Source of the DNA: Candidatus Omnitrophota bacterium
Lineage (GTDB): Bacteria; Omnitrophota; Gorgyraeia; B26-G9
NCBI GenBank assembly: GCA_016213925.1
Contig: JACQZH010000007.1
Coordinates: 30,951-94,950, forward strand
Direction of reading: 5' to 3'
Length of the DNA stretch: 64,000 nucleotides
In this document: positions 1 to 64,000 of the stretch, piece after piece
Layout of the letters: every line of letters begins with the position of its first letter
Numbering within the stretch: position 1 is the first letter of the stretch
Position numbers and translations under genes: made by a program
Notes under the pieces: generated by a model
Seen by the model: only the letters and a program-made list of their open reading frames with translations
What the model was told of the DNA's origin: nothing
Databases searched by the model: none

Positions 1-263
1 ACAAGTGCCAATGAGAAGCAGATGGATTTGTTTGAGACAAATAAGATCAGTGATTCTTAGTGATTGGGAAAATGCTGAGCAAATCTTCAGCCCCTGTAAT
101 GGCGCCTTTTAAAAAGCCTTCAACATCGTTGCCCAGAAAAACACGGACAATCTGAAGAAAACCTATAGTTATGTGGTGGGGGTTTTGGAGATGAGAAAAA
201 TAATCATGCTCTTCTTAGTCAAGTTGTAACTATAAACACCTGTTTAGTAAATATTGAATTAGT

Positions 264-291
264 TTGACAATACATCCTAAAACTATATAAT
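264..291 (+). promoter_or_regulatory. sigma70-like promoter: TTGACA (264-269), 16-nt spacer, TATAAT (286-291). ATG at 298 lies about 7 nt after the -10, implying a leaderless transcript.
   Basis: Hexamers and spacing read directly from the sequence; no Shine-Dalgarno is possible in the 6 nt before the ATG. Confidence 0.4.
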
Positions 292-297
292 GTTGTT

Positions 298-774
298 ATG
301 AATTCAAAAACAAAAGAATTATTAGCCTATCTTATTGAACATCATACCAAGGCTTCTGTTACAGTTCTAATGAAGTTATCTTACCTGATTGATCTAGTGA
401 GTACCAAGCGGGGTAAAGGGCAGATTTCCGACTTTACCTATAAGAGATATTTTTATGGCCCATTTGATGAACATATTTACCAAGCCCTTGCTTCATTGGT
501 AGAAGAAAATTTAGTACAAGGACAACCCGCATATAGTCCCGATGGGCAAGAGTTTATCACCTATTCTCGCGTTGGAGAAGAGAGTCCTTTACCTCTCCAG
601 CACTTGGATGATCAAGACATTGAAATCATTAATGATGTTTTAACCCAAGTCCAAGGATATGGGGCAAAAGCTCTCACCGATATTGCTTATAAAACTGTCC
701 CCATGAAGAAACTTGGCGCGACTCAAGGTGGATACGAAAATTTAAACGCCCAATTAAATTTGAACAGTGATTGA
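298..774 (+). CDS. Panacea-domain (DUF4065, SocA/GepA-like) protein, putative type II antitoxin.
   Basis: 158-aa ORF. Carries KLSYLIDLV ... YKRYFYGPFDEHIY, matching the Panacea/SocA signature (K-L-x-K-L-x-Y followed by aromatic-YGP-x-x-x-x-Y). Confidence 0.6.
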   Translation: MNSKTKELLAYLIEHHTKASVTVLMKLSYLIDLVSTKRGKGQISDFTYKRYFYGPFDEHIYQALASLVEENLVQGQPAYSPDGQEFITYSRVGEESPLPLQHLDDQDIEIINDVLTQVQGYGAKALTDIAYKTVPMKKLGATQGGYENLNAQLNLNSD

Positions 775-1276
775 CTTTCCTGACGACATATTAATTTCTA
801 TCATACAACCTCAAAACGCTCATTGCGATTTTACTTCTGTAGAACCGACAACTAATAAAAAGAAGAAGAAATATAAATTAGCCGGCAAAGTGATTCTTCA
901 GCCGTTAAATTTCTACCCGTTTTTTATTCTAACCTCGAATAAAAGTACTTGCCAAGAGTATTTAACCGTTTGCATTAAGCGAGAAGAATGGGCGGATAGA
1001 AATTCGACTCATCTTGCTGAAGAAAAGTCATATATCGATATAAAGAAAATAGAGACTTTGACCCAGGAAGAGATAATAGACAAAATGAGGGATCCTGACA
1101 ATGGGTTTCCTTGTATCGCAAAATTGTGCGATAAGAAATTTGAGGAAATAGCGGAGAAACGGAAGAACTTACATAAAGCGACCCGACTTTCATCCAAAAC
1201 ACAAGACATAATCAATGCAGCACTTTCAGAAGCAGATATAGCAAATAATATACTTAAAAATTTGTCCTTAGAATAA
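767..1276 (+). CDS. Hypothetical 169-aa protein overlapping the Panacea gene by 8 nt (ATGATTGA); candidate toxin partner (PanT-like) of unknown fold.
   Basis: ORF overlaps the upstream stop. Lys-rich, with no recognisable motif. Assignment rests on the operon arrangement with the Panacea antitoxin. Confidence 0.4.
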   Translation: MIDFPDDILISIIQPQNAHCDFTSVEPTTNKKKKKYKLAGKVILQPLNFYPFFILTSNKSTCQEYLTVCIKREEWADRNSTHLAEEKSYIDIKKIETLTQEEIIDKMRDPDNGFPCIAKLCDKKFEEIAEKRKNLHKATRLSSKTQDIINAALSEADIANNILKNLSLE

Positions 1277-1341
1277 AAATGTTTATTTTAGCAAGATTTT
1301 AAACGCAAAATTGAACAAAGAGCATAAAACAAGCTTCTGCA

Positions 1342-1536
1342 TTATTTAACTATATCTTCTCTAACATAAACCTCAAAAATCCCACTTCTTAAACGTATCT
1401 TAACTATCTGTGATTTTGGAATCCAGATTTTCCTACAATTCTCCACTAAAACAGCCTTATCTGTTTCCTTAAGTATGCGCACAGGAAACCATGCGTATTC
1501 TGATTTTCCAAACAAACGTCTAATAAGCCACGCCAT
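1342..1536 (-). CDS. Small hypothetical protein (64 aa), possibly a gene remnant.
   Basis: ORF only, adjacent to the HTH fragment on the same strand. Confidence 0.2.
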   Translation of the reverse strand: MAWLIRRLFGKSEYAWFPVRILKETDKAVLVENCRKIWIPKSQIVKIRLRSGIFEVYVREDIVK

Positions 1537-1538
1537 GG

Positions 1539-1808
1539 CTATTCCCCTCCTTTCTTTAAATAACTAAAGGCTTTTTTTACGGTTTTCTTACTAACATTCA
1601 GGCTTCTGGCTATTTGCTGGTAAGTCATGCCCAATAAGTGTAATTGGTTTGCTTTTTGAGCTATCTTTTGGTATAGAGGAATATTTTGGGCGGGTAATAT
1701 TTTGATGTGCGCGATGATTTCGGATGCACATTCGGCAGGCTCAGTGTGCCCGGCGGTCACGGTGCGAATTGGTTGCAACTGCGTCCGCCAAAAACAAAAA
1801 TCCCCCAA
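1539..1808 (-). CDS. HTH-domain protein fragment (resolvase/sigma-70 region-4-like C-terminal helix-turn-helix), likely a remnant.
   Basis: C-terminal LGMTYQQIARSLNVSKKTVKKA is a classic HTH. No catalytic domain is present, and the annotated start is buried in a terminator hairpin. Confidence 0.3.
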   Translation of the reverse strand: MGDFCFWRTQLQPIRTVTAGHTEPAECASEIIAHIKILPAQNIPLYQKIAQKANQLHLLGMTYQQIARSLNVSKKTVKKAFSYLKKGGE

Positions 1809-1831
1809 ATTCCCGGGGGATTTTTGTTTTT
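1790..1831. terminator. Bidirectional intrinsic-terminator-like hairpin (TCCCCC ... GGGGGA stem flanked by A-run and T-run).
   Basis: aaaaacaaaaaTCCCCCaaattcccGGGGGAtttttgttttt read directly from the sequence. Confidence 0.5.
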
Positions 1832-1957
1832 GAGGTGAGGTGGTGTGTTTATGATTCGGAAAGCAATTTACTTTTGAGTATAGTTTTGGTACAATTTATC
1901 GAGGTGAAGAGTGGAATATAACGCAAAGCCAAAAGCTAAAAAAGGTGGAGGCGGAAC

Positions 1958-2740
1958 ATGAATAAGCTAGGATGTATTAAGGATAAATTTGACGGCAGAG
2001 ATTATTTGATGCGGGCTTATTTGCCGGTTATGAAAATACCTAAGAAAATTGATTATACCGCTAAGTTTTCGCCGGTTAGGGATCAGGGCGATGAAGGTAC
2101 ATGTGTAGGCTTTGCCAGCACTGTCGGGATGAAGGAATACCAGGAATTGCTTGATTATGAAAAGTTGGTGGAGCTTTCGCCGCGGTTTGTTTATAGCGAA
2201 TGTAAAAAAATTGACGGTATGCCGCAAGCAGAAGGCACGACTATTCGCGCGGCAATGCAGGTGCTTGAAGATAAAGGTGTTTGCCGGGAAAATTTCTGGC
2301 CGTATCAGCCGCGTCAAAAGGACAAAGCTAAAAAAAACGCTGCTGCTGACGCTAAAAAATTTTGCATTAAAACATATGCACGAATACTTAACTTAAATGA
2401 ACTGCGTTTAAGTTTGGCAACAAAAGGGCCATGTGTTATCGGCGTTGAAGTTTTTGAAGGAATGATGGGCACTAAAACAGGGCTTGTGCCAATGCCTAAA
2501 AAAAATGAAAATACTTTGGGCGGGCACGCGATTTGCCCGGTAGGTTATGATGATACCAAGAAATTGGTTAAATTCAAGAATTCCTGGTCGGATAAATGGG
2601 GGCAAAAAGGTTATGGGTTTTTACCATATGCTTATATTGAAAACTATATGATGGATGCCTGGAGTTCTGTTGATATCGAGGACCCCAACCCGCTTACTTT
2701 GGCAAGTGTATTGAGTTACACTCAAGCGGTTAGCGTGTAG
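1958..2740 (+). CDS. Papain-family (C1) cysteine peptidase.
   Basis: VRDQGDEGTCVGFAS (catalytic Cys region), GGHAICPVGYDD (His) and NSWSDKWGQKGYGF (Asn/Trp region). Strong SD GGTGGAGG lies upstream. Confidence 0.8.
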   Translation: MNKLGCIKDKFDGRDYLMRAYLPVMKIPKKIDYTAKFSPVRDQGDEGTCVGFASTVGMKEYQELLDYEKLVELSPRFVYSECKKIDGMPQAEGTTIRAAMQVLEDKGVCRENFWPYQPRQKDKAKKNAAADAKKFCIKTYARILNLNELRLSLATKGPCVIGVEVFEGMMGTKTGLVPMPKKNENTLGGHAICPVGYDDTKKLVKFKNSWSDKWGQKGYGFLPYAYIENYMMDAWSSVDIEDPNPLTLASVLSYTQAVSV

Positions 2741-3196
2741 CGATTAGCGAATAGAAAAACAGGAGGGAAAAATTAGAAATATTTATATCGGAAATCCTGG
2801 GCTCTTTTTTAGGGTGGATATGTTTGTATCTTATTATTGTTCGCGTATCACCTAGCGCTCCAGTAGAATTGGAGACATTTGATGTGTTTCTACTAATTGG
2901 TGCATTCGTAGGAATGACGGGGTATGCCTACAAGATAGGAGAGAACATCGATAAATTAGTTGAAGCATACTCGAAGAAGATGGAAAACTTGATTTCTCCC
3001 AGCAAAAAGGATAAATAAAATGATCAATAGAATCTTTATTCACGGCATAACTTATCAAATAACAAGATATTGTAACCAGCTGTGCGGGATAAATGATGCG
3101 GCCTCAACTAAAATTTCTTGTCAAAGAAACTAAAACAAGATATTATAAACAATATCGTTCCGGAATATTTAAGAATAAAAATAAAAGGGAAAATTC

Positions 3197-4156
3197 GTGG
3201 AGAACAACGGTAAAATATTGTTAGTTGATGACGATGAGCAGCTTGTCGGGCTGATGCGGCAGAACTTGGAGCTGGAAGGTTATGAGATAATATGCGCTTA
3301 TGACGGGGATGAGGCTTTAGAAAAAGCGGAGCAAGTGCAGCCGGATATTATTTTGCTGGATGTTACCATGCCTAAAAAAACCGGTTTTGAGGTATGCCGG
3401 ATTTTGAAAGAACGGCCGCAAACACGGTTTACCCCTATAGTTCTTGTAACCGCGTTAGGCCGCAGAGAAGAAAAAATCAAGGGAATTGAATCCGGGGCAG
3501 ATGATTTTTTAAGCAAGCCGGTATCGCAGGAAGAATTGCTTGCCAGGATCAAATCATTGATAAAAGTAAAAAAGATGCACGAAGAATTAGAAGAGATAGA
3601 AAATATTCTTTATACCCTGATCAATATTATTGACGCAAAAGACGCTTATACGCGCAGCCACTGTGAACGCGTTACATCGCTTGCGGTTTTGTTGGCGCAG
3701 GAGCTTAAACTTTCAAATGAGCAGATTTCTTTGATCGAAAAAGCGGCTAAATTACATGATATCGGCAAGATAGGGATTCCTGAAAGTATTTTGAACAAAC
3801 CAGGGGCATTGACCGTAGAGGAATTTAATGTGATAAAACAGCATTCCGTTTTTGGGGAAAAAATTTGCGAGCCTTTACGTTCTTTGCGGCCTGTGCTTAA
3901 AATCATCAGGCACCATCATGAACATTTTGACGGCACGGGATATCCTGATGGGCTAAGCGGAGAAAAGATTCCGCTTGAAGCAAGAGTTATTGCCATTGCC
4001 GACGGATACGATGCCATGGCAACAAACCGTCCTTATCGCAACGCGCTGCTTCAGGCGGAAATAGTGGATATTTTACACGAAGGTTCGGGCAGCCAGTGGG
4101 ACCCGGACATTACCAAGGCTTTTCTTAAGATGATCGGGGAAAACATTTTCGAATAA
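3197..4156 (+). CDS. Response regulator with receiver (REC) + HD-GYP (c-di-GMP phosphodiesterase) domains, RpfG-like. GTG start.
   Basis: REC: LLVDDDE, IILLDVTMP, SKP. HD-GYP: HDIGKIGIP, HHHEHFDGTGYP. Confidence 0.85.
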   Translation: MENNGKILLVDDDEQLVGLMRQNLELEGYEIICAYDGDEALEKAEQVQPDIILLDVTMPKKTGFEVCRILKERPQTRFTPIVLVTALGRREEKIKGIESGADDFLSKPVSQEELLARIKSLIKVKKMHEELEEIENILYTLINIIDAKDAYTRSHCERVTSLAVLLAQELKLSNEQISLIEKAAKLHDIGKIGIPESILNKPGALTVEEFNVIKQHSVFGEKICEPLRSLRPVLKIIRHHHEHFDGTGYPDGLSGEKIPLEARVIAIADGYDAMATNRPYRNALLQAEIVDILHEGSGSQWDPDITKAFLKMIGENIFE

Positions 4157-4159
4157 CAA

Positions 4160-5632
4160 TTGATTAAAAGTATGGATAAAAGTTTCCATAAGAGGTTATG
4201 CGAACTTGCCTGTCAGCAATCAATAATTTTTCCGGTGGTGTTTTTCGTAGCGGTAGAGCTTAGCAGTGTTTATTGCCGGCCTGCTTTTTCAGAGACATGG
4301 TCTTCTGCGGCCGATTCGGGCAAATGGCGTCTTATCTGGCATGACGAATTTGATGGAGAAACTGTTGATGTTTCCAAATGGCGCATTGAGGATGCGGCGC
4401 TGATTAAAAATAATGAACTGCAATATTATACCCCGGAAGATGTTTACATAGAAAACGGAATGCTTGTCCTGCGCAGTCAAAAAAGATTTATGCGGGGCAG
4501 AGGATACACGTCTGGTTTAGTGGAAACATCCGGCAAGGTTGCTTTTAAATACGGCCGCGTTGAAGTCAGGGCAAAGCTGCCGAAGGGAAAGGGGCTCTGG
4601 CCCGCGCATTGGATGCTGCCGCAAAGCGGAAAGTGGCCTCCGGAAATAGACATCACAGAATTGATCGGACACTCGCCGAACACGGTGCATATGACTTTGC
4701 ACTGGGGGCAGCGGCCGGAGCATAAGTTGCGCGGTACTTCATTTAGCGGGCCGGATTTTTCTGGGGATTTTCATGTATTTGCCATAGAATGGCAGCCTGA
4801 TTACATCCGCTGGTTCATTGATGGAGAAGAACGTTTTTTTATCGATGAAAATATTCCGCAAGAGCCTTTTTACATAATTTTAAACACTGCCGTAGGCGGC
4901 AATTGGCCCGGCGCTCCGAATAGCGCGACAAAATTTCCGCAATTTCACCAGATAGATTATGTAAGAGTTTACGCAAAAGAGATACCCGGAAAATTTTTCC
5001 TTACGAGCGCGGCAAAAAACGGCAGCATTGAAATTTCCCCCCAACAGCAGCAATATGATTTTAACAGTAAAGTAACTTTAAAAGCAAAGCCGGCAATCGG
5101 ATATATTTTTAGCTGCTTTAGCGGAGATTGTTCCGCGGAATATGACACCGTAGAGATCGTGATGGATAAACACAAAACCATCAGCGCGGATTTTATCGCG
5201 GATCCAGATCCGCCGGAACTTCTTTCCGCGGGAAAGCCGGTTAAGGCATCATCGCAGGAAGCAGAAGATCTTGGTGCGGAAAATGCAGTGGATAGGGATA
5301 AAAACACCCGCTGGTCTTCCGCGTTTTCAGATCCGCAGTGGATACAGGTTGACTTAGGGCAGAAATACTTGATCGATTCTGTGCGTCTGAACTGGGAGGC
5401 TGCGTATGCGCGTGGGTTTGAAATACAGGTTTCTGATGACGGAAAAAAGTGGAATACCGTATATGGTGAACAGCAAGGCAAGGGGAGTACTCAGGAAATA
5501 ACACAGTTAAACGCGGCTGGCAGGTATGTTGCAATATACGGCATAGAACGCGCTACAGAATTCGGGTATTCTTTGTGGGAATTTGAGGTTTTTGGGCGGT
5601 TTATCGAAACAGCTTCTGCGCAGGAGCCTTGA
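4160..5632 (+). CDS. Glycoside hydrolase family 16 (laminarinase/beta-glucanase-like) with C-terminal F5/8 type C (discoidin/CBM32-like) domain.
   Basis: GH16 catalytic motif EIDITE within WPPEIDITELIG; WHDEFDG near the N-terminus. The C-terminus has NTRWSS ... WIQVDLG discoidin-like motifs. A signal/TM region is present. Confidence 0.85.
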   Translation: MIKSMDKSFHKRLCELACQQSIIFPVVFFVAVELSSVYCRPAFSETWSSAADSGKWRLIWHDEFDGETVDVSKWRIEDAALIKNNELQYYTPEDVYIENGMLVLRSQKRFMRGRGYTSGLVETSGKVAFKYGRVEVRAKLPKGKGLWPAHWMLPQSGKWPPEIDITELIGHSPNTVHMTLHWGQRPEHKLRGTSFSGPDFSGDFHVFAIEWQPDYIRWFIDGEERFFIDENIPQEPFYIILNTAVGGNWPGAPNSATKFPQFHQIDYVRVYAKEIPGKFFLTSAAKNGSIEISPQQQQYDFNSKVTLKAKPAIGYIFSCFSGDCSAEYDTVEIVMDKHKTISADFIADPDPPELLSAGKPVKASSQEAEDLGAENAVDRDKNTRWSSAFSDPQWIQVDLGQKYLIDSVRLNWEAAYARGFEIQVSDDGKKWNTVYGEQQGKGSTQEITQLNAAGRYVAIYGIERATEFGYSLWEFEVFGRFIETASAQEP

Positions 5633-5691
5633 CATAAAAAGAATATTTAATTAGAATGCGATATAAAAAAAGCGCGAAAGGGTTAGATTTT

Positions 5692-6114
5692 ATGATAAAG
5701 AAAACAAAGATGCATTCGCCGCGTTTACCAGAAGCAAAAGTAGCATTTTCCCGCGGAATTAAAGTGGAACTGGATAATAGAATCATGTTATTTATTTCAG
5801 GCACTGCCAGCGTAACAGCTGACGGCAGCACAGCCCATGCGGGAGATTTTCACGCCCAGGCAATACATACTTATAAAAACATAAACTCCTTACTCAAGAA
5901 AGAGAACGCTGCGTTTAAAGATATTGTTAAATTCACAATATACCTTAAAAACATGGATGACTATGAGAAGATGAATAATGCCCGCGACGAATTTTTTCAA
6001 AGCATGGGTTTGTCCCGGGAAGAATTTCCGGCAAGCACATGCGTTGAAGCGCGCCTTTGCAGGGAAGATCTTTTAGTTGAAATCGAGGCAATTGCAATAA
6101 GAAAAAAGAAGTAA
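5692..6114 (+). CDS. RidA/YjgF/TdcF family (reactive intermediate deaminase) protein. Start chosen at the internal ATG 5692, which has an SD; the longest ORF starts at 5656.
   Basis: Family-typical length. ISGTASV and the C-terminal CVEARL ... VEIEAIA pattern match RidA. Confidence 0.7.
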   Translation: MIKKTKMHSPRLPEAKVAFSRGIKVELDNRIMLFISGTASVTADGSTAHAGDFHAQAIHTYKNINSLLKKENAAFKDIVKFTIYLKNMDDYEKMNNARDEFFQSMGLSREEFPASTCVEARLCREDLLVEIEAIAIRKKK

Positions 6115-6183
6115 AAAAACTACTCCCATTCCTCCAGAGGGTTATTTCCCGCCAGAAAAGCTGAAATTTGTTCGATGTCGGTT

Positions 6184-6648
6184 TCATTGATAAGTTTCCG
6201 GGCGGCTGAATTTTTTCGCGAGAAAATCCGCGATGTCTTGAGCTTCATCCAGAGCAATCCAGGTAATTGCCTTTGCTTGTTCACGCAAGACAAGATTGTG
6301 CCATTGCGCTGCGGGTAATCTTAGAGAAGTGATTTTATCTAGAGGGTGGCATTCGGCGCATTTCTGCTTAAAAAGCTGTTCCGTATAATAAGCGTGAGTG
6401 TTGTTTATGTGAATTTTTATTTTGTCGGCATCTTTTTGGGAAAATCCATTTTTGTTTTTTCTGCGCATCCAATCTACTGTTTTATTCCAGCCGGTAGTTG
6501 TTTTTTTAATAACAAAAATTCTCTCTAATTTGTGGCATTTACCGCAAGTGTTTTCAAAGAGCGGAAAATTTTTATCCGCGTTTTTTGCTCCTGTGAGCAG
6601 GACAGAGAAGCAGAGAATGCTGATAATAAGAAGGTAAAATGGCTTCAT
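6184..6648 (-). CDS. Diheme c-type cytochrome with signal peptide.
   Basis: Two CxxCH motifs (CGKCH, CAECH) and an N-terminal hydrophobic signal. Confidence 0.6.
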   Translation of the reverse strand: MKPFYLLIISILCFSVLLTGAKNADKNFPLFENTCGKCHKLERIFVIKKTTTGWNKTVDWMRRKNKNGFSQKDADKIKIHINNTHAYYTEQLFKQKCAECHPLDKITSLRLPAAQWHNLVLREQAKAITWIALDEAQDIADFLAKKFSRPETYQ

Positions 6649-6649
6649 T

Positions 6650-9610
6650 TTAATTTAATATAAATCCTTGATTGCCGCGCAAGATAAATCTTTTTACAGC
6701 ATGCCTGGTTTTATCCGCAGTATCTGTTCCGGTTAAAAAAAACGTAAAAATTACGGTGTCTGCCATTTCTTGTGCCTGCGGATTGGTATAAGAAATAATA
6801 TCGTAATTAGGAAACTGAACCGCCGTGTCTTGCGGGGAAAAGGAGTAAGAAAATTTCTCGTTATTGACCTCTAGAATCCCCTCATCCATTATCATCCCCG
6901 GCATAATCACGGTATAATAAACCTTAGCGTGGCGTAAGGGAGTTTTTATTGCGCCCTTTATCCTTAAAATGTCAGTATAATTTATTGAGAATCGCGCGGG
7001 CAAGTTAAGTTCGAGAATGTCATTTGGCGCGGAAGGCTCAACAGCATAAACAAAATATTTTCCGTCTCTAGTGCCGGCAAAATCGCCTTTTTTGTCCTTA
7101 TAACGGCAATTTCCTTCAACAGTATAAACTCCGGGTTCTTGTATTGGTATTTCCGCGCCTTCAGCAGCGGACATTTTTGCCAGGCCTATTTTATTTGTGA
7201 TGCCTTTGAATTCATATTGTTTTCCGCCGGGTGTAGTTATTTTTTTTAAACATTTAACATTAGCGATAGGAGGAAAAATCATTGCTCCGGCGCTTAAAAT
7301 ATCGCCGGTTTCAAAAATCATTCCGGCCAAAGGCGTGCCGGCATCAAAAAGATAATGCTTGCGGCCGTTAATCTCGAAAATCGGTTCAGCTAGAGGCGCG
7401 GATACTCTATTAGCAAAAGAACCTTTTGGGATAACCACGCCCATAGAGGCATAGATTCCATATAAATTAATTCCTTTTTTTAGATCACGATAGACAACAC
7501 CGCCCAAAAATTCATAAATATCCTGCGGCAAATCCCCGTTATAACTGTTGTTGATTTGCTCTCCGGCAAAGTTTCCGCCGCTTTGCCAATACGTGTCTCC
7601 CATAGGATGAGTGTCTTGGCTGACCATAAATCTGGCAGTAAGGCCGGGGCGGATTGCGCTCATATAGGCATAGGAGTGTTTGTCTAAGAATTCAGGATAT
7701 CCTTGCGGCTGGTATCCGTTTGTTGTTGTGGAAAAAGGAGCGATTCCTTTTGTTATTCCCGGGAATAGATTTTCTTTACAGCGCATTGTCAGGATAGGAC
7801 GAATGCCATTGTCTCCGGAGAAAGTATTTGCGATATAGAGAATATCGCCGGAATAATATGGAAAAGGGAACAGGGTACAGCAGGTGTAATTATTAGACAT
7901 AGGATTGTTGACCGTCATGAGTTGCCCTTCATAATTGCTATTATCCCTTGGCCCGATATCAGCGTGTATATGGGTGGAAGGGGACGCGCCATGCACGATG
8001 AGCGGTGAGTTTTTGGGAGCAACAACAGAACCGCTTTTTTGGCTGCCCATCCAAAAATTACCCTGGCTATCCGTATAGAACGCTGTAATTGTGGAAAGAT
8101 ATTCTCCTGGGCAGTCAAAAATCATTTTTTCAAATTTTTCTTTCGGGTAAAAGTACCCGTAACGGTTAGCTGCTCCTTCGATAACAACTTTTTTTATATC
8201 CTGCTTGCTGGAATTTCTATAAAAGGCAATATCTACTTTTACCTTGGCTGGGCAAGGCGGATGGATGATGACCGACGGAGGATATCCATCGCCCACTTCA
8301 AACGGAGTGCCTGGCTTTACGCTGGTGGCAAAAGTTAAGCGGTTCGCAACCCACACTTCGTATGTTCCGCCGCCGGTATATGTATTGCCCCAAACATCAG
8401 AGATCCAGCCGGTTAATTCAATTGAGTATTTGCCTTGCAAGGAAAACTGATAGCCGAACTTATCGGAATTTGAAGAAGCCCCGGTCGTAGATTGGGATTG
8501 AAATTTTTCTGTGCCGAGAATATCTTTTGTCCCGTCAGGTTTTGTGACAACAACCGAAAGCTCGCCGGATTGATAATTTAAAGGAATAGGAGTTTGAAAA
8601 TCCCATTTTGATCCCTGCTCTAGTTTTAGAAGCGGTTTTGCGAACATAGTAGGGAAATCAGGTTCAAGGATATATTTTGTTGTTTCCTGAGGTGTTTTTA
8701 ACGGAGGAAGAATGAATTCAGCAGGGATAATATGCCGGGAATTAAATTGAAAATTATCCGCGTCTTCTTTCGCGACTACTCCTTGAGTGCCATTGCTGAA
8801 ATATTTTGTAAGCAGTGTCCAGATCATCTTTGGCATAACAGGATTGCCGACTTTGATTACCGGAAGGTACGAAGATGTCCTTAGAATTATAGATTGATCC
8901 CAGTCAGAATAAATAGACGATGTTTTAGCGTATAGAGGCAAAAAGTTTACCCGATGAAAATAGCGGTGTTTTTTACAGAGGGCGGTAATTTGAAAGCGGT
9001 AATACCCTTCGGGAAAATCGGTTTTTATAATATCCTGGAACTTAAAATTAGCCTGCAGTTCTTCAGCGTTGATTTTTAAATTTGATTTTGGCGCAAAAGC
9101 ATATTTATAAAATGGCGCAGAATTGCTGTATCCTGAAAACCGGTTTTCAGGGGCTAAAGAATCGATATATTCGACAAATTTTAAATCCTCATATTCTGTC
9201 GCGCTAAAGTCGTAGTTTTCAATGGGCAGTCCCGAGGGGGTTAATACTGTGGAATTATAGTTATTTGTGAATTGATGATAACGGCCTTGTTTATCAAAAA
9301 TTCTTTCCGCGCGTAAAAGGATATAAATGCCGTCAAGCTCCTTGATGACTTCAATGGCCTGCCTGGATTTTACTTGTAAGCGTACCTGTATTTCGATATT
9401 ATCATTAAAATTAAAATCGTTTTTGTTTATCGAGGTTTCAAAGCTTAATTCGCCATCGCCAAGAATTTTTTCCGAAAAATCAAAACAAACGGGATCAGCG
9501 AATAAGAATACAGGAGAGCTAATCAAGGCAAAACAGAGGACAGGAAAAACAAAAACCGTTAGAAAAAAGTTTTTTTTGATAAGCATGGCAATCTTTCTTA
9601 ATTTCCGCAA
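6650..9610 (-). CDS. Large (986 aa) secreted or membrane-anchored protein of unknown function, co-oriented with and abutting the diheme cytochrome c.
   Basis: Long intact ORF, N-terminal TM/signal, no recognisable catalytic motif. A 1-nt gap to the downstream cytochrome gene implies an operon. Confidence 0.55.
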   Translation of the reverse strand: MRKLRKIAMLIKKNFFLTVFVFPVLCFALISSPVFLFADPVCFDFSEKILGDGELSFETSINKNDFNFNDNIEIQVRLQVKSRQAIEVIKELDGIYILLRAERIFDKQGRYHQFTNNYNSTVLTPSGLPIENYDFSATEYEDLKFVEYIDSLAPENRFSGYSNSAPFYKYAFAPKSNLKINAEELQANFKFQDIIKTDFPEGYYRFQITALCKKHRYFHRVNFLPLYAKTSSIYSDWDQSIILRTSSYLPVIKVGNPVMPKMIWTLLTKYFSNGTQGVVAKEDADNFQFNSRHIIPAEFILPPLKTPQETTKYILEPDFPTMFAKPLLKLEQGSKWDFQTPIPLNYQSGELSVVVTKPDGTKDILGTEKFQSQSTTGASSNSDKFGYQFSLQGKYSIELTGWISDVWGNTYTGGGTYEVWVANRLTFATSVKPGTPFEVGDGYPPSVIIHPPCPAKVKVDIAFYRNSSKQDIKKVVIEGAANRYGYFYPKEKFEKMIFDCPGEYLSTITAFYTDSQGNFWMGSQKSGSVVAPKNSPLIVHGASPSTHIHADIGPRDNSNYEGQLMTVNNPMSNNYTCCTLFPFPYYSGDILYIANTFSGDNGIRPILTMRCKENLFPGITKGIAPFSTTTNGYQPQGYPEFLDKHSYAYMSAIRPGLTARFMVSQDTHPMGDTYWQSGGNFAGEQINNSYNGDLPQDIYEFLGGVVYRDLKKGINLYGIYASMGVVIPKGSFANRVSAPLAEPIFEINGRKHYLFDAGTPLAGMIFETGDILSAGAMIFPPIANVKCLKKITTPGGKQYEFKGITNKIGLAKMSAAEGAEIPIQEPGVYTVEGNCRYKDKKGDFAGTRDGKYFVYAVEPSAPNDILELNLPARFSINYTDILRIKGAIKTPLRHAKVYYTVIMPGMIMDEGILEVNNEKFSYSFSPQDTAVQFPNYDIISYTNPQAQEMADTVIFTFFLTGTDTADKTRHAVKRFILRGNQGFILN

Positions 9611-10176
9611 AATACCGGATATATGATATAATAATAAAAACTATTTTTCAACGGAGCATTTTTTTAGGGTTGAAAATAAAGAAATTCAGGCGAGAAAAGA
9701 AACTAGCGCTTATAAATAAAGGATAAAGATATCTCGCTCTAAAAACAGAGCTTGATATCCGCTCGATTTTCTACAAAAATCTCGCGGAGAGTTGGCAGAC
9801 GAAGCCCCGCAGATTTGTTCTGCGCAAGCAGAACGTTGCGGGAAAAACGGTTTATTCTTAATAAGGGTGATAAAAATTACATAACCATTTGTGGCGTAAA
9901 GTAATCGAAGAATTTTACGCTCAGCACCAATTTTTTCGCTGAAAAACAGCGCAACCGGTAAATCCATACTGTGTTTTTGGCGTGCTGGAACTCGCCCGTC
10001 GGCTTGCGCCAGATGGGCTTGAGACATCCATCGCGCCCAAAAGGGTACCCAAAAACACAGCATGTATTTACCTAAATTGGTGAATTCGCTTAAAAATTTT
10101 CGATTACTTTTGCAACTTAAATACGAAAGCGGAAAAACCGTTGGAATAAGGTGGATTGAAATGAAAGATAGTTAGC

Positions 10177-10266
10177 GGAGAGTTGGCAGAGCGGCCGAAT
10201 GCGGCGGTCTCGAAAACCGTTATCCGGGTAACTGGATCAGGGGTTCGAATCCTCTACTCTCCGCCA
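10177..10266 (+). tRNA. tRNA-Ser (anticodon CGA), class II with long variable arm, CCA encoded.
   Basis: Acceptor GGAGAGU/ACUCUCC, anticodon loop CUCGAAA, long variable arm, T-loop UUCGAAU, discriminator G + CCA. Confidence 0.85.
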
Positions 10267-10645
10267 TTTTTACCGACAAGGTAAAAATGAAGGATGCCGA
10301 GAAGGCCGAAGCGAGCCGGCAAGGCGAGCCGGCCGCAGCGGCGACGCCATAAATTTTTTGGCAAAAATGGCGTTTCAATATGCTTAACGCATATTGAAAG
10401 TATCCTTTTGCGGGGAAAACAGCTAAAAGTAAACTTTTTCCTGTTTCCCCGCAATTACGTCTACAGCGGCCGGGCAATCCGAGCTCGCAAGCAAGCTCTT
10501 CTTGTCCCTGCCTACATTACGATTACAAGCGTGCTCAAATAAGTTTCTTAGTGATTAGGTTTGAAGTGAAGTCAAAATTATCTTGAGATTGGAACAGTCT
10601 GGGAGTATTATTAATAATATAAAGACTTGTAAACAGTGAGGAAAC

Positions 10646-11506
10646 ATGAATAAAGAAATAACCGCGACTAAAATAGCAATTTTCAGAAAACGCGAAATCC
10701 GCAGGACTATTCATAAGGATGAATGGTGGTTTTCAGTGATTGATATAGTAGAAGCGCTTACGGGCACTAATAGGGGTAGAAAATATTGGAGCGATCTTAA
10801 GAAAAAGCTTATTGAAGAAGGGTATAGTGAAGTGTCCGAAAAAATCGGACAGTTGAAAATGATAGCTCCAGCTGGGAAATTAAGGCTTACGGATTGCGCT
10901 AATACAGAAACAATGTTTCGCATAGTACAGTCTATCCCATCTCCGAAAGCCGAACCTTTTAAGCGGTGGTTGGCTCGGGTCGGTTACGAGCGAATTCAGG
11001 AAATTGAGCACCCAGAGCTTGCCACAAAAAGGACAAGGGCGTTATATAAGGCTAAAGGGTATAGCGATGAATGGATCGAGAAACGAATGCGTGGAATTGC
11101 TATCCGTGAGGAGTTAACTGAGCAGTGGCAGAAGCGCGGCATTAAAGAGAAAAAGGGATACGAAATATTGACCGCTGACATATCGAAAGCGACATTTGGC
11201 ATGACCCCATTGGCTTACAAGAAACACAAGGGGCTTAAGCGTGAAAATCTGCGGGATCACATGACTGATCTTGAACTTATCTTTTCAATGCTTGGTGAGG
11301 CATCAACGAAAGAGATCGCCATTAATAAAGATGCTCAAGGGTTTGGGGAGAACAAACAGGCGGCGTTTGAAGGCGGCGCTGTGGCTGGCAACGCAAGAAA
11401 AGAGCTTGAGCGCAAAAGCGGCAAAAGAGTTATTAGCAAAGAAAATTATAAAAGATTACCGCAGAATAAGAAGCTGTTAAGAGTGGATAGTAGTTTCGAC
11501 AAGTAG
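10646..11506 (+). CDS. Bro-N domain / DinD-like (DNA-damage-inducible protein D family, phage antirepressor-like) protein.
   Basis: N-terminal IRRTIHKDEWWFSVIDIVEAL ... YWSDL resembles the Bro-N/DinD pattern; the central KHKGLKRENLRDHMTDLEL resembles DinD. Confidence 0.55.
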   Translation: MNKEITATKIAIFRKREIRRTIHKDEWWFSVIDIVEALTGTNRGRKYWSDLKKKLIEEGYSEVSEKIGQLKMIAPAGKLRLTDCANTETMFRIVQSIPSPKAEPFKRWLARVGYERIQEIEHPELATKRTRALYKAKGYSDEWIEKRMRGIAIREELTEQWQKRGIKEKKGYEILTADISKATFGMTPLAYKKHKGLKRENLRDHMTDLELIFSMLGEASTKEIAINKDAQGFGENKQAAFEGGAVAGNARKELERKSGKRVISKENYKRLPQNKKLLRVDSSFDK

Positions 11507-11586
11507 TTGAATTTCTTGGAGAGGCATGGCTCGCCTTCTGTCCGCGGCTACCTGCCATTTTATGCAAAAGGTGGACTATTTAAAGT

Positions 11587-11865
11587 ATGTTTAATGAAAA
11601 AAGAAAAATTGTCTTAATTTCAAGCGTACTGATTCTTTTTTTAAGTGGATTTTTATATTTATACAAAAACTGCTTTGATGTTATCTGTTTCTATTTCGCA
11701 ATCTTTGCCGGTGTAGGAATATTTTTAGGGGCTATTGATTATCTGAAATTTAAATTTGTGAAATTTATTCAAATCGGAATCCTGGTGGTGTTCATAATAT
11801 GGTCGATTCTATTTTTTGTTATGTTAATACTAATGGCCTCCGGAAGAATAGGCCATCCAAGTTGA
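11587..11865 (+). CDS. Small integral membrane protein (about 3 TM), hypothetical.
   Basis: Hydrophobic ORF directly upstream of and co-oriented with a larger membrane protein. Confidence 0.4.
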   Translation: MFNEKRKIVLISSVLILFLSGFLYLYKNCFDVICFYFAIFAGVGIFLGAIDYLKFKFVKFIQIGILVVFIIWSILFFVMLILMASGRIGHPS

Positions 11866-11886
11866 GAGCACAATGATGGATAATAT

Positions 11887-13167
11887 ATGAAATTTTTTAA
11901 AAAATATTTTGACAGTTATTGGATTCCTTTTGCCTTCTATATTATTGTTTTGCTGGCGGGAATGTTATGCGGCATGGTTTTTCGTTCGATGTACTTGGTA
12001 TTAGTAATGCAAGCGGTAAATATGTTCTTTTTTGCGGGAATGATCGCTGCTTCCATCTGGAACTTTAGAAAGAAACGCTGGAAAAAAGGGATTTCTAATT
12101 TAATCTTCCCTCTTTTAAACTTTGGCATGATTTTTATAGTTTTGTCTATGTTTGGGCATAGTGGAGATAAATTTGCCGATAACCTGGTAATCCCGGATAA
12201 TATAGATATAGCTGAGCCGGGAAATTGGAACAACTCACCTGAAAGCAAAGAGCAGGATGCATATCAAAAAGATATCTTGGATGCGCTTAACATTGCCGGA
12301 AGTGATGATGTATTGATTAGGGCTAATCTTCCTTCATTAATTAAACTAAACCAGAATGCTCCGGATATTTTTAAACGTTATCTTGCGGTTAGCCCTGCCT
12401 GGAGGCTATATCAGGAGCGCGGGAAATTATTCGCGACGCGAAGATGGATGATAGGTTCTCAATGGCGTTATACGTTACACGGTTATTATACGCGTTTTGA
12501 ATTATTCGATAAGGATATGCCTGATTTTCAAAATAGATTTTGTATTGGATTTTCAGGGAAACCCTGGCATGAAGCGTCAAGAACAACTTTTCTTAAAGAA
12601 GGACAATCAGCAAAATTGATATTATCAAAAGGCAATCAGATGAATGAAAGCCACTGTGTGATTAATGCCGATAGCTTATTTGTAGAAGTGTTTGAACAAT
12701 CTAAATTCAAAGAACGCCGTTTAACCAAGTCAGCTTTAGCTTATCTTGAAAAAGAATTGAACCCGTTGTTAGAACAGCCAACCTGGGGCAAAATCAAGGA
12801 GCTTATTCCCGCTAATAGCATTAAAAACTCAGAGCCGTCAATTAATCTTTGGGGCTCAGGAGGAATATATGATTCTGAGATCTGGGTTAATCCGGGAGAG
12901 CCGGGGATGATCTATCTTAAGGCATTTGAAGTTACTAAAAATACCCGTTTATCTGCTGAAGAGTTAAAGGAAAGTTCTAACGAATGGATCGGATGGTCTG
13001 AAGATTATAATGAAGTATTCTTTTCAAACACCAATTTTATGATTTATGAAGGAGACTGGAGTAAGCCTTACGCGGCGCGTTTTGAAGTATGGTTTGTTCC
13101 TGATTCCAAAGCCCCAGAAAGAAAGCTTATGGAAAGAGTATTCAAGATTGAAGGATGGCAAAGATAA
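11887..13167 (+). CDS. Membrane-anchored hypothetical protein (N-terminal TM helices + about 330-aa soluble domain).
   Basis: Intact 426-aa ORF with no recognised motifs. Confidence 0.5.
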   Translation: MKFFKKYFDSYWIPFAFYIIVLLAGMLCGMVFRSMYLVLVMQAVNMFFFAGMIAASIWNFRKKRWKKGISNLIFPLLNFGMIFIVLSMFGHSGDKFADNLVIPDNIDIAEPGNWNNSPESKEQDAYQKDILDALNIAGSDDVLIRANLPSLIKLNQNAPDIFKRYLAVSPAWRLYQERGKLFATRRWMIGSQWRYTLHGYYTRFELFDKDMPDFQNRFCIGFSGKPWHEASRTTFLKEGQSAKLILSKGNQMNESHCVINADSLFVEVFEQSKFKERRLTKSALAYLEKELNPLLEQPTWGKIKELIPANSIKNSEPSINLWGSGGIYDSEIWVNPGEPGMIYLKAFEVTKNTRLSAEELKESSNEWIGWSEDYNEVFFSNTNFMIYEGDWSKPYAARFEVWFVPDSKAPERKLMERVFKIEGWQR

Positions 13168-13605
13168 GTTTGTTTTAATTGGGATTATAAAACGCGGTAT
13201 AGTTAATGATTACGGCGGCTAACAGGCAGCCGCAGGCTGTGCCGGGCTAAAAATATCTTGACAAAATTTGTAGATATTGCAGAATAATAGTAAGCATGGA
13301 AGTTGCTGTAATTTGTTGAGATTTGGCATAAGTTAAGATAAACCCGAAATTCGCAATAGAAATTATCTATCGACTAAATCCGGCCGCACGAAAAAGTGTG
13401 GGCAGATTTAGTTATTGCAAAATCCAGGATAATTATGATGATATCAGGGGATGATTTAATCATTCTCTTTTTTTTATACCCCGCGGCCTAAACACAAAAT
13501 ATTTATTGCCTTGAGTCCAAATTATGCTATATAATGCAAAGCGTGCAAAGGAAAGCAGATTTGTCCTAAAACTACTATTCAGACATAGAGACGGAGGCGG
13601 TTTCA

Positions 13606-13794
13606 ATGAATATCATAAAGCAATTAGAACTATACCGACTCGAAAACAGGATTACGCAGGTTGATTTGGCAAATGAATTAAAAGTTGCCTTTTCAACAGT
13701 CAGCCGCTGGCTCAACGGTAAAACCACGCCGAATAAGATTCAACAGTATCATATAGAAAAGTTTTTAACTCGGCATAAAAAGGATAGCAAATGA
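13606..13794 (+). CDS. XRE-family (Cro/C1-type) helix-turn-helix transcriptional regulator, 62 aa.
   Basis: ITQVDLANELKVAFSTVSRWLNG is a canonical HTH_XRE. Its stop overlaps the start of the next gene (ATGA). Confidence 0.7.
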   Translation: MNIIKQLELYRLENRITQVDLANELKVAFSTVSRWLNGKTTPNKIQQYHIEKFLTRHKKDSK

Positions 13795-15169
13795 AATTTA
13801 CAGAAAGCGAAATCGTAGAACTCAAAACATCGACATCAGAACTCAAAGAGGCGATCATTTCTTTGGGAGCCATGTTGAACAAGCATGGCAAGGGCACAGT
13901 TTATTTCGGCATCGGTGATGATGGTGCCGTTTTGGGACAACAGATCGGCAAATCAACCTTAAAAGATGTTTCAAAAGCCATCAGTGATTGGATTGAGCCT
14001 AAGATTTATCCGGATATTCAGGCCAAGAAAATACAAGGCAAGGACTGCATTGTTGTTAAAGCCAGCGGACATGATGTCGTGTATTCGGCCCGCGGCAGTA
14101 CTATCTACGTATGGGAGAGGAAGACAAGAAGCTTTCGGTAGATGAATTGAGGCATTTGGTTGAAAAGAAAAATAACTATGCCTATTCCTGGGGTGCCGAG
14201 CTTTCTGATTTTTCGCTGTCCAAGGTTAGTGCCGCGACCGTTAAGAAGTTCGTTGAGAAAGGACGCAAAGCCGGGAGGATTGAATATTCTTATGATTCGG
14301 CGCGCAATGTCCTTAATAAAATTCACCTGTTTAAAGGCAAAAAATTGCTTAACGCGGGACGGGCGCTCTTTTGTGAAGACAGCGGTGTTGAAGTTCAAGC
14401 GGCTGTCTTTGCCGGAAAAGATAAAATGACGTTCGTCGATATTCAGAGTTTTCGCGGCCCTTTTTTTGATTTGATCGAACGGTGCGAAGTTTACGCCAAA
14501 GAGCACATTAACTGGTGCGCCGATCTTTCCGGGAGCACAAGGATCGAGATTCCGGAGGTTCCTGTCCGTGCTATGAAGGAAGCCATTACAAATTCCCTCT
14601 GCCACAGGGATTTTAACAACCCCAAAAGTAATGAAGTCGCCATCTATCGAGACAGGATCGAAATTTACAACCCCGGGCAGTTTCTTTTTGACCATGATCC
14701 GGATGAGTTCATCGCAGGCCATGGGAAAAGCTATCCTAGAAATCCACTGATTGCGGAAGCTTTTTATCTGGCTAAGGATATTGAGCGGTGAGGCTCAGGG
14801 TTGCGGCGTATCAAGGAAGAATGCGATGCCGCGGGCGTGAAAGTTGCGTTTGAGAAAGTATCTGCCGGGTTTCAGGTAACGTTTTATCGGTTGGAGGGGA
14901 AAATCGTTCCTAAAGAAGCAGAGAAAAGTAGGGAGAAAAGTAGGGAGAAAAGTAGGGAGAAAAGTAGGGAGAAAAGTAGGGAGAAAAGTAGGGAGAAAAT
15001 TCTTAAGCTTGTGATCAGTAATCCGTCGATTACCGCGCAGGAGCTTGCAGACAGCGTAGGCTTGAGCGTTAAGGGGATAGAGAAGGCGATAAGAGTACTT
15101 AAAGAACAGGGTTTATTAAAACGTGTCGGGCCCGATAAGGGCGGGCATTGGGAAGTGGCAAAAGGTTAA
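13791..15169 (+). pseudogene. Schlafen/AlbA_2 + HATPase_c_4 + C-terminal winged-HTH protein ('RecG-like putative DNA-binding' family), disrupted by a frameshift near 14100-14115 and an in-frame TGA at 14789-14791.
   Basis: Three consecutive ORFs (13791-14141, 14111-14791, 14801-15169) together reconstitute the family architecture. The TGA falls in a DIER-TGA-GSGLRRI motif where family members have a conserved Trp (IERWGSG), consistent with a TGG to TGA mutation. Confidence 0.6.
14921..15000 (+). repeat. 12-bp tandem repeat (agtagggagaaa, about 6.6 copies) encoding (SREK)n in the linker before the winged-HTH.
   Basis: Perfect tandem copies read directly from the sequence. Confidence 0.9.
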
Positions 15170-15580
15170 TCATGGGAACGACAACATTTTTTCTTAGACT
15201 TAATGATTGCGCAAAGCCGTTGCACAAAATGAGCAAGAAAGAATTGGCAGAATTAAATAATGTCACCCCTTACGCTGATAAAGCTTATAAAGGGGGCTGG
15301 CTGGTTTCACCGGAATTTACACCGATCGAGTCTCTTCTGCTAAGAGCTGAACTGTTACAACGCAAGAGAGTTTCTCATCTTGAAATATCTTCCAAGCTGT
15401 TGTAAAAGCAGTTTTGAGAAAAAAGATATAATACTTTACAATTAAAACAGTTGTAAATGCGAGCGCATTCCCAAGTTGACAACTACACGTTATTATGTTG
15501 ACAATAGACACGGATTATGTTTACATTATGTTAAGAATAAGTTGACAAAAACAAAAAAGGATATTTAAGAGAGTATTGTT

Positions 15581-16648
15581 ATGGGGCTGACAAAAGAGAC
15601 TGGACAAAAACTAAAAGAGTATATATTAAATAATGTGGATAAGTATCCTAGTCAAATTGTTGCGAAAGCTGCTAAGGAATTTGGAATATCAAGACAAGCG
15701 GTTCATCGGCATATTCGGCAGTTGAAAAATAACAGCGCGCTTGTGTCTGCGGGCAAAGGAAAAAGCGTGCAATATTCCTTGAAAATAATACAGCATACTT
15801 TCCAACTGAAGGTATTTCCTGGGATGAGTGAAGATCAGGTTTGGAAGGAAAAAATATTTCCCAGCCTGCCAAAATTAAATAAAAATATTTTAGATATTTG
15901 TCAATATGGTTTTACGGAAATATTTAATAATGTAATAGACCATTCAGAATCAGAAGAGGCTATAGTTGTTGTGACGGAAGACATAACGTCAATTCTTTTG
16001 TATGTTTCGGATAGCGGAGTGGGGATATTTAATAAAATTCAACAAGCGTTAAAATTAGAAGATCCGCAGCATGCTATTTTAGAATTGGCAAAAGGGAAAT
16101 TTACTACGGATCCGGAGCAACATAGCGGGGAGGGAATATTTTTCACCTCCAGAATTTTTGATAAGTTTGAAATTCTTTCGCAAAATTTATATTTTTATGG
16201 ATATAAGGATGAAGATTGGATTCTTGAATCAGAAAACGGTTTAAGTAAAGGCACCGCGGTATTTATGAAAATTCGCAGGGATTCAAAAACAACAATTAAG
16301 GAAATATTTGATAAATATACTTCAGGGGAAAGCGATTTTGGTTTTTCAAAAACAATTATACCGGTGAGCTTAATGCGGCATGAAGGGCAAGAGCTTGTTT
16401 CTCGTTCGCAGGCAAAACGTTTAATTACAAGATTCGATAGATTTAAAGAAGTAGTGCTGGATTTTCAGGGTGTGACAATGATTGGACAGGCTTTTGCGGA
16501 TGAACTATTCCGGGTTTTTGGAAAACAGCATCCGGAAGTCAGCATTGTCCCGATAAACACAACGGAAGATATTAAAAATATTATCCTGCATGTTAGAGCT
16601 GAATCCGGCGCAACTGATCTGCAAAAAGAGAATAGCGGCGAAAACTAA
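15581..16648 (+). CDS. Fused HTH + GHKL ATPase (RsbW-like anti-sigma kinase fold) + C-terminal STAS-like (DUF4325) protein.
   Basis: N-terminal HTH (GISRQAVHRHIRQL), GHKL N-box (FTEIFNNVIDHS) and G1 (DSGVGIF), then a C-terminal LDFQGV ... AFADELF block typical of DUF4325/STAS-like domains. Confidence 0.6.
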   Translation: MGLTKETGQKLKEYILNNVDKYPSQIVAKAAKEFGISRQAVHRHIRQLKNNSALVSAGKGKSVQYSLKIIQHTFQLKVFPGMSEDQVWKEKIFPSLPKLNKNILDICQYGFTEIFNNVIDHSESEEAIVVVTEDITSILLYVSDSGVGIFNKIQQALKLEDPQHAILELAKGKFTTDPEQHSGEGIFFTSRIFDKFEILSQNLYFYGYKDEDWILESENGLSKGTAVFMKIRRDSKTTIKEIFDKYTSGESDFGFSKTIIPVSLMRHEGQELVSRSQAKRLITRFDRFKEVVLDFQGVTMIGQAFADELFRVFGKQHPEVSIVPINTTEDIKNIILHVRAESGATDLQKENSGEN

Positions 16649-16708
16649 CTTTTCTTTGCCGGCATATAAGATGAACTTTAAATTTAAAATATCGGAACAG
16701 GTTTTTAA

Positions 16709-17014
16709 TTGGAGCGTATTCATAAATTTTCAAGAAGGAGAAGGAGGATAGTCGTGAAACCGTTAAAAAAAAAGAAAGAAAAAGCAAAAAGAAAAATCAC
16801 TTCGGAGCAAGCTTTCGCTTCTTTGATTGGGCTGCTTCTGACGCTGATTATAATTGCGGTACTTTTATACTCGCTGGCGAATAATAATAAAAACACGGGC
16901 TCTCAACAGGCAGAAGACGCGCCTGCTAATCCAAAAGCAACGCTGGACAAGGCAAAAGAGGCAGTGGGAAACATCAATAAACAGCAGCAAAAGCGTATGC
17001 AAGAGTTGGAATAA
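16709..17014 (+). CDS. Small basic membrane protein, hypothetical.
   Basis: Lys/Arg-rich N-terminus followed by one TM helix. Confidence 0.3.
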   Translation: MERIHKFSRRRRRIVVKPLKKKKEKAKRKITSEQAFASLIGLLLTLIIIAVLLYSLANNNKNTGSQQAEDAPANPKATLDKAKEAVGNINKQQQKRMQELE

Positions 17015-17157
17015 GGCAATAAATTTATTGACCAGGGGGCAGAAAAGGAGTAAGCTATCATTGTGCTTCAGGGATGAATAACGCGATGAGGCAAAAAGCA
17101 GATGCTTTAACATGGTATTAAAACAACCGGATTTTTGCGGTTGTTTTTTCTTTTTTC

Positions 17158-19533
17158 GTGGGGAGTTCAATGTCAAAACAAAAAAATAAAGACCAAAGTT
17201 TTTTACTGTGTGAAAAGATAAAGAAACTGACAACACTGCTTACGCAGGAAAAACAAACGGAACAGGCATTAAGAAGCGGGATTAAGGCCTATATTCAAAG
17301 AGAGAAAGTTTTTCGGCAGTTGTTTGATAATATTAAAACAGCTGTTGCTGTTTATAAGGTTGTTGATAACGGCAAGGATTTTGTTTTTGCGGATTTTAAT
17401 CATGCGGCGGAAAAAATTGATAAAATAAAAAAAGAACAGCTTATCGGGAAAAAAGTCAGCAGGGTTTTTCCCGGGGTAAAGGAATTCGGGTTGTTCGATG
17501 TGTTTAAAAGAGTATGGAAAACCGGTAAGCCAGAGCATCACCCTGTGGGTATTTATAAAGATAAAAGAATCCAGGGGTGGAGGGAAAACTATGTGTATAA
17601 AATCCCTTCCGGAGAAATAATCGCTGTATACGAAGACGCTACCGCGCGCAAACAAGCGGAACAGCAGATGAAAGAGCTAGCAAGATTCCCTAAAGAAAAT
17701 CCGAACTTGGTTTTAAGGGTAACCTTTCAAGGCGAGGTTATTTTTAAGAATAAAGCAGTAGACAGTGTTTTAAAGAGTTTAAGGGTCAATCAAAAAGATA
17801 TTAAAGAAATTCTTCCTAAGAATCTAGCCGCGATAATACGCAAAGCGCGAAAAAATAAAAGGCAATCAGTGAATTCAGAGGTTTCGATAAAAGGCAAAAC
17901 ATATTTTTACGCGATATCTGTGGGAGCGCAAGATGCCAATATCTACGGGTTTGATATTACAGAGCGCAAAAAGACAGAAAAAGAATTATATCACAACTCA
18001 AAACAATTACAGGTCCTCAATGAAAATCTGGCAGAGGGCATGGTGTACCAGATCAACAGCGGCAAAGACGGTTTATCGAGAAAATTTTCCTATTTGAGCC
18101 CGGCAGTGAAAAAGCTTCACGGGTTAGAGCCTAGAGAAGTTATTGCAAATCCGCGTATATTATATGAGCAGGTAATAGAACCAGACCGTTCGTTTCTAGC
18201 AAAAAAAGAAAAGCATGCGTTTGAAACGATGAGTAAGCTTGAAGCTGAAGTTAGGATGCGGCTGCCTTCCGGAGATATCCGCTGGCGTCAATTTGTATCA
18301 ACGCCCAGGATTATGGAGGGTGTTGTTTTATGGGATGGGATTGAACTGGACATCACAGAGCGCAAGCAGGCGGAATTAAAATATAAAACTATTTTAGATA
18401 CCGCGATTGATTGTTTTTATATTATTAACGCGCGGCAAGGCAACATCTTGGAGGTTAATGATGCCTACTGTTCTTTGATTGGATATAGCCGTGACGAATT
18501 GCTTAAGATGAGCTTAAAAGATATTGAATATAAAGAAAACCCTAAGAAAATAGCGCGGCATATGCGGTACATAATCAAGAAAGGCGCGGATCATTTTGAA
18601 ACTCGTCACAGGGCCAAAGAAGGAAGGATTATTGATCTTGAAACGAGTGTTAATTATATGAAAGAAAACAAAAAGTTTTTTGTGTTTATGCATGATATTA
18701 CCGAGCGCAAGAAATATGAGAATGACCTTAAAAAAGCTAAGGAAGAGATAGAAAAATGGAATAAAGAGCTGGAAAAAAGAGTGCGAGAAAAAGCGTGTGC
18801 TTTAAAAGAGGCGCAGGAACAGCTTTTTCAGGCGGATAAACTTAGCAGTATCGGGCAGTTGGGCGCGGGTATCGCGCATGAGTTAAACAGCCCGCTTGCC
18901 GGTTTGCTAAGCTTAATCAGGGCTTATAAAAAGAAAAAAAATCCGGATACGGATGAATACGCGGAATTAGCGGAAATGGAATCAGCCTGCGAATACATGG
19001 CAAGAATAGTTAGAGACTTAAATTTATTTTCCCGGCAAACTGTTGGAGAAACGGAAAAAGCGAACTTAAACGAGCTTATTGAGGCTACAATGTCTTTTAG
19101 CATGCATCAGCTTAAAGCTAAAAATATCATAATAATAAAAAACTATAGCCAAGAACTGGCTGTTTTCTTGGCGGACAAGCGCCGTGTTCAGCAGGTAATT
19201 ATTAACCTGTTGGCAAATGCCTGCGATGCTTTATCCGAGCGCGGTATTTTAACAATTACTACCGGAAATATTAATTTAAATGGGCAAGTGTTTGTTGAAT
19301 TGGAGGTTGCGGATAATGGCTGCGGCATAAAAAAAACGGATATAAAGAAAATTTTTGAGCCTTTTTTTACTACAAAACGCCCGGGGAAAGGCGTGGGGCT
19401 TGGATTAGCTGTTGTTTACAGCATTGTTGAGAAGCACAAGGGCAGGATTTTTGTCAAAAGCAAGGAAGGCGCGGGAACAACATTTACGGTGCAGCTTCCG
19501 GCGCTAGTAGAAACAAGGACTGCTGAAAAATAA
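17158..19533 (+). CDS. PAS/PAC-domain sensor histidine kinase.
   Basis: H-box AGIAHELNSPL, N-box NLLANACDAL, G-boxes DNGCGI and GVGLGLAVV. Multiple PAS-like segments upstream. Confidence 0.85.
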   Translation: MGSSMSKQKNKDQSFLLCEKIKKLTTLLTQEKQTEQALRSGIKAYIQREKVFRQLFDNIKTAVAVYKVVDNGKDFVFADFNHAAEKIDKIKKEQLIGKKVSRVFPGVKEFGLFDVFKRVWKTGKPEHHPVGIYKDKRIQGWRENYVYKIPSGEIIAVYEDATARKQAEQQMKELARFPKENPNLVLRVTFQGEVIFKNKAVDSVLKSLRVNQKDIKEILPKNLAAIIRKARKNKRQSVNSEVSIKGKTYFYAISVGAQDANIYGFDITERKKTEKELYHNSKQLQVLNENLAEGMVYQINSGKDGLSRKFSYLSPAVKKLHGLEPREVIANPRILYEQVIEPDRSFLAKKEKHAFETMSKLEAEVRMRLPSGDIRWRQFVSTPRIMEGVVLWDGIELDITERKQAELKYKTILDTAIDCFYIINARQGNILEVNDAYCSLIGYSRDELLKMSLKDIEYKENPKKIARHMRYIIKKGADHFETRHRAKEGRIIDLETSVNYMKENKKFFVFMHDITERKKYENDLKKAKEEIEKWNKELEKRVREKACALKEAQEQLFQADKLSSIGQLGAGIAHELNSPLAGLLSLIRAYKKKKNPDTDEYAELAEMESACEYMARIVRDLNLFSRQTVGETEKANLNELIEATMSFSMHQLKAKNIIIIKNYSQELAVFLADKRRVQQVIINLLANACDALSERGILTITTGNINLNGQVFVELEVADNGCGIKKTDIKKIFEPFFTTKRPGKGVGLGLAVVYSIVEKHKGRIFVKSKEGAGTTFTVQLPALVETRTAEK

Positions 19534-19549
19534 GCTGGGGCGGAAAAAG

Positions 19550-19918
19550 ATGAATAAAATACTTGTTGTAGATGATGAAAAATTGATTTGCATAAGTATA
19601 AAAAGAGAACTGGAGGATCTAGGGTATAAAGTGCAGATTGCTCTGAACGGAGCAGATGCTATTGATTGCGTGGAAAATAACGAGATTGAGATGGCATTTG
19701 TTGATTTGATTCTGCCGGATATAAACGGGATGAATGTGTGTAAAAGGATAAAACAATTAAACAGCAATATAAAAGTTGTGCTTATGTCCGGTTATACGGA
19801 TAAACTTATGGATTTAAAAAAAGAATTCAGCCTTTTGAAAGGAGCAAAGGATATGCTGGAAAAGCCGTTTGGCGGTGACGATATTTTAAAGCAGGTAACC
19901 AGTTTTTTTGTTAGTTGA
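19550..19918 (+). CDS. Single-domain response regulator (CheY-like receiver).
   Basis: VVDDE, VDLILPD and KPF motifs. Sits 17 nt downstream of the kinase. Confidence 0.8.
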   Translation: MNKILVVDDEKLICISIKRELEDLGYKVQIALNGADAIDCVENNEIEMAFVDLILPDINGMNVCKRIKQLNSNIKVVLMSGYTDKLMDLKKEFSLLKGAKDMLEKPFGGDDILKQVTSFFVS

Positions 19919-20038
19919 AAACGCAAGAAATTAAAAAAGCAAAAGCCTGATAATCGCTTGACAGTAAAGCGGTTAGCAGGTAAAATAATATTCAATATTT
20001 AAACAAGGAATTCGCTAACGGATAGATGGAGAGGTTAT

Positions 20039-20395
20039 ATGAGCCCGGAAATAAAAAAAGCGGAAGATGTGCTGGCAGATATTATTGAAAAGATCAGTAT
20101 TTTGAAAATTTATGAAAAGCGCGCTAAGCGGGAAGATTACTGTGAAATCGTAATCTATAATAAAGACAATGACCAATGGAAGTCTTTGCTGGCTGAAATG
20201 CTTGGTGAAGAAATAACCGCCGCTAAAAGAAATATTACAGAGGAAGATTTCCTTGTGACAAAAATTTACGGCGGAATCGGAGGTAATCAGTCTTTATTCA
20301 GAAAAAAATTCGAAAATCAAACGTTAATCGCGATGTTCTGGCCATGGCAGGACAATGAGCACACGACTTTGAAGATGATCGTTGTGAAAAGATAG
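20039..20395 (+). CDS. Hypothetical protein (118 aa).
   Basis: ORF with plausible spacing to neighbours; no motif recognised. Confidence 0.35.
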   Translation: MSPEIKKAEDVLADIIEKISILKIYEKRAKREDYCEIVIYNKDNDQWKSLLAEMLGEEITAAKRNITEEDFLVTKIYGGIGGNQSLFRKKFENQTLIAMFWPWQDNEHTTLKMIVVKR

Positions 20396-20529
20396 GGCAT
20401 TGGGCGCGCGTTGTCCGGCGCTTACCGGAAAGAAATTAACTTCCCGCAAAAGATTAATTCAGGAGTAATTTTAGACTGCTGCCGAAGATTTTTTTTAAAT
20501 TCCAACAGTTGATATAACGAGTAAAAAAA

Positions 20530-21033
20530 ATGAACGAAAAAACCATCGGTAGAATTTTATATTGCCTGCTTGCCGGGGCGATCTTGGCAGGATTTTTCAA
20601 ATGGAATAAGAGTTATGAAGCTGCTTTTGAGCAGGGTAAACAGGATATCTTGCTTGAAAGCAAAAGAGCATATGTTAAGCCGGAAATATATGAATATCTG
20701 ACAAATATCGAAAAAACCGCGCAATATCACGGCTACAATAACGGACGGAATATGTTCCTGGTCCGGCAAAAGATAGAAGAGGCGCAGCAAAAACGCAAAG
20801 GGCAGCAGGTGAAAAATATTTCTGAAAAGGAAGTATCCGGGGCAAGTGATTTAGATATTGAGCGGATTATGAAAATAGTTATTCCTGAAAAGTATTTTAC
20901 TGTGCGTCAAATGAGCGTTTCCAAAGAAAAAGCAGAAGTATTATTACAGGCGTCATCAAATAAAAATATCGATAGATATAACCTGCGTGCGGCAAAGCCA
21001 GCTATTTACAGAAGTGCATTCAGCGATGTTTAA
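20530..21033 (+). CDS. Hypothetical membrane-anchored protein (167 aa).
   Basis: N-terminal TM helix; no motif recognised. Confidence 0.4.
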   Translation: MNEKTIGRILYCLLAGAILAGFFKWNKSYEAAFEQGKQDILLESKRAYVKPEIYEYLTNIEKTAQYHGYNNGRNMFLVRQKIEEAQQKRKGQQVKNISEKEVSGASDLDIERIMKIVIPEKYFTVRQMSVSKEKAEVLLQASSNKNIDRYNLRAAKPAIYRSAFSDV

Positions 21034-21330
21034 GCACAGTCCCGGCAACAAAGAAATTACCGCGGCATTGATATTCAAGTTCTCCAAATTGTTTGATTCT
21101 TCGAAAGAAGCGTTTATAGAAGCGGAAACGCTGCGGAAAACATTAAGCAGCATTCTGTTTGAATAGTTTTTAAAAATTATCTTGTTTTTAATACTAAAGT
21201 AAAGCAAGCAGAATCCTTGTTCTTATCGCACCGGTTATTTGGTTAATAAATCTTACCCAAGGAAATACATAGAGTTATTGAAAAACAACTTTAACTTAGG
21301 TATACTAGTTATAGGTGGGTTTGTTATAAA

Positions 21331-21744
21331 ATGGGAAAAAAAGGGTTTACTATAATTGAATTAATGGTCGCAGTGATGATAACTGTGGTTGTTTTAACAG
21401 GGTTGCTGCATATACATACACAAACATTTAGCTTGTATGAAGTATCCAGGAATAAGACGATTGCCGTAAATGCCGCCCGCCAGCAATTAGAAAGAATCCG
21501 TAGCCTGCCGTATGATGATGCCAGCTCTACCAATGATGTTTTAGGCCAAAATGGAATCACATTCCCTGTTGTGCTCTTATCCGGTCCTTTGGGAGCGAAT
21601 CCAGGGAGTATCAGCATTGTAGACGACCCGGATTATCCCGGCGATACTAATATAAGGGAAATTATTGTTGCTGTCAGCTGGATAGCGCAAGGAAAAGTTC
21701 CTGGCGGCAGTATTCAGCTGGTTACTCGAAGGGCGAGATATTAA
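21331..21744 (+). CDS. Prepilin-type N-terminal cleavage/methylation domain protein (PilV/GspI-like minor pilin).
   Basis: MGKKGFTIIELMVAVMI: class III signal peptide with G-F-T-I-I-E. Confidence 0.7.
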   Translation: MGKKGFTIIELMVAVMITVVVLTGLLHIHTQTFSLYEVSRNKTIAVNAARQQLERIRSLPYDDASSTNDVLGQNGITFPVVLLSGPLGANPGSISIVDDPDYPGDTNIREIIVAVSWIAQGKVPGGSIQLVTRRARY

Positions 21745-21750
21745 AAAACC

Positions 21751-22434
21751 ATGAAAAAAAAAGATGCGCGGATTCAAGGGTTTTCCCTGGTTGAAACCGT
21801 TGTGGTGATGGCAATTAGCACGGTTGTTGTATATGGAGTTTATATTATTTTATTCTCTTGTTCAGACGCGGTTCAGTTATCAGCGGCGCAGGTAGAATTG
21901 CAAAATAACGCGCAAAGGGCGGTCAGTCGAATAATCCCGGAATTAAGAGAAAGCAATTTGGATAATATTACCGGGTTTCCTGCCTGGGCAGCAACAGCAA
22001 CAGGAACAGCGATTGACCTTATTGATGATCAGGCTGTTGTTTTTAGTTCAGCGCGCGATACTTTAGGAGATTTTCAGATGGATGGGACGGAACATACCGC
22101 GGATTGGCAAGGCGTGGTGGCGTTCTGTCCGTTCGCGGATAATGATGTGCGCCAGCTTAGGCAGTATAGGGTTTTTGGAGCATATGATTTTCCGGTAACT
22201 GTTACTAATGTGGACAGCACGCAGATAACGCTTAATGATAATAGCGGAACCGCAATAATAATAGACAGGGATACGGGCGCGCCGGGAATATATAATGTCT
22301 TAGCGAATAATTTTAACCGGCTGACTTTTATCGCGGGTAACCCGGTAACTATAATTGTTATAACGGATAAAACCACGGTAAAAAACCGAAACGTGTCATT
22401 TAGTTTAACGACTAACGCGGTAATAAAAAATTGA
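21751..22434 (+). CDS. Prepilin-type minor pilin (PilW-like).
   Basis: QGFSLVETVVVMAI prepilin motif. Confidence 0.65.
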   Translation: MKKKDARIQGFSLVETVVVMAISTVVVYGVYIILFSCSDAVQLSAAQVELQNNAQRAVSRIIPELRESNLDNITGFPAWAATATGTAIDLIDDQAVVFSSARDTLGDFQMDGTEHTADWQGVVAFCPFADNDVRQLRQYRVFGAYDFPVTVTNVDSTQITLNDNSGTAIIIDRDTGAPGIYNVLANNFNRLTFIAGNPVTIIVITDKTTVKNRNVSFSLTTNAVIKN

Positions 22435-22486
22435 TAAATCTAAATTTTGGGATAAAAACAGCATCAAGGCAAAAAGGGGTTTAATA

Positions 22487-24184
22487 GTGAAAGCGAAAAA
22501 GAATGGGTCGGTATTAATTTCCGCGCTGATTGTTGCCATAGTTGTTTCAATTGCCGCGGCAAGCATGCTGACGCAGGGGATTGCTTCTAACCGGGTTTCC
22601 GAGCGGGCCGTGGATTCGGCGCAAACATATTATTTAACTGAAGCGGCTATTGAAAGGGCAATCTATGAGCTTAAGTATGGACAAGACATCATTGATGATG
22701 ACGGTAATTCCGGCTCAAACGGCATTCCGGATATATATGAGCAATTGCAGGGGATTAATTCTTTTAATACCGCGGAAGGCGGAGCCGGGCCAATAACCGC
22801 GCCGCCTTTAGCAATGAACTTTACCATTAACGGCCAGGCTGTTAATGTTGAGCTTAGCACAATACTTGTGCCGCATTCTAATTTACTTGAAACGTTTAAC
22901 CCTGCTACTGCTTCCGGCGGTTTTGTCCAGTTTACAGGCGGATGTTACGGAAAACCGCTGTTTTTAGATATCAACGGAGACGGCAACCATGAAATACTTT
23001 TAGGAACGGATGACGGCAATGTGCACTATTATAAATATTATTATGATGAAATAAATAAGCAGTATACGATAGAAGAAGTTTTAGACGCGTTCGGCGATCC
23101 GTTTATCAACGGTTTGGAAGGAAAGATTGTAGGCAGTTTAATCGCGCAGGATATTGATAATGACGGTAATATAAATGTGCTGATAAATACAGACAAAGGG
23201 CATGTATATTGTTATGAAGTAGGCGCTGCTCCGCTTGAACTTCGCTGGGATTATGATGTTCCCGGGGCAAACTCCACTTATTGGGAATTGGCAGTAGGGA
23301 ATTTAGACGGGGATGCTGACCTTGAAATAGTTATGCCTTCAGCTAATAAAGGGCTTACTTTTTTGGATACCAACGGCTCTGTAATCAGAAATATTGCCCC
23401 GACGGGGTTTGGGTATACAGCTCCGCCTTTGATAGGCGATTTTGATAAAGACGGAGTAAACGAGGTTATTGCTGACGACGGAGTAGAGCTGAATTGTTAT
23501 GAGCTGTCCGGAACAAAAAAATGGACATACCGCGTAGGTTTAAAAACCAGTGAAGCTACCGGGGCATTATCGATCGACGGCAGCGGTAAGCATATCGAAG
23601 ATCAAACTTCCAATGGTTTTTGGGTTCCGAGTTCTTCGGCAGGAGATGTGGATGGCGACGGGTTCCCGGAGATCGTGGCTACATCTTTGGGCAACGCTAA
23701 TAACCGCAATACGCATACAGTTATTTTAAGAGATAATAACCGGACTATTGTCGATGCAAAAGATATAAATAAAAACGGTAATAGCACAGAGGTAATTGCC
23801 GTGCCGGATGATATACGCGTAAATTTAACCCCGAGCGCGCTTGCAAACGGCTTTACCGGCGCTGACCTTAGGGGGTTGGTTTCACAGCGTCAGCCTGCGA
23901 TCGGCGACTTAGAAGCGGACGGAAAAGTGGAAATTGCGCATGGAGCGCGCATAGACCAGATTTTTTTATTTAATGTGGATTTTGACAATACTGACGGCGC
24001 GTTTTTAGGAACTGCGGCAACAGAAACTGATGTTGGATGGAATAAGGGCACCTGGGAGATGGTTGATTATACCGGCGATGGGGCAGTAGATTTTCCGGCA
24101 GGGCTTGGCGGCGCCGGCGACATCGCGGCTTCTCCGGTTTTTGCCAATGTTGATAAAGATCAGATCTTAATCAGGACGGCATAG
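22487..24184 (+). CDS. PilX-N-like minor pilin fused to FG-GAP/VCBS beta-propeller repeats, putative pilus-tip adhesin. The reading frame appears to continue in ORF 24196-24402 after a frameshift.
   Basis: N-terminal SVLISALIVAIVVSIAAASMLT (PilX_N-like). Repeated D-x-D/N-x-DG ... E(I/V) FG-GAP motifs (DINGDGNHEIL, DIDNDGNINVL, GDFDKDGVNEVI, GDVDGDGFPEIV, GDLEADGKVEIA). Confidence 0.65.
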   Translation: MKAKKNGSVLISALIVAIVVSIAAASMLTQGIASNRVSERAVDSAQTYYLTEAAIERAIYELKYGQDIIDDDGNSGSNGIPDIYEQLQGINSFNTAEGGAGPITAPPLAMNFTINGQAVNVELSTILVPHSNLLETFNPATASGGFVQFTGGCYGKPLFLDINGDGNHEILLGTDDGNVHYYKYYYDEINKQYTIEEVLDAFGDPFINGLEGKIVGSLIAQDIDNDGNINVLINTDKGHVYCYEVGAAPLELRWDYDVPGANSTYWELAVGNLDGDADLEIVMPSANKGLTFLDTNGSVIRNIAPTGFGYTAPPLIGDFDKDGVNEVIADDGVELNCYELSGTKKWTYRVGLKTSEATGALSIDGSGKHIEDQTSNGFWVPSSSAGDVDGDGFPEIVATSLGNANNRNTHTVILRDNNRTIVDAKDINKNGNSTEVIAVPDDIRVNLTPSALANGFTGADLRGLVSQRQPAIGDLEADGKVEIAHGARIDQIFLFNVDFDNTDGAFLGTAATETDVGWNKGTWEMVDYTGDGAVDFPAGLGGAGDIAASPVFANVDKDQILIRTA

Positions 24185-24389
24185 AAGAAATTGCAATGGC
24201 GTCTTCGAAAGGTACCGGAGGCTTCGGCGGAAACCATTATTTGTATGTATTAAGCTTAAGCGGGGTGAAATTTTCCCGGATAATGATCCAAGCTAACGCT
24301 GTCGGGTATTTTGGCGTAAACCAGCAGTCAAGCATGGTTGTGGATTTAGGAGATCCTTCGACTCCGAATTCGATTGTTGAAATGCAGTC

Positions 24390-25031
24390 TTGGCAGGAAT
24401 GACGATGAAAAATTATTTTAATGCGCTGGTTATTGTTAATACGGCAAGCCTGTTCATTTTTGTTATAGTGCTTGCGGTTTTATTTAAAAATTGTCAGACA
24501 ACTATACGGTTAGGCCAAAATGTCCTTAAAAAAGATGAACCCAGAACTATGATTAAACAAAAACAGGACAGTGTTATATCAAAAGAACAGGGGATATTTA
24601 GTAAGGCAATGATGCTTAAAAATAGCGCCCGTTATAAAGAGGCGATAGCTGCATTTAAAGAAGCGGCAGAAGAATATCCGCAAAGTGTTTTAGCGGACAA
24701 TGCCTATTATCAAATCGCGCAAATTCTAATAGCTGATCCGGTTAAAAAGCCCCGAGAAGCAGCAGCGGTATACCATTTTATTGTCGAGGCTTATCCGAAA
24801 AGCGAAATCGCTGATGATGCGCAATATCAGCTGGCTAAAATAGCCGGCTTGTATTTTAAAGAACCTTTACTCGCCTTAGATGAATACAGAAAGCTTATCG
24901 CGCTTTTTCCGCAAAGCAAATATGTTAAAGAAGCTCAAAGCGCTATTGATTTTTTGACCAGCGACCCAAACGGTGACGGTATCCCGCTTGCTGAAAGTAT
25001 GGGAATAGGCATACCTGACGAGGCTTTTTAA
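24390..25031 (+). CDS. Membrane-anchored TPR-repeat protein (BamD/YbgF-like).
   Basis: TPR-like AYYQIAQ / AQYQLAKI repeats and an N-terminal TM helix. Confidence 0.55.
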   Translation: MAGMTMKNYFNALVIVNTASLFIFVIVLAVLFKNCQTTIRLGQNVLKKDEPRTMIKQKQDSVISKEQGIFSKAMMLKNSARYKEAIAAFKEAAEEYPQSVLADNAYYQIAQILIADPVKKPREAAAVYHFIVEAYPKSEIADDAQYQLAKIAGLYFKEPLLALDEYRKLIALFPQSKYVKEAQSAIDFLTSDPNGDGIPLAESMGIGIPDEAF

Positions 25032-25216
25032 ATGGATAAAGATAATACGTAATAGCAGATATCTTTATGGATAGGCATACATATAGGAGGCATATTGAGG
25101 GTGTTTATTAAGTAAGAAAGAGTAACCAGCAACCAGAGTACAGAAACCAGGAATTAGAAACTAAAAACTGGAGACACTAAAAGTAAATAACTAGTTCAAA
25201 GGAAAAGGAGCGATAA

Positions 25217-25420
25217 ATGAATAAAAAAGTAAAATGCCCGGAGTGCAAAAGCGAGATCGAAGTTGATTCCAGCGTTTCAGTGGGAGATATCGAACAGTGT
25301 TTAAACTGCGACATAGAATTAAAAGTAGTGAGCGTGATTCCGTTAAAGCTTGAAATAATGACTTGCAATTTTTCTGATGATGACGAAATGGATGAGGATG
25401 ACGAGGAAAATATGGATTAA
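25217..25420 (+). CDS. LysW-like zinc-ribbon amino-group-carrier-type protein with acidic C-terminal tail (67 aa).
   Basis: KCPECKSEIEVDSSVSVGDIEQCLNCDIELKVVSVIPLKLE matches the LysW pattern CPECG-x-ELELENPELGELV-x-C-x-DCGAELEVVGLDPLRLE. Followed by DDDEMDEDDEENMD. Confidence 0.55.
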   Translation: MNKKVKCPECKSEIEVDSSVSVGDIEQCLNCDIELKVVSVIPLKLEIMTCNFSDDDEMDEDDEENMD

Positions 25421-25482
25421 TTTTTCTTTGAACAATTAAGTGCAGCGGCCAGGATAAGCGTTAAAGAATAAAGCTGTTTTCT

Positions 25483-25524
25483 AAGAACTCTTTAAATTTT
25501 CAGTTGAAGAGTTCTTGTTTTTTT
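25483..25524 (+). terminator. Rho-independent terminator downstream of the LysW-like gene.
   Basis: aagaactctt ... aagagttctt 10-bp stem followed by a T7 run. Confidence 0.6.
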
Positions 25525-25672
25525 GGTATTTTTTTGGGTTGACGCTTAGGGCAGAATGGGGTAGTATAGGTGTCTATAAGATCAAAAAAGCAGCAACCAG
25601 AAACCAGTAACCAGAGATTAAAGCAAGTTTTTACGTATAGGCGGTAAAATTCAGGAAAGGGAAAGCAGCTAA

Positions 25673-27187
25673 ATGAAAGTTTTTTTAGCAGGATTTAATA
25701 TTGATACAGATGTTTTACGGCAGATGCAAGAAAAATCAGGGCGGCGCCAGGACATAACTCCGGAGGTTATTTGCGCTGCGTACGCGCGTATCAGCCGGGA
25801 TCCGCGTCCGGTTAATGAAATACGCCAGGATGCAAGAAACGAAGTTGAACGTTCCCGCAAATCAAATTCAACGATAATATTTAAAATGGGCCACCACTCT
25901 GTTGCCGAGCACGCGGTATTTAATCTGGATATTTTAGAGGTTTCCCGTTTCGCGATGGAAGAGCTTGAAAAGTTCAGGCTGTGTTCTTATACGGAAAAAT
26001 CGCAGCGCTATATTACGCTGGATAATGATTTTGTTGTTCCAGAGGAGATTAAAAACACTTGTTTTGAAGAGATGTTTATTTCCATGATTGAACAGCAGAA
26101 CAAAGCTTATTTTAAATTATTTGAACGGCTTAAAGAATATATTTTCGAAAAACACGCTCAATTGGCAAAGGACCCCAAAAATCATAATCTGCTGGAAGGA
26201 TGGGCAAAAGAAGATGCCCGTTATGTTACGGCACTGGCAACACATTCGCAAGTTGGGCAGACAATTAACGCGCGTAACCTGGAGCTTTTGCTGCGCAGAT
26301 TTGCTTCGCATCCTTTATCCGAAATAAAACAACTGGGAATTTCTATATATAATCAGATAGCAAGCATTGCTCCTTCTATTGTTATCTTCAATGAGGCGAA
26401 CGAACGTGACCTGAAAACGTATCCGGGTTTAAAAAAAGCGGCAAAAGAGCTGCTTGCAAAGGTGCCGCTTAAGCTTGCGCCGGGCACGCAGCAGAATGTA
26501 CAGCTGGTAGAATTTACGAAAAACGGAGATCTGGCAGTTGCGGCCGCGCTACTGCATGCGGCAACCGAGCTTACCTATGAAGATTGCCGCGTTGTTGCGG
26601 AAAAATTATCGCAAGAAGAGCAGAAAATGCTTTTTAAAAACGTATGGGAAAATATGCAGTTTTATGATTCCATGCTGCGCGAATTTGAATATACGAATCT
26701 CACTTTTAATATTGTTTTATCCGCGGCTTGTTTTGGACAGCTTAAACGCCACCGCATGTCAACAATATCAGCTCAAGAATATGATCCGAACCTGGGTGTT
26801 ACTGTGCCTGAATCGGTTAAAGAAACCGGCATGGAAAAATATTTTCAGGAAATTATTGATAAAACAAATGCTGTCTATAATAATATCAGCCGCGAAATTC
26901 CGATAGCCGCGCCATATATTTTAACTAACGCGCATCGTAAGAGAGTATTATTGCGCCTTAATGCGCGGGAACTTTACCACATATCCAGGTTAAGGGAAGA
27001 TACGCATTCTCAATGGGATATTCGTAATATTGCCGCGGGCATGAGCCAGAAAGCTAAACAGGTAATGCCGCTTACATTCGCTTGCATTGGAGGCAAAGAT
27101 AAGTATAGCGAGATTTACAAAAATCTTTATGGCCGGCTGCCAAAGGTAACTCAAGCTGTACTACCGCAGCCGCGGTCAATTACATAA
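25673..27187 (+). CDS. thyX: Flavin-dependent thymidylate synthase ThyX, tandem-duplicated (two ThyX domains in one 504-aa chain).
   Basis: Domain 1 has the SQRY end of the ThyX motif (RLCSYTEKSQRY). Domain 2 has the RHR beginning (RHRMSTISAQEY). Confidence 0.7.
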   Translation: MKVFLAGFNIDTDVLRQMQEKSGRRQDITPEVICAAYARISRDPRPVNEIRQDARNEVERSRKSNSTIIFKMGHHSVAEHAVFNLDILEVSRFAMEELEKFRLCSYTEKSQRYITLDNDFVVPEEIKNTCFEEMFISMIEQQNKAYFKLFERLKEYIFEKHAQLAKDPKNHNLLEGWAKEDARYVTALATHSQVGQTINARNLELLLRRFASHPLSEIKQLGISIYNQIASIAPSIVIFNEANERDLKTYPGLKKAAKELLAKVPLKLAPGTQQNVQLVEFTKNGDLAVAAALLHAATELTYEDCRVVAEKLSQEEQKMLFKNVWENMQFYDSMLREFEYTNLTFNIVLSAACFGQLKRHRMSTISAQEYDPNLGVTVPESVKETGMEKYFQEIIDKTNAVYNNISREIPIAAPYILTNAHRKRVLLRLNARELYHISRLREDTHSQWDIRNIAAGMSQKAKQVMPLTFACIGGKDKYSEIYKNLYGRLPKVTQAVLPQPRSIT

Positions 27188-27236
27188 CCTCAAAGTTTGA
27201 AATACGCCTGATTTTTAGGATAAAGCAATTAGCAGG

Positions 27237-27635
27237 TTATTCAGGAAGAGTCTTTTTACTTAGCCTTCCGTTTATATCCTCAACAATTTTATCAGCAAGC
27301 GATAAGCTGGGAAATCCTTTTTTCCTTGCAGTGACGTCTATGGATGCCGGCCTATCCTTCATCTGGCGGATATTAATGGTTATTTTCGCGCCGTCAACTT
27401 CTGCTTCAATTATGCCGCTTAACTGGTTTTCCGTTGCTATTTGGGCGTTCATTTCTTCCATTGTTGCCAATGCGGCATTCCACGCAGCCGAGTATTCCAC
27501 AAAACGTTCAAGGCGTATAGTGTCTACTCCCATCCCTACGCTTCCGGCTGTGGTTGCTCCAATCAATAAAGCGGAACAGCCGCATAAACAGCATAATGTC
27601 AGCATCCCTAAAATTGCGGTTAATATTTTTTTCAT
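27237..27635 (-). CDS. Lipoprotein, hypothetical.
   Basis: Signal peptide with lipobox (LCGCSA). Confidence 0.5.
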   Translation of the reverse strand: MKKILTAILGMLTLCCLCGCSALLIGATTAGSVGMGVDTIRLERFVEYSAAWNAALATMEEMNAQIATENQLSGIIEAEVDGAKITINIRQMKDRPASIDVTARKKGFPSLSLADKIVEDINGRLSKKTLPE

Positions 27636-28071
27636 GCTTTAATCCCTTCAACTTAAAAGTTATTAGAATTTAATAGGGCATCCCGAATGAAGCAGCTATA
27701 TTTAAAGATTCTTTGGGATCCATCTATTGCGGAATAATCAATAATCCGTAATATAAATCATATTATACCACAGATAGTAAAATTAAAAATAATTTTTTCA
27801 TCTTAGGACTTGCTAATAAATAGGGAGCATGGTATACTTATTTTCCTTTTTTATAAACCCGGGTTTTGCAATCGGCCATACCTGCTTTTGTTAAATGTTT
27901 TATGCAGGGCAAAGATTAGATTGTTTTCTAATGCCAATAAGCCGCTAGGCAATTTTGCGTGAGGGATAAAAAGCCGAAAGAAGAAATATGCTTTAATTTT
28001 TTGAAATTTGATGTATTATTTAGTCGTAAGAATAATAGTGGGAAAATGGATAATTAAAAGAGAGGTTTGAA

Positions 28072-30168
28072 ATGGCGAGAATTATTGACTTAAACAAAGT
28101 GCGCAATATCGGCATAATGGCGCATATCGACGCAGGAAAAACTACGGTTACGGAACGTATCCTGTTTTATACAGGGCGTTCACATAAGATTGGAGAGGTC
28201 CATGACGGCAAAGCCCAGATGGACTGGATGAAACAAGAGCAGGAAAGAGGGATTACAATTACTTCCGCGGCAACTACTTGTTATTGGAAAAATCATCGCG
28301 TAAACATTATTGATACTCCGGGGCACGTTGATTTTACAGTGGAAGTTGAACGGTCATTGCGGGTGCTTGACGGTGCGGTTGCTGTTTTCTGCGCTGTTGG
28401 CGGCGTAGAACCGCAAAGCGAAACAGTATGGAGGCAGTCGGATAAGTATAGTGTTCCGAAGCTGGCGTTTATTAATAAAATGGACCGTATCGGTTCGGAT
28501 TTTTTCAGCGTGGTTAAAAATATAGAAGAGGAGCTGGGAGCAAATGTTATTCCGCTGCAGATACCGGTCGGCGCCGAAGATAATTTCCGGGGAATTGTTG
28601 ATCTGATGGAGATGCAGGCTTATATATATGATGATAATTCCCAGGGAAAGAATTTTCATATAGAAGAAGTACCAGAAGAGTTAAAAGAACTTGCGAAAAA
28701 ATACCATCATATTATGGTCGAGAAAGCAATCGAACTTGACGATTCTCTAATGGAAAAATATCTTGAATCAGAAGAGTCTATCAGCAAGGAAGAGCTTATG
28801 GCAGCAATCCGCAAGGGTACAATCGCCAATAAGATTGTGCCGGCATTGTGCGGGTCCGCGTTTAAAAATAAAGGGGTGCAGCAATTACTTGATGCGGTTA
28901 ATCATTATTTGCCTTCGCCGGTGGATATCGCGGCAGTAGAAGGCCATGATCCGGATAGCCCGGAGAAAAAGTTTGTCCGTAAACCACTTGACGATGAGCC
29001 TTTTTCCGCGCTGGCATTCAAGGTGCAGTCTGATCCGCACATGGGCAAACTGATATATTTCAGGGTTTATTCCGGGTCGCTTAAAGCCGGTTCGTACGTA
29101 TACAACGCGACTAAAGGCCGCAGGGAGCGCATAGGCAGAATTTTGCAGATGCACGCGAACGAACGCGAAGTAAAAGAAGATGTTTTTGCCGGAGATATTG
29201 CGGCGGCTGTCGGTTTAGACCATACTGTTACCGGAGATACTCTCTGCGATGAAGATAATCTGATTGTTCTTGAGGCAATGGAGTTTCCGGCGCCGGTAAT
29301 GGCTTTGAGCATAAAACCGCAAAGCCGCGCTGACCAGGATAAGCTGGGCAAGGGGCTGATGCGTTTGGCAGAAGAGGACCCTACTTTTACCGTAAGCTCC
29401 GATAAAGAAACCGAAGAAACGATACTTTCCGGTATGGGAGAACTTCATCTGGAGATTATTGTGGATCGTTTAAAGCACGAGTTTAATGTTGAGGCAATAG
29501 TCGGCCAGCCGAAAGTGGCGTACCGCGAAACAATTGTTAAAAGCGCGGAAGAAAATTACAAACATGTGAAACAAACCGGCGGCAAAGGCCAATATGCGCA
29601 TGTAAAAATAGAGATTTTCCCAACCGAACCAGGGCATGGTTTCGAGTTCAATAATGAGATTGTCGGCGGATCTATTCCCAAGGAATATATTCCCGCGGTA
29701 GAAAAAGGAATTATCAGCGTTATGCAAAGAGGTATCTTTGCCGGATTTCCCATTGTTGACGTGCGTGTTGATTTAATCGACGGTTCTTACCATGAAGTTG
29801 ATTCATCGGAAATGGCTTTTAAAATTGCTGCTGGAGATTGTTTTAAACGCGCGTTTATGAAAGCGGCTCCGATATTGCTTGAACCGTATATGTCGATTGA
29901 AGCGACAACTCCCGAGGAGCATGTCGGAAGCGTTGTCGGAGATATCTGTTCGCGACGGGGAAAAGTGCTGGGCATGGAAGCTAAAAATAATTTACAGATT
30001 ATTTCAGCTGAAGCGCCGCTTTCCGAGATGTTCGGGTACGCGAGCGCCTTGCGTTCTTTAACAAGCGGCAGGGCGACTTATTCGATGCATTTTGAAAAAT
30101 ATGTCGAAGTGCCGTTTGCTATATCAGAAAAGATTGTCGAGGAAAAGAAAAAAGCGTCACAAAAATGA
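28072..30168 (+). CDS. fusA: Translation elongation factor G.
   Basis: [17 protein letters not shown] and NKMD G-motifs; full five-domain length of 698 aa. Confidence 0.95.
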
Positions 30169-30199
30169 TCCAAGGCAAAAGCTTAAAAAATACAGCTGC

Positions 30200-30228
30200 T
30201 TGACATTAATGCCGCTAGGCAGTATGAT
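30200..30228 (+). promoter_or_regulatory. sigma70-like promoter TTGACA-17-TATGAT upstream of the receiver gene.
   Basis: Hexamers read directly; positioned about 60 nt before ATG 30288. Confidence 0.4.
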
Positions 30229-30287
30229 TAAAAATGGTCAGCGCAAATGTTTTTTTGCGTTTTATCCGATCAGGGGGACGGAAGCGT

Positions 30288-30674
30288 ATGCCGGTTTTAA
30301 GAAGGGTTTTAATCATAGATGATGAAGAGCAGTTCTGCGTTATTCTTAAGAATAATTTAGAGCAGACAGGGCAATTCAGCGTGGATATCGCTTTTAACGC
30401 GCAACAGGGGCAGCTTTTAGCTAAGCAAAAACACCCGGATATTATTTTGCTTGATGTGCTTATGCCTGAAACACACGGCCCAAAACTAGCTGAAAATTTA
30501 AAAGAAGATCCGCAAACCGCAGACATTCCAATTATATTTCTTACGGCAGTGATCGCTAAAGAAGAATTAGGCGTAGATGTGATAAGAAAAATGGGGCGTT
30601 TTCACTGCATTGCTAAGCCTGTTGAAACCGAAGAACTTATCCAGTGTATCAATAAAATTAAGCCGGGCTGTTAA
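30288..30674 (+). CDS. Single-domain response regulator receiver. Start set at ATG 30288, which has an SD AGGGGGA; the longest ORF starts at 30234.
   Basis: LIIDDEE, LLDVLMP, FLTA and AKP receiver motifs. Confidence 0.75.
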   Translation: MPVLRRVLIIDDEEQFCVILKNNLEQTGQFSVDIAFNAQQGQLLAKQKHPDIILLDVLMPETHGPKLAENLKEDPQTADIPIIFLTAVIAKEELGVDVIRKMGRFHCIAKPVETEELIQCINKIKPGC

Positions 30675-30860
30675 TAGTCAAAATTAATTTACTGCCAGAT
30701 ATTTCTTAGGAATCCGTAAAATATAACCTAATTTGACATTGCGTAATAAAAAGATGTGATTTATAATATAAGACGGAACGTTACCGAGTTTCAAAAGGAA
30801 ATATTACTCAACAAGATTAATTCGGCCAGATAAGTTATGGCCTCACTAAGGAGCGCGTAT

Positions 30861-33422
30861 ATGAGCCAAGAGTTTACCGGTAATGAAGCCCGGCAGAATG
30901 ACGGCGATTCCGGGCAGAATAAAGCGGATCAAACGCAGTGGATAAGCATAAAACGCCCGATGACAAAAGACGGGGTAATAAGCTCGTTTAAGGATAACCG
31001 CCAGTATTTTCTGGCGAAGGACCAATATTCCGCGACAAAATACGATAATTTTATGGCTATGGCCATGTCTATTCGCGATCGGCTCGTAGAACGGTGGATT
31101 CTTACCCAGCAGCGTTACCACCGGGAAAATTTAAAAAGAGTTTATTATCTTTCCATGGAGTTTTTAATCGGCCGCCTCTTGGCAAATAATATCTTAAACC
31201 TGGGGATTTGGGATGAATCGCTTCAGGCGCTTGAAGAAATTGGTTTTGATGCGGATACGCTATTAAACCAAGAACCGGACGCGGGATTGGGAAACGGCGG
31301 ATTAGGAAGGCTGGCTGCCTGTTTTCTTGATTCAATGGCAACGCTTGGAATTCCGGCGTACGGCTACGGTATAAGGTATGATTACGGGATTTTTCATCAA
31401 AAGATTATCGACGGATACCAGGTAGAATTGCCGGATGAGTGGCTTAAGCGCGGTAACCCCTGGGAATTTGCCAGGCCTGAATATACGGTCAAGGTACGTT
31501 TTTACGGGAAGACCCGCTCATTTCATGACCGCAACGGCAGATTAAGGGTTGTCTGGGCTGATACAAAAGATGTTCTTGCCGTCCCCTATGATTTTCCGGT
31601 GCCCGGATATAAAAATGATGTTGTAAATACCTTGCGCTTATGGTCAGCGCGCAGCGCAGAAGAGTTCGATTTTGAATATTTCAATGACGGGGATTATGAG
31701 CGCGCGGTGTATGACCAGGTTTTTTCAGAGAATATTTCAAAGGTGTTATATCCGAATGATATTATTATCCAGGGTAAAGAATTACGATTAAAACAGGAAT
31801 ATTTTTTTACGGCAGCCGCGATTTCGGATATTATCCGCAGGTTCAAGGCGGATAACTCTGATTTGCGCGTTTTTCCTGAAAAAGCGGTTATTCAGCTTAA
31901 TGATACTCATCCGTCTCTGGCCATTGTTGAGCTGATGCGTATTTTAATCGATGAAGAAGATATGGAATGGGACAGCGCCTGGAATATTGTATCCAGGTCA
32001 TTTGCTTATACAAACCATACAATTATGCCGGAAGCGCTGGAATCCTGGCCGGTTCCGTTGTTTGAGAAAATTTTGCCCAGGCATCTGCAATTGATTTATG
32101 AAATAAACCACCGGTTTTTAAGAGAGGTTGCCAACCGCTATCCCTGGGACCAGTTTAGGCTGGGGAGGATGTCTATAATAGAAGAAGGAGATCCTAAATA
32201 TATAAGAATGGCCTATCTTAGTATTGTCGCCAGTTATTCCATTAACGGGGTTTCTGCGCTGCATTCAAAGTTGATAAAAGAAACGCTTTTTAAGGATTTT
32301 CATGATTTATGGCCGGAAAAGTTCAATAATAAAACTAACGGAGTTACCCAGCGGCGCTGGTTAAGAAAAGCCAATACCGGCTTAGCGGGTTTGATAAGCA
32401 AAACAATTTCCGATAAATGGATAACGAACCTTAATGAACTGGAAAACCTGATGCAGCATATCGAAGACCCTTCCTTTAGAGAACAATGGCGGCAGGTTAA
32501 AGCGGAGAACAAAAAAAAGCTTTCCAATTATATCTTCCAAACACTGCATATACAGGTTAATCCAGAAGCGTTGTTTGATGTGCAGGTTAAAAGAATCCAT
32601 GAATATAAACGCCAGCTTTTGTTCGGGCTTTATATCATTTCCCAGTATTTGAAATTAAAAGATAACCCCAATGCCGGGATTCTGCCGCGGACATTTATTT
32701 TCGGCGGAAAATCAGCGCCGGGATATTTTATGGCAAAGCTGGCGATTAAATTTATCAGCCGGATTGCCGATATCATAAATAATGACAAGGGAGTAAAAGA
32801 TATTTTGCGGGTAGCTTTCCTGGAAAATTACAGTGTTTCTTTAGCGGAAAACATATTCCCTGGCAGCGATCTTTCCGAGCAGATATCAACAGCCGGAACC
32901 GAGGCGTCCGGGACGGGATGCATGAAGTTTATGCTTAACGGAGCGTTGACGATCGGTACCTTAGACGGGGCTAACATTGAAATAAAAGAAGCGGTTGGAA
33001 ATGAGAATCTTTTTATTTTCGGGTTAAGAGAATCGGAAGTGCAGGCGCTTAAACATGGAGGATATGACCCGAAACAATACATTAGCCGTTCACCGATGTT
33101 AAAAGAAGTGTTTTCTTTGATTCAGAGCCACTTCTTTTCACCGCTTGACCCGGATCTTTTTGACCCGATAATAGACAACTTGCTTCTAAAGGATCCGTTT
33201 ATGATTTGTGCGGATTTTGATTCTTACTGTCAGGCGCAGGATAGGGTTTCTTCGGAATACCGCAACTTGGATGTCTGGACAAAGAAATCGATTGTTAATA
33301 CCGCTAAGTCAGGAAAATTTTCCAGCGACCGCACAATTGCCGAATACGCCAAACAGATATGGGGCGTGCCGGTTAATCAAAAGCTTTGCGGGGAATTTTT
33401 GGGGTCGGGTCAAAACTATTGA
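30861..33422 (+). CDS. glgP: Glycogen/alpha-glucan phosphorylase. Start at 30861 preferred because of the SD AAGGAG.
   Basis: EASGTGCMKFMLNGALTIGTLDGANIE (PLP-Lys region); about 850 aa and family-typical throughout. Confidence 0.9.
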   Translation: MSQEFTGNEARQNDGDSGQNKADQTQWISIKRPMTKDGVISSFKDNRQYFLAKDQYSATKYDNFMAMAMSIRDRLVERWILTQQRYHRENLKRVYYLSMEFLIGRLLANNILNLGIWDESLQALEEIGFDADTLLNQEPDAGLGNGGLGRLAACFLDSMATLGIPAYGYGIRYDYGIFHQKIIDGYQVELPDEWLKRGNPWEFARPEYTVKVRFYGKTRSFHDRNGRLRVVWADTKDVLAVPYDFPVPGYKNDVVNTLRLWSARSAEEFDFEYFNDGDYERAVYDQVFSENISKVLYPNDIIIQGKELRLKQEYFFTAAAISDIIRRFKADNSDLRVFPEKAVIQLNDTHPSLAIVELMRILIDEEDMEWDSAWNIVSRSFAYTNHTIMPEALESWPVPLFEKILPRHLQLIYEINHRFLREVANRYPWDQFRLGRMSIIEEGDPKYIRMAYLSIVASYSINGVSALHSKLIKETLFKDFHDLWPEKFNNKTNGVTQRRWLRKANTGLAGLISKTISDKWITNLNELENLMQHIEDPSFREQWRQVKAENKKKLSNYIFQTLHIQVNPEALFDVQVKRIHEYKRQLLFGLYIISQYLKLKDNPNAGILPRTFIFGGKSAPGYFMAKLAIKFISRIADIINNDKGVKDILRVAFLENYSVSLAENIFPGSDLSEQISTAGTEASGTGCMKFMLNGALTIGTLDGANIEIKEAVGNENLFIFGLRESEVQALKHGGYDPKQYISRSPMLKEVFSLIQSHFFSPLDPDLFDPIIDNLLLKDPFMICADFDSYCQAQDRVSSEYRNLDVWTKKSIVNTAKSGKFSSDRTIAEYAKQIWGVPVNQKLCGEFLGSGQNY

Positions 33423-33517
33423 CAAAATTGCCATTTTTTATCCGCTTCTCTCTGCCCTGCTTTAATACCTACGCATTGAGGGACATTAACTTGATATTTT
33501 CTACTGCAATTTTTCAG
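33408..33517. repeat. 110-bp dispersed repeat R1, copy 1 (overlaps the glgP stop); about 96% identical to 35680-35789.
   Basis: Direct comparison of ggtcaaaactattgacaaaattgccatttttta ... caatttttcag between the two loci. Confidence 0.85.
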
Positions 33518-33538
33518 ATAATATGATAATATTACACT

Positions 33539-33787
33539 ATGAAATACACTATTGAGTTTAAACCTCGTGCTGTTAAAGATTGCCGGCGTATTGATAAAAA
33601 ATTAGCAAGAATTATTTTTTTTAAAATTGAATCATTATCAAATAACTTACAGGGTGACGTGAAAAAGTTGGCAGATTTTACGCCTGAATACCGCCTGCGT
33701 GTCGGTGACTATCGGGTTTTATTTGAAATTGAAGAAGATAAAATTATTATTTATAGAATAAGGCACAGAAAAGAAGCCTACATTTAA
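33539..33787 (+). CDS. RelE/ParE-family type II toxin.
   Basis: 82 aa; C-terminal YRVLFEIEEDKIIIYRIRHRKEAY is a typical RelE/ParE fold signature. Confidence 0.7.
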   Translation: MKYTIEFKPRAVKDCRRIDKKLARIIFFKIESLSNNLQGDVKKLADFTPEYRLRVGDYRVLFEIEEDKIIIYRIRHRKEAYI

Positions 33788-33799
33788 GGAGGTTTTATA

Positions 33800-33997
33800 A
33801 TGACTATTCATGCTCAAATCTTAAAAAGAAACGGTAAAAATGAATTTGCTGTCCTGTCCTATGAAGAATTCCTAAAAATACAAGAAATACTGGATAACTA
33901 TGCGGATTTAAAAGCGTTACGTTTGGCAAAAGCTAAAGAAAAAAATGCTAAAACCGTTTCTTTAAAAGAAGCAAAAAAAATTATCCGCTTTAATTAA
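33800..33997 (+). CDS. Putative antitoxin (65 aa, non-HTH, Phd/RelB-like) downstream of the toxin.
   Basis: Small ORF 12 nt after the toxin with a helical Lys-rich C-terminus. The toxin-first gene order is read directly. Confidence 0.45.
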   Translation: MTIHAQILKRNGKNEFAVLSYEEFLKIQEILDNYADLKALRLAKAKEKNAKTVSLKEAKKIIRFN

Positions 33998-34070
33998 CCC
34001 TCTATCAACTCGCTTCAGCTAACTGGTGGGCATGCCCAGGAGCTCACCCCAGTAGCTGAGTTCACGCGTT

Positions 34071-34323
34071 GAGTTATGGGACATATTAGTTAATTAGATA
34101 TTGCCCATGGAATAAGTGTATTGCAACGAAAGGGAACGATGCCTGTTCCCTCCTTAGGGCGCTCCGACATCCTGTCTTCGCCCATTCACCTGAATTAAAG
34201 AACATCAGCTGAAAATTCCAAATGGGGAAATTCCATGCAGAAGCAAAAAATGATTGCCGCGGTAAAAGATAAGGATTAAAATAGAAACACGTATAAAAAT
34301 CACAAAAACAAAAGAAAAAGTCT
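34071..34323. repeat. About 250-bp dispersed repeat R2, copy A, with internal hairpin (gggaac ... gttccc).
   Basis: About 95% identical to 35885-35966 plus 36188-36357. Confidence 0.85.
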
Positions 34324-34434
34324 GTGGTTTGACTTTTTCTACAGGCTCGTTAGACAAAAATGAAAGGAGGATTTTAAAATAAATATTTAAAATAAATGTT
34401 AAATAAAATTTAATTTTAAAGAGGAGGTTATTCT

Positions 34435-35565
34435 ATGAAATGGGGAGGAATTGTTTTATTCATAATAGTCTTGGGCATAATAAATGTTTCTTTAGCTCAT
34501 GCCGTTGATTCTTCTGATATTATTGCTATGTGGCGTATGGATGAGGGCAATGGAAGCGTATTATATAATAGTTCAAATGCAGGATCGGCGTATGACGGGG
34601 ATATATACGGGGCAACTTGGACGGACGGGATCTCAGGCAAAGCGTTACAATTCGATGGTACTAGTGCATATGTGAAAATTCGCAGTAATGTTCCGACTCC
34701 AGTATCAGGATATACAATAGAAGCATGGGCATATCTTGATAGAACCCCTGATAACCTTTCAGGAATAATCCTTGAAAAGTGGTTGTCCGGACAAGGCCCT
34801 GCCTGGATATTAAGTGTACTTAATCAGCTTAACGGCATTTCCTTAAATCCAAATTTTGATTGGGGAGTATCCGGATCCGGACTGGGAACCCCGGCAAATT
34901 TTTCGGTAACATTAAATGAATGGCATTATATAGCAGGAACTGTCGCTTATAATCCTGCGACGAATATTGCCACAAGCAGAATCTATGTTGATGGCACGTT
35001 GAAAAATACAGTTATTGCCTCACATTCAGGCACCCCATCGGATTGCAATACTGATGTCGCTATCGGCGTGGGTGATTTTGCTAATTTAGAAAAAAGGCAT
35101 TATTTCCCGGGTAAAATAGATGAAATAACTATTTATAATCGAGCTTTATCCGATGAGGAGATTCAGCAAAACTATTATTCAATACTGGCATATGAAATCG
35201 GCTTAGATATTGATCCTAATTCATTAAATTTAAAAAGTAATGGAGAATATATTACTGGATATTTATGTTTAGACAAAAACATATCTTATTCTCAGGTAAA
35301 TATTAATACCATAAGAATAACCATGCTCAGCATTGAGAATGGAGAAAAAATAACAACTAATATTCCTGCTGTGCCTGGTCTTGAGGGATATTCTGATTAT
35401 GACGGTGATGAAATTATAGATATCATGGTAAAATTTGACCGGGATTCTTTAATTTCTTTACTCTTGTCAAAAGTAACCGAAAAAACAAAATTAGAAATTA
35501 CAGTTGAAGTAGAAACAATTTCCGGCAAGAAACTTATAGGTAAAGATACTATTATTGCAAAATAA
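34435..35565 (+). CDS. Secreted LamG-like (concanavalin A-like lectin/glucanase superfamily) domain protein.
   Basis: Signal peptide. ALQFDGTSAYVKI ... YTIEAWAYL and GKIDEITIYNRALS resemble the LamG_3 pattern. Confidence 0.55.
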   Translation: MKWGGIVLFIIVLGIINVSLAHAVDSSDIIAMWRMDEGNGSVLYNSSNAGSAYDGDIYGATWTDGISGKALQFDGTSAYVKIRSNVPTPVSGYTIEAWAYLDRTPDNLSGIILEKWLSGQGPAWILSVLNQLNGISLNPNFDWGVSGSGLGTPANFSVTLNEWHYIAGTVAYNPATNIATSRIYVDGTLKNTVIASHSGTPSDCNTDVAIGVGDFANLEKRHYFPGKIDEITIYNRALSDEEIQQNYYSILAYEIGLDIDPNSLNLKSNGEYITGYLCLDKNISYSQVNINTIRITMLSIENGEKITTNIPAVPGLEGYSDYDGDEIIDIMVKFDRDSLISLLLSKVTEKTKLEITVEVETISGKKLIGKDTIIAK

Positions 35566-35580
35566 GCATCAGAGAACTAG

Positions 35581-35625
35581 GGGGCAGCGGGTCACAAAAT
35601 TAACGCTCCCCCCCTGCCTTATTAT
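35581..35625 (+). terminator. Possible intrinsic terminator after the LamG gene (imperfect GC stem).
   Basis: ggggcagcg ... cgctccccc followed by ttattatt. Confidence 0.3.
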
Positions 35626-35679
35626 TCGGAAAGCGCGCTGTGGGACTTAGATAAAAGTATAAAAGATTGACCGAGGTCA

Positions 35680-35789
35680 GGTCCAAACTATTGACAAAAT
35701 TGCCATTTTTTATCCGCTTCTCTCTGCCCTGCTTCAATACCTACTCATTGAGGGACATTAACTTGATATTTTCTGCTGCAATTTTTCAG
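35680..35789. repeat. R1 copy 2.
   Basis: See 33408-33517. Confidence 0.85.
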
Positions 35790-35884
35790 GACGCTGAGGG
35801 ACGCGCAGGACGCTGAGGACGTAGATAAAAGTATAAAAGAGTAACCTGGTTCAAGTCTCGACTTGACTACATGTTAATTTGTAC

Positions 35885-36357
35885 GAGTTATGGGACATAC
35901 TAGTTAATTAGATATTGCCCATGGAATAAGTGTATTGCAACGAAAGGGAACGATGCCTGTTCCCTTAGACCCTTAGCCCATATTTCTTTTGTCCGCATAA
36001 AAGAAATATGGAAAAGAAAAAGCGCCCCAGTGGAATTTTTTTGCGATGTTCTTCTTTTTCTGGTTTAGCAGGCAAGATAATTCAGGTGAATGGATTCAGG
36101 CACGCATAAAAACTGCGTGCCTTCACGCCAATAAGGCAGTCCTGTCCGCCTGTGAAGCGGCGGGACCTCGATGTACTCTGTAGCGGGCCTTAGGGCGCTC
36201 CGACATCCTGTCTTCGCCCATTCACCAGAATTAAAGAACATCCGCTGAAAATTCCAAATGGGGAAATTCCATGCAGAAGCAAAAAAATTATTGCCGCGGT
36301 AAAAGATAAGGATTAAAATAGAAACACGTATAAAAATCACAAAAACAAAAGCAAAAG
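35885..36357. repeat. R2 copy B, interrupted by an insertion of about 220 bp (35967-36187). The insertion carries its own 13-bp-arm palindrome ccatatttctttt ... aaaagaaatatgg.
   Basis: Alignment with copy A. A further partial copy of the R2 5' end lies at 36388-36425. Confidence 0.8.
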
Positions 36358-36989
36358 TTAAACAAGGACGAGACCATAATTTAAGGAGCTGGGGATATAC
36401 TAGTTAGATAATTAGATATTGGAAGCCACCCGGGTAGACCTCGAAAGCAGAAAATAGCATCATCCGCTTCCTTCTAATCCAATATTTTTATCGACAAATA
36501 AAACAAAAAATAAATTTAACCAGGCTAAATACAGAGAAAACCAAGAAAATCTCTGTGTCCTCTGTGGTGGAAAATAGCGGCGAAAAATAAAGGGTTGCGG
36601 AGATTTAGTGTTGAGCCTGTAGGAAAAGCCCCAAAAACCGCTTATTTCGGGTATCAGGCGCATACAAATTTAAAAAATATGGTATAATGAAAATATGAAA
36701 ATGTTAAGGGGCAAGGCTAAGCTAATTAAAATGCCTAAAAGTGACGACCCTTTTATCGCTGAACCGCCACAACTATGTATTAGTTTTATATGGGAACTTA
36801 CGGCGGAATTGTGGTCATTGAAAGGAGCAGCATATGTTGAACGAAGATTACAAAGAAATGTTACAAATCTTATTAAACAATGAGGTAAAATTTTTTAAAA
36901 AAATTATCAGAAATAAAAAAGCTAAAGGAAGATAAAAAGATAAACGGGATGTTAAATATTAAAAGAGGAATAGGAATGTTAATCTTAAA

Positions 36990-37607
36990 ATGAGCGGACT
37001 TTTTTCCCGTGTGTATAGAAAAAACAATAACCAAAACGTTTATGTTGCCGGCATCCTGGGCAGCCCGCGTATCCAGGGTAATTGCGATATACTGCTGGAT
37101 AAAGCGCTGGAAGGCGCTTCGGCAACAGGAGCGAGGATAGAAAAAATCATTTTAAATAATTTTAATTTTTCCGGCTGCCTTTCCTGTGAAGATGTCCGCG
37201 ATGACGGCAATTGTAAAGTTAAAGACGATTTTCAGCAAATATACCGAAAGCTGTTTACGGCGGATATAATTATTATCGCCAGCCCGATTTACTTCGGGAG
37301 CCTGACTGCCCAGACAAAAACAATGATTGACCGTTTTCAGTGTTTTTGGCGCGCGGTAAATATCACCAAAACAATTGCTCTGGATAAGGAAAAACGCGGA
37401 GGGTTTATTTGCGTGCAGGCGGATAACCGGGAGGATTTTTTTAAGAACGCGCAGTTTGTCGTAAAGCAGTTTTTTGCCGCGATCGGGGTCAGGTATTGCG
37501 AGGAACTTTTTTGCCAGCAAGTTGAAGAAAAAGCGAGTATAAAAAACCGCCCGGAATGTTTAAAGGATGCGTTTGCTCTTGGAGAACTCTTAGTTAACAG
37601 GGAATAA
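36990..37607 (+). CDS. NADPH-dependent FMN reductase / flavodoxin-like fold protein with a Cys cluster (iron-sulfur flavoprotein-like).
   Basis: VYVAGILGSPRIQGN ... IIIASPIYFGSL is typical of the FMN_red family. A CLSCEDVRDDGNC cysteine cluster is present. Confidence 0.6.
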   Translation: MSGLFSRVYRKNNNQNVYVAGILGSPRIQGNCDILLDKALEGASATGARIEKIILNNFNFSGCLSCEDVRDDGNCKVKDDFQQIYRKLFTADIIIIASPIYFGSLTAQTKTMIDRFQCFWRAVNITKTIALDKEKRGGFICVQADNREDFFKNAQFVVKQFFAAIGVRYCEELFCQQVEEKASIKNRPECLKDAFALGELLVNRE

Positions 37608-37998
37608 AAGATGCGTATGACGTAAGATATAAGACGCAAGACATAAGACAAAGAACAGGCATACCCCAGAAACCGAAACCCCCTTATTTTTACTATTATC
37701 CCAAAAATTGCAATGGAAAATAAAAATCATGGTAACTTATTTCGAAAAAACCAGTTGCAAAATAAGGTCTCGCATAAAAAGGTATGTGCAATTTCCGGGA
37801 TACCTCGATGGCAAGTCTAAATCCTACTCGGATTTAGACTATCGACCCTATCGGGCGGATTTTCCCCATTGCAAAATCCGGGATTATTACGAAAAACAAT
37901 AAAATTACGTTTAGCAGATAAATAATTGTAAAAACACTGGGATTCATTTATAATAAAAACACTATTATTTCGATGTTTTTACCATTTTAAGGGATAGA

Positions 37999-40740
37999 GT
38001 GATTATGCAGACTGTTTCCGGCGATTTTAACCCGTTAGAGAAAATTAGCGAGGCTGTTAGTTTAGGGATGGAAAAATCATCCGACGGGGATGAAGGAAAA
38101 AATTCTTTAGCTGGGTTAACTCCGATGATGAATCAGTATTTGCGCATAAAGCAGGAGCATCAGGACGCTATCCTCTTTTTCCGCCTAGGAGATTTCTATG
38201 AAATGTTTTTTGACGACGCGAAAACAGCGTCCGCAATCTTAAGCCTTACGCTTACGTCCCGTGAAGCGGGGAAGAATAACCGTGTCCCGATGTGCGGGAT
38301 TCCCTTTCATGCCGGTGAAAACTATATCAGCCGCCTTTTGGCAGCAGGCCATAAAGTCGCTATTTGCGAGCAGACAGAAGACCCTAAGCAGGCTAAAGGG
38401 ATAGTTAAGCGGGAGATTGTCCGTATCATAACTGCCGGTACAATGATCAGTCAGAATCTGCTTTCAAAAACGCACAATAATTATTTAATCAGCGTTTACC
38501 GCAAGTCTAATCAGGAATACGGGTTATCCGCGGTAGACCTTTCAACAGGAGAGTTCATGGTAACTGAACTTAAGAGCATGGAAACATTTTTAAGCGAACT
38601 TACCAGGCTTGCTCCGGCAGAAGTGCTGTTTTCGCAATCTGTCATGGCTGATGCGGTTTTTATCGATAAAATCAAACAGCGTTTTAATGCGGCGCTTAGC
38701 GCAATTGAGGATTGGACATTTGATTTTACTTATGGATATGAAAAATTAACTGCGCATTTTAAAGTAAAAAACTTAAACGGATTTGGCTGTGACAATATGC
38801 CTTTGGCAGTTAGCTCTGCTGGCGCGCTGCTAAGGTATCTGGAACAAACCCAGAAAACCCAGATAAGCCACATTACTAAATTGCAGCCGTATTCGCTGAA
38901 TAAATTTATGGTTCTTGACAGCATTGCCCAGCGGACATTAGAACTTGTGCGTTCAGTGCGTAATGATAAGAAATCGACTCTTTTGAACGAACTTGACTTT
39001 ACGCATACTCCGATGGGAGCGAGGCTTATTATTCAGTGGATCCAGCAGCCGCTTTTGGATATCGCGCAGATAAATCAGCGCTTGGATGCTGTGGCGGAAC
39101 TTTTTGATAATCAATCTCTGCGCAATACGTTAAAAGATACGTTTAAGCTGATCGTTGATATTGAAAGATTACTTAGCCGGATAAGCTTAAATGCTGCGAA
39201 TGCCAGGGATGTTTTTACTTTAAATGAGTCTTTGAAAATAATCCCGCGATTGAAAGCGCTTTTAACAGGCAAAAAAAGCCGGTTGTTGGTTGAGATTAAG
39301 GAAAACTTGGTTGATCAAGGCCGGTTATGCGAGTTTTTGGATAAGTCTGTCCGTGACGACGCGCCTTTATCCGTGCGCGAGGGAAGGATGATCCGCGAGG
39401 GAGTTAATGCCGAGCTTGATGAATTGATTAAGCTTACTAAAGGAGGCAGGGACTGGATTGCCAGGCAGCAGCAGAAAGAAATTGAACGCACCGGAATCAA
39501 TTCGCTTAAAATTAAATACAATAGCGTATTTGGTTATTATATTGAAGTGACAAAAACCAACCTGCATTTGGTTCCGGCTGATTATATCCGCAAGCAAACG
39601 CTGGTTAACGCGGAACGGTTTATTACTCCGGAACTGAAAGAGCAGGAGGAAAAAATCCTTTCCGCGCAGGAAAGAATGATTGAGCTTGAATATAAAGTGT
39701 TTATGGATATTTGCCGTAAAATTATGGACAGCCTTGAGCCTATACAGGCAAGCGCGGGAAGCATCGCGCTGCTAGATGTCTTAAACAGCTTTGCTGAAGC
39801 GGCGGCGCGCAATAGATATGCGAGGCCGCAGCTTTACAATGATTCGACAATTAATATTAAGGAAGGCCGACATCCTGTATTGGAAAATCTGCTTAGCGCG
39901 CGGAAGTTTATTCCTAATGATACAGTGCTTGATTCAAGCGGTAACCAGATATTGATTATAACCGGGCCGAATATGGCCGGTAAATCCACTTATATCCGCC
40001 AGGTTGCCTTAACCATTCTTATGGCGCAGATGGGCAGTTTTGTTCCAGCTAAGGAGGCGCATATAGGGATAGTGGACAGGATTTTTACCCGCGTAGGCGC
40101 TGCTGATGATATCAGTGCTGGTATGAGCACGTTTATGATGGAGATGAGTGAAACGGCAAATATATTGAATAACGCGACGTCAAAAAGCATGATAATCCTG
40201 GATGAAATAGGCCGCGGTACAAGTACCTTTGACGGCTTGAGCATTGCCTGGGCAACGGCTGAATTTTTGCATAATAACAAATCGGCAAAACCAAAAACTT
40301 TATTTGCCACACATTATCATGAATTAGCGGAAATGGAAATGCTATTTAACGGAATAAAAAATTATAACATTGCTGTGCGCGAGTGGAACGACGAAGTGGT
40401 GTTTCTTTATAAGCTTATGCCGGGCCAGGCGGACCATTCTTACGGTATCCATGTGGCCCGTTTAGCCGGAATGCCGAAAGAGGTTATTTCGCGCGCGCGT
40501 GAAATTTTAAGCAATCTTGAGATAAACAGCATAACGAATGACGGGATCCCCAGCCTTGTGAAATCAAGCAAAGATAAGAATAAAACAAAAGAGACACAGA
40601 AAGAATTATTCGGCCGGAAGGAAAATCCGCTTTTAAATGAAATAAAAACTTTGGATATCAGCAGGCTTAGCCCGCTTAACGCGTTAAACCTGATCAACGG
40701 CTGGCAGGAGGACTTAAAGGAGCAGGATGGGAAAGATTAA
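37999..40740 (+). CDS. mutS: DNA mismatch repair protein MutS.
   Basis: TPMMNQYLRIK, Walker A GPNMAGKST, and a C-terminal HTH region. Confidence 0.95.
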   Translation: MIMQTVSGDFNPLEKISEAVSLGMEKSSDGDEGKNSLAGLTPMMNQYLRIKQEHQDAILFFRLGDFYEMFFDDAKTASAILSLTLTSREAGKNNRVPMCGIPFHAGENYISRLLAAGHKVAICEQTEDPKQAKGIVKREIVRIITAGTMISQNLLSKTHNNYLISVYRKSNQEYGLSAVDLSTGEFMVTELKSMETFLSELTRLAPAEVLFSQSVMADAVFIDKIKQRFNAALSAIEDWTFDFTYGYEKLTAHFKVKNLNGFGCDNMPLAVSSAGALLRYLEQTQKTQISHITKLQPYSLNKFMVLDSIAQRTLELVRSVRNDKKSTLLNELDFTHTPMGARLIIQWIQQPLLDIAQINQRLDAVAELFDNQSLRNTLKDTFKLIVDIERLLSRISLNAANARDVFTLNESLKIIPRLKALLTGKKSRLLVEIKENLVDQGRLCEFLDKSVRDDAPLSVREGRMIREGVNAELDELIKLTKGGRDWIARQQQKEIERTGINSLKIKYNSVFGYYIEVTKTNLHLVPADYIRKQTLVNAERFITPELKEQEEKILSAQERMIELEYKVFMDICRKIMDSLEPIQASAGSIALLDVLNSFAEAAARNRYARPQLYNDSTINIKEGRHPVLENLLSARKFIPNDTVLDSSGNQILIITGPNMAGKSTYIRQVALTILMAQMGSFVPAKEAHIGIVDRIFTRVGAADDISAGMSTFMMEMSETANILNNATSKSMIILDEIGRGTSTFDGLSIAWATAEFLHNNKSAKPKTLFATHYHELAEMEMLFNGIKNYNIAVREWNDEVVFLYKLMPGQADHSYGIHVARLAGMPKEVISRAREILSNLEINSITNDGIPSLVKSSKDKNKTKETQKELFGRKENPLLNEIKTLDISRLSPLNALNLINGWQEDLKEQDGKD

Positions 40741-42478
40741 GATATTGGCGCAAAATTTAGCTGATAAGATTGCCGCCGGCGAAGTAGTGGAACGGCCGGC
40801 TTCTGTAGTCAAAGAACTGCTTGAGAACGCGCTGGATGCCGGCAGTACGGGCATTGAAATAATCGTGGAAAATGCTGGCTGTACTTTAATTAAAATTATC
40901 GATGACGGCCAGGGCATGGATGCGGAAGATTTGCAAAAAGCGGTACTGCGGCACGCGACAAGCAAAATAAGCGAGGAAAAAGACCTGTTTGGGATTAAAA
41001 CTCTGGGGTTTCGCGGCGAAGCTTTGGCAAGCATTGCCGCGGTAAGTTTTCTTACGATTAATTCCTGCGCTGTTAATGAAAATACCGGATGGCAGATTAG
41101 CATTGAGGGCGGCGCGGTTAAAAAATTTTCCCAAACCGCGCGGACTCAAGGCACAACGGTTGAAGTCAGGAACTTATTTTTTAATACTCCGGCCAGGCTG
41201 AAATTTTTAAAAAGCGACGCTACGGAGATGATTAATATTGTCCGTCAAGTAAGCGAATTAGCTTTAGCCTATCCGGGAGTGTCGTTTAAGCTAGTGCATA
41301 ACAGGGAAGAACTGATAAATTGCGATAGGACGGGTAATTTATTGGAACGGATCAGGGTTTTACTTCCGGAAAAAGTTACCGAGCAGCTTATTCCGGCCGA
41401 ATTTTCCGCGGCCGCTTTAAAAATCAGAGGATTTATTTCTAAAGCCGGAAGCGGTTCGCAAAACCGTAAAAACCAGTATATCTTTGTGAATAACCGCCCG
41501 GTAACCGATAAGACCGTGACGCATGCGCTGATCCAGGGGTATCATGGATTTATTATGGAGAAGCAGTTTCCCTGCGTATTTATTTTTATCAATATTCCGC
41601 TGGATATGGTGGATGTTAATGTGCATCCGAACAAGCGGGAAGTGCGTTTTCGGCAGGCAGCTGCGCTGCACGATATTATTGTAAAGGTTGTGCGGGATGT
41701 TTTGACGGATAAGAATATCCTGCCGCGTTTAGGAAAAGAAAGCGACAACGGACCGGAACAGTTAACTCAAGACGGCATATATAAAAACAATAAACCGTTT
41801 GGCGGGGGATATACGTTTATGTCAGCGCCGCAAAACTCCGGTTATGCGGCAGAAAAAACCGCGCAGCCTTTATTTTGGGGAAAAGATGATTTTTCCGCCA
41901 AAGCGCAAAGCCCGGCATTTCAACAGGCAAATAATACTTATATTATTATTCCGGATGAAAAAGGAGTTTTATTTATAGATCAGCATGCGGCGCATGAACG
42001 GATTATTTTTGATGAGATAAAAAAACAATTTGACCGAAAAAAAGTTGAAAAACAAAAATTACTACTTCCGGTTACGCTGCATCTGGACAGGGAACAAAGC
42101 CTGGTTTTGGAAGAATACAAGGACTTTTTCCAAGCGGCGGGTTTTGAGGTTGAAAATTTCGGCGAGAATACTTATATCGTCAATACTTATCCAAGCGTGC
42201 TGGATAAAGCTGATATTTCCGAACAGCTTGAAAAAATTATTTCCCAGATAGCGGAACTGGAGATCAACCCTAAGGATCAAGCGCAATTTTCCTGGTTTCT
42301 TGCTTCGGTTGCTTGTCATTGCGCTGTACGCGCAAATGAGAAATTATCCCAAGAAAAGGCTGCCGCGCTGATTTCGCGGCTGTGGCAGACAGACGCGCCT
42401 TATACCTGCCCGCACGGCCGTCCTACAATGATAAATATTACCTGGCCTGAACTGGAAAAAAGGTTTAAAAGAAAATGA
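40727..42478 (+). CDS. mutL: DNA mismatch repair protein MutL.
   Basis: GHKL N-terminus (ELLENALDAG, GFRGEAL). Overlaps the mutS stop. Confidence 0.95.
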   Translation: MGKIKILAQNLADKIAAGEVVERPASVVKELLENALDAGSTGIEIIVENAGCTLIKIIDDGQGMDAEDLQKAVLRHATSKISEEKDLFGIKTLGFRGEALASIAAVSFLTINSCAVNENTGWQISIEGGAVKKFSQTARTQGTTVEVRNLFFNTPARLKFLKSDATEMINIVRQVSELALAYPGVSFKLVHNREELINCDRTGNLLERIRVLLPEKVTEQLIPAEFSAAALKIRGFISKAGSGSQNRKNQYIFVNNRPVTDKTVTHALIQGYHGFIMEKQFPCVFIFINIPLDMVDVNVHPNKREVRFRQAAALHDIIVKVVRDVLTDKNILPRLGKESDNGPEQLTQDGIYKNNKPFGGGYTFMSAPQNSGYAAEKTAQPLFWGKDDFSAKAQSPAFQQANNTYIIIPDEKGVLFIDQHAAHERIIFDEIKKQFDRKKVEKQKLLLPVTLHLDREQSLVLEEYKDFFQAAGFEVENFGENTYIVNTYPSVLDKADISEQLEKIISQIAELEINPKDQAQFSWFLASVACHCAVRANEKLSQEKAAALISRLWQTDAPYTCPHGRPTMINITWPELEKRFKRK

Positions 42479-42494
42479 AAGAAGAAGGCCGGTT

Positions 42495-43940
42495 ATGAAA
42501 ATAAAAAAAGAGCTGGCAGTTAACGCGCTGTTTTTAGTAATGGTTATTTTCGGCGGATTTTTTATAACAAAAAAAACAGCATTTTTTTTTGCGCGGCAGG
42601 CCCTAAAAAAACAAAATCAGGGGGATTTTTCCGCGGCAGAGCCGTTATATCTAAGGTCACTCAAACTTTTTCCAATCGCAGAGGCGTATTTTAATTTAGG
42701 GTGTATTTATAAAGACCGCGGAGACTTTGATCAGGCAGTAGCGCAATATAAGCAAGCGTTAAAAATGGCTCCGGGTAATGAAGGGGCTTATGAGGAGTTA
42801 ATTTCAATTTATGAGGAAAACGGCGACGCGCAAACAGCCCAAGCGTACCGGCAAATGCAGGAGCGCAACTGCAAAATAACTTTTGACAACGGGACAAACA
42901 GCGGCGAGGCAGACAAGCAGGAACAGGCAATTATTTTATATAACGAAGCTGTAAAGTTTTTGGAAGCCGGAATAGTTGAGCAAGCGCTGGATAATCTTAA
43001 TAAGGCAATTGCATTACAAAGCTTATTTTGGCAGGCATATTCTTTATCGGCAGATTGTTATATCCGGCAAAATAGGCTCAAAGAAGCGCTTAACAGTTAC
43101 AATAATATTTTACGTTTATCGCCGCAGGACGCGGATATGGCGCGTATTTATAGTAATATGGGTTTTATTTGCATGTGTTTTGAACAGTATGGACGGGCAA
43201 TTCAGTATTTTCAGGCCGCGTATGATTTAGAGCCGGATAATATTGATATTGCTTATAGCCTGGCATCAGTCTTAAGAGATAATCAGCAGGCCGGGCTGGC
43301 TTTAGAGTTTTTTAAACGAATAGAGGTAAAAGCGCCGGATTATCCGGGTCTGCATAATGATTTGGGAGAGATTTATCTATTATCAGGAGAAACTGAATCG
43401 GCGCAGTATGAGTTTCATAAAGAGATAGAACAAGTTAATAAAGATATTTCTGAGAAGAAAGAAAATCCGCTTAACCGGCTGCGGATGGCAAAAGCTTATA
43501 GCGGATTGGGAGAGGATGAAAAAGCGCTGGAGTATATTAATGCCGTGATTCAAGAAAGGCCGAATTATCAGCAGGCGTATTATGTGCGCGCCCAGATAAA
43601 GCGTAAATTGGGATTGCAGAAAGAGGCAGAGGATGATTTGGAAAACGCAAAAACTATTCCTGCTACGCAGCGAATAATACCAGCCGGGGGAAAAATTATA
43701 CGCAGGGCAGATATTAAAAAAATTGTTTCTGAAAATATAAAACAAGTAAGGCAAACAGCCAAGCCTTTGTTTTTGGATAAAGAAGATATAATTATTTATT
43801 TGAAAAATGGGTATACGGTACGCGGTAAGCTTAAAAAAGAAACGGATACGGTTATTACCATAGATATTCCAACAGGAGGTTCTTACGGAACGGTTTCTTT
43901 TAGCAAGAAAAAGATAGAAAAAATTCAAAAAATAAACTAA
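42495..43940 (+). CDS. Membrane-anchored TPR-repeat protein with a distinct C-terminal domain of about 50 aa, also found in the esterase at 48706.
   Basis: Multiple TPR motifs (AYFNLGCIY, AYEELISIYE and others). The C-terminus reads IIYLKNGYTVRGKLKKETD. Confidence 0.7.
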   Translation: MKIKKELAVNALFLVMVIFGGFFITKKTAFFFARQALKKQNQGDFSAAEPLYLRSLKLFPIAEAYFNLGCIYKDRGDFDQAVAQYKQALKMAPGNEGAYEELISIYEENGDAQTAQAYRQMQERNCKITFDNGTNSGEADKQEQAIILYNEAVKFLEAGIVEQALDNLNKAIALQSLFWQAYSLSADCYIRQNRLKEALNSYNNILRLSPQDADMARIYSNMGFICMCFEQYGRAIQYFQAAYDLEPDNIDIAYSLASVLRDNQQAGLALEFFKRIEVKAPDYPGLHNDLGEIYLLSGETESAQYEFHKEIEQVNKDISEKKENPLNRLRMAKAYSGLGEDEKALEYINAVIQERPNYQQAYYVRAQIKRKLGLQKEAEDDLENAKTIPATQRIIPAGGKIIRRADIKKIVSENIKQVRQTAKPLFLDKEDIIIYLKNGYTVRGKLKKETDTVITIDIPTGGSYGTVSFSKKKIEKIQKIN

Positions 43941-44063
43941 GTTTTTCTTTGACTATTGGATACTTGCTGCGGTAAGATTAAAATATTGAGGGAGACCGGA
44001 TTATTAGTTATTTTTGTTTGAATATGCAGTTTTAAAAAGGCCGGATTTATAACGAAAGGAGAG

Positions 44064-44486
44064 TTGATGGAAAACAAGAGAATAGCGTGTGTGGTTTTAT
44101 TTGCTTTGATCGTGTTTTGTCCTGTGCGGGTAGTTGCCGGGGTTATCGGACAAAACGATGATGAAGTACGTTTAGTATGCGACCCGCTTTTAGATAATAT
44201 TTTCACCGGCCTCGACGAGGATAACTATTTCCAGTATTCCCGCGATTTTGATATGTCGCTTAAACAAACACTTTCTACAGGGCGCTTTGAAGAAGTAAGA
44301 ACACAGATTATGAATTGGGCGGGAAATTGTTTATACAGGGAGTATCTAGGTTTTATCAATAGAAAAGCGATAACGATTGTTTTTTGGAAAGGGGTATTTG
44401 ATAAGACTAACGATGATATTTTGATTAAAATGGTTGTTAGCGAAAAAGACGGCAGGTATTTAATTACAGGGCTGTGGTTTCAGTGA
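44064..44486 (+). CDS. Small secreted protein, conserved family (paralog of 48185-48598).
   Basis: Signal peptide. The C-terminal block WKGVFDKTNDDILIKMVVSEKDGRYLITGLWFQ is shared with the paralog. Confidence 0.5.
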   Translation: MMENKRIACVVLFALIVFCPVRVVAGVIGQNDDEVRLVCDPLLDNIFTGLDEDNYFQYSRDFDMSLKQTLSTGRFEEVRTQIMNWAGNCLYREYLGFINRKAITIVFWKGVFDKTNDDILIKMVVSEKDGRYLITGLWFQ

Positions 44487-44643
44487 TAGATGAGTAACCG
44501 GTTGCCAGTAACCAGGCCTCTCAAAAATTTACTTTGGAGTAAATTTTTGAGTTGGAGTCCCCGAAGGGGAAACCAGAGAACAGAAGAAATAGTATTTGAG
44601 AGATATGTTGATTTCCGCAGCGTAGGATAAAACGTAATTTCGC

Positions 44644-45189
44644 ATGAAGAAACAGATTTATGGCATAATAATAGAGTGCAGGGAAGGCAACATTGTTCAA
44701 CAGCCGGATATTAGTGTCATTGTCAATGCCGCTAATGCGCAGCTTGTCCCGGGAGGAGGGGTTGACGGGGCAATTCACAGAGCCGCAGGCTCGGAGCTTG
44801 CTTATGAGAGCAGTAAATTTGCCCCGATTAAACCGGGTGAAGCGGTTATTACTTCAGCGTATAAGTTACCAAATAAATATGTAATTCATTGTTTAGGCCC
44901 TGTATATGGCAAGGATTATCCGGCTGATATTCTGCTTGGGAATTGCTACCGCAATGCATTAGAGTTTGCCGAAACGTATTGCGTAGAGTCGATTGCGTTC
45001 CCTGCGATTTCGACAGGAGCGTTTGCTTATCCAATGGAAGATGCGGCCCGCGTAGCCCTTGGCGCGGTTATTGAAGCGGCAGGGAAATTTCAAAAAGTAA
45101 AATTAGTGCGTTTTGTGCTTTATAAGAGAGAACATCTTAAGGTGCATGAAAAAGTCTTTAGTGAATTGACGAAAAAAATTAAGGCGTGA
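44644..45189 (+). CDS. Macro domain protein (O-acetyl-ADP-ribose deacetylase, YmdB-like).
   Basis: IVNAANAQLVPGGGVDGAIHRAAG macro-domain signature. Confidence 0.85.
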   Translation: MKKQIYGIIIECREGNIVQQPDISVIVNAANAQLVPGGGVDGAIHRAAGSELAYESSKFAPIKPGEAVITSAYKLPNKYVIHCLGPVYGKDYPADILLGNCYRNALEFAETYCVESIAFPAISTGAFAYPMEDAARVALGAVIEAAGKFQKVKLVRFVLYKREHLKVHEKVFSELTKKIKA

Positions 45190-45229
45190 TTTTTAGCTGA
45201 TGGGGCTTAATAAATATTAAGGGAGTAGC

Positions 45230-45763
45230 ATGAAAGTAAATAAAGCGGTTTTTGCCGGGATGTTGTTTGTGATGATATTATCTAATGTTGCGGGCCTAAA
45301 CGCGCAGGAAGACGCGGTTTTATATAATCATGCCAGGCAGGCGGTTTTAAGCGGGGAAATAGATTTTGCGTTCAATTATTTTTATTCGCTGCTGCAGTAT
45401 TCAGCATCGTCAAGATATTATCAAGATGCGGTTTTTGCCTGCGGAGAATATTATTTTTTAAATAATGATTACTATGTCTCCTCAAAGATGTTTACGGATT
45501 TTATTAAGGCTTGCCCGCAATCAGAAGCATTTCCTTTTGCGATTGTTTATTTGAAGAAAATGGCCGCTTCTTTAGAAGAAGCAAACGCGGCATATGATTT
45601 TAAAAAAAACATCATCAAATTTAAACAGTTAAGCCTGCTTTTTAGCGAGTTTAAGGAATATGAATATGTTTCTCCGTTAGGGTTAAAGTACAAAGCGTTA
45701 TATTATATCGACAGAGCGGAATTTTATATAAATGGGGAGCTGTTTGAAAAAGTATATTTCTAA
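45230..45763 (+). CDS. Secreted hypothetical protein.
   Basis: Signal peptide; Tyr/Phe-rich; no motif recognised. Confidence 0.45.
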   Translation: MKVNKAVFAGMLFVMILSNVAGLNAQEDAVLYNHARQAVLSGEIDFAFNYFYSLLQYSASSRYYQDAVFACGEYYFLNNDYYVSSKMFTDFIKACPQSEAFPFAIVYLKKMAASLEEANAAYDFKKNIIKFKQLSLLFSEFKEYEYVSPLGLKYKALYYIDRAEFYINGELFEKVYF

Positions 45764-47837
45764 GCATTTTTTTGTCCGAACGGCAATTGTTATTCTGCTT
45801 GCGCTGGTTATATCAGGTTATTTTTTCGTCAAGGTTTTCTTTTCGGAAAACAAAGCGAAGATAGAATATCTTTCAAGCAGTTATTTAAATAAAAAAATTT
45901 CAATAGGCAGTATTCAATATGTTTTGCCCGCATTCATTGTTATAAAAGACATCAGGATCGGCGAATTCGCAGAACAGGCTGAAGCCATCCCGCTTTCTAT
46001 AAAAAAAATCACCTTGGTTTTTTCATTAGAGAAGTTGTTTGCGGAAAAAGAATTGGTGATCAGCCGTATCGGCCTCTCCGAGCCAGAATTTGATTTGGTT
46101 AGATATCCGCTTTTTTTAAAGGAAAGCATTGCGGGATTTATTAAGTTAATAAATTTTCTTACCCAGGGCAACCCCTTAAAAATAGAATTGGAAAATGCCG
46201 CTTTTATTGCCGGCCACCGAGGGAATAAGCGCACGACGATAATAGCAAATTCAAAAATAGGCATAGGGCCGGACGACCGTTTTTCCAGCCGCGGAATAAT
46301 TAGCGTGCAGCAGGCAGGATGGAACTTTCCCGTCAAAGGGCATAAAATATTTGCGGCTTTTCAGCCTGGCACGTTTAGGTATTCTGTTTATGCTGCGGTT
46401 ATCCCCGAAGGAGTGGTTATTGAGGACATAGCGGTTGAGAAGGATAATCTACAGGCCAAATTTCAGGGCCGGCTTGAGAACAATGTGCTGCGGGTTACAG
46501 GGAATGTTTATTCAGATGATACGCCGGTAAAAACTCAAGAATGGTTAGCTCAAAAAAATAAACTTATAAGGCAGCTTTACGCATTATTTAAATATGGGAA
46601 ATTACCGCAAAAAATCGGACAAAGAGATGCCGGGGTTAACTGCACGGATATTGATTGCGTCCTCGAATTTGCGTCGCGGGCTGTAAATTTAAAAAAAGCT
46701 ACTTTTAATCTTAACGGAATCCCCGTGCTGGTAAATGGAGATTTTAATTTTCAGCAGGGCATGCAGCTTAAGGCCGTAGTTACGACTTTTCCGGAGCAGC
46801 CTTTTTTTGGCGCCGGTACTGATCCGCGCAAACTAGGGTTGGATATTTTTTTAAATGGCAAAGAGGGCAAAAGCACCGGGGACATCACGCTTGATTTTTT
46901 CAAAATGATGGGTAAAAATCTTTCGAAGCAGAAACTGCGGGCTGATTTTAATAACGCGGCTTTTGGCATTTCTCCGGATATGCGGATAAAATTGCTCTTT
47001 GATGAGGCGGTGGTTTTTTATGAATTCGATAAAAATGAGCATGTTTTTAAGCTGCGAAACTGGGAATTGTTATGTAATTTTCTTGACGAAAAACTTAAAT
47101 TCGTAAAATTCAACGCGGGAATTTTTGACGGGCTATTAAAAGGATATATTGTTGTAGATGCTTCAGAGCCCGGGTGGAAAACTAAACAGAATTTAACGGT
47201 AAAAGATGTTAACGCGAGCGAGCTGGATGCGCTGCTTTTATCTTTATTCGGCATGTACCGCACTTTACCGGGAAAATTTCAAGAAAAAATAAGCGGTAAG
47301 TTTACCTGCGATGTTAATTATACAGGGTTTCGCAGCTCAATATTAAACGGGAACCTGGAAATCAGTCAAGGTGTTTTGGAGAATATGCAGTTTTTTTTAT
47401 GGATATCCGGTTTTTTTAATATTCCTTCATTAGCCAGCGTAAGCTTTGATTCTCTTTCTGCAGATTTTCTTGTAACAGACAGGATTGCCCGGCTGGATAA
47501 CGTATGTTTGAGCGGAAAGGATATTTCGCTGAAAGGCCAGCTGGATGTTAGGGATAATGAGCTGATCAGCGGTAGGCTTGCTTTACGGCTTTCGCGCCAG
47601 ATACTTAAAGAATCATCAAAATTTCAGCTGCTTTTGGGGTTGATAAGCCATGATATAAAAGAATTTGATTTTAATTTTCAATTTTCCGGATTATATCAAT
47701 CAATAAATTTTCAATGGCTGGAATCCGAATTTAAGCACAAAGTACAAAAAATGCTTCCCGGGTTTATAGAACAGGGCTTGGAGCGAAAAGTTGAAAGTGC
47801 AATAAAAGAAATTTCCGGGCCGCTTGTTGAAAAATAA
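45732..47837 (+). CDS. Membrane-anchored AsmA-like protein (701 aa).
   Basis: N-terminal signal anchor followed by a long beta-rich region in AsmA/TamB style; low-specificity call. Confidence 0.45.
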   Translation: MGSCLKKYISKHFFVRTAIVILLALVISGYFFVKVFFSENKAKIEYLSSSYLNKKISIGSIQYVLPAFIVIKDIRIGEFAEQAEAIPLSIKKITLVFSLEKLFAEKELVISRIGLSEPEFDLVRYPLFLKESIAGFIKLINFLTQGNPLKIELENAAFIAGHRGNKRTTIIANSKIGIGPDDRFSSRGIISVQQAGWNFPVKGHKIFAAFQPGTFRYSVYAAVIPEGVVIEDIAVEKDNLQAKFQGRLENNVLRVTGNVYSDDTPVKTQEWLAQKNKLIRQLYALFKYGKLPQKIGQRDAGVNCTDIDCVLEFASRAVNLKKATFNLNGIPVLVNGDFNFQQGMQLKAVVTTFPEQPFFGAGTDPRKLGLDIFLNGKEGKSTGDITLDFFKMMGKNLSKQKLRADFNNAAFGISPDMRIKLLFDEAVVFYEFDKNEHVFKLRNWELLCNFLDEKLKFVKFNAGIFDGLLKGYIVVDASEPGWKTKQNLTVKDVNASELDALLLSLFGMYRTLPGKFQEKISGKFTCDVNYTGFRSSILNGNLEISQGVLENMQFFLWISGFFNIPSLASVSFDSLSADFLVTDRIARLDNVCLSGKDISLKGQLDVRDNELISGRLALRLSRQILKESSKFQLLLGLISHDIKEFDFNFQFSGLYQSINFQWLESEFKHKVQKMLPGFIEQGLERKVESAIKEISGPLVEK

Positions 47838-47893
47838 AAATAGCCTGGAATATTTCTTTTTATTTGAAAAAAAAGGTAAATGCGGTGTAAATT

Positions 47894-47939
47894 ATCCCAA
47901 AATTTGCCTGTCTGCCGCCAGGCAGGCAAAATTTGGGAT
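47894..47939. repeat. Palindromic REP-like hairpin element (cccaaaatttgcctg ... caggcaaaatttggg), intact copy.
   Basis: About 15-bp perfect stem read directly; related copies at 49715-49908. Confidence 0.8.
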
Positions 47940-47961
47940 TATGCATGTAAATAGATGAAGA

Positions 47962-48171
47962 ATCCCTTGCTTAAACACCGGTTTACTCGGCAAGCTGCGG
48001 GATTAATTCGCGCAGTAATTTATGTCGCTTATGCTCCATAAAATATGTGCTTGATGTAGGTACTCCGCTTCGTAGCAACGGGCAAATTATCTGTGATAAT
48101 TCGCTCCGTACTCAGCGGAGTTAATTCGTCCCGGCGCTTCGCTTTGCGAAGCAAACGGTCGGGACTCATTA
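47962..48171. repeat. Composite intergenic repeat: module A (47962-48014) and module B (48115-48171) abutting the RBS of 48185. Both modules recur at 51427-51553.
   Basis: Module B is 57 bp and identical at both loci; it contains nested hairpins (gtcccg gc gcttcgc tttgc gcgaagc ... cgggac). Confidence 0.85.
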
Positions 48172-48184
48172 AAAGGAGGAGAGA

Positions 48185-48598
48185 ATGAGGTATTGGAAAG
48201 TATTTATTGTCGGAGTGCTTTTATTAATCAGCCCGGGATTGGTTTTTGCCGGCCAGCGGATTAAGAGAGGAAGAAGCTCGGAAATAAAAGCAGAAAAGAT
48301 ACTCGATAATATTTTATTCGGCTTTAAGTTAGACGATTATAACATTTATGCCCGCGATTTTGATCCGGCTTTAAAAATAAGCGGCGCGCGTACTAAGTTT
48401 TATCATGTAAACAGATATATCAATAGAGTTTTGGGAAGTTATGTTACCCGTGAATACATGGGAAGTTTGCGTAAGGGAGATATTATAATCGTATTGTGGA
48501 AAGGAATATTTGATAAGTCAGAGGAAGATGTTTTGATCAAACTTGTGATGCAGAAGAAAAACAGCCGTTATTATGTCACAGGGCTCTTGCTGCAGTGA
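48185..48598 (+). CDS. Small secreted protein, paralog of 44064-44486.
   Basis: Shared C-terminal block WKGIFDKSEEDVLIKLVMQKKNSRYYVTGLLLQ. Confidence 0.5.
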   Translation: MRYWKVFIVGVLLLISPGLVFAGQRIKRGRSSEIKAEKILDNILFGFKLDDYNIYARDFDPALKISGARTKFYHVNRYINRVLGSYVTREYMGSLRKGDIIIVLWKGIFDKSEEDVLIKLVMQKKNSRYYVTGLLLQ

Positions 48599-48705
48599 GA
48601 ACAGGCAACATGTAAACGCAGAATTTTTTGATATAAAATTACCTAATCAGTTGGCTCTTTTTTGGAAGGATATTTTTAAGGGAGGCTTTCTTTTAATATT
48701 AATCC

Positions 48706-49671
48706 ATGCGAAATAATAAAAAAAATTTAGCAATAACGGCTTTGTCAGTATTGCTAATTTTTTTAGCAGCAAATAAAGGGTTAGGACAAATCAAAGAAGG
48801 CTGCGATAGTATTAGTACGGAGAATTACGCCAATAAAACGCTTGAATACTATTACTATATACCTGAAGCTGTGGCGGGAAATAAAAATGCTTCATATCCC
48901 TTGCTAATAATGGTTCCGGGGCTCTCCGGAAAAGGCGAGTGGTTGGTTAATAATGAAGTTAAAGAATTCGCAGAACGGGAAAAGTTTGTTGTTATCGCGC
49001 CGTCGTTTGTTTTTGATGAGAGAAACTGGGATACGCTAGAAAGCTACCACTATCCGTCAGTTTGGTCCGGCAAGGCGCTTCTTGAGATAATAAGGCAGTT
49101 TGAAGATAAAAATAATCTTTTTTTGTCGAAGTTTTGTCTTTTTGGGCACTCTGCCGGAGCGCAGTTTGTATTGCGGTTTGCGTTATGGAAACCGCAATTA
49201 TGCGAGGCTTGCGCGGCTCATGCAAGCGGAGGAAGCATAAAGCCGATAGAATATGTAAGCGTTAAATTTTTTGTTACGATAGGCAAACAGGATACTTCTT
49301 TAAGAAAAAAAGTCGCCGAAGAATTTTTTGATACTGCAAAGAAAAATATCATCAAAGTTACATATAAGGAATATGATACCGGCCATGACATGATAAAGGA
49401 GCAATTTAGCGATAGTTTGGACTTTTTCACGCAGGGTAAAATGCCTTTTAACGAAAATAGCGGAGTTTTTGAAAGTATTAATCAAAAGGCGGTTTGTGAA
49501 GGTTTTATTGGAGATACTGTGGTTTATTTAAAAAACGGATGCAAGACAGAAGGCAGGTTTAAGAGCGAAACGGATAAAAAAATTATTTTGGAAATCGCTC
49601 TCGGCAGCACAACCGGGCAAATAGCAATTTCTAAAAACCGGGTTAAATCCATAAAAAGATTAGATAAGTGA
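48706..49671 (+). CDS. Secreted alpha/beta-hydrolase (esterase/lipase) carrying the same C-terminal module of about 50 aa as the TPR protein at 42495.
   Basis: Nucleophile elbow GHSAGAQ, signal peptide, and C-terminal VVYLKNGCKTEGRFKSETD. Confidence 0.7.
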   Translation: MRNNKKNLAITALSVLLIFLAANKGLGQIKEGCDSISTENYANKTLEYYYYIPEAVAGNKNASYPLLIMVPGLSGKGEWLVNNEVKEFAEREKFVVIAPSFVFDERNWDTLESYHYPSVWSGKALLEIIRQFEDKNNLFLSKFCLFGHSAGAQFVLRFALWKPQLCEACAAHASGGSIKPIEYVSVKFFVTIGKQDTSLRKKVAEEFFDTAKKNIIKVTYKEYDTGHDMIKEQFSDSLDFFTQGKMPFNENSGVFESINQKAVCEGFIGDTVVYLKNGCKTEGRFKSETDKKIILEIALGSTTGQIAISKNRVKSIKRLDK

Positions 49672-49714
49672 TACGCTGGCATCTAAAACAATTTTGGAAG
49701 ATGGTTAGTTATTT

Positions 49715-49908
49715 ATCCCAAAATTTGCCTGTCTGCCGCCAGGCAGGCAGTAGGAATCATTTTGCGACGAAAGCTATCTGCACGAAAAAGTGCGAGCAAA
49801 TTTCGGGATTACCTCGACAAACACGAGAAAGTCTCGTCGAGATTTTCTCGGTCGACCCTACGGGCAAATTTTGCTATTGCCTGTCTGCCAGCCAGGCAAA
49901 ATTTGGGT
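49715..49908. repeat. Second locus of the palindromic element: a left half (49715-49749) and a right half (49879-49907) separated by an insert of about 125 bp that has its own hairpins.
   Basis: Direct comparison with 47894-47939. Confidence 0.7.
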
Positions 49909-49925
49909 TTATGCGGTGATTTGAT

Positions 49926-51179
49926 ATGGAGAAACTCAAAAGATTTTTTTTGATTATATCATGGGCCATGTACGACGCGGCAAACCAGTTTTTCGCGTTA
50001 AATATTGTTTCTTTATATTTTGTGCGTTGGATAACTCTGGTAAAAGGAGCTCCGGAGTTTGTCTATGGAATTACCTTCGGGCTTTCCAGTATTTGCGTAG
50101 CTGTGCTTTCTCCTTTACTGGGAACAACGGCGGATGTGCGCGGAAAACATAGATTTTTTCTAATAATGTTTACGTTATTAAGCGTAATATTTACCATGTT
50201 TTTATCGGTTGTGAATAATGTGTTGCTTGCGTTAATTTTTTTCGCGATTGCCAATATCGGCTGCCAGGAAGCGGGAATATTTTATAATGCCTTGATGCCG
50301 GATATTTCTTCTAAATATAAAATCGGCATTATTTCCGGAGTGGGGAAAATGTTCGGGTATTTTGGGGCAATACTGGCTTTATTTTTTACAAGTCCATTGA
50401 TAGAGACTCAGGGATATCAGCGGGTATTTTTAATTACCGGAATATTGTTTTTGCTGTTTGCGTTGCCGTGCCTTATTTTTATTAAGGACAGGCCGCATAA
50501 CTTAAGTAACGAACAGATAATAACTGACAAGATCTTTGACCGCAGGAAGATTAAAGTTGTTTTTGAGCGCCTGCGCATTACGCTTTTTACTAATCATGAC
50601 CAAAGCGGACTGCGAGAATTTTTAAAAGCCGGGTTTTTTGGTTTATGCGTTGTGCAGGCTGTGATGCTGTTTATGGCAGTGTATGTAACTAAAGTGCTTG
50701 GGTTACAGGAGGCGCAAGTGCTGAAGCTAATAATATTAGGCACATTTTTTGCGATTTTCGGAAGCATTGGCTCAGGTATTATCAGCGACTATATCGGGCA
50801 TAAGAAAACAATGCTGCTGGTTTTTGCTTTGTGGATTGTTTGTCTTGTCGCGGGAGCTTTGGTTATTGCGCCTTTTCAATATGTTATCAGCGCATTGGCC
50901 GGAATCAGCCTGGGGGCTACCTGGGTTGTTTCGCGCGCTTTGGTTATCAGCATGGTCCCGCGTGAACAAGCTGGGGAGGCTTTTGGATTGTTTAGCCTTA
51001 TAGGATATCTTTCCGGCATAGTTGGCCCGGCAGTTTGGGGGATTTTGATTATTCTGATGCGGCCTTTTGGTGTTATGGGAACCCGCATGGTCCTTCTATG
51101 TTTTATTCCTTTTATGATAATCGGTTGTTTATTTTTAATGCGCATTCCCGAGATTAACAGCAAATTGCCGGAGGTATAA
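49926..51179 (+). CDS. Major facilitator superfamily transporter.
   Basis: 12 predicted hydrophobic helices; TADVRGKHRFF MFS loop motif. Confidence 0.8.
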   Translation: MEKLKRFFLIISWAMYDAANQFFALNIVSLYFVRWITLVKGAPEFVYGITFGLSSICVAVLSPLLGTTADVRGKHRFFLIMFTLLSVIFTMFLSVVNNVLLALIFFAIANIGCQEAGIFYNALMPDISSKYKIGIISGVGKMFGYFGAILALFFTSPLIETQGYQRVFLITGILFLLFALPCLIFIKDRPHNLSNEQIITDKIFDRRKIKVVFERLRITLFTNHDQSGLREFLKAGFFGLCVVQAVMLFMAVYVTKVLGLQEAQVLKLIILGTFFAIFGSIGSGIISDYIGHKKTMLLVFALWIVCLVAGALVIAPFQYVISALAGISLGATWVVSRALVISMVPREQAGEAFGLFSLIGYLSGIVGPAVWGILIILMRPFGVMGTRMVLLCFIPFMIIGCLFLMRIPEINSKLPEV

Positions 51180-51181
51180 AA

Positions 51182-51219
51182 AGAGGCTAGAAGATAACTT
51201 CTAGCCTCTTTGCCTTTTG
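51182..51219 (+). terminator. Rho-independent terminator after the MFS gene.
   Basis: agaggctagaag-ataa-cttctagcctct followed by a T-rich tail. Confidence 0.55.
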
Positions 51220-51426
51220 CCCGTGGGGTGGGAGAAATACGAGCAAAAGGCGGTGAAAACAGAATAAAAACAACTCTGCTTTCACATATTCCCTTATATA
51301 GTTTAGATGCTCAAGCAAGGTAAAAGTTGCAATATTTTAAAACAAAATCGCTAAAAAAGCTAGAAGAATTTTTTTAATGCGGTATAATGTATTTTAAAGT
51401 TTTGCCGTATGAAGGCTGTTTTAAAA

Positions 51427-51553
51427 GCGGAGTTAATTCGTCCCGGCGCTTCGCTTTGCGAAGCAAACGGTCGGGACTCATTATCCCTTGCTTAAACGCC
51501 GGTAAAATACCTGTCGGTATTTCACTCGGCAAGTTGCGGGATTAATTCGCGCA
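51427..51553. repeat. Module B (51427-51483) directly followed by module A' (51483-51553), upstream of def. The module order is swapped relative to the 47962-48171 locus.
   Basis: Sequence identity read directly. Confidence 0.85.
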
Positions 51554-51600
51554 AATCACTTAGTTCGCGTTGCTCTCTAAGTGATGCGCTCATTAAAAGG

Positions 51601-52119
51601 ATGGAAATGGCGGTTAGGAAAATTCTTTCGATTCTGGAAGCTAATGAGCTTTTAAGCACAAAGTCAGCGGCAATAAGGCTGGATGATCCGCAGTTGGATG
51701 AGATAATTACGGATTTAAAGGATACCTTACTGGTTACGCCTAACGGGGTGGGGCTGGCCGCGGTACAAATTGGATATTTTAAAAGGGTATTTGTGTTAAA
51801 CGGGGATTATGTGGAAAAAGATTTGGATAAAAGTTCAATTTTTAAAGGCAGCAAGAATAAAATAATTACGTTTATTAATCCAAAAGTTATTTCCGGCAAG
51901 GGAACTGTGCGCGAGGAAGAGGGGTGTTTAAGCGTTCCGGGCTCATATGTAAGTGTTGAACGGCAAAAACTGGTAAAAGTAAAAGCTTTTAATGAAGCCA
52001 AAGAGCAGTTTTATGAGCGTTTTAGCGGATTAGCGGCAAGGGCAATACAGCAGGAAATCGATCATCTTAACGGTATTTTGATTATTGATTATATACGGAA
52101 GAAAGAGGCAGCCAAATGA
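51601..52119 (+). CDS. def: Peptide deformylase family protein with a non-canonical metal-binding motif (QEIDH in place of HEIDH).
   Basis: GLAAVQIG, EGCLSVPG and AIQQEIDHLNG motifs. Confidence 0.8.
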   Translation: MEMAVRKILSILEANELLSTKSAAIRLDDPQLDEIITDLKDTLLVTPNGVGLAAVQIGYFKRVFVLNGDYVEKDLDKSSIFKGSKNKIITFINPKVISGKGTVREEEGCLSVPGSYVSVERQKLVKVKAFNEAKEQFYERFSGLAARAIQQEIDHLNGILIIDYIRKKEAAK

Positions 52120-52922
52120 ATTTAATGAAAAAAAGATATGATTTTGAAGAGTTGTTTAATTTATATAAGAACAGAATTTACCGTTTAGGGTTGAGCGTTA
52201 GCCGTAACGAAAAAGACGCTGAAGATATCCTGCAGAACACATTTTTAAAAATTATACAGCATATTGAGGCATTTAAAAATAAAGCGCATTTATCCACCTG
52301 GATTTACAAAATAGCTTATAACGAAGCGTTGATGCTTTTACGCAAAAAACGCAGGCATTTGAGTCTTGAGGATTCCATTGATTATCAGGCTAAAGCAATC
52401 CCTTCGGGCCTGCTTGTTAATTGGGCGGCTTTTCCGGATCAGCGGTTATTAGAGGAGGAAATGAAAGCAAGGATTGACCGGGCAATTAAACACATGCCGA
52501 TAAAATACAGAATGCCGTTATTGCTGCAGCGAGTTGAAGGCCAGTCCTTAAAAAGCACCGCGGAAATTTTAGGGCTGAAGGAAAATTCCTTAAAGACAAG
52601 ATTGCACCGGGCGAACATGTTTGTTAAAGCGGAGATGGCGCAGTATTTTGAAGGAAAAAAACAATCCGAGGAAGAGCATCACGATGAGCGTTGCCGCGTT
52701 ATAACGGATTTCATTTATGATTATGCGGAAGGAACGCTTAAAAAAGGGAAGAAAATTGCTTTTGAAAAACACATAAATGACTGCGAACCATGCAAAATAT
52801 TTTTAAATGCTTATCAGCGGGCGATTTGCTTTACCAAGGCATTGTATTGCAGAGATTTACCGGAAGAACTACAGGCAAAAATTGAATCATTTATCATGGA
52901 AAAGAAAAAAATATCAATATAG
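52116..52922 (+). CDS. ECF-type sigma-70 factor with a fused C-terminal zf-HC2-like (anti-sigma-type) Cys/His domain.
   Basis: Sigma region 2 (ILQNTFLKI, WIYKIAYN) and region 4 (LKSTAEILGLKENSLKTRLHRA). The C-terminal H-x3-C-x2-C cluster reads HINDCEPCK ... C. Confidence 0.7.
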   Translation: MNLMKKRYDFEELFNLYKNRIYRLGLSVSRNEKDAEDILQNTFLKIIQHIEAFKNKAHLSTWIYKIAYNEALMLLRKKRRHLSLEDSIDYQAKAIPSGLLVNWAAFPDQRLLEEEMKARIDRAIKHMPIKYRMPLLLQRVEGQSLKSTAEILGLKENSLKTRLHRANMFVKAEMAQYFEGKKQSEEEHHDERCRVITDFIYDYAEGTLKKGKKIAFEKHINDCEPCKIFLNAYQRAICFTKALYCRDLPEELQAKIESFIMEKKKISI

Positions 52923-53061
52923 AGTTGTTTTTTAAGCAGGCATTGCTAGGATAATTAAAAACTTGAACAAAGTAACGTATTGGTATATATTAAAGTTAAT
53001 AATTATTTTTACTTCAGCTGTTTAAAAATTAGTTTGGTTTTACGCCAAAGGAGTGAAACAT

Positions 53062-53742
53062 ATGGACCAACGCAGAAAATTTGTACGGCTTGAAACAACA
53101 GGTAAAGTAATATATTCTCTGAAACCAGGCACAACAGAACGAAAAGAAGCAATCCTGCAGGATATAAGTATTTCCGGCGCAAGGGTAATAAGCGATGAAA
53201 TAATCACAACAGACAGAGAGTTCAGCATTATCCTGCAGATTCCCGGAATTAACCACGGGCTTAGCGGAAAGGCAACAGTCAAGTGGCAAAGAAGAATTAC
53301 GGAGCAAATGTTTGATACCGGCATTGAGTTTGTCCATATGCAGGAGGCAGACAGGAAGGCGCTGGTGAGTTTTGTCAGAGAAAGCGCCGGACGAATTGAT
53401 GATCAGAGAAAATACGTGCGTTGTCCGCTGGAAGCGGAGATTAAATACAAATTGTTAAGTCAAGGGAAAGATGTGACAAAAAATTGTAACTCTATTGATA
53501 TAAGTGTTTCAGGCTTGAAATTGTTTATGAAGGAAAAATTGGAAAAAGGCACTCAAATGCGTATTGAATTTAATCTTCCGGGAGAGAAGAATTTAATTGT
53601 CGCGGATTGCGTTGTGGTTGCCTGGTCAAAATCAGCTCCGGAAGAGATGTTTGTTACAGGCGCGGAATTTATTGATATCTCCGAAGAAAACGTTGAGAAA
53701 ATCAGCAAGTATGTAAAAGCTAAACTTGCGATAATTGAGTAA
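53062..53742 (+). CDS. Tandem PilZ-domain protein (two c-di-GMP-binding PilZ domains). Start at ATG 53062, which has an SD AAAGGAG.
   Basis: QRRKFVRLE ... DISISGARV and DQRKYVRCP ... DISVSGLKL (RxxxR + D-x-S-x-GG patterns). Confidence 0.7.
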   Translation: MDQRRKFVRLETTGKVIYSLKPGTTERKEAILQDISISGARVISDEIITTDREFSIILQIPGINHGLSGKATVKWQRRITEQMFDTGIEFVHMQEADRKALVSFVRESAGRIDDQRKYVRCPLEAEIKYKLLSQGKDVTKNCNSIDISVSGLKLFMKEKLEKGTQMRIEFNLPGEKNLIVADCVVVAWSKSAPEEMFVTGAEFIDISEENVEKISKYVKAKLAIIE

Positions 53743-53808
53743 AAAAGTTGTTCTAATTACCTGCTGTAAAGCTGCTGACTTAACAGTAGATTTGCCTAAG
53801 GAAATGCC

Positions 53809-54084
53809 ATGATAACTAAAATTGCTTTAATCGCGGCTGTTATTTTGCCGTTATGGAATATTCCGTTGATATTACGTATAATAAAAAGAAAGTCCGCGGA
53901 AGACATCAGCCTTTATTGGGCGTTTGGCGTATGGATATGTTTGATGCTGATGTTTCCGCAGGCATTAACGTCAAAGGATATTGTTTGGAAAACATTCAGC
54001 ATTGCGAATCTTATTTTATTCAGCGCGGTGGTGGCTACAACAGTGGTTTTTCGTAAGCCGCAAAAAACAAATGATAAAGCATAA
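53809..54084 (+). CDS. Small membrane protein, hypothetical.
   Basis: About 3 TM helices. Confidence 0.35.
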   Translation: MITKIALIAAVILPLWNIPLILRIIKRKSAEDISLYWAFGVWICLMLMFPQALTSKDIVWKTFSIANLILFSAVVATTVVFRKPQKTNDKA

Positions 54085-54096
54085 TAGGTCTATGCG

Positions 54097-54609
54097 ATGG
54101 AATTAACGGTTATTATAAATAAAAGAGCAAGCATCAGGAAGTTTAAAAACGAAAGCATCAGCAAAGAAGTGCTGAAGAGCCTAGTTGACGCGGGCAGGCG
54201 GGCTCCTTCGGCGCGCGCTGTTGAACCTTGGGAATTTATTGTTGTTTGCCGGCGCCAAACCCTGGAAAAAATAGCGCAGCTTGCCAGCGCAAACGCGGGG
54301 TTTCTCGCGGAATCTGCGGCAGCAATCGTTATATTCAGCCGCCAAACCAAATATTATTTGGAAGACGGATGCGCTGCTTGTGAAAATATTTTGCTTGCGG
54401 CGGTGAATGCCGGATTAGGCGCCTGCTGGATAGCCGGAGATAAAAAAGATTACGCTTCTGATGTAGTTAAGCTGCTTGGAGCGCCTTTAGCGATTAAGCT
54501 GGTGGCTATTATCGCGTTGGGAGTTCCTGCGGAAGAATTCCGGCAGTCCAAAAAACGCGGTTTGGATGATGTTTTACACTGGGAAAGCTATCAGCAGAAA
54601 GGGGCATAA
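54097..54609 (+). CDS. Nitroreductase-family protein.
   Basis: KRASIRKF, PSARAVEPWEF and ACENILLAAV motifs. Confidence 0.8.
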   Translation: MELTVIINKRASIRKFKNESISKEVLKSLVDAGRRAPSARAVEPWEFIVVCRRQTLEKIAQLASANAGFLAESAAAIVIFSRQTKYYLEDGCAACENILLAAVNAGLGACWIAGDKKDYASDVVKLLGAPLAIKLVAIIALGVPAEEFRQSKKRGLDDVLHWESYQQKGA

Positions 54610-54611
54610 AA

Positions 54612-54977
54612 ATGGAACAAGCTTTAGATAAGTTCAGTAAGGCTGCGGGCATTTTTTTGCTGGTTTTGAATGTAGTTATATTAGTTGTGTTAATTTTTAT
54701 TTTTTCCCGTCAGCCAAAGGAAAACCGCTACGACTTTAAGATACAGGAACGCAGTAACGAAATATATGTTTTTGATAAACAGGCGGGAAAACTTTATATA
54801 ACCGCTCCCCAGGTAATCGGAGAGTATTCTGATGAGGTTTGGACAGAGCTTGACCCTACGCAGGAAGGCAGGACTCTTTCATTCAAAGAGTTTTTACGCA
54901 GCAAGGCAAAGATGGATTTAAGGAATAAATTTATACAGGATAAAAAACAATTAGAAAACCTTGAACCACAGGGCTAG
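54612..54977 (+). CDS. Hypothetical membrane-anchored protein.
   Basis: Single N-terminal TM helix. Confidence 0.4.
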   Translation: MEQALDKFSKAAGIFLLVLNVVILVVLIFIFSRQPKENRYDFKIQERSNEIYVFDKQAGKLYITAPQVIGEYSDEVWTELDPTQEGRTLSFKEFLRSKAKMDLRNKFIQDKKQLENLEPQG

Positions 54978-55185
54978 AAAGAAAGGAAAACTCTGGACAT
55001 GGGAATGACAAGCGCGGTAAAAATACTTGTAGTGATTTGGACTCTTGTGGGCGTGGGGCTTTGTTTTTATCTGATAGGTTTTCCTGTTTTTATGAAAAAA
55101 AATATCGCGGTTATAGTTAGCCTGCTTGAGCGCATACTGGAAAATTTGGAAAAAAATAAATAAAATAGAAAAAAGAGATAGGACA

Positions 55186-55875
55186 ATGGAAGAAAAGAGA
55201 AAATTTACCCGTATTCAAGCTCTAAAAGAAGTGCGTTATAAGCACAAGGAGAGTAAAGACCTTATGGCTACTGTTCCGGTAAGAGATCTTAGCCTTATCG
55301 GGATCAGCATATACGCGCAGCGTAAATTTGATAGGGGGGAAAAACTGGAACTGGACATAACATTCCCCGGAGAGTCATTGCCGACGAGAGTAAGCGGAGA
55401 AGTCAGGTGGCAGTTAACCGATGAAGATAATAACTTTATAACCGGAGTGAGGTTTTTTGGCGTTGATGATGACGCGCAAAAACGGCTGACTAATTTTATA
55501 GACAAACATATATCCAGCAATGTTGAGCACAGGACTGCTGTGCGGTGCAAGCTGGAAGTTGAGGTTCAGTACGCTTTGCTTGAGAGCCCGGGAAAAACAT
55601 ATACAGCAAAAGCTGTGGACATAAGTAAGGGCGGAATGCGTATCAGGGTAAAGGAAAGAATTGAAAAAGGGCAATATTTAAAATTAAACCTTAGGCTCCC
55701 GAGTTATACTGATATAATGCAGATTGAAGGCAAAATTGTCTGGCTGCGCCCAGGCGATAGCGTTTACAAACAGGAAGCGGGAATAATTTTTTCGCAAATT
55801 TCCGATTTGGATAAAAAACTGATTTTGAGGTTTGTTGAAAGACAGTGCGAAAAAGAATTAAAAAGGAGCAATTAG
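55186..55875 (+). CDS. Tandem PilZ-domain protein (paralog of 53062). Start set at the internal ATG 55186.
   Basis: EKRKFTRIQ ... DLSLIGISI and EHRTAVRCK ... DISKGGMRI. Confidence 0.7.
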   Translation: MEEKRKFTRIQALKEVRYKHKESKDLMATVPVRDLSLIGISIYAQRKFDRGEKLELDITFPGESLPTRVSGEVRWQLTDEDNNFITGVRFFGVDDDAQKRLTNFIDKHISSNVEHRTAVRCKLEVEVQYALLESPGKTYTAKAVDISKGGMRIRVKERIEKGQYLKLNLRLPSYTDIMQIEGKIVWLRPGDSVYKQEAGIIFSQISDLDKKLILRFVERQCEKELKRSN

Positions 55876-55879
55876 GCAG

Positions 55880-56377
55880 ATGCGTAAGGTGTTTCTGGGG
55901 GTATTATTAGTTTTCTTGACGGGAGGGCTTGGTGTGGCAGAAGATATTACTAAAAAAGATATGATTGTTGTTTTAGAGACAACTCAGGGAAATATTGAAC
56001 TTAAGCTTATGCCTGAGATTGCTCCAAAAACTTGCGAAAATTTTATTAAGTTAGTAGAGAAAGGGTATTATAACGGTATAATCTTTGGTTTTAGCGGCCA
56101 GTCATTTTGGGGCAAGCCTTTTGCAGATGAATTTTCGCCAAAAGCAAGCTTTAACCGCAAGGGAATTTTGGCAATGGCCAATGCCGGGCCGAATACCAAT
56201 GGAAGCCAATTTTTTATTACGACAACAGAAACTCCCTGGCTTAATTCTAAACATACTATTTTCGGGGAAGTGAGCAATGGCTATGAAATTGTTAAGGCTA
56301 TTGAGAATACGCAAACAGACGCTGCGGATAAACCGGTCATAGAACAAAAAATCATCAAAGCGCATCTTAAAGAATAA
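55880..56377 (+). CDS. Cyclophilin-type peptidyl-prolyl isomerase homolog with signal peptide, lacking the segment that normally carries the catalytic Arg (about 18 aa missing in frame).
   Basis: ILAMANAGPNTNGSQFFITT is canonical. However, YNGIIF is followed directly by GFSGQSFWGKPFADEF, so the FHRVIPGFMIQGGD block is absent. Confidence 0.8.
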   Translation: MRKVFLGVLLVFLTGGLGVAEDITKKDMIVVLETTQGNIELKLMPEIAPKTCENFIKLVEKGYYNGIIFGFSGQSFWGKPFADEFSPKASFNRKGILAMANAGPNTNGSQFFITTTETPWLNSKHTIFGEVSNGYEIVKAIENTQTDAADKPVIEQKIIKAHLKE

Positions 56378-56382
56378 GTTTT

Positions 56383-58809
56383 TTAGATGCTTTGTCCAAT
56401 CAGGGTTTGCTGAGTATTCAAATGCTGTTTAGTTATAGTAATATTAGCTGGAACGGCTTTTTGCAAAACAGCTGCGGGATTAGGCTGTTCAGCGGCAAAA
56501 GGTAAATAAATCGTAAAACATGACCCTTTCCCTTCTCCCTCGCTTGTTACTTCCATATATCCGTTCATTTTTTCAAGCAAAGGAAGCACTGAAGCTAAGC
56601 CGATTGCAGAGCCTTCGATCTGGGGGTTAGTTTCGGATTGGCCTAAACGGTCAAAGCGTTGCCCGACGCGGTAGAGATTTTCTTTGGCAATGCCAATACC
56701 GGTATCGGAAATACTGACGCTGATTACTTGATTATTATTCCGTGTTGAGGCCTCAAGCGCGGCTTTAACAGTGATTGTTCCTCCTTGAGGAGAATATTTA
56801 ACCGCGTTGCTTAACAGATTAAAAATAATGCGCCTAAACGCGTCTTCGTTAACAAAACCGGTTAGAGATTGTTTGATGTCAATATCCAAACTGAAATTTT
56901 TGGCAGACGCATATTCGATATGAGGCCGGTTCTGTTCGACGCATTCACTAAGCAACTGTGAAATATTTCCGGATTTTACGTTAAGCTGTGAAGTTGAGGC
57001 GTCCGGGGTATTTAATTTGCTGAAAAACGCATCATTAAGCTTTGATATCTTTGGCGATTCGTTTACTATGATCGTAATGTATTGTTTGATAGTTTCCGGC
57101 AGGGAGCTTGAAATAGATTCATCGCTTATAAGCGCTTCAAAAGCATTCACCGCATCTTGAAATTCAATAAAGGCTTTTTTGTATTCCGCGGCAAAATCAT
57201 AGAATATGCTTGAAGTTTGCCTGATCAGAAATTCTAATTTTTCTTCGCTGATTATCCTTAAAAGGTTTTCAAGTTGAGCGGTTGAAGTGAGGTATTCTTT
57301 TGCCGCGTGATATAAAGCTTCTTCCAAGAGCCCGATATTACGGTTTGTTTTAAAAAACGGCTTAGTTTGCGCGTGCAGCGCTTCAAGGATACGAAATGAG
57401 GATGCCTTAAGCAGATTTTTTTGCAATATCTGCCATACGGATAAAATTTCTTCTTCCGAAGCTGATTCGTTTTGCAGGTGCTCCGGAAGCAGTGCGATTG
57501 TTTCCTGCGCAGCAGCGGATTCTTTTAATTCAGGAGAATCTTTTGCCGGAGATTCTTCAGAAAGCTCCTTAAGTTTTTGTTCGAAATCATGGATCAACTG
57601 TTTAAGATTTAATAAAAAAGAACGCTCCTGTTTGGCAGCGTGAAATAGCCCGAACATCGGCAGTAAGATACTGATTTTTTTTTCAAAGCTTTTAATGGAG
57701 TTTTCTAAAATAACAGCTTTTTCCTTGATTAAAACGCAGGCAGTTTTGACTTTTTCAAGTTCAGGATTTTCCGCGAGGTTTTCGGTGGTAATTTTTCTAT
57801 TTGTCCTGTCGGCAAACCCGGCAGTAACAATTAACGGGTTTTTTGTATCATGCAGGAACGCTTCTGCTTCAAATAATGTGCTGATAGCGTGCAGTTGTCT
57901 TAATTTATCGTCTAAGCCCATAGTTGAATAAGCAAGCTCCTTTTTTGCGCGTAAAAGCTGAAGCGCAAGGCCGGTTTGATCGGAAATTGCCTGCAAGAGA
58001 ATAAGTTTTTCTTTCTTTGCCTGTTCGTTTTCAAACAAGGCTTCTCCTGTTTTCCAATTGTTAATAAGTATTTGCGCTATGGGGGAGTCGTTTTTATCCA
58101 GAACCGCAAAATGAAGAGATTCGTTTACGCGGTTAAGCCAGTCCGGGCGTATTTTCCCGACAAGCCAGATCCCCAATTTTGCGGGATAAACGCAGAAGGG
58201 AATAGAAAAATCGATAAAAGAAAAAATCGCTTTGCGGAAAAATGAGGATGACTCAAACCGGTATAAAAATATGTCCTTAAAAAGCCAGGGAGTGTATACA
58301 TCGGTGCTTTCGCTTCTTTTTTTAATGTGAAGATAAGGCGATTCTCTGCGGGCATTTTTTAAGTTATTAATTTTTTCGTCATTATCCGGCAAAGGGCTCC
58401 AGCTTACCTGCCAGCGCCTTCCTCCTTTCATGCCGTGGCGCAGAACTGTGCGTAAAGAAAATCCATTCCCCATGGGTTCGTGTTTTTTTACGATATAAAA
58501 GGCAACTCCCTTAAAACCTAATATCCGTGTGATATAATCTTTAACCAGGTCGGCAACCTGTTCTTCATTCTCAGCCTGAAGCAGCCAACCGCTTAATTGG
58601 GAAAGATGTTCATACTGGTTTTTTGACGATGGAATCCTACTGCTGTAAATAGAGGCAAAGGTATCTTTATACGTATTTGTCTTCAGGTTTAATTCCGGGG
58701 AAAGGCAGTATTTTTGCCAAGAGGCGTTTGCTCCGGCAAAACAATCCGCTGCGATTGACTGAACAATAAAGGCGCTGACAACAAATAAAGTTAAAATTTT
58801 TATTTTCAT
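56383..58809 (-). CDS. Sensor histidine kinase with a large N-terminal extracytoplasmic/sensor region.
   Basis: H-box LHDTKNPL, N-box FNLLSNAVKYS, G1 ISDTGIGI, and a signal peptide. Confidence 0.8.
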   Translation of the reverse strand: MKIKILTLFVVSAFIVQSIAADCFAGANASWQKYCLSPELNLKTNTYKDTFASIYSSRIPSSKNQYEHLSQLSGWLLQAENEEQVADLVKDYITRILGFKGVAFYIVKKHEPMGNGFSLRTVLRHGMKGGRRWQVSWSPLPDNDEKINNLKNARRESPYLHIKKRSESTDVYTPWLFKDIFLYRFESSSFFRKAIFSFIDFSIPFCVYPAKLGIWLVGKIRPDWLNRVNESLHFAVLDKNDSPIAQILINNWKTGEALFENEQAKKEKLILLQAISDQTGLALQLLRAKKELAYSTMGLDDKLRQLHAISTLFEAEAFLHDTKNPLIVTAGFADRTNRKITTENLAENPELEKVKTACVLIKEKAVILENSIKSFEKKISILLPMFGLFHAAKQERSFLLNLKQLIHDFEQKLKELSEESPAKDSPELKESAAAQETIALLPEHLQNESASEEEILSVWQILQKNLLKASSFRILEALHAQTKPFFKTNRNIGLLEEALYHAAKEYLTSTAQLENLLRIISEEKLEFLIRQTSSIFYDFAAEYKKAFIEFQDAVNAFEALISDESISSSLPETIKQYITIIVNESPKISKLNDAFFSKLNTPDASTSQLNVKSGNISQLLSECVEQNRPHIEYASAKNFSLDIDIKQSLTGFVNEDAFRRIIFNLLSNAVKYSPQGGTITVKAALEASTRNNNQVISVSISDTGIGIAKENLYRVGQRFDRLGQSETNPQIEGSAIGLASVLPLLEKMNGYMEVTSEGEGKGSCFTIYLPFAAEQPNPAAVLQKAVPANITITKQHLNTQQTLIGQSI

Positions 58810-59087
58810 GTATTTACCTTAAAAAAACAATGGGTATAATAATATATTTATTATACTAAAAAATATGTAAAGTGTGTAAGTTTACCATATCTTTTGGTAT
58901 TTTGCAAACCAGAAGAGGTGTGTTATAATCAAGAAGGCTGTCCTTTGGCGTAAGGCAGCGGCAAAATCATATAAATAAATAGGATACAACGCGGGTTACT
59001 TGATAGCCGCAAGGCCGGTGACTTTCCGTTATAATCAAGGCAGATAGGCAGTCCGCGGGGTTCCGCTTTAAAAGGGGTGAAGATATT

Positions 59088-59480
59088 TTGACAGACGAAC
59101 GCAGGAAAAATCGTAGAGTAATTCAAGGCCATGAGATAAGCTTTCTGATTATTGACAAAACAAACCCGGGAAAACTTTCCGCTAAAGATGTGTTGGTTTT
59201 TCGCCAGGCGCTGCTTTTGGATGTTTCTTCGACAGGCTTGAGCATAGAGACAGAAGAATTAAACGAACAATGGATCCCTTTTTTTGAGTCAGGGGAGTTT
59301 CTTGTCGGGGTTTGTATTCAGCTTGTAAGCGGCGCGGAACCGGTTTGCGCGCTTACCAAAACAATGTGGATAAAAGATTCTGCTTCAAAAAGAAGGACGC
59401 AAATACTGGGTTTGAAGCTTATTAACATCAGCAGCGTAGATATGATAAAAATCAGGAATATTATAATCAGACATGGCTAA
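59088..59480 (+). CDS. Single PilZ-domain protein.
   Basis: RRKNRRV ... DVSSTGLSI. Confidence 0.55.
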   Translation: MTDERRKNRRVIQGHEISFLIIDKTNPGKLSAKDVLVFRQALLLDVSSTGLSIETEELNEQWIPFFESGEFLVGVCIQLVSGAEPVCALTKTMWIKDSASKRRTQILGLKLINISSVDMIKIRNIIIRHG

Positions 59481-59506
59481 ATCGAAGAAAAAAAGGCAAG
59501 CAGGGT

Positions 59507-60163
59507 ATGGATAGTACCAATGGTACAAAAGAGCTGTTTATTTTTGATTTAGACGGCACGCTGGTTGACGCGTATAAAGCGATAGAGCAGAGCTTGAATT
59601 TTACGAGGAAAAAACTTGGTTATAGTAAAGTTAGTTATGCGGCGGTAAAAAAAAATATCGGCAACGGAGACAGGAATTTTATCGCGGTTTTTTTTCCTCC
59701 GCAGGATGTGGAAAATGCCCTAGCGCTCTACCGCAGGCATCATAAAGGAGCGCTTAAAAAATATTCCTATTTAAAACCGTATGCTAAAGTGCTGCTTTTA
59801 CGCTTAAAACAAGGAAAAAAAATCACAGCGATTGCTTCTAACCGGCCCGCGGCTTATACAAAAGTCATTATCAAGGCAGTAGGCATCGATAAATATCTGG
59901 ATTATGTCCTTTGCGCTGACCAGATTAACAGCCTTAAGCCCAAACCAAAAATTTTATACGAGATTTTAAAAAAATTTAAAATAAAAAAACATCAGGCAGT
60001 TTATGTTGGAGACATGGATGTTGATATGCAAACCGCGGAGCGCGCGAAAATAGAGGCCTTATTTATTGCCGGAGGCTCAAGCTCGATAAAAGATGTTAAA
60101 AAATATAAAAATAAAAAAGTTATCTATTCGTTAAAAGATGTTTTAAAATATTGCCGGAATTAA
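59507..60163 (+). CDS. HAD-superfamily hydrolase (phosphoglycolate phosphatase-like).
   Basis: FIFDLDGTLVD motif I, and GD-x-x-D motif near the C-terminus (VGDMDVDM). Confidence 0.8.
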   Translation: MDSTNGTKELFIFDLDGTLVDAYKAIEQSLNFTRKKLGYSKVSYAAVKKNIGNGDRNFIAVFFPPQDVENALALYRRHHKGALKKYSYLKPYAKVLLLRLKQGKKITAIASNRPAAYTKVIIKAVGIDKYLDYVLCADQINSLKPKPKILYEILKKFKIKKHQAVYVGDMDVDMQTAERAKIEALFIAGGSSSIKDVKKYKNKKVIYSLKDVLKYCRN

Positions 60164-60179
60164 CCAAAAGAACCGCGAT

Positions 60180-60932
60180 ATGCGTATTGTAAAAATCGTC
60201 CATAAAACTAAGCCAAGCTGGGGCATTGTCAAAGCGGACAGGGTTATACTGCTCAAAGGCGATCCTTTTGAGCGGATATCATGCGCCGGAGAATCAATTG
60301 CTTTGGCGCAGGCAAGGTTTTTGGCGCCTGCCGCTGCCAGTAAGATTGTTCTGGCCGGATTGAATTATAAAGGCCATGCCGGAGAGCTGGGCATGAAAAT
60401 TCCTAAAGAGCCGGTAATCTTTTTAAAGCCGGTGACTTCTTTGATTGCGCACAAAGATAATATTATTTACCCAAAAGGGGTAATCAGGCTGGATTATGAA
60501 GCGGAACTTGCCGCGGTTATAAGAAAAAAAGCGAAAAACATCGCCGAAAAAAAGGTAAAGGAGTATATTTTAGGGTATACTTGCTTAAATGATGTTACTG
60601 CGCGTGATTTACAGAAAAAAGACGCTCAATGGACAAGAGCAAAATCCTTTGACACCTTTTGTCCGTGCGGCCCATGGCTTGAAACAGAAATAGATCCAGC
60701 TTCTTTGGCGGTAAAATCATATCTTAATGGTAAATTAAAGCAGGATTCAAATACTTCTAATTTTATCTTTTCTTTGGAATGTCTGGTTGCTTTTATTTCC
60801 CGGATTATGACGCTTCTCCCCGGTGATATTATCTCTACCGGTACTCCTCCGGGAGTCGGGAAGATGAAGCCTGGTGATTGCATAGAAGTATGCATTGAAG
60901 GCATTGGCACATTAAGCAACCGGGTTGCGTAG
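60180..60932 (+). CDS. Fumarylacetoacetate hydrolase (FAH) family protein.
   Basis: DYEAELAAVI, TCLNDVTARDLQ and PPGVG motifs. Confidence 0.85.
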   Translation: MRIVKIVHKTKPSWGIVKADRVILLKGDPFERISCAGESIALAQARFLAPAAASKIVLAGLNYKGHAGELGMKIPKEPVIFLKPVTSLIAHKDNIIYPKGVIRLDYEAELAAVIRKKAKNIAEKKVKEYILGYTCLNDVTARDLQKKDAQWTRAKSFDTFCPCGPWLETEIDPASLAVKSYLNGKLKQDSNTSNFIFSLECLVAFISRIMTLLPGDIISTGTPPGVGKMKPGDCIEVCIEGIGTLSNRVA

Positions 60933-61045
60933 GGGGATAAAGGGAATAGAAAAAATCAATGAACTATGAGTCAATAACTATGAACTAAGCGGCCTGCGCG
61001 CAACACTTCAATTGACAGCAAAAAATCTTAGCAGTATACTATTGA

Positions 61046-61084
61046 ATACCTCCATGGATGGGTTATCTGTGGAGGTATTTTTTA
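61046..61084 (+). terminator. Rho-independent terminator (atacctcca ... tggaggtat + T6).
   Basis: Read directly. A TTGACA-17-TATACT promoter-like pair (61011-61039) sits immediately upstream. Confidence 0.55.
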
Positions 61085-61102
61085 ACCAAAAAATAGGAGG
61101 TT

Positions 61103-61936
61103 GTGATGATCAAGAAAATTTTAATTGGGATATTTGTTTTTATAGCGGCGCTTGTGTTTATTTTGGCTGTGGGTAAAAATATTATCATAAAAAAAACCGT
61201 GACATCAGGGGTCAAGGTTGTCACTGGATTAGATATGAAGATTGACAAGATTAATGTCGGGGTAATGAATTCTTTGCTGAATATTGAAGGGCTGAAGCTG
61301 TTTAACCCTGAAGGTTTTGAAGATAAGCTGATGGTTGATTTGCCGGAAATTTTCGTTGACTATGATCTGGAGGCTTTTTTTAAGGAAAAGGCTGTGCATC
61401 TTCAGGAGGTCCGCCTTAATCTGAATGAATTTACGGTTATAAAAAACAAAGAAGGTGTTTTAAACCTTGATTCGCTTAAACCTGTACAAAGCGCAAAAAA
61501 AGAGCAGGAAGAGCCTAATCTGGCGGAAGAAGAACCTAAGCAAAAACAAGATATGCCGAAAATTAAGATCGATAAGCTAAAACTTAAGATAGGCAAGGTA
61601 ATAACAAAAGATTACAGCGCTAAAGGAGAGCCGGTAATTAATGAATTTAATATTAATATTGACGAAACTTTTGAAAACATTACCGATCCGAATGAAATAG
61701 TTAAGATTATCTTAAAAAAAGTATTACCGAAACTTTCCGCCCAGTTTTTAAAGAATGCTGTTTCCGGCGGCGTTGAAAGTATGCTTAAAGAATCAAAAGA
61801 GTTAGTAGGAGATGCCGCGGAAGATGTTTTGGGGCTGGGAAAGGATGCCGGAGGAAAAACACTGGGTATGACAAAAGAAGCGGCGAAGAATTTGAATAAA
61901 AGCCTGAAAAATCTTTTACCTATAGGCAAACGATAA
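61103..61936 (+). CDS. Membrane-anchored Lys-rich protein with an AsmA-like N-terminal region.
   Basis: Signal anchor and AsmA-like N-terminal pattern; low specificity. Confidence 0.4.
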   Translation: MMIKKILIGIFVFIAALVFILAVGKNIIIKKTVTSGVKVVTGLDMKIDKINVGVMNSLLNIEGLKLFNPEGFEDKLMVDLPEIFVDYDLEAFFKEKAVHLQEVRLNLNEFTVIKNKEGVLNLDSLKPVQSAKKEQEEPNLAEEEPKQKQDMPKIKIDKLKLKIGKVITKDYSAKGEPVINEFNINIDETFENITDPNEIVKIILKKVLPKLSAQFLKNAVSGGVESMLKESKELVGDAAEDVLGLGKDAGGKTLGMTKEAAKNLNKSLKNLLPIGKR

Positions 61937-61995
61937 ACGCGGCGGGGATAATCCCAAATTTTGGGATAATTGAAAAAAGCAAATTTTAACAAAGG

Positions 61996-63330
61996 ATGAT
62001 TCTTATGTTTTCTAAATTGGTTAATTTTATAACTACGGATATTTGGCGTATAAGAGTAAGAACGTTGCCCAGAAGAAAATCATTTGTGCTTAAGCCGCTG
62101 ATGATTCTTATCCTTGCCTTCAAAAATTTTACCGATGATAAATGCCAGCTGCGCGCCGCATCGCTGACGTTTTATTCCTTGCTTTCCATTGTTCCGGTTG
62201 TGGCCATGGCGTTTGGCATTGCCAAAGGTTTTGGTTTTGAAAAAATGCTTGAGCAGACATTGATCCAGAGGCTTCCCGGGCAGGAAGAGGTTATAACGCA
62301 GATCATTGGGTTCGCGCATTCCTTGCTTGAGAATACAAAAGGAGGTTTAATTGCCGGCATTGGCGTTGCGGTGTTGTTTTGGACAGTGATTAAGGTTTTG
62401 GGAAACATCGAGAAATCGTTCAATGATATCTGGGGCATAAAAAAATCAAGGGACATGGGAAGAAGGTTCAGCGATTACCTTTCAATCATGCTGATTTGCC
62501 CTTTGTTGTTTATCATTTCAAGCAGCGCGACGGTTTTGATTGCGTCGCAAGTACAGCTGATAATGGGAAAAATCGCTTTGCTGGGAGTATTCAGCCCGAT
62601 GATTTTGCTGTCGTTGAAAGTGCTTCCGTTTGTCGTGATTTGGATACTGTTTAGTTTTATTTATGTCTTTATGCCGAATACAAAAGTGTATTTGAAGTCC
62701 GGAATTATCGGCGGGGTCATTGCCGGGACAGTTTATCAATTTGTGCAGGCAGCTTATATCACTTTTCAGGTTGGCGTGGCAAAACATAACGCGATTTACG
62801 GCAGTTTTGCCGCTTTGCCGTTATTCCTTGCCTGGCTGCAGACAAGCTGGCTGATCGTGCTCTTCGGCGCGGAAATCTCTTTTGCGCGCCAGAATTTAGA
62901 GACCTATGAGTTTGAACCGGACTGCCTTAGAGTAAGCAATCGTTTTAAGACATTGTTGAGCATTGAGATAGTTAACGTGATTTTTAAGAATTTTTGTAAA
63001 GGAGAAAAACCCTGGACAGCAAGTAAAATTTCCCATGAGCTTGAGGTTCCGATCCGGCTTGCGCGGCAGGTGATTTTTGAATTGGTTGAGGTAGGGATAT
63101 TATCGGAAATAAAAGAAGCAAACGCGGAAGGCATAGCTTACCAGCCTGCGCGTTCCACGAAAGATGTTACCATAAAAGATGTTATTACGCAGTTAGAGCA
63201 AAAAGGCACGGACAATATTCCAATACGCAAATCTAAATCCTGGCAAAACATTGTTGAGGCTGTGCAGGTATTTGATAAGACAGCGGCAAAGTCCGCGGCA
63301 AACATCCGCATAGAAGATATCAGCGGATAA
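61996..63330 (+). CDS. YihY/BrkB-family (virulence factor BrkB / tRNA-processing RNase BN-like) integral membrane protein with a C-terminal soluble extension.
   Basis: CQLRAASLTFYSLLSIVP family N-terminal signature; 6 TM helices. Confidence 0.75.
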   Translation: MILMFSKLVNFITTDIWRIRVRTLPRRKSFVLKPLMILILAFKNFTDDKCQLRAASLTFYSLLSIVPVVAMAFGIAKGFGFEKMLEQTLIQRLPGQEEVITQIIGFAHSLLENTKGGLIAGIGVAVLFWTVIKVLGNIEKSFNDIWGIKKSRDMGRRFSDYLSIMLICPLLFIISSSATVLIASQVQLIMGKIALLGVFSPMILLSLKVLPFVVIWILFSFIYVFMPNTKVYLKSGIIGGVIAGTVYQFVQAAYITFQVGVAKHNAIYGSFAALPLFLAWLQTSWLIVLFGAEISFARQNLETYEFEPDCLRVSNRFKTLLSIEIVNVIFKNFCKGEKPWTASKISHELEVPIRLARQVIFELVEVGILSEIKEANAEGIAYQPARSTKDVTIKDVITQLEQKGTDNIPIRKSKSWQNIVEAVQVFDKTAAKSAANIRIEDISG

Positions 63331-63345
63331 AATTTATAATACTCA

Positions 63346-63864
63346 ATGAATGCCTGCAAAAAAAGATTAAACGATAAGTTAACCCGCCTTAAAAGATGCC
63401 TTGCTGATATGGGCAGCGCGCTTATTGCTTTTTCAGGAGGTGTAGACAGCGCTTTTTTGCTTAAAGTTGCTAAAGATGTTTTGCGGGAGAATGTTTTAGC
63501 GGTAACCGCAACTTCTTCGACTTATCCTTTGCATGAATTTAGCCAGGCGAAAAAACTGGCAAAGAAGTTAAATACCGAACATTTGATCGTTATTTCAGAG
63601 GAGCTTGAAAGCCGCCAGTTTCGTAAAAATGACAAAGACCGCTGTTATTGGTGTAAGAAAGAGTTATTTTCTAAATTACTAAAAATCGCGAAGAAACACC
63701 GGATGGCATATGTGCTTGATGGCGCGACATTTGAGGACACCAAAGATTACCGCCCCGGTATGCGAGCTGCAAGCGAGCTGGGAGTGAGAAGCCCGTTAAA
63801 AGAGCTAAAATTCAATAAAACAGAAATCCGCCTGCAGAGTTCCGTATGGGGCGAAGATAACTAG
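63346..63864 (+). pseudogene. PP-loop ATPase of the LarE/TIGR00268 family, apparently disrupted near 63815-63865. The C-terminal homology continues in the +1 frame to the window end.
   Basis: SGGVDS PP-loop. After the TAG at 63862, the +1 frame reads KSACRVPYGAKITSAELERIDKAE ... LRLRHHGAIARIEV, which matches the family C-terminus. A linker of about 15 aa expected between the two parts is missing. Confidence 0.5.
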
Positions 63865-64000
63865 CGCAGAACTGGAGAGGATTGATAAGGCTGAAAGCAT
63901 ATTACGTTCTTTTGGTTTAAAGCAGCTGCGCTTAAGGCACCATGGCGCAATAGCCAGGATAGAGGTTAATCCGGAGGATATTAGTAAATTAACAGAACCA

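Follow-up and report, generated by a model that had tools for sequence, protein, structure and literature searches.

A cyclophilin-type PPIase gene in the 64,000-nucleotide stretch of Omnitrophota DNA analyzed here (hereafter the window) lacks 51 nt in frame relative to its orthologs, and with them the 17-residue segment that carries the catalytic Arg. We consider this gene to be probably a real, lineage-specific and recent loss-of-function allele of a predicted exported cyclophilin. That the deletion is a real allele in the sampled population, perhaps not fixed there, is the safer part of this reading and in our judgment highly likely.

The cyclophilin gene and its missing segment

The 165-aa product of the gene (Table 1) has the same sequence as NCBI MBI4845105.1, which comes from a 95,232-bp contig of a Candidatus Omnitrophica MAG. 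Its original identification as a cyclophilin homolog was borne out by Pfam, which found PF00160 at 2.8e-39 and 135.3 bits (cut-off 21.7) with the match broken into two stretches, and by alignments to solved cyclophilins. In the phmmer search, 162 PDB cyclophilin sequences matched at E <= 0.001, with Arabidopsis CYP71 (E = 2.9e-37), human PPIL2 and human PPIL1 (about 7e-36) at the top. Homology to the PPIL1/CYP71-like subfamily of PF00160 PPIases is clear, and part of the active site is kept (A, N, A, Q, F, W, L, H).

The N-terminus, MRKVFLGVLLVFLTGGLGVA/ED, reads as an n/h/c layout that is common to the orthologs, with no lipobox; homologs have an N-terminus of like kind, which is a helix in the AF2 model of the full-length homolog. 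This signal-peptide-like segment predicts that the product goes to the periplasm, in agreement with the earlier suggestion of a secreted protein, and the functional analogues would be bacterial cyclophilins that are exported, E. coli PpiA among them, whose N-terminal export signal the predicted one resembles. Apart from the deletion, the ORF bears no lesion; it is complete and preceded by a good RBS, a state that would also fit a protein still in use. Scanning for promoters and terminators around the gene gave nothing above shuffle expectation, and neither a second cyclophilin gene nor a displaced copy of the lost segment was found in the window.

Seventeen residues, HRVIK-x-FMIQGGDPTGT, are absent between F69 (56084-56086) and G70 (56087-56089). 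The gap was placed by alignments to solved cyclophilins, the 21 nearest homologs, human CypA and E. coli PpiB, and the lost block corresponds to H54-N71 of human CypA (18 residues in CypA numbering). Every phmmer alignment to a PDB entry among the matches listed has 17 gap columns after 'YYNGIIF', and the pairwise comparisons with human CypA and E. coli PpiB both show the 17 residues as missing, with the frame preserved as first described. Since none of the 119 best homologs has a gap in these 17 columns, the gap is not chance alignment noise. The equivalent of Arg55 lies inside the gap, confirming that the catalytic Arg is missing, and it has not moved elsewhere: the sole Arg of the mature protein, R93, sits in a variable loop, so there is no substitute catalytic Arg. 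The extent of the lost block had to be corrected. The segment with Arg, Met and Gln is indeed gone, but the Phe of 'FHRV' is kept, and the loss reaches through the GGDPTGT loop, beyond the limit first given.

The junction is not a clean cut, as GF and a possible hybrid Ser codon are found there. F71 occurs at its position in none of 119 homologs, and S72 (normally Gly) and F76 each in one of 119. These make three of the seven rare residues of the protein, all within seven positions after the junction, with p = 0.003 for that stretch and p = 0.14 when the cluster is treated as a scan statistic; an equal cluster is present somewhere in 4 of 119 homologs. The HMMER alignment to CYP71 gives a two-gap version, IIF-----GF------------SGQS, and the DNA may accordingly be read in two ways, as a single 51-nt gap or as gaps of 15 nt and 36 nt that keep a native Gly-Phe. 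In the compound reading, the 15-nt loss would take out HRVIK, and the 36-nt loss would run from inside the Met61 codon to inside a Gly codon (A/TG ... G/GC), leaving the hybrid codon AGC for Ser. We infer that this would need no point substitution if the ancestor had KGF, as the homologous loci L002, L003 and L007 do. In the single-event reading, one 51-nt deletion would have been followed by substitutions. A pair of frameshifts was discarded as the origin of the odd junction residues: on either side of the junction the frame agrees with the orthologs, with GQS read in frame.

Table 1. Coordinates of the cyclophilin gene, its parts and its neighbors (window positions unless a locus is named)
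Feature	Position	Strand	Basis
Cyclophilin-type PPIase gene with deletion, 165 aa	55880..56377	+	Pfam, translation
Signal-peptide-like N-terminus (MRK, hydrophobic core, GVA/ED)	55880..55939	+	Sequence reading
RBS AGGAG, 11 nt upstream of the cyclophilin ATG	55864..55868	+	Sequence
Deletion junction F69 / G70 F71 S72; 51 nt (17 codons) missing vs orthologs	56084..56095	+	Alignments
GFSGQSF, seven residues 3' of the junction	56087..56107	+	Rare-residue count
Retained half active site (A100 N101 A102, Q110, F112, W120, L121, H125)	56177..56254	+	Alignments
Upstream PilZ-domain gene	about 55186..55875 (wider span 55126..55875)	+	Gene calls, Pfam
Upstream synteny anchors (nitroreductase, 121-aa ORF, 54-aa membrane ORF)	54097..55163	+	Synteny
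Variable slot, cyclophilin to HAD hydrolase: 808-aa HATPase_c (-), 130-aa PilZ (+)	56383..59480	.	Gene calls
Downstream synteny anchors (HAD hydrolase, FAA hydrolase)	59507..60932	+	Synteny
PilZ-cyclophilin pair	window 55186-56377; L003 541-1790; L004 2816-4049; L006 2816-4046		

Orthologs and uniqueness of the deletion

Four syntenic loci, L003 (ENA ERZ27247960), L004 and L005 (JGI 3300033141 and 3300033153) and L006 (NCBI GCA_004196255.1), all encode full-length orthologs of 181-187 aa with HRVIK.FMIQGGDPTGT intact, which makes the window gene the ortholog of a normally complete enzyme and its deletion a derived state. The common gene order is PilZ, nitroreductase, small ORF, PilZ, cyclophilin, variable slot, HAD hydrolase and FAA hydrolase, preceded by a deformylase at L004, L005 and L006. 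L003 is collinear with the window over five genes and has a cyclophilin of 187 aa, and the cyclophilins of L004, L005 and L006 are intact at 181-182 aa, these loci carrying two of the best cyclophilin matches. Outside the gap, the window protein is 74-77% identical to bacterial orthologs, and its mature domain is 74-76% identical to those at the syntenic loci. The window differs from the four loci in the content of the slot after the cyclophilin as well as in cyclophilin length. The loci of two other high-scoring homologs, P0013 and P0002, were dropped as orthologs because they are not syntenic.

As far as the databases reach, the deletion is private to one sequence. MBI4845105.1 forms a one-member cluster among 5.8 billion clusters, and an exact-protein look-up in public assemblies returned no other record. 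A junction-centered 48-aa phmmer query found no deleted relative among 1.84 billion representative proteins: in its 245 matches, the single-stretch alignments of the full query span 65 residues, 17 more than the query has, and all nine matches whose best stretch passed the junction carry the segment on direct inspection. When a 71-aa junction peptide was searched against the 5.8-billion-cluster database, only 17 short fragments were returned, none from this gene and all with HRVI...QGGDP. In JGI metagenome contigs, the back-translated DNA pattern of the specific junction had no match, and the generalized pattern YY[ND]GxxFGxxGxSxWG had one, which is not a cyclophilin. This match (L008 6615-6661, peptide ...ERYYNGGPFGPAGRTLWGYPIV...) was rejected as fortuitous; it falls in a 436-aa non-cyclophilin ORF on a high-GC JGI contig, and by eye, that ORF resembles a phage capsid protein. 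In the literature, our search turned up only cyclophilin isoforms inactivated by substitution, and no natural deletion of beta3-beta4.

The sampling of the lineage bears on this singularity. The neighboring PilZ protein has one database homolog only, at 36% identity and on the L003 contig, suggesting an isolated and poorly sampled lineage, and therefore an allele that is seen exactly once. Scanning contigs with the same PilZ neighbor recovered only an unrelated Oligoflexales match at 31% identity, indicating that the GTDB representatives include neither the source MAG nor its close kin.

Effects on the protein and origin of the allele

The cyclophilin active site is made up of the invariant Arg55 together with Phe60, Met61, Gln63, Ala101, Phe113, Trp121, Leu122 and His126 (Davis et al. 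2010, PMC2911226). In the window protein, no alignment contains the equivalents of Met61 and Gln63, and that of Phe60 is present only when two gaps are opened and missing when there is one, while the retained residues correspond to CypA A101, N102, A103, Q111, F113, W121, L122 and H126. Because Arg55, Met61 and Gln63 are missing, and judging by their assigned roles in the active site (Davis et al. 2010, PMC2911226), the protein almost certainly has no PPIase activity left. The same survey found PPIL4, in which Arg55 is replaced by Asn, to be inactive on standard substrates (Davis et al. 2010, PMC2911226). The isomerase-dead part of the original prediction thus stands as a predicted loss of activity, following from the loss of the catalytic Arg, Met and Gln segment.

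The fold is probably damaged as well. An AF2 control on the nearest full-length homolog, P0002, built from the same 67-sequence alignment as the model of the window protein, shows the deleted block as strands 68-73 and 77-80, with pLDDT of 91-99 over the domain. The deleted protein is modeled with six strands; pLDDT is 79-82 near the junction, and the five models range widely, from 72.6 to 88.4. According to these models, the deletion would take beta3, beta4 and the loop after them, leaving the eight-stranded barrel incomplete, and because two core strands are absent, the product is probably unable to close its beta-barrel. Foldseek superposed the model of the deleted protein on PPIL1-type cyclophilins with a TMq of 0.90, which is expected and uninformative on stability because the AF2 model is driven by the homolog alignment.

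The remainder of the gene is not detectably decaying. At columns conserved to at least 90%, the protein deviates in 3 of 78, compared with 1.3 +/- 1.1 in the homologs (maximum 5), and with a mean identity of 0.720 to the set, compared with 0.758 +/- 0.019, it ranks third in divergence among 67 sequences. In three-taxon trees with L004 and L006, the share of the window branch is 0.46 for the cyclophilin, within the 0.28-0.49 of five neighboring genes, so there is no clear acceleration. The private substitutions of the cyclophilin (15 in the window, 8 in L004 and 7 in L006) are not significant against the pooled neighbors by a rough normal approximation. An analysis of synonymous sites was abandoned, as third codon positions are only 43% identical to those of the orthologs; dS is saturated, which makes dN/dS and the ancestral sequence at the breakpoints unrecoverable.

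We propose that the ancestor was a conserved exported cyclophilin of Omnitrophota-like bacteria, encoded in a PilZ-cyclophilin gene pair, and that the lineage or population would then have lost 51 nt in frame, either in one event or as the compound of 15 nt and 36 nt. Along with beta3, beta4 and the next loop would have gone R55, M61 and Q63 (CypA numbering), and Phe60 too unless two gaps are involved. The gene would now be a strain variant or a pseudogene in the making. A recent origin of the lesion is probable, because half of the active site is intact and there are no other lesions, and a recent lesion fits better than a long-established new function because residues that matter only to an active enzyme remain perfectly conserved. 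The protein has 7 rare residues, against 2.6 +/- 1.9 in the homologs, which together with its third-highest divergence suggests that the deletion may not be very recent.

An artefact of assembly, consensus calling or a minor variant is unlikely. It would mean that the dominant genome has a normal cyclophilin of ~182 aa and that the contig follows a rare indel path or a local misassembly, as could be expected from a singleton sequence on one MAG contig, with its exact protein recorded in no other assembly, and from a gene whose remainder looks fully functional, as it would if an artefact had struck a healthy gene. De Bruijn collapse would need the lost segment to be flanked by direct repeats about as long as a k-mer. 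In five homologous genes, however, the breakpoints show no microhomology at all, and the two breakpoint neighborhoods (+/-25 nt) have words of 4-7 nt in common at most; with no repeat above 7 nt in the orthologs, repeat collapse is improbable, and the conserved protein sequence on both flanks leaves a long repeat no space. An assembler dropping 51 nt from a healthy gene would also leave native flanks, whereas the junction, with its F71 and S72, is not a splice of them. The absence of microhomology and the rare residues at the junction therefore favor a real mutational event over clean excision by an assembler. Further against an artefact, the missing length divides exactly by three, and no comparable gaps were seen in glycogen phosphorylase (which matches its full 713-position Pfam profile), EF-G or MutS, or in five syntenic neighbor genes compared with their orthologs.

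Still less probable is a remodeled remnant under selection, that is, a PPIase-dead periplasmic binding or holdase protein in which F71 and F76 compensate for the excised hairpin. The intact ORF, RBS and signal-peptide-like N-terminus are consistent with such a protein, as are the clustering of rare residues beside the junction of an otherwise conserved sequence, the lack of significant rate acceleration in the remainder, and the best AF2 model, a confident cyclophilin-like remnant. There is precedent for inactive cyclophilin domains, as those of human PPIL4, PPIL2 and SDCCAG-10 have been proposed to bind proline peptides (PMC2911226). Like PPIL4, PPIL2, PPIL6 and SDCCAG-10/CWC27 (PMC2911226), the window protein is a cyclophilin homolog with active-site residues missing. 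However, those are conserved families with point substitutions in a full eight-strand barrel, whereas here two core strands are gone, and the 17-residue gap over beta3, beta4, the loop and the invariant Arg sets the protein apart from all PF00160 family members examined. No second example exists in any database searched, and the inactivating change is shared by no independent sequence, neither among the 119 homologs nor at the four syntenic loci. It is hard to see what the conserved half-site (ANA, Q, F, W, L, H) would be for when Arg55, Met61 and Gln63 are lacking, a compound deletion accounts for F71 and S72 with no later adaptive substitution, and AF2 confidence is lower and more scattered than in the full-length control. 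The idea of an evolved isomerase-dead chaperone or binder, raised in the original prediction, consequently did not hold up, given the loss of two core strands in a single sequence whose syntenic orthologs are all full length. The most specific version, in which F71, S72 and F76 patch a six-strand remnant into a stable, exported, PPIase-independent proline-peptide binder or holdase under selection and co-expressed with the upstream PilZ protein, is very improbable, although if true it would represent a natural 'minimal cyclophilin' fold.

As a loss-of-function allele, the gene matters little as it stands, being one damaged allele, from one MAG, in an enzyme family that is very well known. It does illustrate how automatic annotation ('peptidylprolyl isomerase', MBI4845105.1) lets through a gene without its catalytic core. 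If the allele were confirmed and the protein stable, it would offer a natural experiment on how much of the cyclophilin barrel can be spared.

The PilZ-cyclophilin pair and other observations in the window

The stop codon of the upstream PilZ gene lies 4 nt ahead of the cyclophilin start, and the pair, which is kept in the relatives, is probably transcribed as one unit. At each of four loci (the window, L003, L004 and L006), the gene directly ahead of the predicted exported cyclophilin encodes a PilZ protein of two domains, putatively a receptor for c-di-GMP, and the two genes are 1-13 nt apart or overlap. This looks like a conserved operon tying c-di-GMP sensing to a periplasmic folding enzyme, and the pair may outweigh the deletion in biological interest. 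Three PilZ-domain genes lie in one 6.5-kb part of the window (53053-53742, 55126-55875 and 59088-59480), two of them with duplicated PilZ domains.

The variable slot that follows the cyclophilin is empty in L003, holds a 45-aa ORF in L004 and encodes a 617-aa TPR protein in L006. The 808-aa protein that occupies it in the window is encoded convergently, with its stop 5 nt from the cyclophilin stop, and Pfam recognizes only a C-terminal HATPase_c domain in it, with no HisKA match.

Elsewhere in the window, no Pfam match at E <= 0.001 was found for the 701-aa ORF at 45732-47837. The ORF at 25673-27187 encodes a ThyX protein (Thy1, PF02511) of 504 aa with two Thy1 stretches, about double the usual length, suggesting a tandem fusion. 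At 52116-52922, a 268-aa ORF fuses ECF sigma-70 regions 2 and 4 with a zf-HC2 anti-sigma zinc finger, and its start overlaps the stop of the peptide deformylase gene. In L004, PilZ comes immediately after the deformylase, so the sigma/zf-HC2 gene represents either an insertion in the window or a loss in L004.
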